Positions 1 to 64,000 of a DNA stretch of 64,000 bases are shown piece by piece (the stretch's first letter is position 1; the number at the start of each line of letters is the position of its first letter). The stretch is from Macrostomum lignano. Its lineage: Eukaryota. Where the stretch lies: positions 248,001 through 312,000 of the forward strand of contig NIVC01000728.1 in the NCBI GenBank assembly GCA_002269645.1. Direction: 5' to 3'. The position numbers and the translations under genes are program-made. Below the pieces are notes generated by a model. The model saw only the letters and a list, made by a program, of their open reading frames with translations. It did not search any database and was not told the origin of the DNA.

Positions 1-863
1 GTCTGGTAGACGTCGGTGCGCCGCCTGTGCTGTCTGAGCTGGTACGGCCGACGCTGCTGGCCGCCGCCGCCTCCCCCGGCAGCGTCCTCCTCGGTGGCGC
101 CCTCTTCCTCGTCGTCTTCTTCTTCCTCTGCCTCTCTGTTGCGGCGTCGACCCTTGGCGCTGACTTGATTCTCGACGGCAACTAGTTGGCCGTACATGTC
201 GCGGATGAACTTCTTGCGCGGCCGTTTCACCCGGGTGTACATATCGGAGAACTGCTGCTGCTGCTGCTCGTCTGTCGCATTCTTCGACACCGTCGCCGCC
301 TCAGCTGCCTGCTCTGCATCATCCTCCTCGTCATCTTCGTCGACGTTTTCATCAACGTCACTCTGTTGAAGGTGCCGACGCGGCCGCTTCTGCTGTCGGC
401 TGCGCCGGCGCGACAGTCGTTCAACGACGCGTCGAGGCTGCCGGCTACGTCTATCTAAAGACTCTCCATCGTCGTCTTCGCTGTGACCCAGCCCTCCGTT
501 GCCAACCAATTCGTGCTCATCCTCGTCATCTTCATCCTCCTCATCCTCTGTGCTGACGGCGTATCGCAGGCGACGCTTCCGACTGTCGCCAATATGAGCA
601 CCATTCTCACTGGCGGCTAGTCTTCTCGGGCGACCATCTGGCCTGGAGTCATAGTCCTGCTGCTGCTGGTGATGATGGCTATGATGGTGGTGATGGTTAT
701 GATGATGAGGCTGCTGCAGAGGCTGCAACTGACGCTGCGGTGATGTGGCACTGCCGCCAGATTTTCGATTGTTAAACACTGGAGAGGCGCTGGCATTGCT
801 GCCGGCGCCGCAGCCTCTGCTGCCACTTATCTCGAGGGCATCGGATCGCCTCGTGTGTACCAT
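1..863 (-). CDS. ATAD2: ATAD2/ATAD2B-family AAA+ ATPase-bromodomain protein, N-terminal coding exon (continues off the left edge)
   Basis: Hand translation; not in the supplied ORF track. Open frame from ATG at 863: MVHTRRSDALEI...acidic/His/Gln tracts...FSDMYTRVKRPRKKFIRDMYG...QRRPYQLRQHRRRTDVYQ. These match, in order, the ATAD2B motifs as I recall them: MVNTRKS, DMYSRVKRRRK and RPYNLRQRKTVDRYQ. The ATPase and bromodomain lie outside the window. Confidence 0.78.
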   Translation of the reverse strand, partial: MVHTRRSDALEISGSRGCGAGSNASASPVFNNRKSGGSATSPQRQLQPLQQPHHHNHHHHHSHHHQQQQDYDSRPDGRPRRLAASENGAHIGDSRKRRLRYAVSTEDEEDEDDEDEHELVGNGGLGHSEDDDGESLDRRSRQPRRVVERLSRRRSRQQKRPRRHLQQSDVDENVDEDDEEDDAEQAAEAATVSKNATDEQQQQQFSDMYTRVKRPRKKFIRDMYGQLVAVENQVSAKGRRRNREAEEEEDDEEEGATEEDAAGGGGGGQQRRPYQLRQHRRRTDVYQ

Positions 864-965
864 GTGGGCTGGATTAAAAAAAACAGCAAAACATCTGGCT
901 ATAATATACTTCAGGATTTGATCTAAAAGTATAGAGACATATCAAAGTAAACAGCTACATGAAGG

Positions 966-1305
966 GGGGCCATAGCCCAGCAGTCTAGCGCAGGCTCTGG
1001 TGTGCCAGCGACCCAGGCTTGATTCCAAGTGCAGTCACATTAATTTGGGGCTGAATTGGAATCTCGGCTTGGCTCTGCTCGTGCAATTAATGGCCTTGAG
1101 AGCCAAACCCCCAAGGCGCAGTGAAGTGTACATGCCTAACAATAAAAATAAAGTTAGGGCCGCTGTACACTCCTGTGTGTGTGTGCCTGCGTACGTATCC
1201 GCGCGCTTGTGTGCCTACTCAGGGGAGTTGGCGGAATTGGCAGTAATGCCTCTCGCCAGTTGTGTGCCTATGTCGCTTAAGGTGCGCCAGGGTGCACACA
1301 ACCCC
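966..1305 (+). mobile_element. tRNA-headed SINE-like dispersed repeat, copy 1
   Basis: The head GGGGCCATAGCCCAGCAGTCTAG...CCAGGCTTGATTCC has A-box-like and B-box-like motifs. The body matches the reverse complement of 20056-20333. Confidence 0.6.
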
Positions 1306-4300
1306 CCTGCCTTTTCTTTCTTCTTCTAAACAGCTACATGTATTTGTGTGTTTTGTGTTAAGTGTCTATCATAGGGTCAATATTTTAAGTCAATTAGTCA
1401 ATTTGTCTTTTTTAGTTTTATAAAATCCTTTTGTGTAGATTTCTTTGCATGTCTTTGGTGACTGTCTTAAAGTTTTATAATGAATGACCTTCCTGATTTA
1501 TAGATACATCTCTATAATTATAAATGATTTATTACAAATTTATGTACCACCTATATATTTATATATCTATATACCTCAATACAAAAACTAAAATAACTTA
1601 TATATATATATACAAAGCTTTTTATCTAGGCCTATACTTTTAATATTTTCTGCTAGCTAATTGCCAAAGAAAAAAGCTAAGCCAAGATCTAATTAGTTAT
1701 ATACTTTCATTTTGTATTGAAAATCTACTTAATCTAATTGATTTAAACTAGTAATCCTATCCTATAAATATAATATATTGAAGATAACCATTATATAGAA
1801 TATTCTGGCATATAATATATATATGCATAGTAGATTTGTGGATAGGGCTTTGGCATATAGATTAGCATATATAAATATATGACATTGCAATATATTAATA
1901 AAATAATAAGAATTTTTTTTGATTTATAATTTTTTTTAAAAACATTTAAACAATTGTTGAAATAATTTTTTATCAAAAATATAGGCCTTATATATCAAGT
2001 AGGGACTCTGACGAGCTGAAAAACAGGGCCAAAAGTCGCAGAAAAAATGTAAATAGTGCCTATCATAAATTGAAATAGAGCCAATATACAAATGAACCAG
2101 AAAAATTGAAACATACACTGAAAACAGACAAAAATGGAACATATGTCAATAGTTTTTAACTATCTTAAAATGTGCAACACAAACCAAGTTAGGGGCCTAT
2201 GTTAGATGGAAGTTTGGCTACTTTTGGTAGAAAAACCAAAGTGAGGACACAACTTAAAAAACCAATGTTTTGGAAATTTAAATTTAGAGTAAATTAAGCC
2301 CATTTAAACACAAATAAAGACCAGATATGAGTAGAGTAGCAATTAAAGTGTGTTCAAGGACAAAACAGCAAGAAAAAATTTCCTAATGTCCCTATTTGGC
2401 TAGTGGGAATTTTTTTCAAACCCTTTTAATGACAGCAATGATTCAATGTTTGGTTTCAAACAGGGCCTTGTAGAGTGTATTGATTGTAATTAACACATCC
2501 AAAAAAGGTATTCCTGTGGAGAATTTTCTTAGGTTGTAGTTTTTGCACTGAATGTCCATAAGGATTTAAAAAATATCTTTTTATTATGGAAAAGAAGCAA
2601 CAAAGTTTTGAAATCTTTTTTTAGCATAGATTTCATAGGCCTATCTGAATACAATGCAATAATCAGTTTGTGTGTAAAGTGTCCTGCATGGGCATTTTTT
2701 TGCATTTGAAGTTTTCTAAAGCTACTGACAGTAGAAAAATTAGCATTTTTTATTATTTTCTGCAAGAGAGCAAAACTTATTTTTAATTTTTTACTTTCTT
2801 CATTTTTCTTTTGTTTTATTATCCAAAATGGCATACAAACAAAAGGAAACAATGATCTCATTGCCAGATTTTCCCACAACCCCAATAATGGTATTAATGG
2901 TTTGGGTAAACAGCAGGAGTAAATACCTTGTCATCTAATTAGTATTAATTAGGCCTATCTTCACCTGTCTAGTCAGACTTAGTAGACTTAGTAGACAGAC
3001 TAGGGACTCCAGTGAGATTTTGAAATTTTATATTTCTACAATTTTTATTAGGCCCTAACATATATGCCCAACCTCAAAATTTCACCTGTCCAATGTGACT
3101 TAGTTTTGTCCAGATTTGTGACTTTGTTCCTTTCAATTGTGACTTTAGTTCCCCCAATTGTGACTTAATTTTCACTTTGTATATGACTTCTTGTTTTTCT
3201 TTCTCTTTTCTTTTTCTCTTTTCCCTTTCTCTTTTTCTCTTTTCTTTCCTCCCCCAATTTTTCATTTTTTTGTTTTCAATTTTGCGACTTACCTTGGCTT
3301 ATCCAGTTGTTACCTAGAACAAGAAATAGCCAAAGGACTTTTCTAAGTAAAGGTGGCGCCAGAAGTACTCATTCAAGTAATCAAGTGCAAATTGAATAGG
3401 CCATTGCTAGTGCTATTCATGTTTTGGAAGTTTGCCTTGATATGCATCCAAGTCCCTTGGCTTCAATGATATTCATATGTAAAGTTCCTAATTTGTAGTT
3501 TCTAACTAGATCTGGGTTGTTTATTATTATGCCATTTAGTGAGCTCAGTGGACTATTGACTGCTATGGACTAATTTTAACTCATAGGCCTAATTTAACGC
3601 AGGAAAACAAGGCCCAAAGATTATGCCAGGAATAGGCTCAGTTAACAAAAACAATGAAAGTTGCTAATTGTTCTACAAATATAAAATACTCATATTATAC
3701 CTAGCCTAGTATGAGTAGGGCCTATTTTATATTAGGCCTAGTCATAGTATAGGCCTAACTTACTTACAGATTTATATCAAACACAATAAACAAGGCCTAA
3801 ACACTTCGCCTGGATACTTAAGTTAAGCATTTGAAGTTTTGGCAGCTTTTCTGCCTTGGCTTCAGCAGGAGCAGCTCAGCTTTTTTAAAAGAACTAAGCC
3901 AGGCCGCCTCCTGACAGCTTAGTTGTAGAACATAAGTAAATTAGTAGGCCTATAGGCCTAAGGAAAGTGTATAGGCCTAGCCTAGGTTCAGTTCAGAAAA
4001 GATAACAGATAAGAGACAGTAGGTTGATAAGTTCTGTCATTTATTTGACTCAAAGCCAATTGCAGATTAAAATACAGGCGAAGCGCGTGGCTGTTAAAAG
4101 GGATAGGCCTAGGACTCTAATATTTAATGTATATAAAAAGAAGGCAGGCGACAAGGCCTAATCACATGGGGCCCGTAGAACTAGCTAGCTGATGTTGAAA
4201 TTATTAACAAATGTATTATTTAAAACCTAGAACTGCTATACACTTCGGCTTGCTTTTAGATATCGATGGTTATTGATATAGTGATTCTTAATAAATGACA

Positions 4301-5327
4301 GTAAAATTGTTCGTTTTAGCTTTGAACTTCACACCACTGCCAAAGTATTTGTTAAAACGACTGAAACTACTGTAAATTAAATGAACAATAAATTAAAAGT
4401 CAATGACCAATTTTAGGTCAGATCGAGGTCGGATCCCAGCGATATCGTAATTCAGAGATTCCACCTTCACGTTCTGACGTTCAGTGGTGTAGCTAGACGC
4501 CAGGATTTTCATCTGGTGAGGGTAGTCGCGGGCAAAACATGCATAGTAAATGTTATTGTAACAATCGATGGTAAATTACACCACAGAAGATTTTTGCCAC
4601 TATGCCGCCCAGTCCTAGTTCCTAGTCTCTGAACTGAACGAAATATTTTAGCGTCACAGGCTTGGTTTTAGCACTGCAGGCAAATTATAGCTCTTGAAAT
4701 TGTGTTACTATAAACCTTATATTGACAATTAAAACAATGGGAAGCACTTTAAATTTATTTAATCTAATGTAGATTATTGAATGATTTCTTGGTTATTCTC
4801 GATCATTTTTACGACTTTTATTATTTCAGTGATCTTGTAATATCCGCAAATTTGTCTAATTTTCATTATCAAAAGTAAATTGGCAAAAATATTTACAACT
4901 TCAATCTGAGACCTAAGTGACTGACTGGTAATTTTTTATATTCCTTATTAGAATGAATCTCATCATATCATGAATGTGTGGTTATATGCACGATTTTATA
5001 GTTTTCGAAATATAAAATATGTACTTGCTTTAATTTGGTCATTGTATAATAAGTTGAGCAGGAACAAAAACTAACTAGAAAACATAACAACTAAAAAAGA
5101 TTATTGTTTCAATTATAACTGACGTTTTTCTCCAGCTGAACTTAACTTGGGTTTAACAGGATATGCTATATTAAGCATTTAATATTTCTAAGTTTTATGC
5201 ATTTATATTTTTTATTATTACCATTGGAATTTGCTGTTTAGACTGATAGACTCATCCAGAACACCGGATATTTTGCTTTCTTCATTCCCAGGCGGAGGAG
5301 AGCAGAAAATAATTCTAAAGCGCAGCT

Positions 5328-5712
5328 ATGCAGAGCCCAGACAGCTATGAACAGTCAATTAGCGTCTGGGACATTGTCTGCCAGTACTCAGCAGTCTCTG
5401 AGCACCATGAGCTGCGTCAGCTAATTGGGGAAGACCTGATCGATCAGACATTGGAGCTGCGCCGTGAGCTCGAGCTGCTCCTCGAGCTCCTGGCTGACGC
5501 GGACGATGGTCAGCAGCCGCCGCTGCCTCCACCGGCCGCTCGCCTGCCGGAGCCGCCGCAGATGCGAGAGCGACTCACCCAGGAGATTGTATTTTTCCTA
5601 GAGAGCATCCGAGAGCGAACCAGGCGGTCTGGCGGAATCGGCTCAGACGACTTGAAGCGGCTGGCTGTGAGCCAGGAAGTGGTGGACTACGCCTACGAGA
5701 GCAGCAGCAGCC
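5328..5712 (+). CDS. CCDC24: CCDC24 homologue, coding exon 1
   Basis: SVWDIVCQYSAVSEHHELRQLIGEDLIDQTLELRRELELL resembles the CCDC24 N-terminus (SLWELV...EVKRILGE..VDLSLELRAEV). Phase-1 donor C|GTGAGC at 5713. Confidence 0.8.
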
Positions 5713-6952
5713 GTGAGCTTTGTGCTGATTTTGAGCTCACCATTTGCCCCCCCCCATCACACGCCATCAATGAGTCCAGCAGCCGTGAGCTTTGTGCTGA
5801 TTTTGAGCTCACCATTTGCCCCCCCCCATCACACGCCATCAATGAGTCCAGCAGCCGTGAGCTTTGTGCTGATTTTGAGCTCACCATTTGCCGCCCCCCC
5901 ATCACACGCCATCAATGAGTCCAGCAGCCGTGAGCTTTGTGCTGATTTTGAGCTCACCATTTGCCGCCCCCCCCATCACACGCCATCAAAGAGTCCAGCA
6001 GCCGTGAGCTTTGTGCTGATTTTGAGCTCACCATTTGCCGCCCCCCATCACACGCCATCAATGAGTCCAGCAGCCGTGAGCTTTGTGCTGATTTTGAGCT
6101 CACCATTTGCCCCCCCCATCACACGCCATCAATGAGTCCAGCAGCCGTGAGCTTTGTGCTGATTTTGAGCTCACCATTTGCCGCCCCCCCCCATCACACG
6201 CCATCAAAGAGTCCAGCAGCCGTGAGCTTTGTGCTGATTTTGAGCTCACCATTTGCCGCCCCCCATCACACGCCATCAATGAGTCCAGCAGCCGTGAGCT
6301 TTGTGCTGATTTTGAGCTCACCATTTGCCGCCCCCCCCCCATCACACGCCATCAATGAGTCCAGCAGCCGTGAGCTTTGTGCTGATTTTGAGCTCACCAT
6401 TTGCCGCCCCCCCATCACACGCCATCAAAGAGTCCAGCAGCCGTGAGCTTTGTGCTGATTTTGAGCTCACCATTTGCCGCCCCCCCCCCATCACACGCCA
6501 TCAAAGAGTCCAGCAGCCGTGAGCTTTGTGCTGATTTTGAGCTCACCATTTGCCGCCCCCCCCCATCACACGCCATCAAAGAGTCCAGCAGCCGTGAGCT
6601 TTGTGCTGATTTTGAGCTCACCATTTGCCGCCCCCCCCATCACACGCCATCAAAGAGTCCAGCAGCCGTGAGCTTTGTGCTGATTTTGAGCTCACCATTT
6701 GCCGCCCCCCCCCATCACACGCCATCAAAGAGTCCAGCAGCCGTGAGCTTTGTGCTGATTTTGAGCTCACCATTTGCCCCCCCCATCACACGCCATCAAT
6801 GAGTCCAGCAGCCGTGAGCTTTGTGCTGATTTTGAGCTCACCATTTGCCGCCCCCCCCATCACACGCCATCAATGAGTCCAGCAGCCGTGAGCTTTGTGC
6901 TGATTTTGAGCTCACCATTTGCCGCCCCCCCCATCACACGCCATCAATGAGT
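5705..6952. repeat. 72-76 bp minisatellite, about 17 units, spanning the CCDC24 exon1/intron1 junction
   Basis: Unit AGTCCAGCAGCCGTGAGCTTTGTGCTGATTTTGAGCTCACCATTTGCCGCCCCCCCATCACACGCCATCAATG; length varies in the C-run. Confidence 0.95.
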
Positions 6953-7282
6953 CAAGTTTTTTCGTGATTTGATGGCGGTGTAAACAAGCCTTTATACACT
7001 TAGTTGGGGCATCTAGTGTTTTCTCTGACATTATTCAACATTATTGAGAATGACTCAACTTAACAACTGTGATATCATATAAATTTGTGTTAAAGAAGTC
7101 ATGCATTTCTACGAGTAGACAGTCAGATAGAGAGGCTTCACGGGAAAATGTTTGCTGACCCTTGGCCTGCGGTACCAATCTTTCTCGAATGGCTCTCAGT
7201 ATATGAAATTTATTCCATCCAAACACTTTATCCTCTACTTATTCAGTGGGCATATTCGACAATAAATCGACTTTCTTTGCAG

Positions 7283-7469
7283 GCCCCTCAACTGGCATGT
7301 CGCGCCTCTCACTGGGCGAAGTGCGCGTCACCCCGTGCTCAAGCCGGCCTGGGTCCAGGTCGGCCAGGAGCGTCACTGCTGCTGGCTCGGCAGCCGCAGA
7401 GGTGGACGTCGCCCAGATGCGCGACCAGCTTACCTACATGCGCTGCGACGAAGTTAGAAAGAGGCTCAG
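7283..7469 (+). CDS. CCDC24: CCDC24 homologue, coding exon 2
   Basis: Acceptor TTTCTTTGCAG| is phase-compatible with exon 1. Encodes ...VDVAQMRDQLTYMRCDEVRKRLR (cf. [22 protein letters not shown]). Donor AG|GTGAGT at 7470. Confidence 0.8.
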
Positions 7470-7489
7470 GTGAGTTCCGTTGGTTTGTT

Positions 7490-7557
7490 GCAATAGTTAG
7501 TTAATTAGCTTAGTTAGTTGGCTAGTTAGTTATTAGTTAGCTAATTAGTTTGTTAGC

Positions 7558-7612
<55 letters not shown>

Positions 7613-8162
7613 CTAGTTAGTTAGTTAGTAGATAGCGAGAAAGAGCGAGCGAAGCGAGCTCTTTCGAGCTTGCTTGCCGCAGCCAATCAAGCTGAAAGCA
7701 CGCACACAAGATCACCGGAAACGATTAAGGCAGCTGGAAAGCCAATGGGCGCGGTAAGCGCTTTTATCCAGAGGAACTACCTGCTGGAACCAGCTATGCC
7801 GAACGAAAATCAGACTACTCAAGTAGTGCAAAAGAGTACGTGCAACTACCGAGAAATCTAATTTTCGTAACCACTCCGGTGCAGGTCCTGGCTATAGATA
7901 GTAGATAGCGAGAAAGAGCGAGCGAAGCGAGCTCTTTCGAGCTTGCTTGCCGCAGCCAATCAAGCTGAAAGCACGCACACAAGATCGCCGGAAACGATTA
8001 AGGCAGCTGGAAAGCCAATGGGCGCGGTAAGCGCTTTTATCCAGAGGAACTACCTGCTGGAACCAGCCATGCCGAACGAAAATCAGACTACTCAAGTAGT
8101 GCAAAAGAGTACGTGCAACTACCGAGAAATCTAATTTTCGTAACCGCTCCGGTGCAGGTCCG

Positions 8163-8193
<31 letters not shown>

Positions 8194-8322
8194 GGTTGGT
8201 TAGTTAGTTAGTTGGTTGGTTAGTTAGTTAGTTAGTTAGTTAATTAGTTAGTTATTTAGTTCGTTCGTTAGTTCGTTAGTTCGTTAGTTAGTTATTTAGT
8301 TAGTTCGTTAGTTCGTTAGTTC

Positions 8323-8353
<31 letters not shown>

Positions 8354-8411
8354 GGTTAGTTAGTTAGTTAGTTAGTTAGTTAGCTAGTTAGTTAGTTTAT
8401 TAGTTAGTTAT

Positions 8412-8452
<41 letters not shown>

Positions 8453-8453
8453 C

Positions 8454-8484
<31 letters not shown>

Positions 8485-8561
8485 CAGTCAGTTAGTTAGT
8501 TAGTTAGCTAGTTAGTTAGTTAGTTAGTTAGTTAGTCAGTCAGTTAGTTAGTTAGTTAGTC

Positions 8562-8592
<31 letters not shown>

Positions 8593-8629
8593 CAGTCAGT
8601 CAGTTAGTTAGTTAGTTAGTTAGTTAGTC

Positions 8630-8660
<31 letters not shown>

Positions 8661-8739
8661 CAGTCAGTTAGTTAGTTAGTCAGTTAGTTAGTTAGTTAGT
8701 CAGTCAGTCAGTCAGTTAGTTAGTTAGTTAGTTAGTTAT

Positions 8740-8772
<33 letters not shown>

Positions 8773-8813
8773 CAGTCAGTCAGTCAGTTAGTTAGTTAGT
8801 TAGTTAGTTAGTC

Positions 8814-8844
<31 letters not shown>

Positions 8845-8919
8845 CAGTCAGTTAGTTAGTTAGTCAGTTAGTTAGTTAGTTAGTCAGTCAGTCAGTCAGT
8901 TAGTTAGTTAGTTAGTTAT

Positions 8920-8952
<33 letters not shown>

Positions 8953-9063
8953 CAGTCAGTCAGTCAGTTAGTTAGTTAGTTAGTTAGTTAGTCAGTTAGT
9001 TAGTTAGTTAGTTAGTTAATTAGTTAGTTAGTTAGCTAGTTAGTTAGTTAATTAGTTAGTTAT

Positions 9064-9096
<33 letters not shown>

Positions 9097-9225
9097 CAGT
9101 TAGTTAGTTAGTTAGTTAGTTAGTCAGTTAGTTAGTTAGTTAGTCAGTCAGTCAGTCAGTTAGTTAGTTAGTCAGTCAGTCAGTCAGTTAGTTAGTTAGC
9201 TACATGTAGCTAGTTAGCTAGTTAA
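7490..9225. repeat. (TTAG)n/(TCAG)n microsatellite interrupted by a duplicated 273-bp element
   Basis: Pure and degenerate TTAG runs at about 7490-7630 and about 8162-9225. Confidence 0.95.
7629..8162. repeat. Head-to-tail dimer of a 273-bp non-coding element, class unknown
   Basis: Two near-identical copies offset by 273 bp (identical spurious ORFs at 7670 and 7943). Each starts GATAGCGAGAAAGAGCGAGCGAAGCGAGCTCTTTC and ends CCGGTGCAGGTCCYGG. Confidence 0.85.
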
Positions 9226-9744
9226 TCACACGGGTGCATGCGGCCAGACTTCTCGTCATTAGGCGTGTACACTTTCTTTGGCTCATTTAGTCGCTAAAGA
9301 TTTATCAAGGCGTAAAATTGCCGAGCTGGAGTCAATTAAAATGATAATCTTGTTTGGGACACCGGTTATAATTTAGTTTCTCTTCTCTTGATATAATTTT
9401 TTGTGAAAGAAAACTGGCAGTTGTTCCTACTTTTAGTAAGATTTATTCCGCTTATTAACGAGCAAGGAGCGCATGTTTTTCTAACTATGATTAACAAAAT
9501 CGTGACTGTTAGACCATATGCATCCGCTGCACAATCTTGAATTCCATTAACCTAATAGGCTTAGGATGTCTGTTTCAGTTCAATCTTATCACTCCATTAG
9601 ACTGAAATCCTTAGTCCACGAGAGTTTGGCTCATCAACATAAGAAGCTTTAGAAATTTTGAAAAGTTCCCGCTGTGCTGCAATTTCATTACCTGGCAGCT
9701 ATTTTTAAATCCTTTAACTTTAAATTTTACTTGTCCATAGGCAG

Positions 9745-10120
9745 TAGCTTCACAACCCCCGAGATTCACAACCTCTAAGATTCACAAACCCCGAGATACA
9801 CAACCCCGAGATTCACAAACCTCCCGAGATACACAAACCCCGAGATACACAACCCCGAGATACACAACCCCGAGATTCACAAACCCCGAGATTCACAAAC
9901 CCCGAGATACACAACCCCGAGATACACAACCCCGAGATACACAACTCTCCCTCCTCGAGATTCACAACCCCGAGATTCACAAACTCCGAGATTCGCAACC
10001 TCGAGAGTCACTACCCCTGAGATTTGCAACATCCCGAGATTCACAACATCCCGAGATTCACAACCCCATGAGATTCACTACCCTCGAGATTCACAACCCC
10101 GAACTTCACAACCCTCAAGC
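9745..10120. repeat. Short-unit (15-20 bp) minisatellite
   Basis: Repeated CCCGAGAT(T/A)CACAA(A)C. Confidence 0.9.
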
Positions 10121-10308
10121 TTCGAAATTTCCAAACTACAAAAAACTATTAAAAAATTACACCAGACTTCAGAGCATTCAGTTAGAGTTGAATGTAAGAG
10201 TAAACCAAGTCTGTAATAAAGCGAATTTGCTCAAGACAACATTCCGTGAGCCACTATCTATTCTATAGTCACGCTAAATCGCTATAAAAAATGGTAATTC
10301 AAAACCAG

Positions 10309-10684
10309 GCAATATCTTCAAGAGGAAATCGAGGCGCTTAAGGAAGACCTTGCCAGCATGCAGGAGGCGGTAGCGTCCGGTAGGTCGTCACCCAGCATTG
10401 TCTCGGCCCGGGCCACCTACAGAGAGCCGACTCTGGCGGAGCTTCGAACCGAACGCCACAAACTGGAACAGGCTCTGCTGTCGTCGGCCGCCTCCGATGC
10501 TCCCCTGATTCAACAGCAGCCCAGTCAGCAGCACCTGCAGTTCAACAAGCCGGCCAACGCGTCCATTGCTAGACAGCCGAGTGAGCAGTTTGCAAGGCGA
10601 CCATCGTCTGCGCAGCGACTTCGTTCGCTGGTGCAGCAGAGCCGGTTACAGCCGGAGCTGCCCGCTGTGGTTAACTCTGATTGA
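10309..10684 (+). CDS. CCDC24: CCDC24 homologue, coding exon 3 (probably terminal)
   Basis: Phase-2-compatible acceptor CCAG|G. Encodes QYLQEEIEALKEDLASMQE...EPTLAELRTERHKLEQAL, matching the CCDC24 motif EPTLAELKEQKKAMEQEL. Stop at 10682-10684; further splicing is not excluded. Confidence 0.72.
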
Positions 10685-10844
10685 AGTGACAGATTTCAGG
10701 TTTTTTTCAGCTTCTGTTTATCTGCATCGCAGTTCAGTTTTTAGTCTCCAAAATAGTTGTGGTCAGATGCTTCAGAAATTCAAATAGATTGCTGCTTGAC
10801 CATTGTGAGCCTTTGGTTTTTGCTGGATGTGATCAATCATGGTC

Positions 10845-11885
10845 TTCTACCCGTCCACTGGACATCAACCACAGGTCTTCTCTCTCCAGTCCACTGGACA
10901 TCAACCACAGGTCTTCTCTCTCCTCTGGTCCACTGGACATCAACCACAGGTCTTCTCTCTCTCCCCAGTCCACTGGACATCAATCACCGGTCTTCTCTCC
11001 AGTCCACTAGACATCAACCACCGATCTTCTCCCCAGTCCACTGGACATCAAACACGGTCTTCTCTCTCCCCCAGTCTACTGGACATCAAACACGGTCTTC
11101 TCCCCAGTCCACTGGACATCAACTACCGGTCTTCTCCCTCCTCTGGTCCACTGGACATCAACCACCGGTCTTCTCCCCAGTCCACTGGACATCAACTACC
11201 GGTCTTCTCCCCAGTCCATTGGACATCAACTACCGGTCTTCTCCCCAGTCCACTAGACATCAACCACCGGTCTTCTCCCCAGTCCACTAGACATCAACCA
11301 CCGGTCTTCTCCCCAGTCCATTGGACATCAAACACGGTCTTCTCTCTCCCCCAGTCCACTGGACATCAACCACAGGTCTTCTCTCTCCTCTGGTCCACTG
11401 GAAATCAACCACAGGTCTTCTCTCTCCTCCAGTCCACTGGACATCAATCACCGGTCTTCTCTCTCCCCCAGTCCACTGGACATCAACCACCGGTCTTCTC
11501 CCCAGTCCACTAGACATCAACCACCGGTCTTCTCCCCAGTCCACTAGACATCAACCACCGGTCTTCTCCCCAGTCCACTAGACATCAACCACCGGTCTTC
11601 TCCCCAGTCCATTGGACATCAACCACCGGTCTTCTCCCCAGTCCACTGGACATCAAACACGGTCTTCTCCCCAGTCCACTAGACATCAACCACCGGTCTT
11701 CTCCCCAGTCCATTGGACATCAACCACCGGTCTTCTCCCCAGTCCACTGGACATCAAACACGGTCTTCTCCCCAGTCCACTAGACATCAAACACCGGTCT
11801 TCTCCCCAGTCCATTGGACATCAAACACGGTCTTCTCTCTCTCCCAGTCTACTGAACATCAACCACCGATCTGCTCACCCAGTCC
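10845..11885. repeat. About 34-38 bp minisatellite
   Basis: Repeated CCAGTCCACTGGACATCAACCACCGGTCTTCTCC with variants. Confidence 0.92.
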
Positions 11886-12351
11886 AATGGAGTGCTCACG
11901 CTCTCACCTGTGTGATCTCGCATTTACTTATGTACTTGTACCGTATCAACAAAAAATTTCACAGTTTTATTTTTGCACAGTTTTCGTCGATTCGCTGTTT
12001 TTCCTAGCACCTGCTTCACATACTGTGAGTTATATTTTACTTATAATTGTTTCAATTTTGTAACTGAACTGGAAGAAATATTGTTTGCATTGTTAGGGAA
12101 GAATACGACGTGTCAGTTACTATGCATGGACTACTGTCTACTACATGAAGTAGGTAAAAACTAGCCTTGTATTTTTCTTGCGTGATTTTCGCTTCTTTTA
12201 GACAGCAATGATAAGCCAAGCAAAAAAATACATTTAACACTTCCATCACGGCGTGTTTGACTGATTTTTTCCGAACTAGACACCACATGTTTACGCATGT
12301 ATTTCTTTTTTTGCAAACCTATCCATGAGAGCCAAAACCAAAAAGACCAAT

Positions 12352-13190
12352 GTTGAAGGATGAGTGCATTGTTTCGACAAGCGTTGAAGGATGAGTGCAT
12401 TGTTTCGACAAGCGTTGAAGGATGAGTGCATTGTTTCGACAAGCGTTGAAGGATGAGTGCATTGTTTCGACAAGCGTTGAAGGATGAGTGCATTGTTTCG
12501 ACAAGCGTTGAAGGATGAGTGCATTGTTTCGACAAGCGTTGAAGGATGAGTGCATTGTTTCGACAAGCGTTGAAAGATGAGTGCATTGTTTCGACAAGCG
12601 TTGAAAGATGAGTGCATTGTTTCGACAAGCGTTGAAAGATGAGTGCATTGTTTCGACAAGCGTTGAAGGATGAGTGCATTGTTTCGACAAGCGTTGAAGG
12701 ATGAGTGCATTGTTTCGACAAGCGTTGAAGGATGAGTGCATTGTTTCGACAAGCGTTGAAGGATGAGTGCATTGTTTCGACAAGCGTTGAAGGATGAGTG
12801 CATTGTTTCGACAAGCGTTGAAGGATGAGTCAAGGACAACTTAAGTTTAGTAAGAAATGAAAACCTGAATGGTTTACTACAACACACACAGTCCTGTGCT
12901 CTATTTGTAGCGGTCGAATCCTAGGCTTATGTACGTAGAACTTTATACGGCTTACGGGCCTCCAAAAAAATTTCCACGAAAGCTGAGTGTCGCGTCCTAT
13001 ATATAACGTAAGTAACTTCAGTTGTCCTTGGGATGAGTGCATTGTTGCAACAAGCGTTAAATGATGAGTGCATTATTGCGACAAGCGTTGAAGAATGAGT
13101 GCATTATTGCGACAAGCGTTGAAGGATGAGTGCATTATTGCGACAAGCGTTGAAGGATGAGTGCATTATTGCGACAAGCGTTGAAGGATT
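12352..13190. repeat. 31-bp minisatellite split by a MITE
   Basis: Unit GTTGAAGGATGAGTGCATTGTTTCGACAAGC left of 12831; variant ...GCATTATTGCGACAAGC right of 13030. Confidence 0.95.
12831..13030. mobile_element. 200-bp MITE (hAT- or P-like), 17-bp TIR, 8-bp TSD
   Basis: Left end CAAGGACAACTTAAGTT; right end AACTTCAGTTGTCCTTG (reverse complement, 1 mismatch). GGATGAGT flanks both sides (12823-12830 and 13031-13038). Confidence 0.88.
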
Positions 13191-13807
13191 ACTACTGAAG
13201 GCTGTGAGTCCATGAAATATCTATTTATAGTTATCGGCTATGTATTTATCCACACAAAAAAGTGCTCTGTTGTGACTATAGACAGGTGAAGCATATCAGA
13301 GAACCAAACACTAATTAGTAAATCAAAGCAGACTTTTATGTTCGACTTTGCTTGCCCTTATTGACACGAGAAACGCGCCGACTGATGGGAATCACGTGCA
13401 CTGCAACCGTGACATCAGAGAGGGTTTTGCAGAGTTTCCATGGTTACAACTTATTGACGGCTCTATCTCTTGTTACTTACGAGTAAAAGCAGTCGTGCGT
13501 GCCGCTTTCTACTCTTTGCCCTCATTTAGCAGTGCAGCCGGGTCTAACTCAATGCAATAATGAAGTCTTTTGAGCATAGACAGCAGCGTTGCACTCTCGG
13601 GATATACGCTCGTAACTACGCCTATAGCAGAACTGCGTTTAGTCCATGGCCAAAACTGACTCAAGCCTGACAGACGAAAGTGAAAATGATTAGGGGCGCT
13701 GCACTTCCCTCCCATCGACGAAGTTGCTGGGCGCACTCAGCCGGTCTGCTGGCAGGACTAAAAAAACAACAAGTACGCACGATTACCGACAGCCGACCAA
13801 ATTCACC

Positions 13808-14905
13808 ATGCCGAAGTTCGACGTCGATAAAATACACGTGAAGAGCATGAAAGTGTACTATGACAATTCCACGCAGACTAAAGTGTCCGAGAAGCCATTT
13901 CTAGTGCAGTACGAGAGCCAGCACTTCCGCTGCAAGACCACGCTAACACTAGAGGAGTCGGTGGCAAATAGTCACTGGACGGTTGGTCTCGTGCAGGCCT
14001 GCGACGGAATGTACCTGGAGAATAGGTACGGCAAATTCGGCAGCTCGCACTGGGAATTTCACCCTATGTCCGCCCGGAGACACAAAATGGTGAACGACAG
14101 CGACGGGCGGCAGTATCCGTTCTACAGCCTGACTACAAGCAAATGCGAGATACCGCGCGGCACCGTGGCGGAATCCGAGGTGCGCCTGCATTACAGCGAC
14201 CACTTCTACCCGACCGTCGCTTGGCAGCTGCCGTTCTGCGGCGGCGTGCACCTAACTGACGTCATACGCAAGCAGGACTTCTGGGTGTGGCTGGTCGCTC
14301 TGCGCAGACAACGGTCCAATAACGAACAATTCCACTTGGGCCGAGACGAATTATTCGTGCTGAAGACAATGCGCTGGCGCTACACAATGCATCTACAGTT
14401 TGATCCGCACCAGAGACTCGGCCGGCGACTCAAAGCCGTCATGGACGAACAGCCGGAGCTGCCGATAATCTGCGAAACCGATAAGTCGGTGCCGCTGTCC
14501 GCGATGCACCCGCCGCACTGCAACGCTGCCCAGTCGTTAATCTGGTATCCCCGAGTGCCTGGCGAGCGTCAGGAGCTGCTGGTGCCGCCGAAGCAGTCCA
14601 TCGTGCCGTGGGACGTCTGGGCCGACGAGATGCTGCCGACCGGGGACCGGGACCGTCTGCGCCGGCCGTCCAACCTGCGCATCTGCCCGCTCTGGTCGGA
14701 CGACTTCACCATCGGGGTCTACCGGCGAACCAGCCGGGCGGGCCTGGCCACCGCCGCCTCGGTAACCGGCCCCCTCGCCATCGCCTCGTCATCTTCGGCG
14801 GGCAATTCCGCCGGGCTGGTGACGGGCAACTCCAGCTCCGGCAGGACATTCTTAGCCCCGTTCGGTCCGCGCAGGAAGTCAAACAGCGTCAACAAGTTCA
14901 TCTGA
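13808..14905 (+). CDS. FAM78: FAM78 family protein, intronless
   Basis: Motifs W.VG.VQAC..M...N.YG..G.S.WE, SDSDGRQYPFY, DHFYPTVAW.LP, LT.V.R.Q.F..WLVA and PP.CN.AQ.L.W.P match FAM78A/B. First plausible ATG is at 13808. Confidence 0.88.
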   Translation: MPKFDVDKIHVKSMKVYYDNSTQTKVSEKPFLVQYESQHFRCKTTLTLEESVANSHWTVGLVQACDGMYLENRYGKFGSSHWEFHPMSARRHKMVNDSDGRQYPFYSLTTSKCEIPRGTVAESEVRLHYSDHFYPTVAWQLPFCGGVHLTDVIRKQDFWVWLVALRRQRSNNEQFHLGRDELFVLKTMRWRYTMHLQFDPHQRLGRRLKAVMDEQPELPIICETDKSVPLSAMHPPHCNAAQSLIWYPRVPGERQELLVPPKQSIVPWDVWADEMLPTGDRDRLRRPSNLRICPLWSDDFTIGVYRRTSRAGLATAASVTGPLAIASSSSAGNSAGLVTGNSSSGRTFLAPFGPRRKSNSVNKFI

Positions 14906-15426
14906 ATCCCGGATGAGCTCAGCCTCCTCCACGGCAACCCTCCCGTCTTTGTGTGACACTTTAATTATTTTGCTCATTTTGTGTTTTTAAAACCTAAACA
15001 ACTGCGAGACGAGTCTTATTTGCATTTCGCTATGGACTGATAGAATGGAATACAATAAAAAGAAGCCAATGACGGAAGAGAAATGCGCAACCGGTTATTT
15101 CATTGCAAGATAAAAAAATTGCTTCAACTTGGTTTGTCAACATGGGGCGCGCTCGACTTGAGAACTCGGCTCTCACGATTTACAAACTTCCTTATCTCTG
15201 CGTGACAGCTCAAATTTCATGGATATATTTTAGCTATAAAAGATCATTTGACAGAACAAATCCAGTGAACACGCACTCTAGTGAGATGACGCTTCTGATC
15301 AAAATATTATAGTTTTTAGGTGAAAAACATGCGTACCAAGATCCTAAGCCTCTAAAGTGTGTCTGTACAGCCATATCTTTAAATTTTATGGGGCATCGCC
15401 GTTAGTGTGTAATAGGTAGCTGTAGC

Positions 15427-16568
15427 TCTGTAGCTGGCATAGCATCCCATCTCTGTAGCTGGCATAGCATCCCATCTCTGTAGCTGGCATAGCATCCCAT
15501 CTCTGTAGCTGGCATAGCATCCCATCTCTGTAGCTGGCATAGCATCCCATCTCTGTAGCTGGCATAGCATCCCATCTCTGTAGCTGGCATAGCATCCCAT
15601 CTCTGTAGCTGGCATAGCATCCCATCTCTGTAGCTGGCATAGCATCCCATCTCTGTAGCTGGCATAGCATCCCATCTCTGTAGCTGGCATAGCATCCCAT
15701 CTCTGTAGCTGGCATAGCATCCCATCTCTGTAGCTGGCATAGCATCCCATCTCTGTAGCTGGCATAGCATCCCATCTCTGTAGCTGGCATAGCATCCCAT
15801 CTCTGTAGCTGGCATAGCATCCCATCTCTGTAGCTGGCATAGCATCCCATCTCTGTAGCTGGCATAGCATCCCATCTCTGTAGCTGGCATAGCATCCCAT
15901 CTCTGTAGCTGGCATAGCATCCCATCTCTGTAGCTGGCATAGCATCCCATCTCTGTAGCTGGCATAGCATCCCATCTCTGTAGCTGGCATAGCATCCCAT
16001 CTCTGTAGCTGGCATAGCATCCCATCTCTGTAGCTGGCATAGCATCCCATCTCTGTAGCTGGCATAGCATCCCATCTCTGTAGCTGGCATAGCATCCCAT
16101 CTCTGTAGCTGGCATAGCATCCCATCTCTGTAGCTGGCATAGCATCCCATCTCTGTAGCTGGCATAGCATCCTATCTCTGTAGCTGGCATAGCGCCACAT
16201 CTGTAGCTGGCATAGCGCCACATCTGTAGCTGGCATAGCGCCACATCTGTAGCTGGCATAGCGCCACATCTGTAGCTGGCATAGCGCCACATCTGTAGCT
16301 GGCATAGCGCCACATCTGTAGCTGGCATAGCATCCCATCTCTGTAGCTGGCATAGCATCCCATCTCTGTAGCTGGCATAGCATCCCATCTCTGTAGCTGG
16401 CATAGCATCCCATCTCTGTAGCTGGCATAGCATCCCATCTCTGTAGCTGGCATAGCATCCCATCTCTGTAGCTGGCATAGCGCCACATCTGTAGCTGGCA
16501 TAGCGCCACATCTGTAGCTGGCATAGCGCCACATCTGTAGCTGGCATAGCGCCACATCTGTAGCTGGC
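15427..16568. repeat. 25-bp/23-bp two-variant minisatellite
   Basis: TCTGTAGCTGGCATAGCATCCCATC and TCTGTAGCTGGCATAGCGCCACA units in alternating blocks. Confidence 0.95.
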
Positions 16569-17179
16569 ACCCTTCTCTCTGTGCTGCGGTGCAGAGAGCA
16601 AAAAACATTTTTCTCAAAAGTGTCGCCAAACGGTAACGAACTGCGCCTCTAAATGAACAGATTAGAGAGATTAGGCGATAAGCTCATAATCTCAGTATCC
16701 AAGCAAGGCAGGGGATTAGCAGGCCCGCGACCAGCTAGTGAGTTGAGTAAAGCTCCTTTAGTCTGTCAGACAAAAAATTTATGCAACACAAGAAAATTTT
16801 CCAATGGCAGGGAAAAGGGCGCATGTATAAACGCACTTGAACAGAGGCATTGGAAACAGTCCCTAGATTTTCTTGTGTCTCACATCTGGTACTCGTATAA
16901 TCTCCATCGAAATTTGAAACCCAAATACATTGGGGCTTCAAAACCGAGCTCTCATATCTCCAGTCGATAGGGAAAAAATCCCCAAAAAACGCATTCAAAT
17001 CGCAGGTAGGAGACGTAACGACACAGCTGGGAGTTTCTTGCTGTAAATAAAAAATTAATGAGCGCTGCTAAACCTAGGGTAAAACAGACACATGCTTGAA
17101 TGTGACGAGCCCAAGCAGGACGGCTGAGCTTGAATGCACAGTTCATCAAGGGGAGTCGCAGAGTTGAGAGTCCTTGTTG

Positions 17180-17359
<180 letters not shown>

Positions 17360-18414
17360 CTAACCAGGCAAACTTAGTTACTATAGTTAGTTAGTTAGGT
17401 CTGGGTTTCTCGTCACCTCACTCTGTTGCCATACTGGATTGTCCCTCACGGACGTAAATCAGGCCGATCGCAAACACTAAATTAACGTGACTAAGCGCGC
17501 ACTTAAAAGCCTGTAACTGTGGCGCGAGAGTTGGCTGGTGTTTCCGGCTCGCACGAAATAATTTATTCAGTTCGAAAATGTGTCACCAATTTCTAGAAAT
17601 CGAACGCTTCTGTTAAAAAAATTATTAAGTATTTTTCACTTCGAAAATAGCGATTATTGAGCGACCTCTAGTTGTAAAAAAAGCAGTTCCAGATTCTCTT
17701 CAGTAGTCCCTGGCCCATCCCGAGAGCATTTTGTAGCATTTTATTGCCTCATTCGACTGTCTCGCACGCGTCCCGGGATCCCGGGAGAGAGAGAGAGCTG
17801 GGCAGTTCGAAATCTGTCGAATAGTCAGATGGACGTTTTTTTTCTCTTTGCAGAAGCGAGTCCCAGTGTCTTTGTATTGGAGAGCATTTCCTGTGATTTT
17901 CTTCACGTCACCAACTGCAGGCGGTTGGGTTCTGGCCCGCAGGCCCTGCGGCAAGTCGCCCGGCTGAGCAGTGCGCCAGTGGAGCACGTCTCGGTTTCAT
18001 CAAGCTTGGCAAAATCTTTAAAAGAACAGCCGGCTGACATTTTGTGCAACTTTTTTTGCGCAAGCATTGGCAACCATCACTACCTTATGATTTTATTCAT
18101 GACAAATTTTGTTTCCAAAATTTTTAACTTGTACTCGAATATTGAAAAATTGAAGTATTGATCGCCAAAATTGACGGGGTCTTTTAGGCGATATGAATTT
18201 TTGTTTTCGTTTAGGCAACATTATACTTATATTGTGTGGCTACAAAAGGGCAACTTGTGCTTTATCTGTCTCGTATTTCTACTAGGAGCAGATGTAGCAG
18301 CAATTATTTAGAAATTCACCTTGGAAAACTTTTGATGCCTCCATTTCTCTTAGGGCTCCTTTGTGAGCCTGGAGTGAAATGGGTGTTAGCCATCCACCCC
18401 TCCTTGCGATGTAC

Positions 18415-19210
18415 TTTGTGCCGCCTTTGTGCGCCGTCCTCTATACTTCTCAGTGGGGTGGGGTGGGGTGGGGGTTTGCTCACCCGCTTTTTTATCTGCG
18501 CGCCGCCCTCTATACTTCTCCGTGGGGTGGGGTGGGGTGGGGGTTTGCTCACTTGCTTTTTATCTGCGCGCCGCCCTCTATACTTCTCCGTGGGGTGGGG
18601 TGGGGTGGGGGTTTGCTCACCCGCTTTTTATCTGCGCGCCGCCCTCTATACTTCTCCGTGGGGTGGGGGGTTTGCTCACCCGCTTTTTATCTGCACGCCG
18701 CCCTCTATACTTCTCCGTGGGGTGGGGGGTTTGCTCACCCGCTTTTTTATCTGCGCGCCGCCCTCTATACTTCTCCGTGGGGTGGGGTGGGGTGGGGGTT
18801 TGCTCACCCGCTTTTTATCTGCGCGCCGCCCTCTATACTTCTCCGTGGGGTGGGGGGTTTGCTCACCCGCTTTTTTATCTGCGCGCCGCCCTCTATACTT
18901 CTCCGTGAGGTGGGGTGGGGGTGGGGGTTTGCTCACCCGCTCTTTATCTGCGCGCCGCCCTTTATACTTCTCCGTGGGGTGGGGGGTTTGCTCACCCGCT
19001 TTTTTATCTGCGCGCTGCCCTCTATACTTCTCCGTGGGGTGGGGGGTTTGCTCACCCGCTTTTTTATCTGCGCGCCGCCGTCTATACTTCTCCGTGGGGT
19101 GGGGTGGGGTGGGGGTTTGCTCACCCGCTTTTTATCTGCGCGCCGCCCTCTATACTTCTCCGTGGTGTGGGGGTTTGCTCACCCGCTTTTTATATGCGCG
19201 CCGCCCTCTG
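18415..19210. repeat. About 52-63 bp G-tract minisatellite
   Basis: Unit TTTTATCTGCGCGCCGCCCTCTATACTTCTCCGT(GGGGT)nGGGGTTTGCTCACCCGC. Confidence 0.93.
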
Positions 19211-19314
19211 TGCCACGTCGCTCCTGCCGGAACTTATCGTTTCTACGGGGTCGTTTTCCCAAACTCTCGCGCTGCTTCGGCCATAGACATTGCCTGCCTG
19301 CTGTTCGTCCTCCT

Positions 19315-19385
19315 TGCTGCTGGGGTGTGATTGGTTAAAACCCAGTTCGAGAATAGAGTTACCCGGGTTCGACTCCCGGAGCTTG
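19315..19385 (+). other. Degenerate tRNA-like sequence (pseudo-tRNA or SINE head)
   Basis: Perfect T-arm/B-box CCGGG-TTCGACT-CCCGG and an upstream D-loop-like GTGTGATTGGTTAA. Acceptor and anticodon stems pair poorly. Confidence 0.35.
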
Positions 19386-20055
19386 TCGCGCGATGAACTC
19401 TCCTGATTGTCAATCTCCAAATAAATGTGGGTACGCACGGAATCGAACCAAGGATCACTGACGCGCGAGTCTCTGAACTGAAAAAGTAAGCAAGCGCGAA
19501 AGTCGCAGCTGAGCAGTAGCGTGCTTGAGGCAAAAAAGCCAGATAGAAACCGTTGGGATCATCAGAATTAGGAGCCGTTCAATGCTTGATTTGCTTGCGT
19601 GCCTAGCGACACAGCTTTTTAATCTTTTGAATTTTGTCCCAAATCAAAATTGATACAGAGGGATCTGGCAGTCAATAGTCAGGTGATTTTTTTCTCTTTT
19701 AACTTCATCCACCATCTCACATTGGCTTGACTGACTTTCCCTAAATTTACGTATTTTTCGAACTCTGAAAAGAAAAAATTAATCTTAATAACTAGAATTA
19801 ATTTGAATTTCCAAGATTAAAACTGACATGCAACATGAAGTTACTGATTAATTTTGATAGCTGTTTTTTGCAAAGTTCATCATGTCTTTTAGACTATCAC
19901 ATAATTACTATCGATTTTCTCCGAAATATTCTCTCCAAGTGGTTGAGAAAACTGCATGGCAACTGGATGGCAGCATCATATTGCTACACTTCAACTAAAT
20001 AATCTGGCTAATAAAACTGCTGTGCTTACTAATGCTTGAGTTATTGAAATGCAGG

Positions 20056-20333
20056 AGGCTGTGTGCACCCTGGCGCGCTTTAAGCGACATTGTCACACAA
20101 CCGGCGAGAGGCATTGCTGCCCATTCCGCCGACTCCCCTGAGCAGGCACACACCCACACAGGAGTGTACAGCAGCCCTAACTTTATATTATCGTTAGGCA
20201 TGTACACTTCACCTCAAGGCCGTTAATTGCACGAGCAGAGCCAAGCTGAGATTCCAATTTAGCAGCCCCAAACTAATGTGACTGCACTTGGAATCGAGCC
20301 TGGGTTGCTGGCACATCAGAGCACTGGACTAGC
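20056..20333 (-). mobile_element. tRNA-headed SINE-like dispersed repeat, copy 2 (5' end clipped next to a TTAG run)
   Basis: Reverse complement of 980-1305 with substitutions and deletions; B-box-like GGCTCGATTCC. Confidence 0.6.
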
Positions 20334-20937
20334 AAGTTAGTTAGTTAGAACTCCAGACGATACCCTTTCTGAGCGAATGGACTCTAGCAAATTTCCAATA
20401 GCAGTGAAAAGCCTGAGCTGACAAATGGAAGTCAGCTGAGCTCTGATTGGTCAGCTCGCAGTCCTGATAAATCTATATGTTGGGAGTGCAGAGATAAGCC
20501 CGTTGTGCTCAAGGCAGCCGCAACTCCATAAGAGCAGAGCTGAACCTGGTAAGAAATTGATTAAAATCTTCAACAGAAGCCAATCGGAACTCCAATTAGT
20601 AAGTTTTCTGTTTTCTAATTCTAAATAATTTCCTTCATAAGCTGCATAATACGGGAGTAATAAAGCAATTTCCAAATTTTGTATCAATCCTCAAGGCTTC
20701 CGCTACTCAGTCAAGAACTAATTGAAGTCCCTGTCAAAAAACCTAGATAGCAGCTGCAGCCGGATACCGCAGGCTGTGCCTCACAGAAATTTTCCTTTTT
20801 TCTTTTAATGAGCTTGCCGTTGCACCCATCGGCCCCTTGGGGATAATTATTGAGAGATTTTTTTCAAATGAAAGTCTGATAGGGAAGATGGCTAAAATCT
20901 TCAGATTTTTTGGTGATTTAAGGTTGCCTTTGCCTCG

Positions 20938-21230
20938 CATCCTCAGGTTGGGAAATAAATTCACCTCAGATCCTCAGGTTGGAAAATAAATTCACCTCAG
21001 ATCCTCAGATTGGGAAATAAATTCTTCCCAGATCCTCAGGTTGGGAAATAAATTCTCCTCAGATCCTCAGGTTGGGAAATAAATTCTCCTCAGATCCTCA
21101 GGTTGGGAAATAAATTCACCTCAGATCCTCAGATTGGGAAATAAATTCTTCCCAGATCCTCAGGCTGGGGAATAAATTCACCTTAAGTCCTCAGGTTGGG
21201 GAATTATCTCCACCTTGAATCCTCAGGTGG
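20938..21230. repeat. 31-bp minisatellite immediately upstream of the GPCR
   Basis: Repeated CCTCAGGTTGGGAAATAAATTCACCTCAGAT. Confidence 0.9.
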
Positions 21231-21323
21231 GAAAACGACTGCTAACTATGATGCTTGAATAATGATACCAAGCAACGCAAATTAAAACACGCAGGAAAAT
21301 CTCCCCACACTGAACTCAGAGCC

Positions 21324-23144
21324 ATGGCCAACTGGACCTCTGTTCACCCCGACCTGTACAAAATCCACCTGGCCGAACTGATCGAAAGACGTCGAGCTGA
21401 AAATCGGATGCCAAATTCGCTACTGATTTGCATCACAGTCTGCCTGTGCTTGATCTCCCTGCTAGGCATTTTTGGCAACAGTCTGGTCATTGTGTTCTTC
21501 CACCGCAGCCTCCGCGACCTGCCTCAGAATGTCTACGTGATCGCCCTGGCGGTGCTGGACCTGCTGGTATGCGCTGTGGTCATCCCGTCGACTCTCTACC
21601 AGGACGTCTGGCACAGGTCTAGCTCGGAGCTATGCTGCAAACTTTTCCACATCCTTCGCTATTCGTTGGTGCCATCGTCGGCTTTTCTGCTCTGCCTCAT
21701 CGCTGTGGACCGGTTCGTCATCATCTGCTTCGTGCCCGGCGTGCAGACCGGCCGGCGCAGCTCCCTGGCCTACGTGGCCTTGGCGGTGGGTCTCGGCTGC
21801 GCTGTCGGTGTACCGGGCGGCCTCACAACTGGCACCAGGATGCGCATTGAACTGGCCGACGGCGGCGTGGAGCTGCCCGTGGCCTACTGCACCACCGACA
21901 ACCAGCTGGTGAGCACCCCGGTGATGCAGGCGTACAAGACCGGCCTCTCTGTGCTGTTCGCCTGCGCTCTGCTGCTGCTGCTGTTCTTCTACGCCAACAT
22001 TTTTGCATTTGTGCGGCGCCGGCAGCACCGGTGGGCCCGGTCGCGCTCCTGGGTGGCCCACGCCGGCAGCCGGAGCCGGAGCAAGAGCAGGTGCAAGGCG
22101 GCCCGGATGTCTAGCGGCGACTGCCCAGTTGAGCACTCGATCGGATCGAAAGCGGGCCGCTGCTCAGCTGAGCTCAGCTGCGGCGGTGCCTGCAGCAGAG
22201 GCGGCCAAAAAAAGCGACGCGTTGTCCGGCGCCTGTCGTCGCGCGCTGAAGAGACGGAGGTGACCACCTGCGCCGGTGTGGAGCTCATGAGTCACCATGG
22301 AGGCGCGTCGGCCGTGGCCGCGGCGCTGGCAGTCCTTAACGGCGCCGACGCTTCCGCGTCAGCAGGTGTGTCGGACTGCTGCCTGGAGACTAACATTGAT
22401 GAAGTGCTGATGCTGACTGCTCCAACTAATGATGGAGCGGCTGAGTCGCTAGTAGCTGGGAAGGTCCCAGCCGAGGAGGCTGGACTAGTTAAAGATGAGG
22501 CTGACACCGGACCGGGCTCAGACAGGATTGTTGAGGAGGAGGACGCAGCTGAAGCCGCCGACCCGGCCGCAGTGCAAGAGGAGGTGAAGCAGCGCCGCCT
22601 GTCGAAGCAGCAGCAGCAGCAGCAGCCGCAGCGCCGTTCCTGGACCTCAGCGCGCGACAACTCAATCGGGTCCGTGCAGCTGGCGCAGGCGCGCCGCGAT
22701 CTGGCCGAACGGGCGCGCAAACGGCCGCATATTAAAACCGCTAAAGTGCTGAGCGTCATCACGTTCTTCTACGTGTTATCTTACCTGCCATTTCTGCTCG
22801 TGTACAATGCTCACTGGGGCCCCGGCTGGGATGCCGACAGCTCAGGGCCTGTAGTGGCCGCTAGCAACAACAGCAGCAGCGGCTGGCCCAGCCCCAGCTG
22901 GCCCGGCTCCGGCAGAATCCAGATTTTATCAACTTCCGCCGGAAATTTCACCTCTAAACTTGAAGTTGACAAGTTCTCGAATTGGAGCAACAGGCTCAAG
23001 GATATCATTGTTAATATCATATTTTATTGCTATTTTATTAATCACGGCGTTAATCCAATCATCTACGGCTGCATGAACACCTACTTCAAGCAGCAGGTGT
23101 ACAGCCTATGCAACTCTATGGGCGGTCGGTGCCAGCACCCGTGA
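21324..23144 (+). CDS. Class A (rhodopsin-like) GPCR, probably a peptide receptor, intronless
   Basis: TM1 GIFGNSLV, TM2 LAVLDLLVC..VIP, TM3 IAVDRF (DRY-like), TM6 FYVLSYLPF, TM7 NPIIY. Very long ICL3. First good ATG at 21324 (GCCATGG). Confidence 0.92.
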   Translation: MANWTSVHPDLYKIHLAELIERRRAENRMPNSLLICITVCLCLISLLGIFGNSLVIVFFHRSLRDLPQNVYVIALAVLDLLVCAVVIPSTLYQDVWHRSSSELCCKLFHILRYSLVPSSAFLLCLIAVDRFVIICFVPGVQTGRRSSLAYVALAVGLGCAVGVPGGLTTGTRMRIELADGGVELPVAYCTTDNQLVSTPVMQAYKTGLSVLFACALLLLLFFYANIFAFVRRRQHRWARSRSWVAHAGSRSRSKSRCKAARMSSGDCPVEHSIGSKAGRCSAELSCGGACSRGGQKKRRVVRRLSSRAEETEVTTCAGVELMSHHGGASAVAAALAVLNGADASASAGVSDCCLETNIDEVLMLTAPTNDGAAESLVAGKVPAEEAGLVKDEADTGPGSDRIVEEEDAAEAADPAAVQEEVKQRRLSKQQQQQQPQRRSWTSARDNSIGSVQLAQARRDLAERARKRPHIKTAKVLSVITFFYVLSYLPFLLVYNAHWGPGWDADSSGPVVAASNNSSSGWPSPSWPGSGRIQILSTSAGNFTSKLEVDKFSNWSNRLKDIIVNIIFYCYFINHGVNPIIYGCMNTYFKQQVYSLCNSMGGRCQHP

Positions 23145-23299
23145 CTGTCAGCTGACAGATTCGGCCCCGTCAAATAACTATGAAAGACCCGATCAATTTG
23201 TTTAATAAACTTCTTTAAAATACCAGCTCTATTACCCAAACAATATGCAATGTACAAGCAATCATTTGCTATCAGCTGCTATCGCTAGAGATGTTTTTA

Positions 23300-24530
23300 G
23301 TTCTCTACCCCTATCTTGTCATTGATTAGCTGTATATAGAGCTGTTGTCTCTCTATCCCTATCTTGTCGCTGATTGGCTGTAGATATATAACGTTGTCTC
23401 TCTGTCTCTATCTTGTCGCTAATTGGCTGTAGATATCAGTTGTCTCTCTGTCCCTATCTTTTCGCTGATTGACTATAGATAGAGCTGTTGTCTCTCTGTC
23501 TCTATCTTGTCGCTGATTGGCTGTAGATAGAGTTGTTGTCTCTCTGTCCCTATCTTATCGCTGATTGGCTGTAGATATATCAGTTGTCTGTCTCTATCTT
23601 GTCGCTAATTGGCTGTAGATATCAGTTGTCTCTCTGTCCCTATCTTTTCGCTGATTGACTATAGATAGAGCTGTTGTCTCTCTGTCTCTATCTTGTCGCT
23701 GATTGGCTGTAGATAGAGTTGTTGTCTCTCTATCCCTATCTTGTCGCTGATTGGCTGTAGATATATAACGTTGTCTCTCTGTCTCTATCTTGTCGCTAAT
23801 TGGCTGTAGATATCAGTTGTCTCTCTGTCCCTATCTTTTCGCTGATTGACTATAGATAGAGCTGTTGTCTCTCTGTCTCTATCTTGTCATTGATTAGCTG
23901 TATATAGAGCTGTTGTCTCTCTATCCCTATCTTGTCGCTGATTGGCTGTAGATATATAACGTTGTCTCTCTGTCTCTATCTTGTCGCTAATTGGCTGTAG
24001 ATATCAGTTGTCTCTCTGTCCCTATCTTTTCGCTGATTGACTATAGATAGAGCTGTTGTCTCTCTGTCTCTATCTTGTCGCTGATTGGCTGTAGATAGAG
24101 TTGTTGTCTCTCTGTCCCTATCTTATCGCTGATTGGCTGTAGATATATCAGTTGTCTGTCTCTATCTTGTCGCTAATTGGCTGTAGATATCAGTTGTCTC
24201 TCTGTCCCTATCTTTTCGCTGATTGACTATAGATAGAGCTGTTGTCTCTCTGTCTCTATCTTGTCGCTGATTGGCTGTAGATAGAGTTGTTGTCTCTCTG
24301 TCCCTATCTTATCGCTGATTGGCTGTAGATATATCAGTTGTCTGTCCCTTTCTTATCGCTGATTGGCTGTAGATATCAGTTGTCTCTCTGTCCCTATCTT
24401 TTCGCTGATTGACTATAGATAGAGCTGTTGTGTCTCTGTCTCTATCTTGTCGCTGATTGGCTGTAGATAGAGCTGTTGTCTCTCTGTCCTGATTGTCGCT
24501 GATTGGCTAGATAGCTCGTACGAGATAGAG
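23300..24530. repeat. About 40-49 bp minisatellite with higher-order structure
   Basis: Units of the form CTATCTTGTCGCTGATTGGCTGTAGATAGAGCTGTTGTCTCTCTGTC; variants recur in fixed order. Confidence 0.92.
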
Positions 24531-24786
24531 CTGTTTTATCTTGTATCTCGTAGATTTTTTGTGTCTCTGCCGTTATCTTGTCATTGATTGGCTTCGAGTA
24601 TATCTGTTGTCGCATCTTAATCTCTATCTTGTCGCTGATTGGCTGTCAATGGATTTTTGTATTTGTTTTTGAGTAAACCCCGTTTCCATTTAATTCACTG
24701 GAAATATTCATTTTGCATCGTTGTCCATTTGTATCGATATTCAAAACTTGTTACTAGCGATAGATTTGATATATTTTTACTGAACA

Positions 24787-25431
24787 ATTATCAAATGCGA
24801 GAACAAGCATTATGTACTCAAAGTACTCGACGTACTTGCACGTACTTGCAGAATGCAATAATTACGTCGTAAAACTAATATTGAGGCTTGCTCCCACAAT
24901 ACAGAGAATTTTTGTGCAATGGATTCAATTTTATATTGCGAGCGTAGAAAAGATTTAGAACCTGTCATGGACATCGAAACTCACCAATAAATTTTAGCTG
25001 TCCATGGAACAAGTGATGATACAGAAGTCTTTTGTGATAAGAATCCTGAATTTACTGATTTCACAATTTCTTAAATATGGAGAATGAGAATGAAAATCGA
25101 TAAGAATGTGTGAAAGTGGGAGTGAGAATGTAAGTGATAGTGAGAGTGAGTGGTAGTGAGAGTGAGAGTGAGAGGGAAAGTTAGAGGGAGGGAGAGTGAG
25201 AGTGAGAGGGAGAGCGAGAACGAGAGTGAGATTGAGAGCGAGAGTGAGAGTGAGAGAGAGTGAAAGAGAGTGAGAGTCAGAGAGAGTGAGGGTAAGAGTG
25301 GGAGAGAGAGTGAGATCGAGAGTGAGAGCGAGAGTGAGAGTGAGAGTGAGAGCGAGAACGACAGCGAGAGTGAGAGTGAGAGCGAGAGTGAGAGTGAGAG
25401 TGAGTGAAAGAGAGTGAGAGTCAGAGAGAGT

Positions 25432-25483
<52 letters not shown>

Positions 25484-25500
25484 GAGAGAGACAGAGAGAG

Positions 25501-25575
<75 letters not shown>

Positions 25576-25626
25576 GAGAGACAGAGAGAGACAGAGAGAG
25601 ACAGAGAGAGGGAGAGAGAGAGAGAG
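24787..25626. repeat. Direct repeat copy A (unique DNA + (GA/GAGT)n) flanking the Penelope-like element
   Basis: From ATTATCAAATGCGAGAAC onward it matches the sequence starting at 28937 at offset 4150/4149, with one 1-bp indel over about 650 bp, then related GA tracts. Confidence 0.9.
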
Positions 25627-25696
25627 GAGGGCGCCTCCAATCTCAGGCACGGACGCGGTGCATGTAAAAAGGACAAACAAGTCAAGATGATTTAAG

Positions 25697-25737
25697 TTGC
25701 CGATATTTCGAATTAGGTAAATTCTTCGTCAGGGCAA
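25697..25737 (-). ncRNA. Minimal type I hammerhead ribozyme
   Basis: Minus strand reads UUGCC-CUGACGA-A-GAAUU(UACCU)AAUUC-GAAA-UA-UC-GGCAA. This gives stem I UUGCC/GGCAA, the conserved core, stem II GAAUU/AAUUC, a palindromic 2-bp stem III and cleavage triplet AUC. Confidence 0.85.
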
Positions 25738-26341
25738 ATGAAAAGTAGCGACAAGTGGTGTTGTAAAAGTTATTAAATAGGCGGGTTAGAGGGGAGAGAG
25801 AGTAGGCAGGTAGATAGAGAGCGTACGGTATGTACACTTGGTGTGAGTCGATAAAACACTATTAGAGTTGAAAATGCAAAATAAAAAACAGTGCACAAAT
25901 AAAGTGAACCGCACGTGGGCTGCAGCGATCCTACACACGAAATAAATAATGGAATAGTGCGACTGCACCGGTGTCTAAAAAGGGGAAAGAGTGACTCTAA
26001 GCACTTTACAAAATTGACCTCAATAAATAAATAAGCAGTAAATCAATAAATAAATAAATAAGGTGAAAGGCCCTCAAAAACTTAAAAAAGAGCAATTGTA
26101 CGATAAGCAAAAGAGTAAAAGTAAAAAGTGTAATAAAAAGTACAGGGTGTCAAGAAACAATAGAAATGTTGATGCAGAATAAATGCTGAGAATATACAAA
26201 AGCTGTGCTTGGGCTAGCGATGAGAATAAAAAAATTTCTAAGAAAGGAGCAATAAAAGGCTTGGTAGGTATCGGCACGGTCTGACAAAGGTAAGTAGTAG
26301 GGAAAGTGAAGTAAAAAATCAAAAGGAAAAAATAAAAAAAT

Positions 26342-28630
26342 TCAATCAGTGGTGGACTCCAGTCGACTGGGACAGAGCAGCTGCCGGAGGTTCCGCCCTT
26401 TGGTGTAGGCGGGCAGCACCGGCGCCTCGCAGCACCGGGCCACGCGGTCCTTCACCGCGGCCACCAGGGCGTCCGACCTCGCACAATGGGGCAGGATCAG
26501 CGGGATGGCCGGGTTGTGCAGCGTGCCGGCAAGCTCGTTGACGCCGTACGGGGTTTGAGTCTTTAACACCTCGATGAGCTTGGCCTCGTGGCGCTGCCGC
26601 CGCTCGTTCGCTCTGGGTCCCGTGCCGTCACGAGACCAGATGCCGGTGAAGGCGAAGTCCGCCAGACTGTGGCCATCACTGGTGAAATGGCGGGCCACCG
26701 GAGTGTCACGGGCGTGCCGGATGTCGCCGATGTGCGCCAGCATGCGGCCGCGGATGCTGTTGGCGGTCTCGCCTACGTAGATCGTGTGGTCGCACCGGCG
26801 GCAGAACACGGCATAGACGGCGTTGGTGGCGTTGCAGTCGATCCGCTGACTGATGATGAGCTGGACTGTCGTGGCTGCTGATCCGGGGCAGACGGAGGCG
26901 AACCTGGCGTGCGCCTGGCAGCACCTGCACAGCCGGGTCGGGTTGCACGGCAGAAAGCCGAATTCCCACCGTCTCGTCGGGTAGAAGCCCAGCTCCGTCA
27001 GCATCTCGTACTTGATCGTGCGCAGGAACCGCCGATTGTAGCCCTGGTGTTGCACCAGACTTGAAAACAGCCCGGTGCACGCTGCGTCGAAATCGGCCAT
27101 CAGGGAACACCGCCGGGCGTATCTGAGGAGCTGGGACTTCACCACGCCCCGGAACGTCCGCTTCGGGTGGAAAGAGTCGCGGTGAATGAGCGTTCGGCTG
27201 TCGGTCGGCTTAAAATACACCTTAGTTGCCAGGCGCTTAACGCCACCCTCGCGGTCCCAGAAGACGGTGGTATCCAGGAAGTTGACCTCGGTGCTGCTGT
27301 AGCTCAGCTGCAACCTGATGTTCGGGTCGAGGCCATCCAGGAGCTCTTGGAAGCGGACCAGCTCGTCTCTCGTTCCGTGCCAGACGCCGAAGATGTCGTC
27401 GATGTAGCGCAGCCACAGGGCGGGCTTCTGCGGGCTGAGCTCCAGGCCCCGCTGCTCCCAGTAGCCCATGTAGATGTTACTGTAGCTGGGCGCAAACGAT
27501 TTTCCCATGGCCGTGCCTTTCACTTGCAGAAAAAATTTGCCATCGAACTCGAAGTCGTTGCGCTCCAGGTTCAGCTTGAGCAAACTGAGGAGGCTCGCGT
27601 CCGGGCGCCTGGCATCCGGGTGCTCCCTGAAGGCCCTCTGTACGCACTCGAGTCCGGCCGCGGTCGGGATGTTGGTGTAAAGGCTGGCGACGTCCATGGT
27701 GAACAGAAAGGTCGCCCCGCGCCGGGCAGGTGATGTCTCTGATGGCCGCCTGGAAATGATCGGTATCCCTGATGAAGCTGGGCAGCTGGATGACGATCGC
27801 TGCAGGAAGCTGTCGATGAAGCGGCCGCTGGCATATGATTCGCTGTCCACGTCAGACACGATGGGCCGGCCTGGCGGGATGTCGCCGAGCGGCCACGACT
27901 CGGCAGGCTTGTGAATCTTTGGCAGGATGTAAAAGCGTCGCGTCCGGAACTCCTCCTTCGGGCAGAAGGCGGTGAACTGGCGTTTGTCGATAAGCCTGCG
28001 GTCCAGTAGCGACTGGAAGACGGCGCGGATTCTCTGGGCCGTGAAGCGGTTGATCGGCTCGTTCAGAGGCCGGTAGAAGGCCGGGTCGTCCAGCTGACGC
28101 AGGCATTCACGGACATAGTCCTGCCGGTCCAGGATGACCAGCTGGCTGCCCTTGTCGGCCGGCTTGATGACGATGGACTTGTCTGCCCGTAGATCTCGCA
28201 GTGCCTTCGCCTCCGCCTGACTGATGTTAGGAGCGTTCCTGCAGTCCCGGATGTTCTCCCTGACGTCGTCCAGCTCCGCCAGAGCGGCTTGAATTTCGGG
28301 CCGGAGGCGGCTCGGATCGATGCTGGCCGTTGGGCGGCGGGGAAGCGGCGGACCGTCGTTCACCGTCAGTTCGCGCTTGAAGCCGCGAGCCGCCGACACG
28401 GCCAGACGCTCGCCAAAGTCGCGGACGCCGGACGCCAGTGACTCCGCCGAGGTGCACCGAGGAGCCACTACGAAGGACTGGCCGCGCTCCAGCAGTTGCA
28501 GTTCAGTCGGTGCGAGAGCGCGGCTGGAGAGGTTCGTCACCCTCAGTTGGGGGGCCCATGGCTCGCCCCCGGCCCGCTCAGTTTTTTGGAAGGTCGCCCA
28601 CCGTCTCCAGGGTGACGGCGAACGCCCCAT
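26342..28630 (-). CDS. Penelope-like reverse transcriptase / GIY-YIG endonuclease
   Basis: FYILPKIHK, PGRPIVS, MDVASLYTNIP, QVKGTAMG..FAP.YSNIYMG, WLRYIDDIF, VNFLD, YFKPTD, HPK; Cys knuckle CNPTRLCRCC; YAVFC..C...YVGET...R...H; E..LI..L.T..P.GVN. Confidence 0.95.
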   Translation of the reverse strand: MGRSPSPWRRWATFQKTERAGGEPWAPQLRVTNLSSRALAPTELQLLERGQSFVVAPRCTSAESLASGVRDFGERLAVSAARGFKRELTVNDGPPLPRRPTASIDPSRLRPEIQAALAELDDVRENIRDCRNAPNISQAEAKALRDLRADKSIVIKPADKGSQLVILDRQDYVRECLRQLDDPAFYRPLNEPINRFTAQRIRAVFQSLLDRRLIDKRQFTAFCPKEEFRTRRFYILPKIHKPAESWPLGDIPPGRPIVSDVDSESYASGRFIDSFLQRSSSSCPASSGIPIISRRPSETSPARRGATFLFTMDVASLYTNIPTAAGLECVQRAFREHPDARRPDASLLSLLKLNLERNDFEFDGKFFLQVKGTAMGKSFAPSYSNIYMGYWEQRGLELSPQKPALWLRYIDDIFGVWHGTRDELVRFQELLDGLDPNIRLQLSYSSTEVNFLDTTVFWDREGGVKRLATKVYFKPTDSRTLIHRDSFHPKRTFRGVVKSQLLRYARRCSLMADFDAACTGLFSSLVQHQGYNRRFLRTIKYEMLTELGFYPTRRWEFGFLPCNPTRLCRCCQAHARFASVCPGSAATTVQLIISQRIDCNATNAVYAVFCRRCDHTIYVGETANSIRGRMLAHIGDIRHARDTPVARHFTSDGHSLADFAFTGIWSRDGTGPRANERRQRHEAKLIEVLKTQTPYGVNELAGTLHNPAIPLILPHCARSDALVAAVKDRVARCCEAPVLPAYTKGRNLRQLLCPSRLESTTD

Positions 28631-28936
28631 CAGCAGACTGTCGCTCCAGGCTGATCTGGTCCCGTCGGAATGTCAGGACCTTGGTGTCCAGCGAGATCAG
28701 GCTGACAGATCGGTAGCTGCTCAGGAGCTGGTTCGTCTTGCGACAGTTACTCTTCTGGAGCGCCGGCGCATCGGGGGGCACACGGTCTGCACCACCCAGA
28801 TTGACGCGCCGGGGAAAGCCTTCCTGATGTTGGTCAGGCTCATCTTCCAGAGCTTGGCGATGGAGAAGTCGAAGCTCTCACGGTGGAGGTCGTTGTTGCC
28901 GGCCCAGACGATGACGCGGCCCGTGTCGGGACTCGC
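28578..28936 (-). pseudogene. Truncated, frameshifted upstream ORF of the Penelope-like element, SGNH hydrolase-like
   Basis: RVIVWAGNNDL (SGNH block III-like G.ND), IRKAFPGASIWVVQ, then after a shift in a C-run ...NQLL...FRRDQISL...LPKN*. Confidence 0.55.
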
Positions 28937-29580
28937 ATTATCAAATGCGAGAACAAGCATTATGTACTCAAAGTACTCGACGTACTTGCACGTACTTGCA
29001 GAATGCAATAATTACGTCGTAAAACTAATATTGAGGCTTGCTCCCACAATACAGAGAATTTTTGTGCAATGGATTCAATTTTATATTGCGAGCGTAGAAA
29101 AGATTTAGAACCTGTCATGGACATCGAAACTCACCAATAAATTTTAGCTGTCCATGGAACAAGTGATGATACAGAAGTCTTTTGTGATAAGAATCCTGAA
29201 TTTACTGATTTCACAATTTCTTAAATATGGAGAATGAGAATGAAAATCGATAAGAATGTGTGAAAGTGGGAGTGAGAATGTAAGTGATAGTGAGAGTGAG
29301 TGGTAGTGAGAGTGAGAGTGAGAGGGAAAGTTAGAGGGAGGAGAGTGAGAGTGAGAGGGAGAGCGAGAACGAGAGTGAGATTGAGAGCGAGAGTGAGAGT
29401 GAGAGAGAGTGAAAGAGAGTGAGAGTCAGAGAGAGTGAGGGTAAGAGTGGGAGAGAGAGTGAGATCGAGAGTGAGAGCGAGAGTGAGAGTGAGAGTGAGA
29501 GCGAGAACGACAGCGAGAGTGAGAGTGAGAGCGAGAGTGAGAGTGAGAGTGAGTGAAAGAGAGTGAGAGTCAGAGAGAGT

Positions 29581-29622
<42 letters not shown>

Positions 29623-29655
29623 GGGGGAGAGAGAGAGAGAGAGAGACAGAGAGAG

Positions 29656-29730
<75 letters not shown>

Positions 29731-29802
29731 GATAGATAGAGATAGAGAGAGAGAGGGGGAGAGAGAGAGATAGAGACAGTGAGAGACAGAGAGAGACAGA
29801 GA

Positions 29803-29856
<54 letters not shown>

Positions 29857-29875
29857 GAGAGAGAGAGAGAGAGGG

Positions 29876-29909
<34 letters not shown>

Positions 29910-29934
29910 GACAGAGAGAGATAGAGAGAGAGAG

Positions 29935-30032
<98 letters not shown>

Positions 30033-30178
30033 GATAGATAGAGATAGAGAGAGAGAGGGGAGAAAGAGAGAGAGAGAGAGAGAGACAGAGAGAGACAGAG
30101 AGAGATAGATAGAGATAGAGAGAGAGAGGGGGAGAGAGAGAGATAGAGACAGTGAGAGACAGAGAGAGACAGAGAGAG

Positions 30179-30225
<47 letters not shown>
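28937..30225. repeat. Direct repeat copy B plus extended (GA)n tract
   Basis: Second copy of the sequence starting at 24787; the GA-rich tract continues to about 30225. Confidence 0.9.
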
Positions 30226-30229
<4 letters not shown>

Positions 30230-30727
30230 CAAATGATGTATATGCTGGAAAGTATAGGCCTTTTAAAGTCCATTCACCGTGAGTCACCTAATAGTCCGGT
30301 AGATAGCCCACAAAATCGAAGTTCGCGGAAGACCAGACGGGAAGCTGCTTCCACTTCATAGACAGAAAAATGCTTCCCAGGAAGTGAGGTTGGCTTGTTT
30401 ATTCCCGTTTATGAATTTCGTAACAATTTGGCTCTGGGGACAGGGCTGTCCGCCTGCAGTTCCTCTTTTCTGTACCAGTGCATCAAAACTCGACATCGGA
30501 TTGGCAGATCCTCAGACTCTCGCTTCCTTTAATCACTGGGTCTTAAATAATTTCGCGAAGGATGCTCAAAGACAGTGAAGTTGATCTGCAGCTGTCATTA
30601 AGATTTGAATTGATTTTTATTCTACTGGTGAACTCAGTAGCTGAAACACTGGCTGCGATGATTTTTCTGAATTATTCACTTGTAATCCCCTGTATTATAG
30701 ACCAGATTTATGTAGCAGATTTGATGC

Positions 30728-31653
<926 letters not shown>

Positions 31654-33123
31654 CTAATACACCAAGACGCTAGGACACTAAAACAGATAGACACGCAGAC
31701 ACAGACGAATGGACACAGATAGAGGACGTTTGAATATCAGTTGCATGTTTTCAAAGGCTTATGAGTTTCTATTTCGGCAGATAAATTTTAAGCGTGACAT
31801 ACGAAGCAGCTACTTTAAGTAGAAATTAGGAAATATGTGAAGTTTCCGACTATCATGTCATAATTGTGTTAATCTGTTGTCTAGAGGGGAGTTTTGACGG
31901 CAGAATCGCTTATTTATTATCAAGTTTTTTATATCTTAGTTTCTGAACTGGCAGACAAATGTTAAACATTGAGAATTCACTGTCGGAGTAGAATAATGCT
32001 AGGATCTGCAAGTTCCAAAATTATCGATTTCTCTGGCGGTAATTTGACACTCCTCCCGCTCACAGAGCGATAGCTCAACCGAATCGAGGACCTGCCCTAG
32101 AAACCAGGGCCCATAAACCACTGCGCGGTTTTATTACCCCCCCCCCTGGTGGCAACAGACGACAGTTATAGGGATATGGATATGTAATCGTCCCTCCGCC
32201 TACTAAGTGGGGAATTGAATTTCGCTTCAATTATTTAAGTCAACAGTGCATCAAGTTAGGCCTGCAGTGCAATTTTCAACATGACCGCCGGGCATTGTTG
32301 CAGAGCCCGGCTACTAGCTATTTATTTTTTGTTAAAACCAACTTATTAAAAGTTATTTCGATGGCTTGTTCCTATACTTATTAAAGTAATTGAGATAGCT
32401 GCAATAGAGATGAAAGTGAAGAGATAAAATTGATGAGAGAGATGAGGGAGATAAGAGAGATGAGAGAGATGAGAAAGATGAGAGATAAATAAGAGAAATC
32501 AGAGATAGAAAAAAAAGATGAGAGAGGTGAGAGAGATAAGAGAGATGAGAGAGGTGAGAGAGATAAGAATGAGATAGGAGAGAGATAGATAAGAAACAGA
32601 TAAATTGAGAGATAAGAATGAGATAGTAGAGAGAGAGGTTAGAGATAACAGAGGCAGGGAGAAGATGATCCCACATTCAAAAGGCAGATGCTGTCTGTGC
32701 TCAGGCGGGCAAATGGGAGTTTCTCAATGAGAGCATTGCAACGCAGTCTCTCCAGCTCAGCATCCCAGGTGGGAGCCGAAAGCATGCTGGCAAATGCGGT
32801 GACATTTAGCGGGATTTTTATCCCCAAGCTCAGCATCTCTCTCTGCGGGCCTGAGAAGGCCACCCCTTTCAATGGTTGAATTGCTGCGAGTCGCTTTGCC
32901 ATCTTTCTTTGCGGGAAGCGGAGCCATTACTGGAATTATTGCTTGGGATTTTCATGCAGGTAGGAAAAGTATAGTAGCAGAGCTCCATTAGTGTGCAATT
33001 AATCCTCGTGTTTGGAGTAGTCTATTTTTCCTCTACTGAAACCAGATAAGAAATCCCGAGATGGAGGCTTGAAATTTTTATTTTCTGCTTTTTGAGCTAA
33101 GAATTCAGAGTCAGTTTTATTAT

Positions 33124-35560
33124 CAGGGAATCGGGAATGGAGAATAAGGAAAACAACAGGGAATCGGGAAGAGAGAATTAGGAAAACAACAGGGAATCGG
33201 GAAGGGAGAATAAGGAAAACAACAGGAAATCGGGAATGGAGAATTAGGAAAACAACAGGGAATCGGGAAGAGAGAATTAGGAAAACAACAGGGAATCGGG
33301 AATGGAGAATTAGGAAAACAACAGGGAATCGGGAAGAGAGAATTAGGAAAACAACAGGGAATCGGGAATGGAGAATTAGGAAAACAACAGGGAATCGGGA
33401 ATGGAGAATAAGGAAAACAACAGGGAATCGGGAAGAGAGAATTAGGAAAACAACAGGGAATCGGGAATGGAGAATAAGGAAAACAACAGGGAATCGAGAA
33501 GAGAGAATAAGGAAAACAACTGGGAATCGGGAAGAGAGTATAAGCAAAACAACAGGGAATCGGGAAGAGAGTATAAGGAAAACAACAGGGAATCGAGAAG
33601 AGAGAATAAGGAAAACAACAGGGAATCGGGAAGAGAGTATAAGGAAAACAACAGGGAATCGGGAATGGAGAACAAGGAAAACAACAGGGAATCGAGAAGA
33701 GAGAATAAGGAAAACAACAGGGAATCGGGAAGAGAGTATAAGGAAAACAACAGGGAATCGGGAAGAGAGAATAAGGAAAACAACAGGGAATCGGGAAGAG
33801 AGTATAAGGAAAACAACAGGGAATCGGGAAGAGAGAATAAGGAAAACAACAGGGAATCGGGAAGAGAGAATAAGGAAAACAACAGGGAATCGGGAAGAGA
33901 GAATAAGGAAAACAACAGGGAATCGGGAATGGAGAATACGGAAATTAACAGGGAATCGGGAAGAGAGAATAAGGAAAACAACAGGGAATCGGGAAGAGAG
34001 TATAAGGAAAACAACAGGGAATCGGGAAGAGAGTATAAGGAAAACAACAGGGAATCGGGAAGAGAGAATAAGGAAAACAACAGGGAATCGGGAATGGAGA
34101 ATAAGGAAAACAACAGGGAATCGGGAAGAGAGTATAAGGAAAACAACAGGGAATCGGGAAGAGAGTATAAGGAAAACAACAGGGAATCGGGAAGAGAGAA
34201 TTAGGAAAACAACAGGGAATCGGGAAGAGAGTATAAGGAAAACAACAGGGAATCGGGAAGAGAGTATAAGGAAAACAACAGGGAATCGGGAAGAGAGTAT
34301 AAAGAAAACAACAGGGAATCGGGAAGAGAGAATAAGGAAAACAACAGGGAATCGGGAAGAGAGTATAAGGAAAACAACAGGGAATCGGGAAGAGAGAATA
34401 AGGAAAACAACAGGGAATCGAGAAGAGAGAATAAGGAAAACAACAGGGAATCGGGAATGGAGAATAAGGAAAACAACAGGGAATCGAGAAGAGAGAATAA
34501 GGAAAACAACAGGGAATCGGGAAGAGAGAATACGGAAAACAACAGGGAATCGGGAAGAGAAAATACGGAAAACAACAGGGAATCGGGAAGAGAGAATAAG
34601 GAAAACAACAGGGAATCGGGAAGAGAGTATAAGGAAAACAACAGGGAATCTGGAAGAGAGTATAAGGAAAACAACAGGGAATCGGGAAGAGAGAATAAGG
34701 AAAACAACAGGGAATCGGGAAGAGAGAATAAGGAAAACAACAGGGAATCGGGAATGGAGAATAAGGAAAACAACAGGGAATCGGGAAGAGAGAATAAGGA
34801 AAACAACAGGGAATCGGGAAGAGAGTATAAGGAAAACAACAGGGAATCGGGAAGAGAGTATAAGGAAAACAACAGGGAATCGGGAATGGAGAATAAGGAA
34901 AACAACAGGGAATCGGGAAGAGAGAATAAGGAAAACAACAGGGAATCGGGAAGAGAGAATTAGGAAAACAACAGGGAATCGGGAAGAGAGTATAAGGAAA
35001 ACAACAGGGAATCGGGAAGAGAGAATAAGGAAAACAACAGGGAATCGGGAAGAGAGAATAAGGAAAACAACAGGGAATCGGGAATGGAGAATAAGGAAAA
35101 CAACAGGGAATCGGGAAGAGAGAATAAGGAAAACAACAGGGAATCGGGAAGAGAGTATAAGGAAAACAACAGGGAATCGGGAAGAGAGTATAAGGAAAAC
35201 AACAGGGAATCGGGAATGGAGAATAAGGAAAACAACAGGGAATCGGGAAGAGAGAATTAGGAAAACAACAGGGAATCGGGAATGGAGAATACGGAAAACA
35301 ACAGGGAATCGGGAAGAGAGTATAAGGAAAACAACAGGGAATCGGGAAGAGAGAATAAGGAAAACAACAGGGAATCGGGAAGAGAGAATAAGGAAAACAA
35401 CAGGGAATCGGGAAGAGAGAATAAGGAAAACAACAGGGAATCGGGAAGAGAGAATAAGGAAAACAACAGGGAATCGGGAAGAGAGAATAAGGAAAACAAC
35501 AGGGAATCGGGAAGAGAGAATAAGGAAAACAACAGGGAATCGGGAAGAGAGAATAAGGAA
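33124..35560. repeat. 33-bp purine-rich minisatellite, about 74 units
   Basis: GGGAATCGGGAAGAGAGAATAAGGAAAACAACA and variants. Confidence 0.97.
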
Positions 35561-36103
35561 GGTTAAGGGAGTTTGGACAAATAAAGCAGATAAAGTGATG
35601 GATCTGTGTACTGACATTGGCCTCCTGCCCTCAGCAACTCAATTGACTAATTTCAATTCATGCTTGCCAGAGTCAGCAAGAGTCAGTATGGTTGGTAACG
35701 CATAGTAGCGTTATTAAAAAGCCATATGATGAATATTTCTGACTCAGGCTGCACGCCTGCTCCCGCACTTGCGAAATTTATCAGATCCCGGGGACTCAGC
35801 ATCAGTACCATCACCTTCATCGGGCTCCGCTCCCCAGTCTCTCCTGTCCTCATCACTGCCGATCGGGGAAATGCGGGCCTTAATTCCTTTAAAATTGCTG
35901 CTGCCTTAAGCAGCCTTTATTTTTTTTACCATCAATGGCCCTGGAAACTCTCTGACTCATTTTGATTCTGTGTGTTTCTTCGGTTTCCAAAGAAATTCGT
36001 TATTTTTATTGGCAACAGAAAAGCAAAATTTGTTGTCTTGCTTAGTTTTTATTGATGGCGGTTAACAATTATTGAGGATTGGGAACTGGAATTAGGCTAT
36101 TTA

Positions 36104-36400
36104 GTATTAGATCCCCACTCCTTAGATCCCCACTCCTTAGATCCCCACTCCTTAGATCCCCACTCCTTAGATCCCCACTCCTTAGATCCCCACTCCTTAG
36201 ATCCCCACTCCTTAGATCCCCACTCCTTAGATCCCCACTCCTTAGATCCCCACTCCTTAGATCCCCACTCCTTAGATCCCCTCTCCTTAGATACCCTCTC
36301 CTTAGATCCCCTCTCCTTAGATACCCTCTCCTTAGATCCCCTCTCCTTAGATCCCTCTCTATAGGTCCCCTCCCTCTTAGATCCCCTCTCTTTAAATCCT
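36104..36400. repeat. 15-bp minisatellite
   Basis: TTAGATCCCCACTCC, degrading rightwards. Confidence 0.93.
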
Positions 36401-37610
36401 TTCTCCATTGGATCCCTTATAGGTGATCCCCGAACAGACTTAACTGGAGTGGCCAAGAATCTTTGGCATGCGAGAGACACGAAAAACGGCTTCATACTCT
36501 CTATGGAATGAAGCTGAAGGCTCGGGCATCGCCTTGGCCAAATCCACTGCCTCACTCCCAAGCACGGAAGCGAAGCTTCCAGGTGGGCGCGAGACACGTG
36601 AAGAAAAGGATGGGATAAGCGAAGCGCCTTCCCCAAACCCTCCACCATCCATTTTCCTCGGCCTCCCCCTCCAGGGTTTCTAACGTAATTCCAAACTTTT
36701 TGGAGCCTCGCGGAGCCCCCACATCCCGGCCGGCCCTTAAGTTTTCGTCCTATCCCACGCGTGTATGGGGAATTAAAGAGCTTTGAGTTGATGATGAAGA
36801 TGCGGAAGAATCTCGGGACTCCCCCCTTCCCAGCTTCCGGGAATGGAGAGAGAGGGAGCTCCTCAGCTTAACTTAGCTGCATCCGACTCTTACAGCTCAA
36901 AACCCACAGCAAGTTGATGGGCTCTAGCTATTTTCTAATATTAATACATAGTAGTAATAGAATTTATATAGAAGCACACTCGGGTTATAAAAAGGCAGAT
37001 TTAAATATTGCTGTGTAACAGACTACCAGAGCCTGCAATTTTTAGTCAGCAATGAGAGAGGCAAGCGAGAAACAATTTCTGACAACCGCGAAAGCAGAGA
37101 GACAGAGGTCAGAGAGAGAGAGAGAGAGATGATGCTCAAGGGAAGCTGCAAGAAGTCTAACCCAGCCCCAGCCACCAGCACCACTGGTCTTTTGTGTCTG
37201 TCTAGATGAGCGGAACGACAGGGGTGCAGGGGGTTGAGGGGGGGGGGGGGTTGAGCGGCGGGCAGCCATGCGGAAACTGCTGGGATGGGGTGGTGGGTGA
37301 GGCAGAATTGCGGGGGGCTAACATAGGTGCTGCTATAGCCATTTATCTGGCTACAGAGCGCTTTACTGCTGCTCAGTCACCAGCAGGCACAGTCAGCCTC
37401 GTATATAACAAATAATAGACCAACTTGACTCAAACTTAGTTGAGCTGCTAGCATTTCTTAACTTTGTATTTTTTATTCGACAAGACAGAAGGACGGCGGG
37501 GTGCATACCGAGGGGCGGAGAGTGCACCTGTTGAGAGTCTGCTCAAATAAAACACTCGATCTTTCTTCTCTTTGCCGCCAAAGCGCTCCGAACAGTTCTA
37601 TTTTTTTCTT

Positions 37611-37647
<37 letters not shown>

Positions 37648-37859
37648 ACAAAAAAGATGAAGAGAAAAGAATAGAAAATTTAGTTTAGACAAAAAACCTG
37701 CTTGCCTTTTTCTTTCTGCGCGAGAGGGCAGTTCGATATGAAATAAGATGTAAATGCCCTTTGTGACACTGTATTGTACATATGAGTGAAAGAGACTTCT
37801 GGTCACTCCCAGCCGGCATTGTCACTCCCAGCCGGCATTGTCACTCCCGACCGGCCTTG

Positions 37860-38630
37860 TCACTGCCTAACTTTGTCACTCCTAGCTGCCCTGTCACACT
37901 CAGTCTCAGTCACTCCTAACTGTTCTGTCACTCTCAGTCTCAGTCACTCCTAACTATTCTGTCACACTCAGTCTCAGTCACTCCTAACTGTTCTATCACT
38001 CTCAGTCTCAGTCACTCCTAACTATTCTGTCACTCTCAGTCTCAGTCACTCCTAACTATTCTGTCACTCTCAGTCTCAGTCACTCCTAACTGTTCTGTCA
38101 CTCTCAGTCTCAGTCACTCCTAACTGTTCTATCACTCTCAGTCTCAGTCACTCCTAGCTGCTCTGTCACTCTCAGTCTCAGTCACTCCTAGCTGCCCTGT
38201 CACTCTCAGTCTCAGTCACTCCTAACTGTTCTGTCACTCTCAGTCTCAGTCACTCCTTACTGTTCTGTCACTCTCAGTCTCAGTCACTCCTAACTGTTCT
38301 GTCACACTCAGTCTCAGTCCCTCCTAACTGTTCTGTCACTCTCAGTCTCTGTCACTCCTAACTGTTCTATCACTCTCAGTCTCAGTCACTCCTAGCTGTT
38401 CTGTCACTCTCAGTCTCAGTCACTCCTTACTGTTCTGTCACTCTCAGTCTCAGTCACTCCTTACTGTTCTATCATTCTCAGTCTCTGTCACTCCTTACTG
38501 TTCTGTCACTCAGTCTCATTCACTCCTAACTGTTCTGTCACTCTCAGTCTCATTCACTCCTAACTGTTCTGTCACTCTCAGTCTCAGTCACTCCTTACTG
38601 TTCTGTCACTCTCGGTCTCAGTCACTCCTG
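37860..38630. repeat. 34-bp minisatellite
   Basis: CACTCTCAGTCTCAGTCACTCCTAACTGTTCTGT. Confidence 0.93.
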
Positions 38631-40534
38631 ACTTCCTACTGCCGTACCGCTCTTTAATCCTCTGGTCAATGCAGCTTGCCCATTCAGAAACTCCTCTTCC
38701 CATTCCAGTGTATGCCGGAGTCAAAGTAAAATAAATGCAGAACCTGTTTCACCCCGCATCCGCAGCCTTTTCTCCCAAGTTGTTATGCAAATTCAATCAC
38801 ATCTATCAGGCCTATGAGATCTTCAAAATGAGGTCTGTAATATGGGCGTTCTCTCAGTCACTGCGGCCAGTTTGCCTTGGAAGGGCTGATGTCGCTTATA
38901 AAACCGACTCTTCTTATTCAGATCCCGGTGGTCCTTCATCTGATGCTGAGTCTCTCTCTCAGTTGGCTTGGGGGTGGCGATAACGTGCTGCTTCTGAATC
39001 TGCAAGTTTTATCCTAATCCGGTCTGTACTGTCTCCGCGCATTTCTCCTCATCAGGCCCCTCAGCCTGGGTGTCTCAATATCCGGGATTTAATTAAAAAG
39101 CATAGCGCGGTCATATTTTATGCCAATAGGCACGGTTTAGCCAGGGAACGTGAGATGTGGGGAGGGAAGTCTCTACAGAAGAATAAGATTCGATGACAAT
39201 GAACAGTGCTTCATCTCCAGTGTTTTCTCCCAGACCACTTGAAGTTGCGAAGATCTCGAACAACAGGTGACTGCTCTGGCGAGGCGGGGGCCCTTGACAG
39301 TGCTCAGTGTTAGCATAGCCTTGGGGATCTAAAAAATCTATGGTTGAATAGCCGGCACAAGTGGCTCCCCGGGTGCCTAGACAACTCCCAGTGTAAATGC
39401 CATCTAATATATAAAAAATGAGCACAAGTGCTCAGTGCCTAGCCTAACCCTGGTAGCCGATCCGTGCCTAATAAATCATTCCAGCTAGTCGGATGACGTA
39501 ATCACCAGACTTAACGTGCCGCGACCAAGCCAACCAACCAGCCGTAGTTTATTCATCCAGGACTTTGACGCTTCATAGGTAATTATCGCATCCAGGATTC
39601 TTGCGCCATCCGCCAGAGCCTCTTCCCGAATTTCTCTGCAAAATCGCACCTGCCGCCAAAGAAAAATTTCTCGCTCAGCTCCAAGAAAATTAGCTGTGAG
39701 CAGCTGACGTGCTGAGGGAGGGGGCCGTACCGGCAGCTGCGGCGCCGCATGCGCTAATCCGTAGGGTCGGGGGTTGTGCTGAGCCAGACGCAACGTGCCA
39801 AACTTCAGCAGTAGGTTGGACTAATTATTCTCAGATTATAGCACCCACACCGCAAAGGCCCAGGTGCGAGCATGGACCAGTAAAAGTAAAGAAGGACGCT
39901 ACGCTGACGACAAATTTCACTTCTTACTTCGAAATGAATTTCTTCTAAAACTGATTCTAAATTTTTTATGATTTTTTGGCATTTTGCGCGCTCTCGTTGA
40001 CATGGTCCCACAGCCAGTGCTGACGGCAGTTCTGCCCATTACGCTGACTTCTGAGCATTCGGAGTTTGCGTTCGGAATGCTGCTTCGCCCCCCCCCCCCC
40101 ACCACCTTAGCTGGGACATCTGGTCCTCGGCTGGGAGCCGCCTGCCAAGAGGAAACGCTTGCAGCTCCCGGGAAAAATAAAATAAAAACTCAAAAAGAAG
40201 CTCAGAAAGCAGCGCCGACTTTTTCCTGCTCTCCAGAGTAGCGGAGCGGAGTGTTATTCTCCTAGGAGTCTTGTAAGCCGGATGCCAGACAGCCGTAGCC
40301 CGGTAGTCTCTGTACTGCGCCGGGTCTCCCGCTGATGAAAAAGACTGCGCAAGGCAAGGATGATAGATTAAGATCCAGGGGGGGGGGGCAGGGAGAGGCT
40401 GTGGATGCAAAAACCTGGCGCAGCGCTTGTCACAGGAAGCACTTGGAGCAAGCCCGTATCGGCCATCTCTCACTCTTGTGCTGCCGCGCTTCAAACAGGC
40501 CTGGCCTTGTCTGGGTTCCAGCATTGAGACTGTT

Positions 40535-41095
40535 TCTTCTCCTCTCTCTCTTCTCACCTCTCTCCTGCTCTCCCCTCTCTCCTGCTCTCCCCTCTCTCCT
40601 CCTCTCCCCTCTCTCCTTCTCTCCCCTCTCTCCTTCTCTACCCTCTCTCCTTCTCTACCCTCTCTCCTTCTCTACCCTCTCTCCTTCTCTACCCTCTCTC
40701 CTTCTCTACCCTCTCTCCTTCTCTACCCTCTCTCCTTCTCTACCCTCTCTCCTTCTCTACCCTCTCTCCTTCTCTACCCTCTCTCCTCCTCTACCCTCTC
40801 TCCTTCTCTACCCTCTCTCCTTATCTACCCTCTCTCCTTATCTACCCTCTCTCCTTCTCTACCCTCTCTCCTTCTCTACCCTCTCTCCTTCTCTACCCTC
40901 TCTCCTTCTCTACCCTCTCTCCTTCTCTACCCTCTCTCCTCCTCTACCCTCTCTCCTTCTCTACCCTCTCTCCTTATCTACCCTCTCTCCTTATCTACCC
41001 TCTCTCCTTCTCTACCCTCTCTCCTTCTCTACCCTCTCTCCTTCTCTACCCTCTCTCCTTCTCTACCCTCTCTCCTTCTCTACCCTCTCTCCCCT
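40535..41095. repeat. 17-bp polypyrimidine minisatellite
   Basis: CTCTACCCTCTCTCCTT repeated. Confidence 0.93.
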
Positions 41096-42993
41096 TTTCT
41101 CCCCTTTTCTGTCACCTCCTTTTCTGTCTAATTTTGATTAGGACAATTTTTAAGCAGCGACAATTCGAAAAGATCCCGTGAATCTATTTGTTAGCAGATA
41201 ATTTTTCTCATCGAATTTCTACACGCATGCGGTATCCGGGGACTGGAGCAAGCATCGGTAGGCAGAAATCCGATCCGACATTTCAACATTTTATCTGCTA
41301 GATTCGGAACAAAATCCCAAAGTGGATGGCGGTCGATTATTTCCCCATTCCCCTTGCACCTTAGTAGAAGGCACCCGCCACCAACAGGACTCTGCTTTTG
41401 AGCCCGTATATTAAAGAGCTTGCAATACCCGCATCGTTTTGCATGTGGGGTCCGCGCCGCCCCTTTTCCCGGCCTGAACAGCTAGAAATCAGCCCAGCCA
41501 GTCAGTCTGGGTGCGGCTGGCATAATGAGCGAAATGGAATTTACACACGGCCGCCCTTGAGCTTGATGATGGCGGATGATGTCGTAGATTGTTGGAAGAT
41601 TCTGAGAGAGGCTTGAGCAGAGGACAGATATAGGTAAGACTAGCCGGACGACTGGACAATATTGAGCAGGGCTGCGCTTGTGTTGCCTTCTTCGTACCCT
41701 CATCATAATGAGACTAAGATGAGGTGACTCAGACTCAAAGTTCGAATATCGCTAGCTTAGTTGCATTGTTGGAACCTGCTGTGGCAGGCTTAGCATTCTC
41801 ATATAGTCCCTTAGTTAGCATCTCAGGCCTGGCCTCTCTGTAGGCCGTGTGCTAAAGTTTGTTGTTCCTTTTTTGAAAAGTCTATTATTGAATATAACAC
41901 TTACATAGCTAGCACTACAGAACTAGGGAAACCATGTGTTGCTTCTAGTTCTAGTCAAAACACCTGACAAAAAGAAGCAAGACTGTTTGACGCGAAGGTT
42001 AAAACGCCCCCCGTCTTTTAGGGAGGGAAAAGACATTTTTTAAAGGAAAAAGTCAGTCGCCATCACTTTGGAGGCTTGGCTGGCTGGAGTAGAGAAGCTG
42101 GGACTCTACCCGTTTTTGCAGCTCTTCTGCGACTGAGTTCTTATTCCCAGATCCCTACTGCGGTGGGCAGCCTTTTACGCCCATCTGCGCGTAGTGGGCT
42201 GGACCTGGCTAAGTCTCTTGCCTCATAGAAAATGGGATTTGAAACTGGGAAAGCCTAGTTAAAGCCTGATGGCGACTGCAGATGCTTGGAAGCAACTCTT
42301 TTTCTGTCTCTCTCTCTCCCCCACTCTGCTAGCGGGCTGCAGTCCAATGCTGAGGTGGGGGCTGAGGAGAAAGCTGAGCAACAATGGGCCAGCGGACCAA
42401 TGACAAGCTGGGAAGAGTCTCAATGCAGCAAAGAGAGAGAGAGAGAGCAAAATCTCATCGTTAGTAGGCGGAGTGGGGTGGCTGCCGGGCCCGCAGCCCC
42501 TCAGCGGGCCAACCCCCACCCACACCACCCCGGCCTCAGATATATTGCTATTAAGCATATAGTACCGGAGTCCATGGCCCCACCAATCCATTGCAAAAGC
42601 CAAACCGGCAGGACAAAATTCAATACGGTAGCCCTTGACAGAAGCTTCTCTCTCTCTCTTATTGGTCCTTTCTTTGGTTCCGCGCGGTGCAGAGAGACAG
42701 GCAGAAGAAAGACAGGCAAAAGATACAAAAGCAAAGCCTCCCCATTATTTGGCTGGTCGGCGGCAGACGCTTTGTGAACTACTTATTGTGTAGGACAATA
42801 ATCCACCGAGATCCATTCACAGAGGCTTATTATACTGCTCCCCCATCTGTCTCTCTATTGTCAACGTAATAATTGAGTTATTGTTTAAGCCCACCCAATT
42901 CAGAATTGATTCGCGCCCCGGCTCAGCCAGAAGAATAAAGACATCGTCTAGGACAGAAGTAGGAGAAGAGAGGGCAAATAAAAATCTATAAAA

Positions 42994-43014
42994 ATGACGG
43001 CAGAGCTGCACATC

Positions 43015-43058
<44 letters not shown>

Positions 43059-43404
43059 ACAGCAGCAACATCATTTGCTTCGCGATGCTTACTCAGGCCA
43101 GCATCCCGCGTACGGTCGCTACGACATGTACCCGGACTTCTGCTACCATTCGCTGCACCACCAGCAGCAGCAACAGTACCAGCTGCTCCAGCATCAGCAT
43201 TTGCAGCCTCAGCAGCTGCAGCCGGACGATCTTAGACAGCATCATCTTCTTGGCGTTGGCGGCGTTCAGGGCGGCGGCGGCGACGGCGGAGACAATAGCT
43301 TGAGCGGAGACTCGTGCAACGGCGGCGGTGCCGGCGGCGGAGACATGGGCGAGGACATGTCGCCTGCGTCAACTCCCGCGATGGCGTCTAATAACTCTGC
43401 TTCA
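42994..43404 (+). CDS. SoxB1: Probable first coding exon of the SoxB1 gene (polyQ/Gly-rich N-terminus)
   Basis: AAAATG start, 137 codons (MTAELHIQQQ...ASNNSAS), phase-0 donor |GTGAGT at 43405 that matches the phase-0 acceptor at 45393. Linkage to the HMG exon is inferred. Confidence 0.65.
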
Positions 43405-43409
43405 GTGAG

Positions 43410-43930
43410 TGACAGGGGACGTAGGACAGTGGACAGGGGACATAGGACAGTGGACAGAGGACAGTGGACAGAGGACATAGGACAGTGGATAGGGGACATA
43501 GGAAAGTGGACAGGGGACATAGGACAGTGGACAGGGAAAATAGGACAGTGGACAGGGGACATAGGACAGTGGACAGGGGACATAGGACAGGGGACATAGG
43601 ACAGGGGACATAGGACAGGGGACATAGGACAGGGGACATAGGACAGGGGACATAGGACAGGGGACATAGGACAGGAGACATAGGATAATCGAGAGGGGAT
43701 ATAAGACGGCGAACATGAAATAGGGGACAGGGGACATAAGACGGGCATAAGACAGGGGACATAGAACAAGGGAAATAAGACAGGGGACATAAGACATGGG
43801 ACATAAGACAGGGGACATAAGACAGGGGACATAAGAGAGAGGACATAAGACAGGGGACATAAGAGAGAGGACATAAGACAGGGGACATAAGACAGGGGAG
43901 TTAAGACAGGTGAGATAAGACAGGTGACAA
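43410..43930. repeat. 14-bp-based minisatellite at the start of the SoxB intron
   Basis: GACAGGGGACATAG / GACAGTG variants beginning right after the donor. Confidence 0.9.
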
Positions 43931-44789
43931 GTGAGAAGGACTATAGGGCTGGGACAGGTGCTCGCTGGCTTCACTTTAGCCTCTCAACCAGCGAGCCCCC
44001 CGCAGCGCAGTGGCTCCCCTCCGCTTTTGCGTCGTAGTTCTTAATGAAAAAAATTCGCTCCATCTTGTCGTTATTATATTAAAATTCTTGTCGCTCGGGC
44101 GGACCCCTTGGGGAGGGGGGCGGCGGCGGTGGGCGGCGAGTCCCCACATCCTGCATGCCAGCGCCGCGGGGGGTCCCATAGCAATAATTTTGGGTGGGTG
44201 GGGGGAGTTTGGGATCCCGCCTCTGCTCCGCTCTCCATCCCCCCTTCGAGTTGTCAACCCTTAGTGAGCGCCATCAGCCGTAGTGTTCCAGTCTGGCAGC
44301 TTGTCATGCCTAGGTAACTAGGCTACGGCTGCGCCCGTGGCCCATTGTCAGTCTCACCGTGTGCCGTACACTCTCAGCGGGGAATGAGGGAAGCAGAAAA
44401 AGTGATGGGAGTAAAGTAGAGAGACTGGCTGGCTGGCTGGCTTGCTGCAAATGTGTGGGGAAAGTCTCGCACGCAAAAGCACACCTGCGCGCCTCGAGAA
44501 AAAAAGCTGTCATTAGGGGCCCCCGGGGGTGCACTTCTGTCGAAGCAGTACTTGCCTCTCATCCTCTATGCTTTTTTCCCCGCTTTGCCGGGCAGGGGTA
44601 AGAATTTCAAGAGTCTTTTGCTAGTCAATATTCCTCAATTAAAAATGTGCATTTCACTCTGTAGGAGTTTGTGTTCTTGGGTAACTAACAGTTTTTGGAT
44701 TTCGAACCCTCCCAGAAGCTTTTTCAGGGGCAGTTCTGTAAAATATTGGGCAGTTTTTGGTGGTAGGTTGGTATTTTAATCGGTAGTAT

Positions 44790-44895
44790 GGTAGGTAGGT
44801 AAGTAGGTAGGTAGGTAGGTAGGTAGGTAGGTAGGTAGGTAGGTAGGTAGGTAGGTAGGTAGGTAGGTAGGTAGGTAGGTAGGTAGGTAGGTAGA
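44790..44895. repeat. (GGTA)n microsatellite
   Basis: Pure GGTA run. Confidence 0.95.
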
Positions 44896-45393
44896 TCGGT
44901 AGTTTAGTCGGTCGGTGAGTTGATAGAAAAGTAAGTAAGTAGGGGATAAAAAGAACGGTTTAAAAACAGGTCCCTATAAGAATTTAACTCTCTAAGAATC
45001 CCACTCATTCTATACGAGTACTTTTAATGAAAGATTTCTGAATATCACGAAGATAAAATCACCCTATGTACCTCATATAATTCTGCGTTACGTAATTTCC
45101 ACACTTTACGGCAGTCTCCGGCTATCTATTGGGAACCAGTCAGTAATTATCCCTAGACACTGGGCCACAGGTGGCTTCAGACCAACTTTACCGCGCTCAA
45201 AGAGGGCCACCACTTGTTCTGCTGCAAGTTTTGCGTCATTAATGCCCGAAGAGTGGCAGAATATGAACACGCAGGGAGTCTTTCGGGTAGGGGTGGAGTT
45301 GACGCAAAACTCCCTATTCAGGCGCAGATGGGTGAACGCTCTGTAACATTCACTTTCATCCCCCCCCCCCCCCTGCCGCCTGTGCCTTTGCAG

Positions 45394-45849
45394 TGCACCC
45401 CTGTCGGCCACCTGAGCCTGCTGTCTCCGGCAATGACGTCATCGGTGAAGGGCTCCGCCGGAACCGCCGCATCTGGAGGCGACTCGTCTGGCCGAAAGGA
45501 CGACCGCGTCAAGCGCCCAATGAACGCCTTCATGGTGTGGAGCCGGGGTCAGCGCCGGAAGATGGCCCAGGAGAACCCGAAGATGCACAACTCGGAAATC
45601 AGCAAGCGTCTCGGCGCCGAGTGGAAGAGTCTCAGCGAGACTGAGAAGCGCCCGTTCATTGATGAGGCCAAGCGACTGCGCGCCATCCACATGAAGGACC
45701 ACCCGGACTATAAGTACCGGCCGAGGCGCAAGACGAAGACCCTGCTGAAGCGGCAGGATCGCTATACGGCTGCGGCCCCTGGAGCAGCCGTTGCCCAGCC
45801 TCTGCCTAGGGAATTGTACAGCACCCAGCCGTACATGCCTCATCACCAG

Positions 45850-45917
<68 letters not shown>

Positions 45918-46350
45918 GCAGCAACAGCAACCGCAGCAGTACCATCATCACCATCATCACCTGGGCAGCATGGATCCGACTGCGGCCTACCATCATCATC
46001 ACCAGCAGCAGCAGCAGCAGGCAGCCTCCAACATGATGAACATGTCGCACTATGGCAGCTACCTGCCGCACCTGCCAGCCGCCTACGCCGCCTACGCAGC
46101 TCCAGGCATGTCAGGAATGGTTGGCGGCCCCGGCTACATGACAGCCGCCGCCGCCGCGGCCTCCTCCTACATGCTCAAACAGGAGACTGGCAGCGCCGGC
46201 AGTCCAGCAGGCAGCATCGGTGGCGGCGGCGGTGGCAGCCAGTCGCCGACCCCGCTGGTTCAGGCAGGATTCGCCGAGCACCTGTGCATGCAGTACATGC
46301 AGAATGGTCAGAGCAGTCCCGACAATCTGCCCACCATCGGCAGCATATGA
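45394..46350 (+). CDS. SoxB1: SoxB1-type HMG-box transcription factor, HMG exon
   Basis: [78 protein letters not shown] is near-identical to Sox1/2/3, including the group-B KTKT motif. Acceptor CCTTTGCAG|. Confidence 0.93.
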
Positions 46351-48074
46351 GCTGAGACCAGATGGACGCAGACAGACAAGCAGAGAGTGCACAGACCAAT
46401 GAAGAGTTTGGATTTTGTTTGTTATAATTATTACTTGACTTGGCCCCAGTTCCCGCTGTGTTTGCTTTCATCTCCCCGTCTCGTGCTCGTCAGATAACTG
46501 TGCATATTATTAACTAGTTATTATATTATTGCTGTCATTCGCTTATTGTTAATTGGTTTCTGTTGCTTCTCTCGTCTTTTGCTGGCCAACTTTCAGGTGT
46601 TGAGCAGTTGTTGTCTCTGCGCACAGGATCCGCTGGGACCCCACATTCCCTGTCCGAAAAGCATCGTCTTTTTTTCTGCGTTTGCGTTTCCGTCTTCAAT
46701 CGGCCACTTTTTTCGATCTGTCAATCAGCGCATATTTATTCCAAAATCAGTTCTTTTATCAGCTGGTTACTAAGGGAAAATTCAAATTTTAAGCACCTGA
46801 GTGATGGCACCTGCATTTTGACTATCCTGTACCAGCAGCTCCATCAGAGTCCGTTCCAAGCTTAAAACCACTTTTTTTCTATTGTGGCTTCTGAAACAGT
46901 TTAATTCTTTCTGAAACAGAAAGGGTGAATCACTGATCTTGTCTGCGCTTTAACGACAAGATGTTCCTTCCCTTTGTTCGATTGCTTGCGCTTGCTTGTG
47001 AAAGAAGATTTTTAACACACTGGCATAAAATATTTCTATATGCATAAATACACACACACATATCCTACTATGCATACAACTTTATGAACTGAAATCTGTT
47101 GTGCATTGTGAAAATCCAAAACGACAATCCAGAATGATGCAACACTTGTTTTTTGTCTTTTAGAAAATGTCAAATTTCTTAGCATTTTTCATGCTCCTCC
47201 ACCTCTCCCTTCCGCAGTTTCAATTTTTTTTGCATTCTTTATCAGAATTGAAAGCAGCAAACAGAAGATTCGAATCTCTCATTGTGGATTCGCATTGGTC
47301 AGTCCCATGCCAGATTTTGAGTCACGCAGATTTCCAAAACCTGCTTCTTTAGAATTCAATTGAGGAGGCCTCGCGGTCTTTGTGCCAAAGATAATCAGCG
47401 GCGCAGTTTCGGGCGGGGCAGCTCCTTTTCTGCTTCTAAAAGAAGGAATAAAGAAAAATCTCAGCTCTGACTGTCACATTTTTTTCTCAACCCCCCCCCC
47501 CCATCGTTTGGTGGGCCTCGGTCCCCAATCCCCCTGATTGAAATGGCGGATCGCCCGCAGCCATCAGGCTTTGTCACGGGCAATGAAAAAAGGCGGATCA
47601 CTTGTTGCAGATTCTGCTTTTATCTGACTCAACAAAAGGAGGCCATGAGCAGCGCTGCACCACTGCTGCCTCATCTCGCTCACCCCCCCCCCCCCCTGAT
47701 TGCCAGCCAGTGTCTCCGGGGCTCCACTCAAGATTTCATTTAATTGAAATTATTAATTCACCCTGTATTGGCTGCAGAATCTCTGGCTGATTTTTTTTCA
47801 GCAGCTTGAAGCAGCAGATCTGGGGGGATATTTGCCTAAATTTAAGCTGTAAATTTCCTGTGCACTGAGACTCGGATTGTCAATCAATTGAAATATCATC
47901 TATATCGGAGCTCGGCTCTCGGTGTAAGGTCTAATCTAGCTAATTCTAATGATTGACAGACAAAATCAAAATTTGACAATCTGTGAGAACATCTAACCTC
48001 TAAGAGAAGCCTCTGGCAGTTCTCTTCTCCAAAATATCTTCTTGCAATTTCAAAATGAAGGAATTCTATGCATC

Positions 48075-48265
48075 AGATTCTCATGGTTCTCATGATTCTC
48101 ATGGTTCTCAGGATTCTCAGGATTTACAGGATTCTCATGATTCTCAGGATTCTCAGGATTCTCAGGATTCTCAGGATTCTCAGGATTCTCAGGATTCTCA
48201 GGATTCTCATGATTCTCAGGATTCTCAGGATTCTCAGGATTCTCAAGATCTCAGGATTCTCATGA
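48075..48265. repeat. 9-bp tandem repeat
   Basis: GATTCTCA(G/T) repeated. Confidence 0.93.
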
Positions 48266-49899
48266 TTCCAGTATTCAAGCAGTTTAGAGGGCTAATGCGC
48301 AGCTCAACCCGTGTTTCAGTGACACAAGCGTGCATTTCACAGCACGGAAATGGTAAGCATGGTTTCCTACGGAATCCTTTTGGATAGAGAATGCACGAAT
48401 ACGCCTTGCTTACGCATACCGGATTGGAATAACCAGCTCATAGGTAGAGCGTGAATTCATATTCTTATAAAAATACTAACGTATCTGCTAATATAAACAC
48501 ATCTTCAGGTAGAGATTTTACCTGCTTAACCAGGCGCAGATATTGCAGCAACAGTGTATGGATGTGCAGTCTGTGCTGGGCTGTTCCATTAGGGTGTGAA
48601 ATTAAGGCTGCGGCTGTCTACCCCAACACCATCGCAAGGATTTGGGTGCATCAGCCGCCTGCAAGGTCTGCTGGAGACTCAGCGCTCTTCCCTGTCTATA
48701 TATATATCTTATTGAGACGGACAGGTGCCAAAGTAGGGTGTCAAAGTGCCGATTCTCAAATGGTTTCTCATGGTGAATCCTGATTCCTGAAATGGTTTTT
48801 TTAAGAAAATGAGCCTTTTAATTGTTTTAATGAGCCTTTTAAGACTTAATGGGATTGTGGAGGAAGTGAAAAATGCAAATTTAAACCCCTTCATAAGAAC
48901 TACTAACAAACTAAAGTATTTCAGATGTCAAGAGAGTAGTGTATCCCTGGATCCAAAGCCAACATGCTACAGTATTGATACACAGACCCGTGATGTCTGC
49001 GGTAGTGCAGACAGGCGTACAATAAAGCAAGTGCCGTACCAGTGTAACCCTCTATTCTACGTTAGTTAGTCGTAGCTCCGAATCCCAAGACAACAGAAAG
49101 AATGAACGCAGAGCAGCATACTCACCCAATTGGCAACAGGCGCTGGCACACGCGGGCCGTTAAGCCTCAGTATGTCTCTAACGGGACTTGGTTTCTCTTT
49201 ATTCAGTGTTTCAGTGTGCAAATCGCACTAGATTGAGACTTCGCAGTAAGAGCTTTCCGGCTGACGAGGAGAGTGAATCAAAGCACGAAAAAGCGAAACC
49301 CCGCGCCACGGCCCGAGGAAGGGGGGTCCACAAGCCCTCCAACCCACCACCCCACCAAAAGGGGAAAGGAAACACCAGCCCGCCGCCGGCCCAGCCAATC
49401 AGAAATGTAGTAAACAACAAAAAGTACACGCAAGACACAAAATTTGTGACAATAAGGAGAACTGGGAAAGGGGGGTTAAACTACTAACGGCTAAAGATTA
49501 AGCCATACGAAAACTCAGTCTTGTGCATGGCGCATGAAGCGCCACAGCTTGAGCCAAGACGCAAGGGGGGACTAACTAACTGAGTCACCACAACGACTAA
49601 AGGATGGGGTGCCCTGTCCTTGCACTGAAACAAAAGTGCAAGAATACAACACGAGATTAAACTGAGGCAAGGATTATTGCTAATTTACTGGTCTCGCACG
49701 AGTCAATCATAATAGGCATAAAAGCAGGTGCCAAAGTCTATCCACTTCACCTAGACTTGATAGTGTTCGGCTTGTAGCGGAAACAGTCGTTAATAAAAAA
49801 GTAAAGACCTGAAAATTTCTCTAAAAACTGCACAGTATTCCACTCCTACAACAACGCAGTCTCAGTTTCGCTGGACAATGTCCAGTTTCCATGAAAACG

Positions 49900-51663
49900 T
49901 CACTCGCAAGAGTTGCTCAGCGGCTCGACCAGCCGGATGACCACCAGGCCGTGCTGACTGGCGCTGCCGCCCGTGGTGCCGCTGCAGCCGCTGCCGGAGC
50001 AGAAGGAGCCGCCGCCGCCTCCTGGGTAGCTCGCCCAGAAGTTGGTGGCGCCTCCGCTGAAGCCGCCGCCGGCCCCGGCAGCGCCAAAGTTGGGGTTTGT
50101 CGTGCCGCCGCCTCCACCGCCGCCGAACCCGCCGTTGCCGGTGTTGGAGCCGCCAGCGTCCCCGCCCAGCCAGCCTTCAGCCCGACTGCCGCCTCCGTCA
50201 CCGTCGTCCGGTCCCCGCCTGGTGCACACCGGCTTCCCCAGCCAGCCGGCGCCGCAGCCAGCGAGGTTCTGGTTGCCGGTCATGGCGCTGGAGTCGTGGA
50301 AGCCCGGCTGTCCGTTGCTGCCGCCGTGGCTGTTTTGGTTTCCGCTCAGATCCGCGATGGAGCCGTTGACGCCGGCCTCTCCGGGCAGGCCTGCAAATTC
50401 GTTGCTCATGGCTCACCTTCAATAAATCCAATATAACCGGCCAACAAAAACAAATAAAATTTGAGCAGCCCAATTTGGTAAGTTCAAGTTTTTTGCCACA
50501 TGGAATCGAACTGATTTCGTGTTCGGACCTGATGTCAACTCTATCGAAAATTGACATCAACTGCAAACCAGGCACAAGAATAAGCTAAACACTTAAAAGT
50601 CGGAGAGCTTTTAGAAGATTTGCTTTCTGCAGTTTTTCCTGAAGAATTTTTGACTCACCAGCTGAGCTGTAGGTCCCGGCACCGCCGCCTCCGGCTGCAG
50701 CCAGCAGCAGCTCGTCTGCCGTCCGGTACACGAAGCTGCCGCCGCCTCCGCCGCCTCCCTTGTACTTCGAGCTAGGCGGACCGCCGGCCTGTCCGACCAC
50801 GACGCTCAGCTGGGTGCCGGCCGTCAGGTTGAAGGCGCCGGACACGAAGGCGCCACTGCCGCCAGCCTTGCCTGAGAAGGAGTTGGTGCCGCCTCTGGCG
50901 CCCGACACTTCGATCCAATAGCAGCCGGTCGAGGGGATCGTCACGGACTGAATGGAGCCGGCCCTACCCGTGCCGCTGTCTGCAGTGAAAGAAGGCGCTG
51001 CAGATCAGATGTCAAGGTGCAGCAAATGCTTGAAGCACAGAAACTTTGCAAACATGAGCTTTTCCTCACTTTTGAGCTCAATGGTGACGTTCAGCATCCT
51101 CTTCCTCATCAGCATCAGCTCCGTGAAGTTCTCGGCCGCCCACAGCCTGGCGCCGGGCTCGGAGCCCACGAGTCTCTGCTCGTGAGTCCCAGCCGGTCCC
51201 GGCGCCTGAGACGCGTCGTTCAGCAGCAGCAGCTGGCAGACGCGCGAGCTGGGAATGAGCGAAGCCAGCAGGCAGCCCTTGCGTTGGCAAGCTGCCAGAC
51301 ACTCCAGCCGGGCCTGGACGCCAGTCAGGTTGACGAGTTCGCTGCTGGAGGTTTCGCTGATCAGGACGGGTCCGGTGACGGCAGTGAAGCAGCCGGATCG
51401 GTTCGCACCTGTTGGTTGGAGGAGATTCTGTGCATTGAAAACTGTGGCTGCGCCATCACAGCAGTTTACAAAGGTGGTTGACAACTCTAAAAATTTTCAA
51501 TTCTTGATGTTTTGTAGGTTTAGAAATCTATTCAGATTTAGTTAAATAGAGACTACGTTACGCATTCGCAGGCGCTCAGTGCATTTGACAAACATGCATG
51601 AGAAGCCTCACCTGTCACGGTAGCCATGCAGCCGAACAGCAGCGCTAGAATTCCAGCTGGCAT
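49900..51663 (-). CDS. Secreted PAN/apple-like + ALK/LTK-type glycine-rich-domain protein; exons 51663-51612, 51408-51070, 50997-50659, 50390-49900 (406 aa)
   Basis: All three introns are GT-AG and phase 1; total 1221 nt in frame. Signal-peptide-like MPAGILALLFGCMATVTG. Cys module ECLAACQRKGC...RVCQL. ALK-like IQSVTIPSTGCYWIEVSGARGG, GGGGGGSFV, LLLAAAGGGG, GGFGGGGGG, GAGGGFSGG, GGGGGSF, HGLVVI. Confidence 0.85.
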
Positions 51664-51857
51664 TTCCAAATGTTTCGAATTTCTCCGCTTGTCTTCACCT
51701 GTGAAATCCTCAGCTTCTTCGGATGTTAATCTTAGGGAGCTCAGACTGCTCTGGGAGTTAAGCTTTCATGTTGAGACTGGGTTCATTTATTTGATATTTT
51801 TGTTTCCTTGGATACCGATAAGTGGCTGAGGATGGTTGGGCCATCTTCATTGGCTAG

Positions 51858-52433
51858 TTTGGCGCTAAAATTGGTGACTTATAATTTGATATATTTGGCG
51901 CTAAAATTGGTGACTTATAATTTGATATATTTGGCGCTAAAATTGGTGACTTATAATTTGATATATTTGGCGCTAAAATTGGTGACTTATAATTTGATAT
52001 ATTTGGCGCTAAAATTGGCGACTTATAATTTGATATATTTGGCGCTAAAATTGGTGACTTATAATTTGATATATTTGGCGCTAAAATTGGCGACTTATAA
52101 TTTGATATATTTGGCGCTAAAATTGGTGACTTATAATTTGATATATTTGGCGCTAAAATTGGCGACTTATAATTTGATATATTTGGCGCTAAAATTGGTG
52201 ACTTATAATTTGATATATTTGGCGCTAAAATTGGTGACTTATAATTTGATATATTTGGCGCTAAAATTGGTGACTTATAATTTGATATATTTGGCGCTAA
52301 AATTGGTGACTTATAATTTGATATATTTGGCGCTAAAATTGGTGACTTATAATTTGATATATTTGGCGCTAAAATTGGTGACTTATAATTTGATATATTT
52401 GGCGCTAAAATTGGTGACTTATAATTTGATACA
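51858..52433. repeat. 36-bp minisatellite, 16 units
   Basis: TTTGGCGCTAAAATTGGTGACTTATAATTTGATATA x16. Confidence 0.97.
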
Positions 52434-53671
52434 TTGCTCGCCAAGTTTTTGAAGAGAAATAAAATCAATGAAATGACTTACTAGTTCAATTTAGATGTAA
52501 AAATAGTTGGCAAGTCAAACCAGAGGAGAACCTGGAAGTTCTTTGTTGCTGGCGGGCCAGATCAGCCCGCGCAGTGACTGGAGCTACTAAGTGGGAACGG
52601 GGGAGCAGAGGGGTTGACAATGGAGCTGAGACACGAGTTGCTCGCTCAAGTGTCTGAGCTTAGCTAAAATGGCACTTATTTCGCGAAGCTGAAAAGATGA
52701 AGCGTTAGATGGAGAGAGAGACAGAGAGTCAAAAAGGAGGATATGCGAGCTTAGAACAGGACTCGGGGATCTCAGGGTCGGGTGGCACCTCTCAGTGGGA
52801 AGGGTTCTTGTCTGGCAAGGCGCTGTGTGAGGCATTGGGTAATCGCACTCAGTCACTTGAGGCTTGCGCCGTCCTTCACTCTGCATCCGTCTTTGAGCAG
52901 AACTCAGAAGGAGTTGGAGACCTCTGGAGGAGCCAACCTTAGAAGCCTTCAAATCGTCCTGGCGGATTTTGCATCCCATTGTTGTGACCCGAGTAAGCTG
53001 CGGCTGATGAAGTTTGAGGCCCGGGGTCTGGTCCCGGAAACTCCAGCTTGGAACGCTGGGAGGAGGCTGGGGGAGCGGGAGGCCAGCGGCGCTGCTAGGG
53101 TCGGCCGCGATTTCCCTCTCCTTCGCGGCCAGGGCCCATCAGTCATTCTCGCGGCGACCTGAGCTTGAAGACGCTAAGCCGGGCCAAACCTGCGTTAGGC
53201 GGACAGGTGAGTATGTGGAGGGGGGAGAGGGCGCACATACTGAAACAGACAGAAGCAGATAGCAGGGAGAAGAGGAAGAGTTCTTGAAAACAAAAGAATT
53301 TGTTGCACCCCCCCCCCCAACTCTCCTTCTTGATTCCCTCAGAGCGACGGCGCCAGCAACTAGGATGGGAGATACATGGAGATACATAGAAAAGAAGATG
53401 AGAAGGGAGCCTAGGGGCGAAGGATGCGCTGTTGTTGTGTTGTAAGAATCCTGTTGCCTCTGCTTTTGGCAATTATGGATCAATGATCCCTGGCGCCACG
53501 ATGTCGCTCAGTAGTGTGCGTGGCTGCAGCTGTCGTTTCCGACTGACCGCCCTGGCCTATGCTGTGCTTGGGGTGAACAAATTGCTGGACTAGTGCTGGC
53601 GCTTGGATGCTGCTGACTTGGGGACTTAGGGAGAAATTGTAGACTTAGGGACTCATGTTTGTTCTATCGGC

Positions 53672-54058
53672 ACTGAAGCTAAATCTACCGTAAAATACAC
53701 TGAAGCGGAATCTACCATAAACACTGAAGCGGAGTTTACCATAGAAACTGAAGTGGAGTCTACCATAGACACTGAAGTGAAGTCTACCATAAACACTGAA
53801 GCGGAGTTTACCATAGAAACAGAAGTGGAGTCTACCATAGACACTGAAGTGAAGTCTACCATAAACACTGAAGCGGAGTTTACCATAGAAACTGAAGTGG
53901 AGTCTACCATAGACACTGAAGTGAAGTCTACCCCATCGACACTGAAGCGGAGTCTACCCCATAGACACTGAAACGGAGTCTACCCCATAGACACTGAAGC
54001 GGAGTCTACCCCATAGACACTGAAGCGGAGTCTGCCCCATAGACACTGAAACGGAGTC
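53672..54058. repeat. 22-26 bp minisatellite, cut at its right end by the Polinton terminus
   Basis: CACTGAAG(C/T)GGAGTCTACC(CC)ATAGA variants with a 3-unit (66-bp) periodicity. Confidence 0.9.
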
Positions 54059-54135
54059 AGTAGTAGGGCGAATTATGATACTGCCGCACTAGCACTGGCG
54101 AGATAGGCGGCAATGCAAATGTATAGGGAAAAATA

Positions 54136-54860
54136 CACTGCGGAGATATGAGCCCTATCTCTGTGCATTGGGGACGGCTAAGCACTGCAGAGATATGAGC
54201 TCTATCTCTGTGCATTGGGGACGGCTAAGCACTGCAGAGATATGAGCTCTATCTCTGTGCATTGGGGACGGCTAAGCACTGCAGAGATATGAGCTCTATC
54301 TCTGTGCATTGGGGACGGCTAAGCACTGCAGAGATATGAGCTCTATCTCTGTGCATTGGGGACGGCTAAGCACTGCAGAGATATGAGCTCTATCTCTGTG
54401 CATTGGGGACGGCTAAGCACTGCAGAGATATGAGCTCTATCTCTGTGCATTGGGGACGGCTAAGCACTGCAGAGATATGAGCTCTATCTCTGTGCATTGG
54501 GGACGGCTAAGCACTGCAGAGATATGAGCTCTATCTCTGTGCATTGGGGACGGCTAAGCACTGCAGAGATATGAGCTCTATCTCTGTGCATTGGGGACGG
54601 CTAAGCACTGCAGAGATATGAGCTCTATCTCTGTGCATTGGGGACGGCTAAGCACTGCAGAGATATGAGCTCTATCTCTGCTTAACACTGAAGTGATAGG
54701 AGAAGAGGCGGCCTATCTCTTTACACTGGAGATGGTTAGCACTGCAGAGATAGGAGGAGAGGCGGCCTATCTCTTTACACTGGAGATGGTTAACACTGCA
54801 GAGATAGGAGGAGAGGCGGCCTATCTCTTTGCATTGGGGGTGGTTAACACTGCAGAGATA
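54136..54860. repeat. Subterminal array of palindromic 47-bp units (about 11) followed by about 51-bp variants
   Basis: GCACTGCAGAGATATGAGCTCTATCTCTGTGCATTGGGGACGGCTAA with internal inverted repeat CAGAGATA/TATCTCTG. Confidence 0.93.
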
Positions 54861-54900
54861 AGATGTTAATCTATGTAATTGGAAATAATGTTTGCGAAAG

Positions 54901-54962
54901 AGCCAATCACAGAGCCCGGAGTGGGATGAGTGGTTTGGGGTGGTTCGGTCGAGGGTATATAA
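54901..54962 (+). promoter_or_regulatory. Putative Pol II promoter of the first Polinton ORF (CCAAT + TATA)
   Basis: AGCCAATCAC at 54901 and TATATAAG at 54956, about 50 bp apart and about 110 bp upstream of the ATG at 55068. Confidence 0.55.
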
Positions 54963-55067
54963 GCCCCGAAATTGACAAGAAAGAATTCTCAATTTTTCAA
55001 ATCCAAAATTTCATCCGAACTTTTCCTCAGCTTTTAACTTTTGTGAGTTTTCAATTGCGAAAGGAAA

Positions 55068-55841
55068 ATGGACATCTGTGAAGGCTATAAGGCACAAGTC
55101 CAGGAGTTTGAAGGACAAAAATTTATCGCTATTCGCAAGTTTTACCGACACGGCAGCACGGCAAGTCTGAAGCCAGGCGTCCCAGGATTCAACCTGAATG
55201 TTCACCAATGGAAGAAATTGAAGGAGGTGAAACGCTCACTTGTGATTTCTGCACGCAACAACGAGCCCAAGGTCGTGAAACTCGGCTTCGATAAGTTTGT
55301 GGAAGTCAAAGGCGGCATCATTTGGCTCAAACGGCTGCCGGAAGATTGCTGCGAGGAGTTTTTGAGACGAAACGCCGTACCACTGACTCCGCCGCTGTGG
55401 CAGAAGCTCTGGAAAATCGCCTCCTGGATCGACGGTCAGCTGGTGGCTCCCTTGAGGAACTCAATGCAGTACGAGCTGGAGTCTGATGAGGAAGAGGAGG
55501 AAGAGGACAAGAAGCTCAAGTTGGAGGCTGACCAGGACACGAAGCCCATAATGGAGACTGATGAGGGCGGAGAGCATGCTGATGACGAGGACGTTAGCTC
55601 GCCCACAAGGCCGCGCATTGTGACTGAGCCTATCACATCCACACCGATACCTTTGGTTGATTCTGATGCTGGACTGCTTCCGCAGCGGGACACCAACCTT
55701 GAGGAAGATCCGGTGTGGTATCAGTTCAGGGCGCATGCAGCGGCTTCGACGGTGAGCAGCAGCAGCAGGAAGCGAAAGCTGCCATTTCAACTTCGTCGGC
55801 AGGACGCGATGAGGCTGCCCAATGTTCGCTTTGATAACTGA
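55068..55841 (+). CDS. Tandem PC4 (p15 coactivator / ssDNA-binding)-like protein with acidic tail
   Basis: AQVQEFEGQKFIAIRKFY...KPGVPGFNLNVHQWKKLKE matches PC4 (VSVRDFKGKVLIDIREYW...KPGRKGISLNPEQW.QLKE). A second degenerate copy reads LGFDKFVEV...LTPPLWQKL. Confidence 0.8.
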   Translation: MDICEGYKAQVQEFEGQKFIAIRKFYRHGSTASLKPGVPGFNLNVHQWKKLKEVKRSLVISARNNEPKVVKLGFDKFVEVKGGIIWLKRLPEDCCEEFLRRNAVPLTPPLWQKLWKIASWIDGQLVAPLRNSMQYELESDEEEEEEDKKLKLEADQDTKPIMETDEGGEHADDEDVSSPTRPRIVTEPITSTPIPLVDSDAGLLPQRDTNLEEDPVWYQFRAHAAASTVSSSSRKRKLPFQLRRQDAMRLPNVRFDN

Positions 55842-56168
55842 ACAGCTAGAATGCTTTGAATGCATTGGACTAACTAAATTACTTTTAGCTTGCACATGAT
55901 TATCCAGCCTATATCTGACGGCACTATGCTGTTTTTTATCTCTGCTATTTCTGAAATGCTGGTGTGCGAGTGTTTTAGTGTTCGTTTTTATGGATTGTTT
56001 GCTTTCGGAAAATACACCGACTGTTACGATGTTAGAGGTTTCAATCTGACAGTAATAAATTAATTTGCCACTCGTTTCTCTATCATTTAATTGGAATATA
56101 AATTTCTACTTAAGAAAAAAATACTGTACAGCTAGAGCAGGTGGATAGGCACGTATCTTGATAAACCC

Positions 56169-57239
56169 ATGATGGAGAAAATTTATTTGAAACCTGAGCA
56201 ACCGGCTAGTTTTTCTTGTGCCTCAAAGTTGCTGCATGAAGTGAGGCAAAGAGGTGATCGAATATCTGCAAAGAGCATTGAGCAGTGGCTCAGCGAGCAG
56301 CCAGTGCACACTCTGCACAAGCCAGCTAGGAGGCGATATCCAAGGGCCCCAATCATAGTGCGCGCAATCGATGATCAGTGGGAACTTGACTTAGTGGAAA
56401 TGATTCCATTTGCAAAGCATAATAAAGGCTACAAATATATTCTCACATGCATTGACGTGCTCTCAAAATGTGCTTGGGCCAAGGCACTGAAAAATAAATC
56501 TGCTGCAGAAGTGAAGTCAGCATTCGAGAGCATACTGAGAAGTTCAAAGCGACAGCCGCGCACAGTTCGCACAGATCAGGGGAAGGAATTTATCAACTCC
56601 ACTTTCCGTCAATACTGCATTGACAGAGGGATTCTGGCTTTCCCAACTAACAGCGAGCAGAAGGCGGCTGTCATTGAGCGATGGAATCGGACTCTGAAAA
56701 GTAGAATGTGGCGCTACTTCACCTACAAGAGCACACTGCACTGGCTTGATGTGCTGCCTAAGCTGGTAAAATCCTACAACAATACCTACCACAGAAGCAT
56801 CAAAATGGCACCCACTAGTGTCTGCAAAGAGAATGAATCTGAAGTGTGGATGAACCTGTACGACGGAAAAGCAGTCGAGACTCTAGAAAAATTAAGGAAG
56901 CCTAAATTCGCTGAAAACCAGTCAGTGAGAATTTCCAATGCTCCACGGCTATTCAAAAAGGGATACAAAGCGAGCTGGAGTGAGGAAGTGTACACCGTGG
57001 TGAGCAGAGCCCCAAAACATTATCCCTACATGTACAAGATTAAAGACATGCGGGGGCAAGAGATTCGAGGACTCTTCCATGAGCACGAGCTGCAGGCTGT
57101 CCCGGACTCACAGCGGCTGTATGTGATTGAGAAGATCCTGAAAACGGAGAAGCGGAAGGGAAAAATTCGCTATCTGGTGAAATGAGCGGGCTACGACTCG
57201 ACTGGCTGGGTGGATGAAAAAGACTTAAGAAAGGTTTAG
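56169..57239 (+). CDS. Retroviral-type (DDE) integrase with C-terminal chromodomain; in-frame TGA at 57183
   Basis: DDQWELDLVEM, YILTCIDVLSK.AWA, RTDQGKEF, KAAVIERWNRTLK, YNNTYHRSIKMAP, KGY...WSEE. Chromo-like YVIEKILK...YLVK*AGYD...WV. Confidence 0.92.
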
Positions 57240-57276
57240 CTTTGGCACATCCCTCATCTTGAAGTTTATCATTATA

Positions 57277-58086
57277 ATGCGAACTATTTTGATTAACAGT
57301 GAGCATGCTGAAGGTACTCCTAGTGACTTTAATTTTTACCTGCCTTCACCTATTTACTTGGATCGAAATGTGGACTATGAGGCAGGTCTGGCTGAAATCC
57401 ATCTGCCTGCTGCATGGTTCAATGTTGACGAGCCTTACTGCTTCACTGTCTCAGATGGAAGAGAGCATGAGGCCCTGGTTCTTCAACCCGGACGCTTTGC
57501 TAGAGTGGAGGAGCTGGTGGAGCGCCTGAATGAGCTGCTGGCCAACTCTGATTCGCTGTTCTTTGATGCAATGAGTGACAGGGAGTCTGAGATGGAGGCT
57601 GATGAGTCCGGCCTGATGGGGCGTAGTGGCAACAGGGAATTCGGTATGAAGTTCGAAATCCACAACTCACGAACTGTGGTGCACAACAACACTGCGAGAG
57701 CAGAGCTGTTTCTTCCATCTAGTAAAATTCTGCATTGGCTGGGATTTGGAAACCAGGCTGTGAAAATCCAGCCAGGGAGCCGCGTGTCCGAGCATTGCAT
57801 TGGCTGCCCGCGCACCAGCTTAATCAATGTGCACTGCAGTATCGTTGAGTCAACTAATTGCAACTGGAGCTCCTTGTTGAGAACAGTTGGAATGAAAGCC
57901 GGCATTGAATGGGGCAACTATCAAACAAAAATATTTAAGAAAACAATATTCTTCCCGATTCAACGAATCAGTCTTCTTCACAGCATTCGAGTTCAGCTCC
58001 GTGACATCTATGGTTGCCCACTGATTGCACAGACTCACAGCCCTGTTCTGCTTACAGTTCAAATTCAGGAGAAACGCATTCAATGA
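57277..58086 (+). CDS. Polinton minor capsid (penton-like) protein
   Basis: N-terminal SDFNFYLPSPIYL...YEAGLAEIHLPAAWFNV and C-terminal INVHCSIVE...LLRTV...FFPI...SIRVQLRD..G are typical of the family. Confidence 0.8.
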   Translation: MRTILINSEHAEGTPSDFNFYLPSPIYLDRNVDYEAGLAEIHLPAAWFNVDEPYCFTVSDGREHEALVLQPGRFARVEELVERLNELLANSDSLFFDAMSDRESEMEADESGLMGRSGNREFGMKFEIHNSRTVVHNNTARAELFLPSSKILHWLGFGNQAVKIQPGSRVSEHCIGCPRTSLINVHCSIVESTNCNWSSLLRTVGMKAGIEWGNYQTKIFKKTIFFPIQRISLLHSIRVQLRDIYGCPLIAQTHSPVLLTVQIQEKRIQ

Positions 58087-58460
58087 ACTACCAGCAGCTA
58101 ATCCAGCAATATTCGGGGGTGAGGACAGGACACGAAAAGCCTGCACTCTATGGCTGTGGGAGCTTCCCAGGGATCATGACATACCAGCCTCCGCCAGCGG
58201 CTATATCATCATCATCAGCCTCGACGCTTAGCAACGTCAGGCGCAAAAGAAATACTGAAGCAAGTCCGAAACGATTGAAGAAAAAGAAGGGCACCCGAAA
58301 GGCAACTGGTGGAAATCGCAGTAAGAGGTCGAGCAAGGCTAGTGGGAAAAAGCTTAAGAATAGGAAGACGAAAGCAAAGAAGAATAGAGCAGGCGGAGGA
58401 AAGCGAAAGCAAAAAGTCAGCAAGAAAACTGTGAAACGCGTGCTCGACTCTCTGTCATAG
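58083..58460 (+). CDS. Small Lys/Arg-rich putative core (DNA-condensing) protein
   Basis: Its ATG overlaps the penton stop (ATGA). Very basic C-terminal two-thirds; lies between the minor and major capsid genes. Confidence 0.6.
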   Translation: MNYQQLIQQYSGVRTGHEKPALYGCGSFPGIMTYQPPPAAISSSSASTLSNVRRKRNTEASPKRLKKKKGTRKATGGNRSKRSSKASGKKLKNRKTKAKKNRAGGGKRKQKVSKKTVKRVLDSLS

Positions 58461-58462
58461 AC

Positions 58463-59745
58463 ATGGCTTACGGATTCAATCCCAGACTTGATTTATTTAA
58501 GACGCCCGTTCTACAAACCTGCATTGAAAAAGCTACTTATGTTGATATTCACCCAGTTAATTCCATTGTTGCAAACTCTCCCATTGAATTTGACTGCCAC
58601 CAATCTGCCGATGAATACACAGATCTGCTGAATTCTTTTCTTTATATTCGCTGCCGCCTTGTGAGACTGGATGGGGGTTTGCTGAGGGAGGATGTTCGAG
58701 ATGGAGATGGCATCATCACCGAGCGCAGAGACAGTGACGTGCACCCAGAAAATTTTGTTCTGTCTACAGCCTTCTCAGATGTAATTGTGAGCATTAACCA
58801 GCGAGTGGTGTCTGGTGGAGACCAGCTCTATCCCTACCATGCGTACTTCAAAGCACTAATGAGCTCATCCGATGCCCAGCAACTAAAACTTTACCCTGCT
58901 GGCTTCCTGGAGCCGAACTCGGCAGCTGAAGAGCACACGGAGAGCCACAGGGAATCCCAATGGATGGAGTATGCGGGGCCGCTCTTCAGCGATGTTTTCC
59001 AGTGCCCAGTGTTTCTGCTAAGCAATCTGCACCTGCACATCAAACTGGTCCCCAGCGATGGGGCCTTTGCCATCAGAACCCCGAATGCAAACAACGCGGC
59101 ATACCGAATGGAAATCTCTCACAGCATTCTGCATCTTCGCCGAGTCAAAGTGATGCCCCACATCAGCCTGGCCCACGAGCAGGGGTGACAAACCAAAATG
59201 CACTGTATCCCATCGAGCGAACTGAAATGCAGAACTTCATCCTACCCCAGGGTATTCAGTCAAAAAACATTGAAGGATTCACTCATGGAAAATTGCCGAA
59301 GTTTATCATGCTGGCCTTCGTGAGCCACCGAGCATTCAACGGTCATCATCACGCGAGCCCGTTCCAGTTCCAGAGCTTCAACCTTAGCCGATTGGCTCTA
59401 AAGAAAGGTGGGGAAACCGTGTGCCACGGCGCCTTCACACCTGAAAACAATTCCTTTGTAAGAGAATACTTGCACTACCTGAAAAGCTGTCAATCTGCAA
59501 GCCACACAAACTCGGTTCCGTGGATCCCCTACCAGCTCTTCTCCAACAACAGCACGGTGTTTGCATTCGATCTCACACCCGAGGGAGCGGCTCTGTGGTA
59601 CGGACAGAAGGAGGGCAACCTGCGGCTGGAGATTCGCTTCCAACAGGCTCTGAATGAAGCGGTGTCCCTGATTGCTATGTGCCTGTATGACTCGCTGATT
59701 GAGGTCACCAAGCACCGAGAGCTTTTGCTGGACTATTCATCTTAA
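58463..59745 (+). CDS. Polinton major capsid protein (double jelly-roll), one -1 frameshift at 59182-59185
   Basis: LDLFKTPVLQTCIE...YVDIHPV...PIEF...EYTDL..S.LY; YPYHAYFKAL; L.SDVFQC..FLL; adding one G joins it to ALYPIERTEM..F..P.G...LPK..MLAFV...AFNG.....PF.FQ.F; FAFDLTP; GNLRLEIRF...L. Confidence 0.9.
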
Positions 59746-59750
59746 TTGAC

Positions 59751-60263
59751 ATGGATGCAATTCAACTACTTAATCTCGCCAGAAAATTTTTGCCTTACCA
59801 AAAATTTCTCATAGTTACTTTACATTTGCGCTATAAAAATTCTCTGCCCTTGAATGTAAAAAGAAAATTTAGATCATCAATTTCCTTTGAAAACAAGTTT
59901 GTTTTTGTCCTACTTCAGCACAATGGCTCATTTGGTCACTGGGTGGTGTGCTATGTTGGGCAAGGAAATCGCATTGAGTTGTTCAACTCCCTCGGCTGGG
60001 AACCTGAAATTTTATCTTTGGTTTATAATTTGTTTCGAGAGATTAAAACAACTGGCTTTTGGCTCCGAAGCAATATAAACAGAGTTCAATGTGCTAACTC
60101 TAATAAATGCGGAGTGTTTTGCATCTATTTTGCTTATCAAAAGTTTCTGTTCAATCGGTCATTTGAGGGGATTTTGAAGCATTTGCATGCTAATGAAAAA
60201 AATCATTTGAATGATAGAATCTTACAGAGGTTTGAAGCCAACTTAAGAAAAAGATGTCCGTGA
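59751..60263 (+). CDS. Adenain-like cysteine maturation protease
   Basis: Catalytic pattern GHWV...ELFNSLG...RVQ...SNKCGVFCIYF. Confidence 0.88.
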   Translation: MDAIQLLNLARKFLPYQKFLIVTLHLRYKNSLPLNVKRKFRSSISFENKFVFVLLQHNGSFGHWVVCYVGQGNRIELFNSLGWEPEILSLVYNLFREIKTTGFWLRSNINRVQCANSNKCGVFCIYFAYQKFLFNRSFEGILKHLHANEKNHLNDRILQRFEANLRKRCP

Positions 60264-61026
60264 TTTCTAATATTTATGCATTAAACATGGGAGAAAAGCA
60301 AGTTTGCTACGATATCCGCCTCAGGCAGGGAAGCTGCATGATTGTCTGCGGGCCCACCAATGCAGGAAAAACAACCTTTGTCAAACACCTGATCCAGTAC
60401 AGAGACGTCATGTTTGATGTGAAGCCTGGCAGAGTTCTGTGGTACTATGGGATCTCACAGGCAGGCCATGCAGAACTGAGCAGCCTAGGTGTGCAGCTGC
60501 GCCAGGGATTTCCCACCAACATCGAGGCAGCACTTAGGCCCAATGACCTGGTTGTTTTCGATGACTTAATAGAGGAAACTTCAAACTCTGCTTCAATGCG
60601 AAATTTTTTCACAGGAATCGCACATCACTTGCCGTGCTTTTGGTGATGCTGACTCAGAATATATTTTTCAAGGGAAAAGAGTCGCGAACAATGAGCTTGA
60701 ATGTAATGTATTTAGCTATCTTGAAAAACCCCAGAGACCAGCTGCAGATTGCAGCACTGGGCAGGCAGTGCTTTACAGAGAAGCCCGGCTTTCTGCTGTC
60801 AGTGTTCAAGCACGTGACCGCGCAGGGCAGGGGAGCTTACCTGTTCCTGGATTTTCACCCATCAACTCCCGATGAGCTGCGAGTGCGGGCCAGAATTTTG
60901 CCCAACCAGCGACCCCATCTTGTATTTGAAAGTGAAAGTGAAGCTTGTTTTTATCAGCTATTGTTTTCATCGCTATGGAAGTGCTTGATTCACATGCAAG
61001 TTTTTTGCGGTTCTTGCGTCACCTAA
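60254..61026 (+). CDS. A32/FtsK-like packaging ATPase, one -1 frameshift at 60638-60641
   Basis: Walker A GPTNAGKT, Walker B LVVFDDL, then FT..AHH; adding one T continues into ..LTQN.F......RTMSLN..Y..I.KNPRD..QI..LGRQ. Confidence 0.92.
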
Positions 61027-61312
61027 ATATACCGTGCGCTTCAAGCGGCTGTTGATAAAAAATTGTCCAAAAGAAGTGCGTTATTTTCTTGTCGAGGCCT
61101 GCCATAATCTCTTACAAAACAATCTATCGTTTTCGCTCGATGAAAAAGCTGTTCTTGCAAAGTCAAAAGAGATAATTCGAAAAATTACTCACAAAAGAAG
61201 AAAGACAGACTTGTTGAAGGCTGGCTTCATCAAAATACTCCCGATTCTGCTTAAGCTGGTAAAGAAGAAGAAGCAAAATGAACAAATTTTCAGAAATGGT
61301 TCTGATTCCTAA
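60975..61312 (+). CDS. Small conserved Polinton protein ending in an amphipathic segment (adenovirus pX-like); frameshifted near its start
   Basis: MEVLDSHASFLRFL.. then (-1) RLLIKNC..EV...LVEACHNLLQNN..F...EK..L.K.K..IRKI...LLKAGFIKILPILL. Confidence 0.55.
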
Positions 61313-61897
61313 AGCAGAGTATGAGATGTTGATGCAGAATTTGAAGCCAAATGAGACTACCACTGAAGCTGACTTGAAGCAGGCTCAGAAGAAATGCGAT
61401 GACATCTTGTATGCCGAGGATTGTCCAGAAGATGTGAAAACCGCCATGTACCAAAGTGCAATGCAAAGTTTGCTGGCCAAGCGCAAGCACGCTGGAAAAG
61501 AAGGATCACGAATACTGAAGCCAAGTTGATGAAAACAGAGACACCCCAGATGAACACCTGGGAAGAGAAGATCAGCAAGTCGGTGCCACAGAAATTCAAA
61601 ACCAGGGCTCGCAGTCTGTGGACGATCCTGTCCACCAATCCAGAGCTGATTCGAGTTTGTGAAAACGGGGAGGTGGAAATCGCAGGCACGTCAATCCCTT
61701 CCTCAAACATACTGGACTTGATTCAGCACGCAGTGAGGGATTCGCCATGTGAGCGTGAACCAGTTGGGTGGAACGAGTTCATCGATTTTCTGCAGCAGAA
61801 AAAGCTTAATGTTCCGCTTTCCGCTATTGGTAAATCAGTTAAGAAGAAAATGGCAACCAGCAGAGGGGTGAACTGGAGAAAGAACAGGAGAGTCTAG
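61278..61897 (+). CDS. Conserved Polinton hypothetical protein, one -1 frameshift near 61500
   Basis: MNKFSEMVLIP N-terminus joined to SVPQKFKTRARSL...GEVEI.G..IP.SNILDLI...P.GW..F...L...NVP...IG, a pattern I recall from Polinton ORFs. Confidence 0.65.
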
Positions 61898-61997
61898 TCA
61901 AGGGGTACGGGAGCAACACAGCCTGGCTGAAACTGCCTGCCAGAAAAGTATATAAGAAGGTGGACTGACTCCGAAATTTTCGAAGGAAAGCTGCATC

Positions 61998-62480
61998 ATG
62001 AACTACATTGACTTCCAAGGATTCCGTGCAACAGCACAAGCAAAAAATTTGTTGTGAAGGAGTTGGCAGTTGTTCAAATCAGAGCGGGGAGCTACCGCAT
62101 TGCTCACCATGTGTACGCACCTCCGTATCCATGGGAGAGAGTCTCACCTGACATGCGAGTTTACTACAGACAGCTATCTAAGAGTCTGCACCAGTTTAAG
62201 TGGAATGATGGAACCCGTCCGTACATGGAACTGGCGGAAGACATTCTGAGCATTGCCAGTGGTCCGATCTGGTCAAATGGGGAAAGGAAGTCGATTTTTC
62301 TGACTGAGCTGCTTGGAAGACAGGTTTATAACCTAGAAGATTTGGGAGCACCCTCGACTGAAGATTCAGATACTGGCTGTGCAGTGAGAAATTCGTTGCT
62401 GCACTACAGTTGGCTTAAGCCAAAGTTCTGCATCAACTTAAGAAGCGAGCAGTGTCCGTGGCACACGAGCAGTAAAGTTG
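61998..62480 (+). CDS. DnaQ/DEDD-like 3'-5' exonuclease homologue, -1 frameshift at 62042-62047; C-terminus uncertain
   Basis: YIDFQGF...(+1 A)KKFVVKELAV, YAPPYPW, HQFKWNDG..PY, K..FL..LLG..V.NLEDLGAP. Confidence 0.65.
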
Positions 62481-63089
62481 GCAGAAGCAGATTTGGTGAA
62501 GAAGTTGACGATCGAAATGAGCCCACCAGCTACAGCCCTAAGAGTGACCAATCTGGTTGGCGGAGTAGATCTGAGACTGGATGGTGGCAGGGGCGCTCAG
62601 CTGCCTCTACGGGAACTGGCTCTCAGCATGGCTCATGTGATCTACCGGCCCGTCTGGCCCCGGGTGCTCATCAAGCGGATGCGAAGTCCCAGAGTGACTC
62701 TGCTACTCTACCCTACTGGGCAACTGAGCATCTGCGGTGCCAAGACCCACGCAGACGCCAAAAGGGCTGCCCGTCGCTTCGTGGCTATGCTGCATCGGAG
62801 AGTGCCGGCTCAACTGCTGCCTCATCAAACAATTTGTGTTCGAATTAAAACTATTACTGCTCATGGACAGCTCCCAGTTCATTCCGCACTTTCCTTATTA
62901 ATGTTAAAATCAATTATCCCAAACGCCGAATATGAACCAGAATCCTTTTCTGCTTTAATTTTCAATTTAAACTTTTGTAAATGTCTGCTTTTTCACAGCG
63001 GCTCTTTTGTTCTCAGTAGAGCTCGGTCCTTGAATCAGTTGCATACCGATAGCATGCGTCTACTCAATGTAGTTCTTTCCATTGAATAA
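62478..63089 (+). CDS. TATA-binding protein (TBP) homologue encoded inside the Polinton
   Basis: Both TBP repeats align. Repeat 1: VTNLVGGVDL...LRELA....YRP.WPRVLIKRMRSPRVTLLLYPTGQLSICGAKT..DAKRAARRF. Repeat 2: YEPESFSALIF.L....CLLFHSGSFVLSRAR. Confidence 0.88.
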   Translation: MAEADLVKKLTIEMSPPATALRVTNLVGGVDLRLDGGRGAQLPLRELALSMAHVIYRPVWPRVLIKRMRSPRVTLLLYPTGQLSICGAKTHADAKRAARRFVAMLHRRVPAQLLPHQTICVRIKTITAHGQLPVHSALSLLMLKSIIPNAEYEPESFSALIFNLNFCKCLLFHSGSFVLSRARSLNQLHTDSMRLLNVVLSIE

Positions 63090-63670
63090 AAATAAAAGTC
63101 AAGTCAAGCAATTTGCCGCAAATATTTCAATGATTAGTGAAAAGTGAATAAAAGGATAAACTTAGTATTCTTTACATTCATTTTCCCAGGCAGACAGCTA
63201 TGGAACACTTCAAAAACGTATTTAGCCCATCACCAAAAGTATCGCAAAACGCATATCAAATCCGAAAGTAAACAATACTACCATCGTTATAACAAACGAT
63301 GTGCACCGAGAGAAGAGAAATAGAAAAGTGATAGAGAAAATATGATTAAAACGCTGATTGAATTTACAGGAACAATTTATGTCAGATAAAAACCAAAAAC
63401 ACATTTTAAACAAGTAGTACACAAAGCAAACAAAAATGAATTAATATTGTATGAGCGCACTTGCCACAGCTTTATAAAAAGTAAAACTTAAATTGATATC
63501 AATATTTCACGCCGCAAAAACAAATTGACAGCTAAATCTAGCGCAATTAGCCAAGCATACAAATTTGTAAAAGTTACTACATGCAAGTCACTACATTTAA
63601 AACAGAATTTGGCAATTTAAACAACTCTAAAAGCAAGAAAAAGTACTAAACAGTCTGTTAAACACCCGCA

Positions 63671-64000
63671 CTAGACCAGTCGGATGCGCTTCAGCTGATC
63701 GTGGGATGCGGGCGTCAGCGCATAGTGTCCGTAGGGCAGGCTTCGATTACTGCTAAGCCACACTCGCTTATCCTCCCACACCGATAGGCTTCTTTTCTCC
63801 ATGACCGACGTGAAGATTTCGTGTTTCTTGGAAACAATCGCTGTCATGGCAACCATCTGCTCTTGCTTGGACTCGAACGCGTCGACATAGTTCGCATGCG
63901 AAATTTGCTGTCTTACTACTGACTGCTTCACGCCTTTGGCAGTTTTCTTGATCTTTGCACTCGAATTCTCGGCAGGGAGAAACGAATAAAGTTTTGGACG
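63671..64000 (-). CDS. polB: Protein-primed family B DNA polymerase, C-terminus (continues off the right edge)
   Basis: Frame is open from 64000: RPKLYS...KKTAKGVK..VV...I.H..Y...I.S.KH.I.T...EKRSLS..EDKR....SLPYGH. Confidence 0.92.
   Translation of the reverse strand, partial: RPKLYSFLPAENSSAKIKKTAKGVKQSVVRQQISHANYVDAFESKQEQMVAMTAIVSKKHEIFTSVMEKRSLSVWEDKRVWLSSNRSLPYGHYALTPASHDQLKRIRLV

Follow-up and report, generated by a model that had tools for sequence, protein, structure and literature searches.

A Polinton of Macrostomum lignano carries a divergent TATA-binding protein and a candidate promoter box for its particle genes

Introduction

A Polinton (adintovirus) in the genome of the flatworm Macrostomum lignano carries a gene for a divergent TATA-binding protein (TBP), which raises the question of which promoters this protein would serve and with which RNA polymerase. 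Nucleocytoviricota with TBP-like factors have their own RNA polymerase. Unlike in Nucleocytoviricota, no RNA polymerase was detected by Pfam among the scanned open reading frames (ORFs) of the Polinton, in agreement with an earlier note on this DNA. The window analysed here is the whole stretch of 64,000 nucleotides from positions 248,001 to 312,000 of contig NIVC01000728.1 (assembly GCA_002269645.1). Most of the putative particle genes lie behind a shared non-standard TATA-like box, an arrangement which suggests that the viral TBP likely switches on late genes through RNA polymerase II (Pol II) of the host.

The TBP gene lies within a Polinton

The assignment of the TBP gene to a Polinton is borne out by its neighbours and by sister copies. 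The hallmark genes for the protein-primed DNA polymerase B (pPolB), rve integrase, cysteine protease, and packaging ATPase are present, the last recognised by weak P-loop matches only (Table 1). The right terminus is not visible in the window because the contig breaks off within the polymerase gene. In a sister copy of 99% identity, located on C530 and about 16.7 kb long, both termini are present as inverted repeats of about 340 bp, with a 6-bp target-site duplication; the TBP gene lies between them, inside the element as the earlier note had supposed. The capsid and ATPase genes and the upstream gene, which form single frames in other lineages, are broken in the window copy. The putative capsid ORFs have the sizes and places of double and single jelly-roll genes and zero Pfam matches, and the labels minor capsid, core, and major capsid are read from ORF size and place. 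The gene upstream of TBP we take to be exonuclease-like from a motif.

Table 1 Features of the element in the window (positions counted from the first letter of the window)
Feature	Position	Strand	Basis
Left terminus / terminal inverted repeat	54059..54400 (right limit approximate)	+	terminus found at 54059
Canonical TATA box before PC4-like gene, TATATAAG	54956..54963	+	putative early promoter
PC4-like gene, 257 aa	55068..55841	+	Pfam PF02229 5.4e-08
CTTAAGAA box before integrase, non-coding, 60 nt 5′ of ATG	56109..56116	+	motif scan
Retroviral-type integrase	56169..57185	+	Pfam rve 2.8e-13
CTTAAGAA box, 53 nt before putative minor capsid gene	57224..57231	+	motif scan
Putative minor capsid (penton) gene	57277..58086	+	label from position; no Pfam match
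TTTAAGAA box, 147 nt before basic (core-like) ORF	57934..57941	+	family B match at -138
Lysine-rich ORF, putative core protein	58083..58460	+	putative label
CTTAAGAA box, about 110 nt before putative major capsid gene	58353..58360	+	family B match at -105
Putative major capsid gene, two frames in window copy	58463..59745	+	putative label; no Pfam match
Adenovirus-type cysteine protease	59751..60263	+	Pfam Peptidase_C5 9.6e-05
CTTAAGAA box before ATPase, 12 nt to first Met, 45 nt to second	60242..60249	+	motif scan
Packaging-type P-loop ATPase, two frames in window copy	60254..61026	+	weak P-loop Pfam matches only
Composite TATATAAGAA (canonical TATA overlapping TAAGAA) before upstream gene	61949..61958	+	variants retained in family B and further lineages
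Upstream gene, broken near start in window copy	61998..62848	+	no Pfam match
CTTAAGAA box, 80 nt before TBP ATG	62437..62444	+	motif scan
Divergent TBP gene, two repeats, 190 aa	62517..63089	+	Pfam, PDB, alignment, model
Recombination seam, repeat 1 / body of repeat 2 (codons 117-120)	62865..62876	+	change-point in 7/9 pairwise comparisons
Two AATAAA polyadenylation-type signals at TBP stop	63085..63096	+	reading of the sequence
pPolB gene, 3′ end, convergent on TBP	63671..64000	-	100% match to end of sister ORF with Pfam DNA_pol_B_2 2.4e-12

A search of the M. lignano genome returned at least 152 matches to the TBP gene (150 of 232 candidates were scored). Its presence in sister copies is evident: 102 of the 150 matches listed are full-length and free of stop codons, 94 of them in family A (74–100% identity) and eight in family B (38–39%), the two TBP families being about 38% identical. 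The same upstream Polinton gene was found at all 29 TBP loci with mapped surroundings. The terminal genes of family B (L045, L057; C110 of G000) are swapped relative to family A, with the polymerase before the integrase, and in L045 and L057 the PC4-like gene follows TBP on the opposite strand. Another family-B copy contains an inserted fragment of an LTR-type integrase (L071, 2467-3643).

Several other features accompany the element. Just inside the left terminus, positions 54130-54860 hold an array of ~45-bp tandem repeats followed by degenerate units. The polymerase ORF of the sister copy L053 (4393-8052) includes an endonuclease VII-like stretch (PF02945, 1e-05), and an unassigned, repeat-rich ORF lies between it and the terminus. 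A host SoxB-type HMG-box gene (45328-46350) is located about 8 kb from the insertion, and a host minus-strand gene with a glycine-rich region occupies 49900-51750, with one intron-type joint at 51405-51609 in run X3.

The earlier note had combined TBP and the PC4-like gene into a virus-encoded transcription module. A PC4-like gene is indeed present in both families; it matches PC4 in the PDB (E 3e-05) in the first domain only, and the family-B homologue is 35% identical. The evidence for a module is co-occurrence alone, and against it stand the different places and promoter classes of the genes. The PC4-like product may be just a single-stranded-DNA-binding protein. By eye, the stretch at 55068-55460 seems to encode two PC4 repeats, of which only the first scores and the second is degenerate, with an acidic tail after them. 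Such a second repeat suggests a single-chain pseudo-dimer.

The viral TBP is predicted to form a saddle with a rewired DNA-facing sheet

The TBP frame is open from 62478 to 63089, as previously described. The product of 203 residues deduced from it has to be shortened, since 62478 is a TTG codon and the first ATG, at 62517, gives 190 residues. The shorter form is the likely protein because an in-frame stop lies immediately 5′ of the matching ATG at four sister-lineage loci (L040–L043). Splicing of TBP onto the upstream gene found no support, given the stop before the ATG at four loci and no joint listed in the reads. The database models P0006 and P0007, which are fused or truncated, have the appearance of frame-shifted copies.

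Alignment to both TBP repeats was confirmed by a match to PF00352 in two stretches (E 2.6e-24), which with 85.3 bits against a cut-off of 22.9 makes the protein a member of the TBP family. Its sequence matches in the PDB are archaeal and eukaryotic TBPs (E 2e-14 to 1e-10). A model predicted from the single sequence had a pLDDT of 40, and a model based on an alignment of 17 sequences (mean pLDDT 78.9) was used instead. The predicted structure has the saddle fold of solved TBPs, with TM-scores of 0.74–0.80 (about 0.78) at 22–28% identity. The TBP-like factors of Nucleocytoviricota also have a viral TBP fold (BFVD models from Heterosigma akashiwo virus and mimivirids), with 7–19% identity to the Polinton protein and TM-scores lower than those of cellular TBPs. 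Matches in the ESM Atlas were generic TBP clusters only, and the database record 99% identical to the window TBP is a Macrostomum lignano protein.

The second-repeat pair of intercalating phenylalanines (YEPESF, LLFHSG) and the first central asparagine (TNLV) are retained, and threonine replaces the second asparagine (KTIT), just as the earlier note had read them. Its reading of the first-repeat pair as replaced by other aromatics is correct for LLYPTG, where Tyr stands for Phe, and wrong for the first Phe. In a gap-free alignment to the host and archaeal TBPs, Pro48 falls on this Phe and Trp47 on the preceding Arg; family B has His in place of this Trp. An aromatic residue thus replaces just one of the two phenylalanines of the first repeat. 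In place of the four intercalating Phe and two central Asn of canonical TBP, the viral protein has two Phe, one Tyr, and one Pro, and one Asn and one Thr.

Further residues are given in yeast numbering, transferred through the host TBP; both the anchor and the list of 33 DNA-contact positions are assumed to be correct. Among 15 viral rows, 13 of the 33 DNA-facing positions are invariant, versus 17 of the 137 others (Fisher p 7e-4 with the assumed list). The invariant DNA-facing residues include some retained from TBP (Asn69, Val71, Thr112, Leu114, Phe190, and Phe207) and some that are new (Arg100, Tyr116, Cys124, Lys158, and Thr159). Phe99 aligns with Pro, Val122 and Thr124 are changed to Ser and Cys, and Pro191 is replaced by Ser or Thr in family A and by Asn in family B. 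An invariant Lys is located at 203 by register from Phe207 and at 201 in the MAFFT alignment. The DNA-facing sheet is conserved but rewired, a surface compatible with the altered TATA specificity proposed earlier. The window copy and its identical sisters carry a substitution at codon 168, a position elsewhere invariant on the DNA-facing sheet, and the window copy may therefore be impaired.

Positions 91, 93, and 95 of the N-terminal stirrup, which we take to be TFIIA contacts, are replaced in all 15 viral rows. Recruitment of TFIIA, suggested in the earlier note, is not supported by these residues. The loss of the TFIIA-side residues, together with Pro in place of a first-repeat Phe, means that DNA bending may be weak. 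As far as the residues themselves go, all 21 viral rows have an unchanged Glu-Pro-Glu in the C-terminal, acidic stirrup; this stirrup is the main TFIIB contact of TBP according to PMC10005294.

A sense-strand TAAGAA box precedes most putative particle genes

The earlier note had pointed to TATATAAG at 54956 as a target of the viral TBP. This sequence is a canonical TATA box before the PC4-like gene, and a canonical TATA is found there in all seven other family-A loci that include the region; in family B (L045, L057), the same TATA-containing sequence stands before PC4 and pPolB. A more likely target is the non-canonical box CTTAAGAA.

The box motif was found post hoc by reading upstream regions. 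CTTAAGAA is the top 8-mer of the element and occurs five times in the window, always on the sense strand and inside the element, where 0.16 occurrences are expected (the largest count in 300 resamplings was 3). For the window as a whole, a count of five is unremarkable, as 24 of 100 shuffles reach it. The shorter TAAGAA has a sense-to-antisense ratio of 8:0 in the window element, where a count of eight was also the maximum over 300 resamplings, and of 7:0 in another lineage. All eight in the window element lie 25–160 nt before one of ten gene starts (binomial p 5.6e-7, with the 25–160-nt range picked afterwards and a second Met counted as one start). TTAAGAA precedes the integrase in all eight family-A loci examined, in non-coding DNA with divergent flanks, and the ATPase box of L042 and L043 is 57–58 nt before the ATG. 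The distance from box to ATG ranges from ~33 to 158 nt, and several boxes are within coding DNA. The protease gene has no upstream box in either family. At 12 further loci, there are 55 sense versus 5 antisense matches, some of them far from any start; L123 was without an element, and L134 was left aside as degraded.

The box is also found in family B, where TAAGAA is the top 6-mer of the copy analysed, mostly as ATAAGAA, with a strand ratio of 7:0 (p 1.6e-4, uncorrected). It precedes the same genes there: integrase, minor capsid, core (at -138, compared with -147), major capsid (at -105, compared with -108), the ORF after the ATPase, and the upstream gene. The TBP gene of family B has CCAAT and a canonical TATAAAAG in place of the box. 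Read as a TATA element, the box is C1-T2-T3-A4-A5-G6 in family A and mostly C/T1-A2-T3-A4-A5-G6 in family B, and departs from TATA by the G at position 6, which the families have in common, and in family A also at positions 1–2.

In PMC1636458, TBP positions 100, 191, 194, 203, and 205 are named; the C-terminal repeat of TBP reads the 5′ half of the box, Pro191 enforces T at position 1, and residues 194, 203, and 205 set position 2. Wild-type TBP selected no G at positions 6–7, and cavities in it can accept G at position 6 (PMC1636458); in family B, TATAAGAA might therefore be legible to host TBP. The residue changes of the viral TBP appear to fall where TBP specificity is set, and the loss of Pro191 and the changes at 122 and 124 fit the box. 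The likely target of the viral TBP is the sense-strand TAAGAA box, CTTAAGAA here and mostly ATAAGAA in family B. What links protein and box is their co-occurrence in the sequence.

Selection, relatives, and recombination of the TBP gene

The possibility of neutral evolution raised by the earlier note was not borne out. The dN/dS values of all 55 pairs among 11 family-A copies are 0.15–0.44, none near 1, which indicates purifying selection; the pairs are non-independent and the gene is a mosaic, and the comparison of family A with family B is saturated. The host genome has its own TBP and a TRF2-like gene, which are 27% and 24% identical to the window TBP. A quick tree of 74 rows unites the 12 viral rows in a single clade (SH-aLRT 96), separate from the host TBP; the sister group of this clade is weakly placed, with a support of 82 and long branches. 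Close relatives outside the assembly were found in Logan, ENA, and JGI records only. A search of 1.84 billion representatives gave eight that score below 1e-30, one of which is a plant TBP model. The 38 loci of a metagenome scan included none with a Polinton gene, and all were closer to host TBP than to viral TBP where both matched; scans of viral contigs gave no match. Five short (170–190 aa), divergent TBPs (P0017, P0058, P0069, P0072, and P0075) group weakly with the viral clade and may be TBPs of other Polintons.

In four sequencing runs presumed to be RNA, all 30 bins of the element are covered, its non-coding parts and the two convergent genes among them; coverage of a host control stretch was patchy, with one intron-type joint. 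The coverage of the element was not used as evidence of expression because dozens of near-identical copies make DNA carry-over indistinguishable.

The upstream frame overlaps TBP repeat 1 in the -1 frame, by 109 codons in the window copy (62517-62848), 106–110 codons in 11 of 11 family-A loci, and 108–128 codons in four of five family-B loci; in L047 of family B, an insertion breaks the upstream part of the overlap. Random synonymous recoding keeps the -1 frame open with a probability of 0.002–0.016 per lineage, and by this measure the overlapping frame exceeds chance in both families. The overlap peptide is Ser/Gly-rich. Since the overlap would hinder reinitiation, a separate transcript is probably required for the TBP gene, which would fit the box or TATA just upstream.

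Among ten copies, the upstream gene and repeat 1 fall into three groups, and repeat 2 into nine haplotypes with 56–75% nucleotide identity. The three left-arm groups pair with the nine repeat-2 haplotypes, and the change-point is at codons 117–120, which argues that left and right arms recombine in frame at the repeat junction. At 62868, a contig from run X2 parts from the window sequence and continues as a different type of repeat 2, and the polymerase end downstream of TBP is divergent like repeat 2. Close copies differ little at synonymous sites of repeat 1, for which the overlap was considered as the cause and rejected; this low divergence tracks the upstream gene and is therefore explained by recombination.

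Proposed mechanism and alternative explanations

Based on the promoter boxes and the residues of the viral TBP, a sequence of events can be proposed. Host TBP would first open the canonical TATA promoters, which are those of PC4, the polymerase, the upstream gene with its composite box, and the TBP gene of family B. The viral TBP would then bind the TAAGAA box in place of host TBP, about 30 nt 5′ of the transcription start. Its intact acidic stirrup is predicted to recruit host TFIIB and Pol II, so that the integrase and particle genes would be turned on by the viral TBP. In family A, the box before the TBP gene would give positive feedback. We consider the chances about even that the protein is such a one-protein selector of late promoters that uses host TFIIB and Pol II, like the herpesvirus TATT system but smaller.

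The viral TBP could instead be a decoy or dominant-negative factor, which sequesters TFIIB or regulators of TBP or sits on promoters of the host, with the boxes read by host TBP as weak TATA variants. This would agree with an invariant stirrup in a protein that has lost one intercalating Phe, one central Asn, and the TFIIA side, and with the nine divergent repeat-2 haplotypes among ten copies, as a host-facing surface might show; TRF2 loses TATA binding with the loss of a Phe (PMC10005294). A pure decoy, however, needs no DNA-facing sheet fixed at new residues and leaves the family-specific departure of the box from TATA unexplained. The repeat-2 diversity is synonymous-saturated with dN/dS of about 0.1–0.4, and therefore reflects old divergence rather than evident positive selection. 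We regard the decoy as unlikely. A role in DNA architecture is less probable still: the protein would serve replication, packaging, or the targeting of integration by binding to the box or to A/T-rich sites (or act with TFIIIB), rather than Pol II initiation. The conserved DNA face and the neighbouring integrase, polymerase, and PC4-like protein are in keeping with such a role, but the boxes are strand-specific and stand before gene starts, and the TFIIB stirrup is kept.

It is very unlikely that the element depends on a helper virus whose RNA polymerase would use the TAAG core as a baculovirus-type late initiator, leaving TBP with another job. The box does contain (A/T/G)TAAG, the baculovirus late motif (PMC13483298), yet conservation extends to the extra AA and to the family-specific prefix, the spacing of ~40–80 nt for most genes fits a -30 element, and the element itself carries TBP. 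A search of the host genome for LEF-8, run without a positive control, gave no match. A captured host gene that drifts as a passenger would account only for the lost canonical residues and is hardly credible, given dN/dS well below 1, the retention of the gene in two families of 38% identity and also in relatives found in other samples, and a separate clade at 24–27% identity to the host TRF2-like protein and TBP.

Comparison with known systems and implications

The closest likeness to the proposed late-promoter selector is offered by the vTBP of beta- and gammaherpesviruses (KSHV ORF24, EBV BcRF1), which acts at TATT late promoters (PMC7498053). The two would share a viral TBP fold, a rewired DNA face, a non-canonical TATA-like box on late genes (with late timing presumed for the Polinton), and the use of host Pol II. 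KSHV ORF24 is a large, multi-domain protein of a six-protein complex and binds the Pol II CTD directly, whereas the Polinton TBP is a bare 190-residue saddle without an extra Pol II-binding domain. In 10.1101/2025.08.25.672222, ORF24 is described as lacking the acidic TFIIB residues, with a predicted clash with TFIIB; in the Polinton TBP, these residues are not lost and the stirrup is invariant. Unlike herpesvirus vTBP, the Polinton TBP was found by plain sequence search; the function of the former was shown by experiment, and that of the latter is predicted.

Cellular TBP and TRF2 share with the Polinton TBP the two-repeat saddle, the first Asn, both second-repeat Phe, and the Glu-Pro-Glu stirrup. 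They differ from it in overall sequence (~25% identity) and at the positions where the viral protein has Pro and Tyr for the first two Phe, Thr for the second Asn, and a replaced Pro191. Compared with cellular TBP, the Polinton protein has also lost the TFIIA-side residues, has no N-terminal extension, and belongs to a multicopy mobile element. A TBP-like gene appears in the legend to Fig. 5 of Starrett et al. 2021 (PMC8502044) for a Polinton-related (MELD) virus with an adintovirus-like PolB. In the accessible text, this is a legend label only, without mechanism, promoter, or selection analysis, and Macrostomum and PC4 are unmentioned in the main text and one supplement. The open-access literature yielded no description of a Polinton TBP with a promoter box.

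We speculate, more tentatively than for the late-promoter selector itself, that the element has the smallest known viral promoter code. This doubtful extension would consist of a 190-residue TBP working within host TFIIB and Pol II, a private box, family-specific prefixes matched to repeat-2 residues, and a seam that reshuffles the 5′-reading, TFIIB-binding half together with the polymerase arm. Animal Polintons would in that case have an early-to-late cascade that is autonomous, without a need for a helper virus.

If the proposed mechanism is true, the viral TBP would be a naturally occurring TBP of altered specificity with the TFIIB route retained, opposite to the herpesvirus solution, and could offer an orthogonal promoter system for Pol II. 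The finding bears on how animal Polintons time the expression of their capsid genes and on their need for a helper. With a TBP encoded by the element itself and a box to match, this question can be approached in a laboratory flatworm through an 8-bp site and a single small protein.
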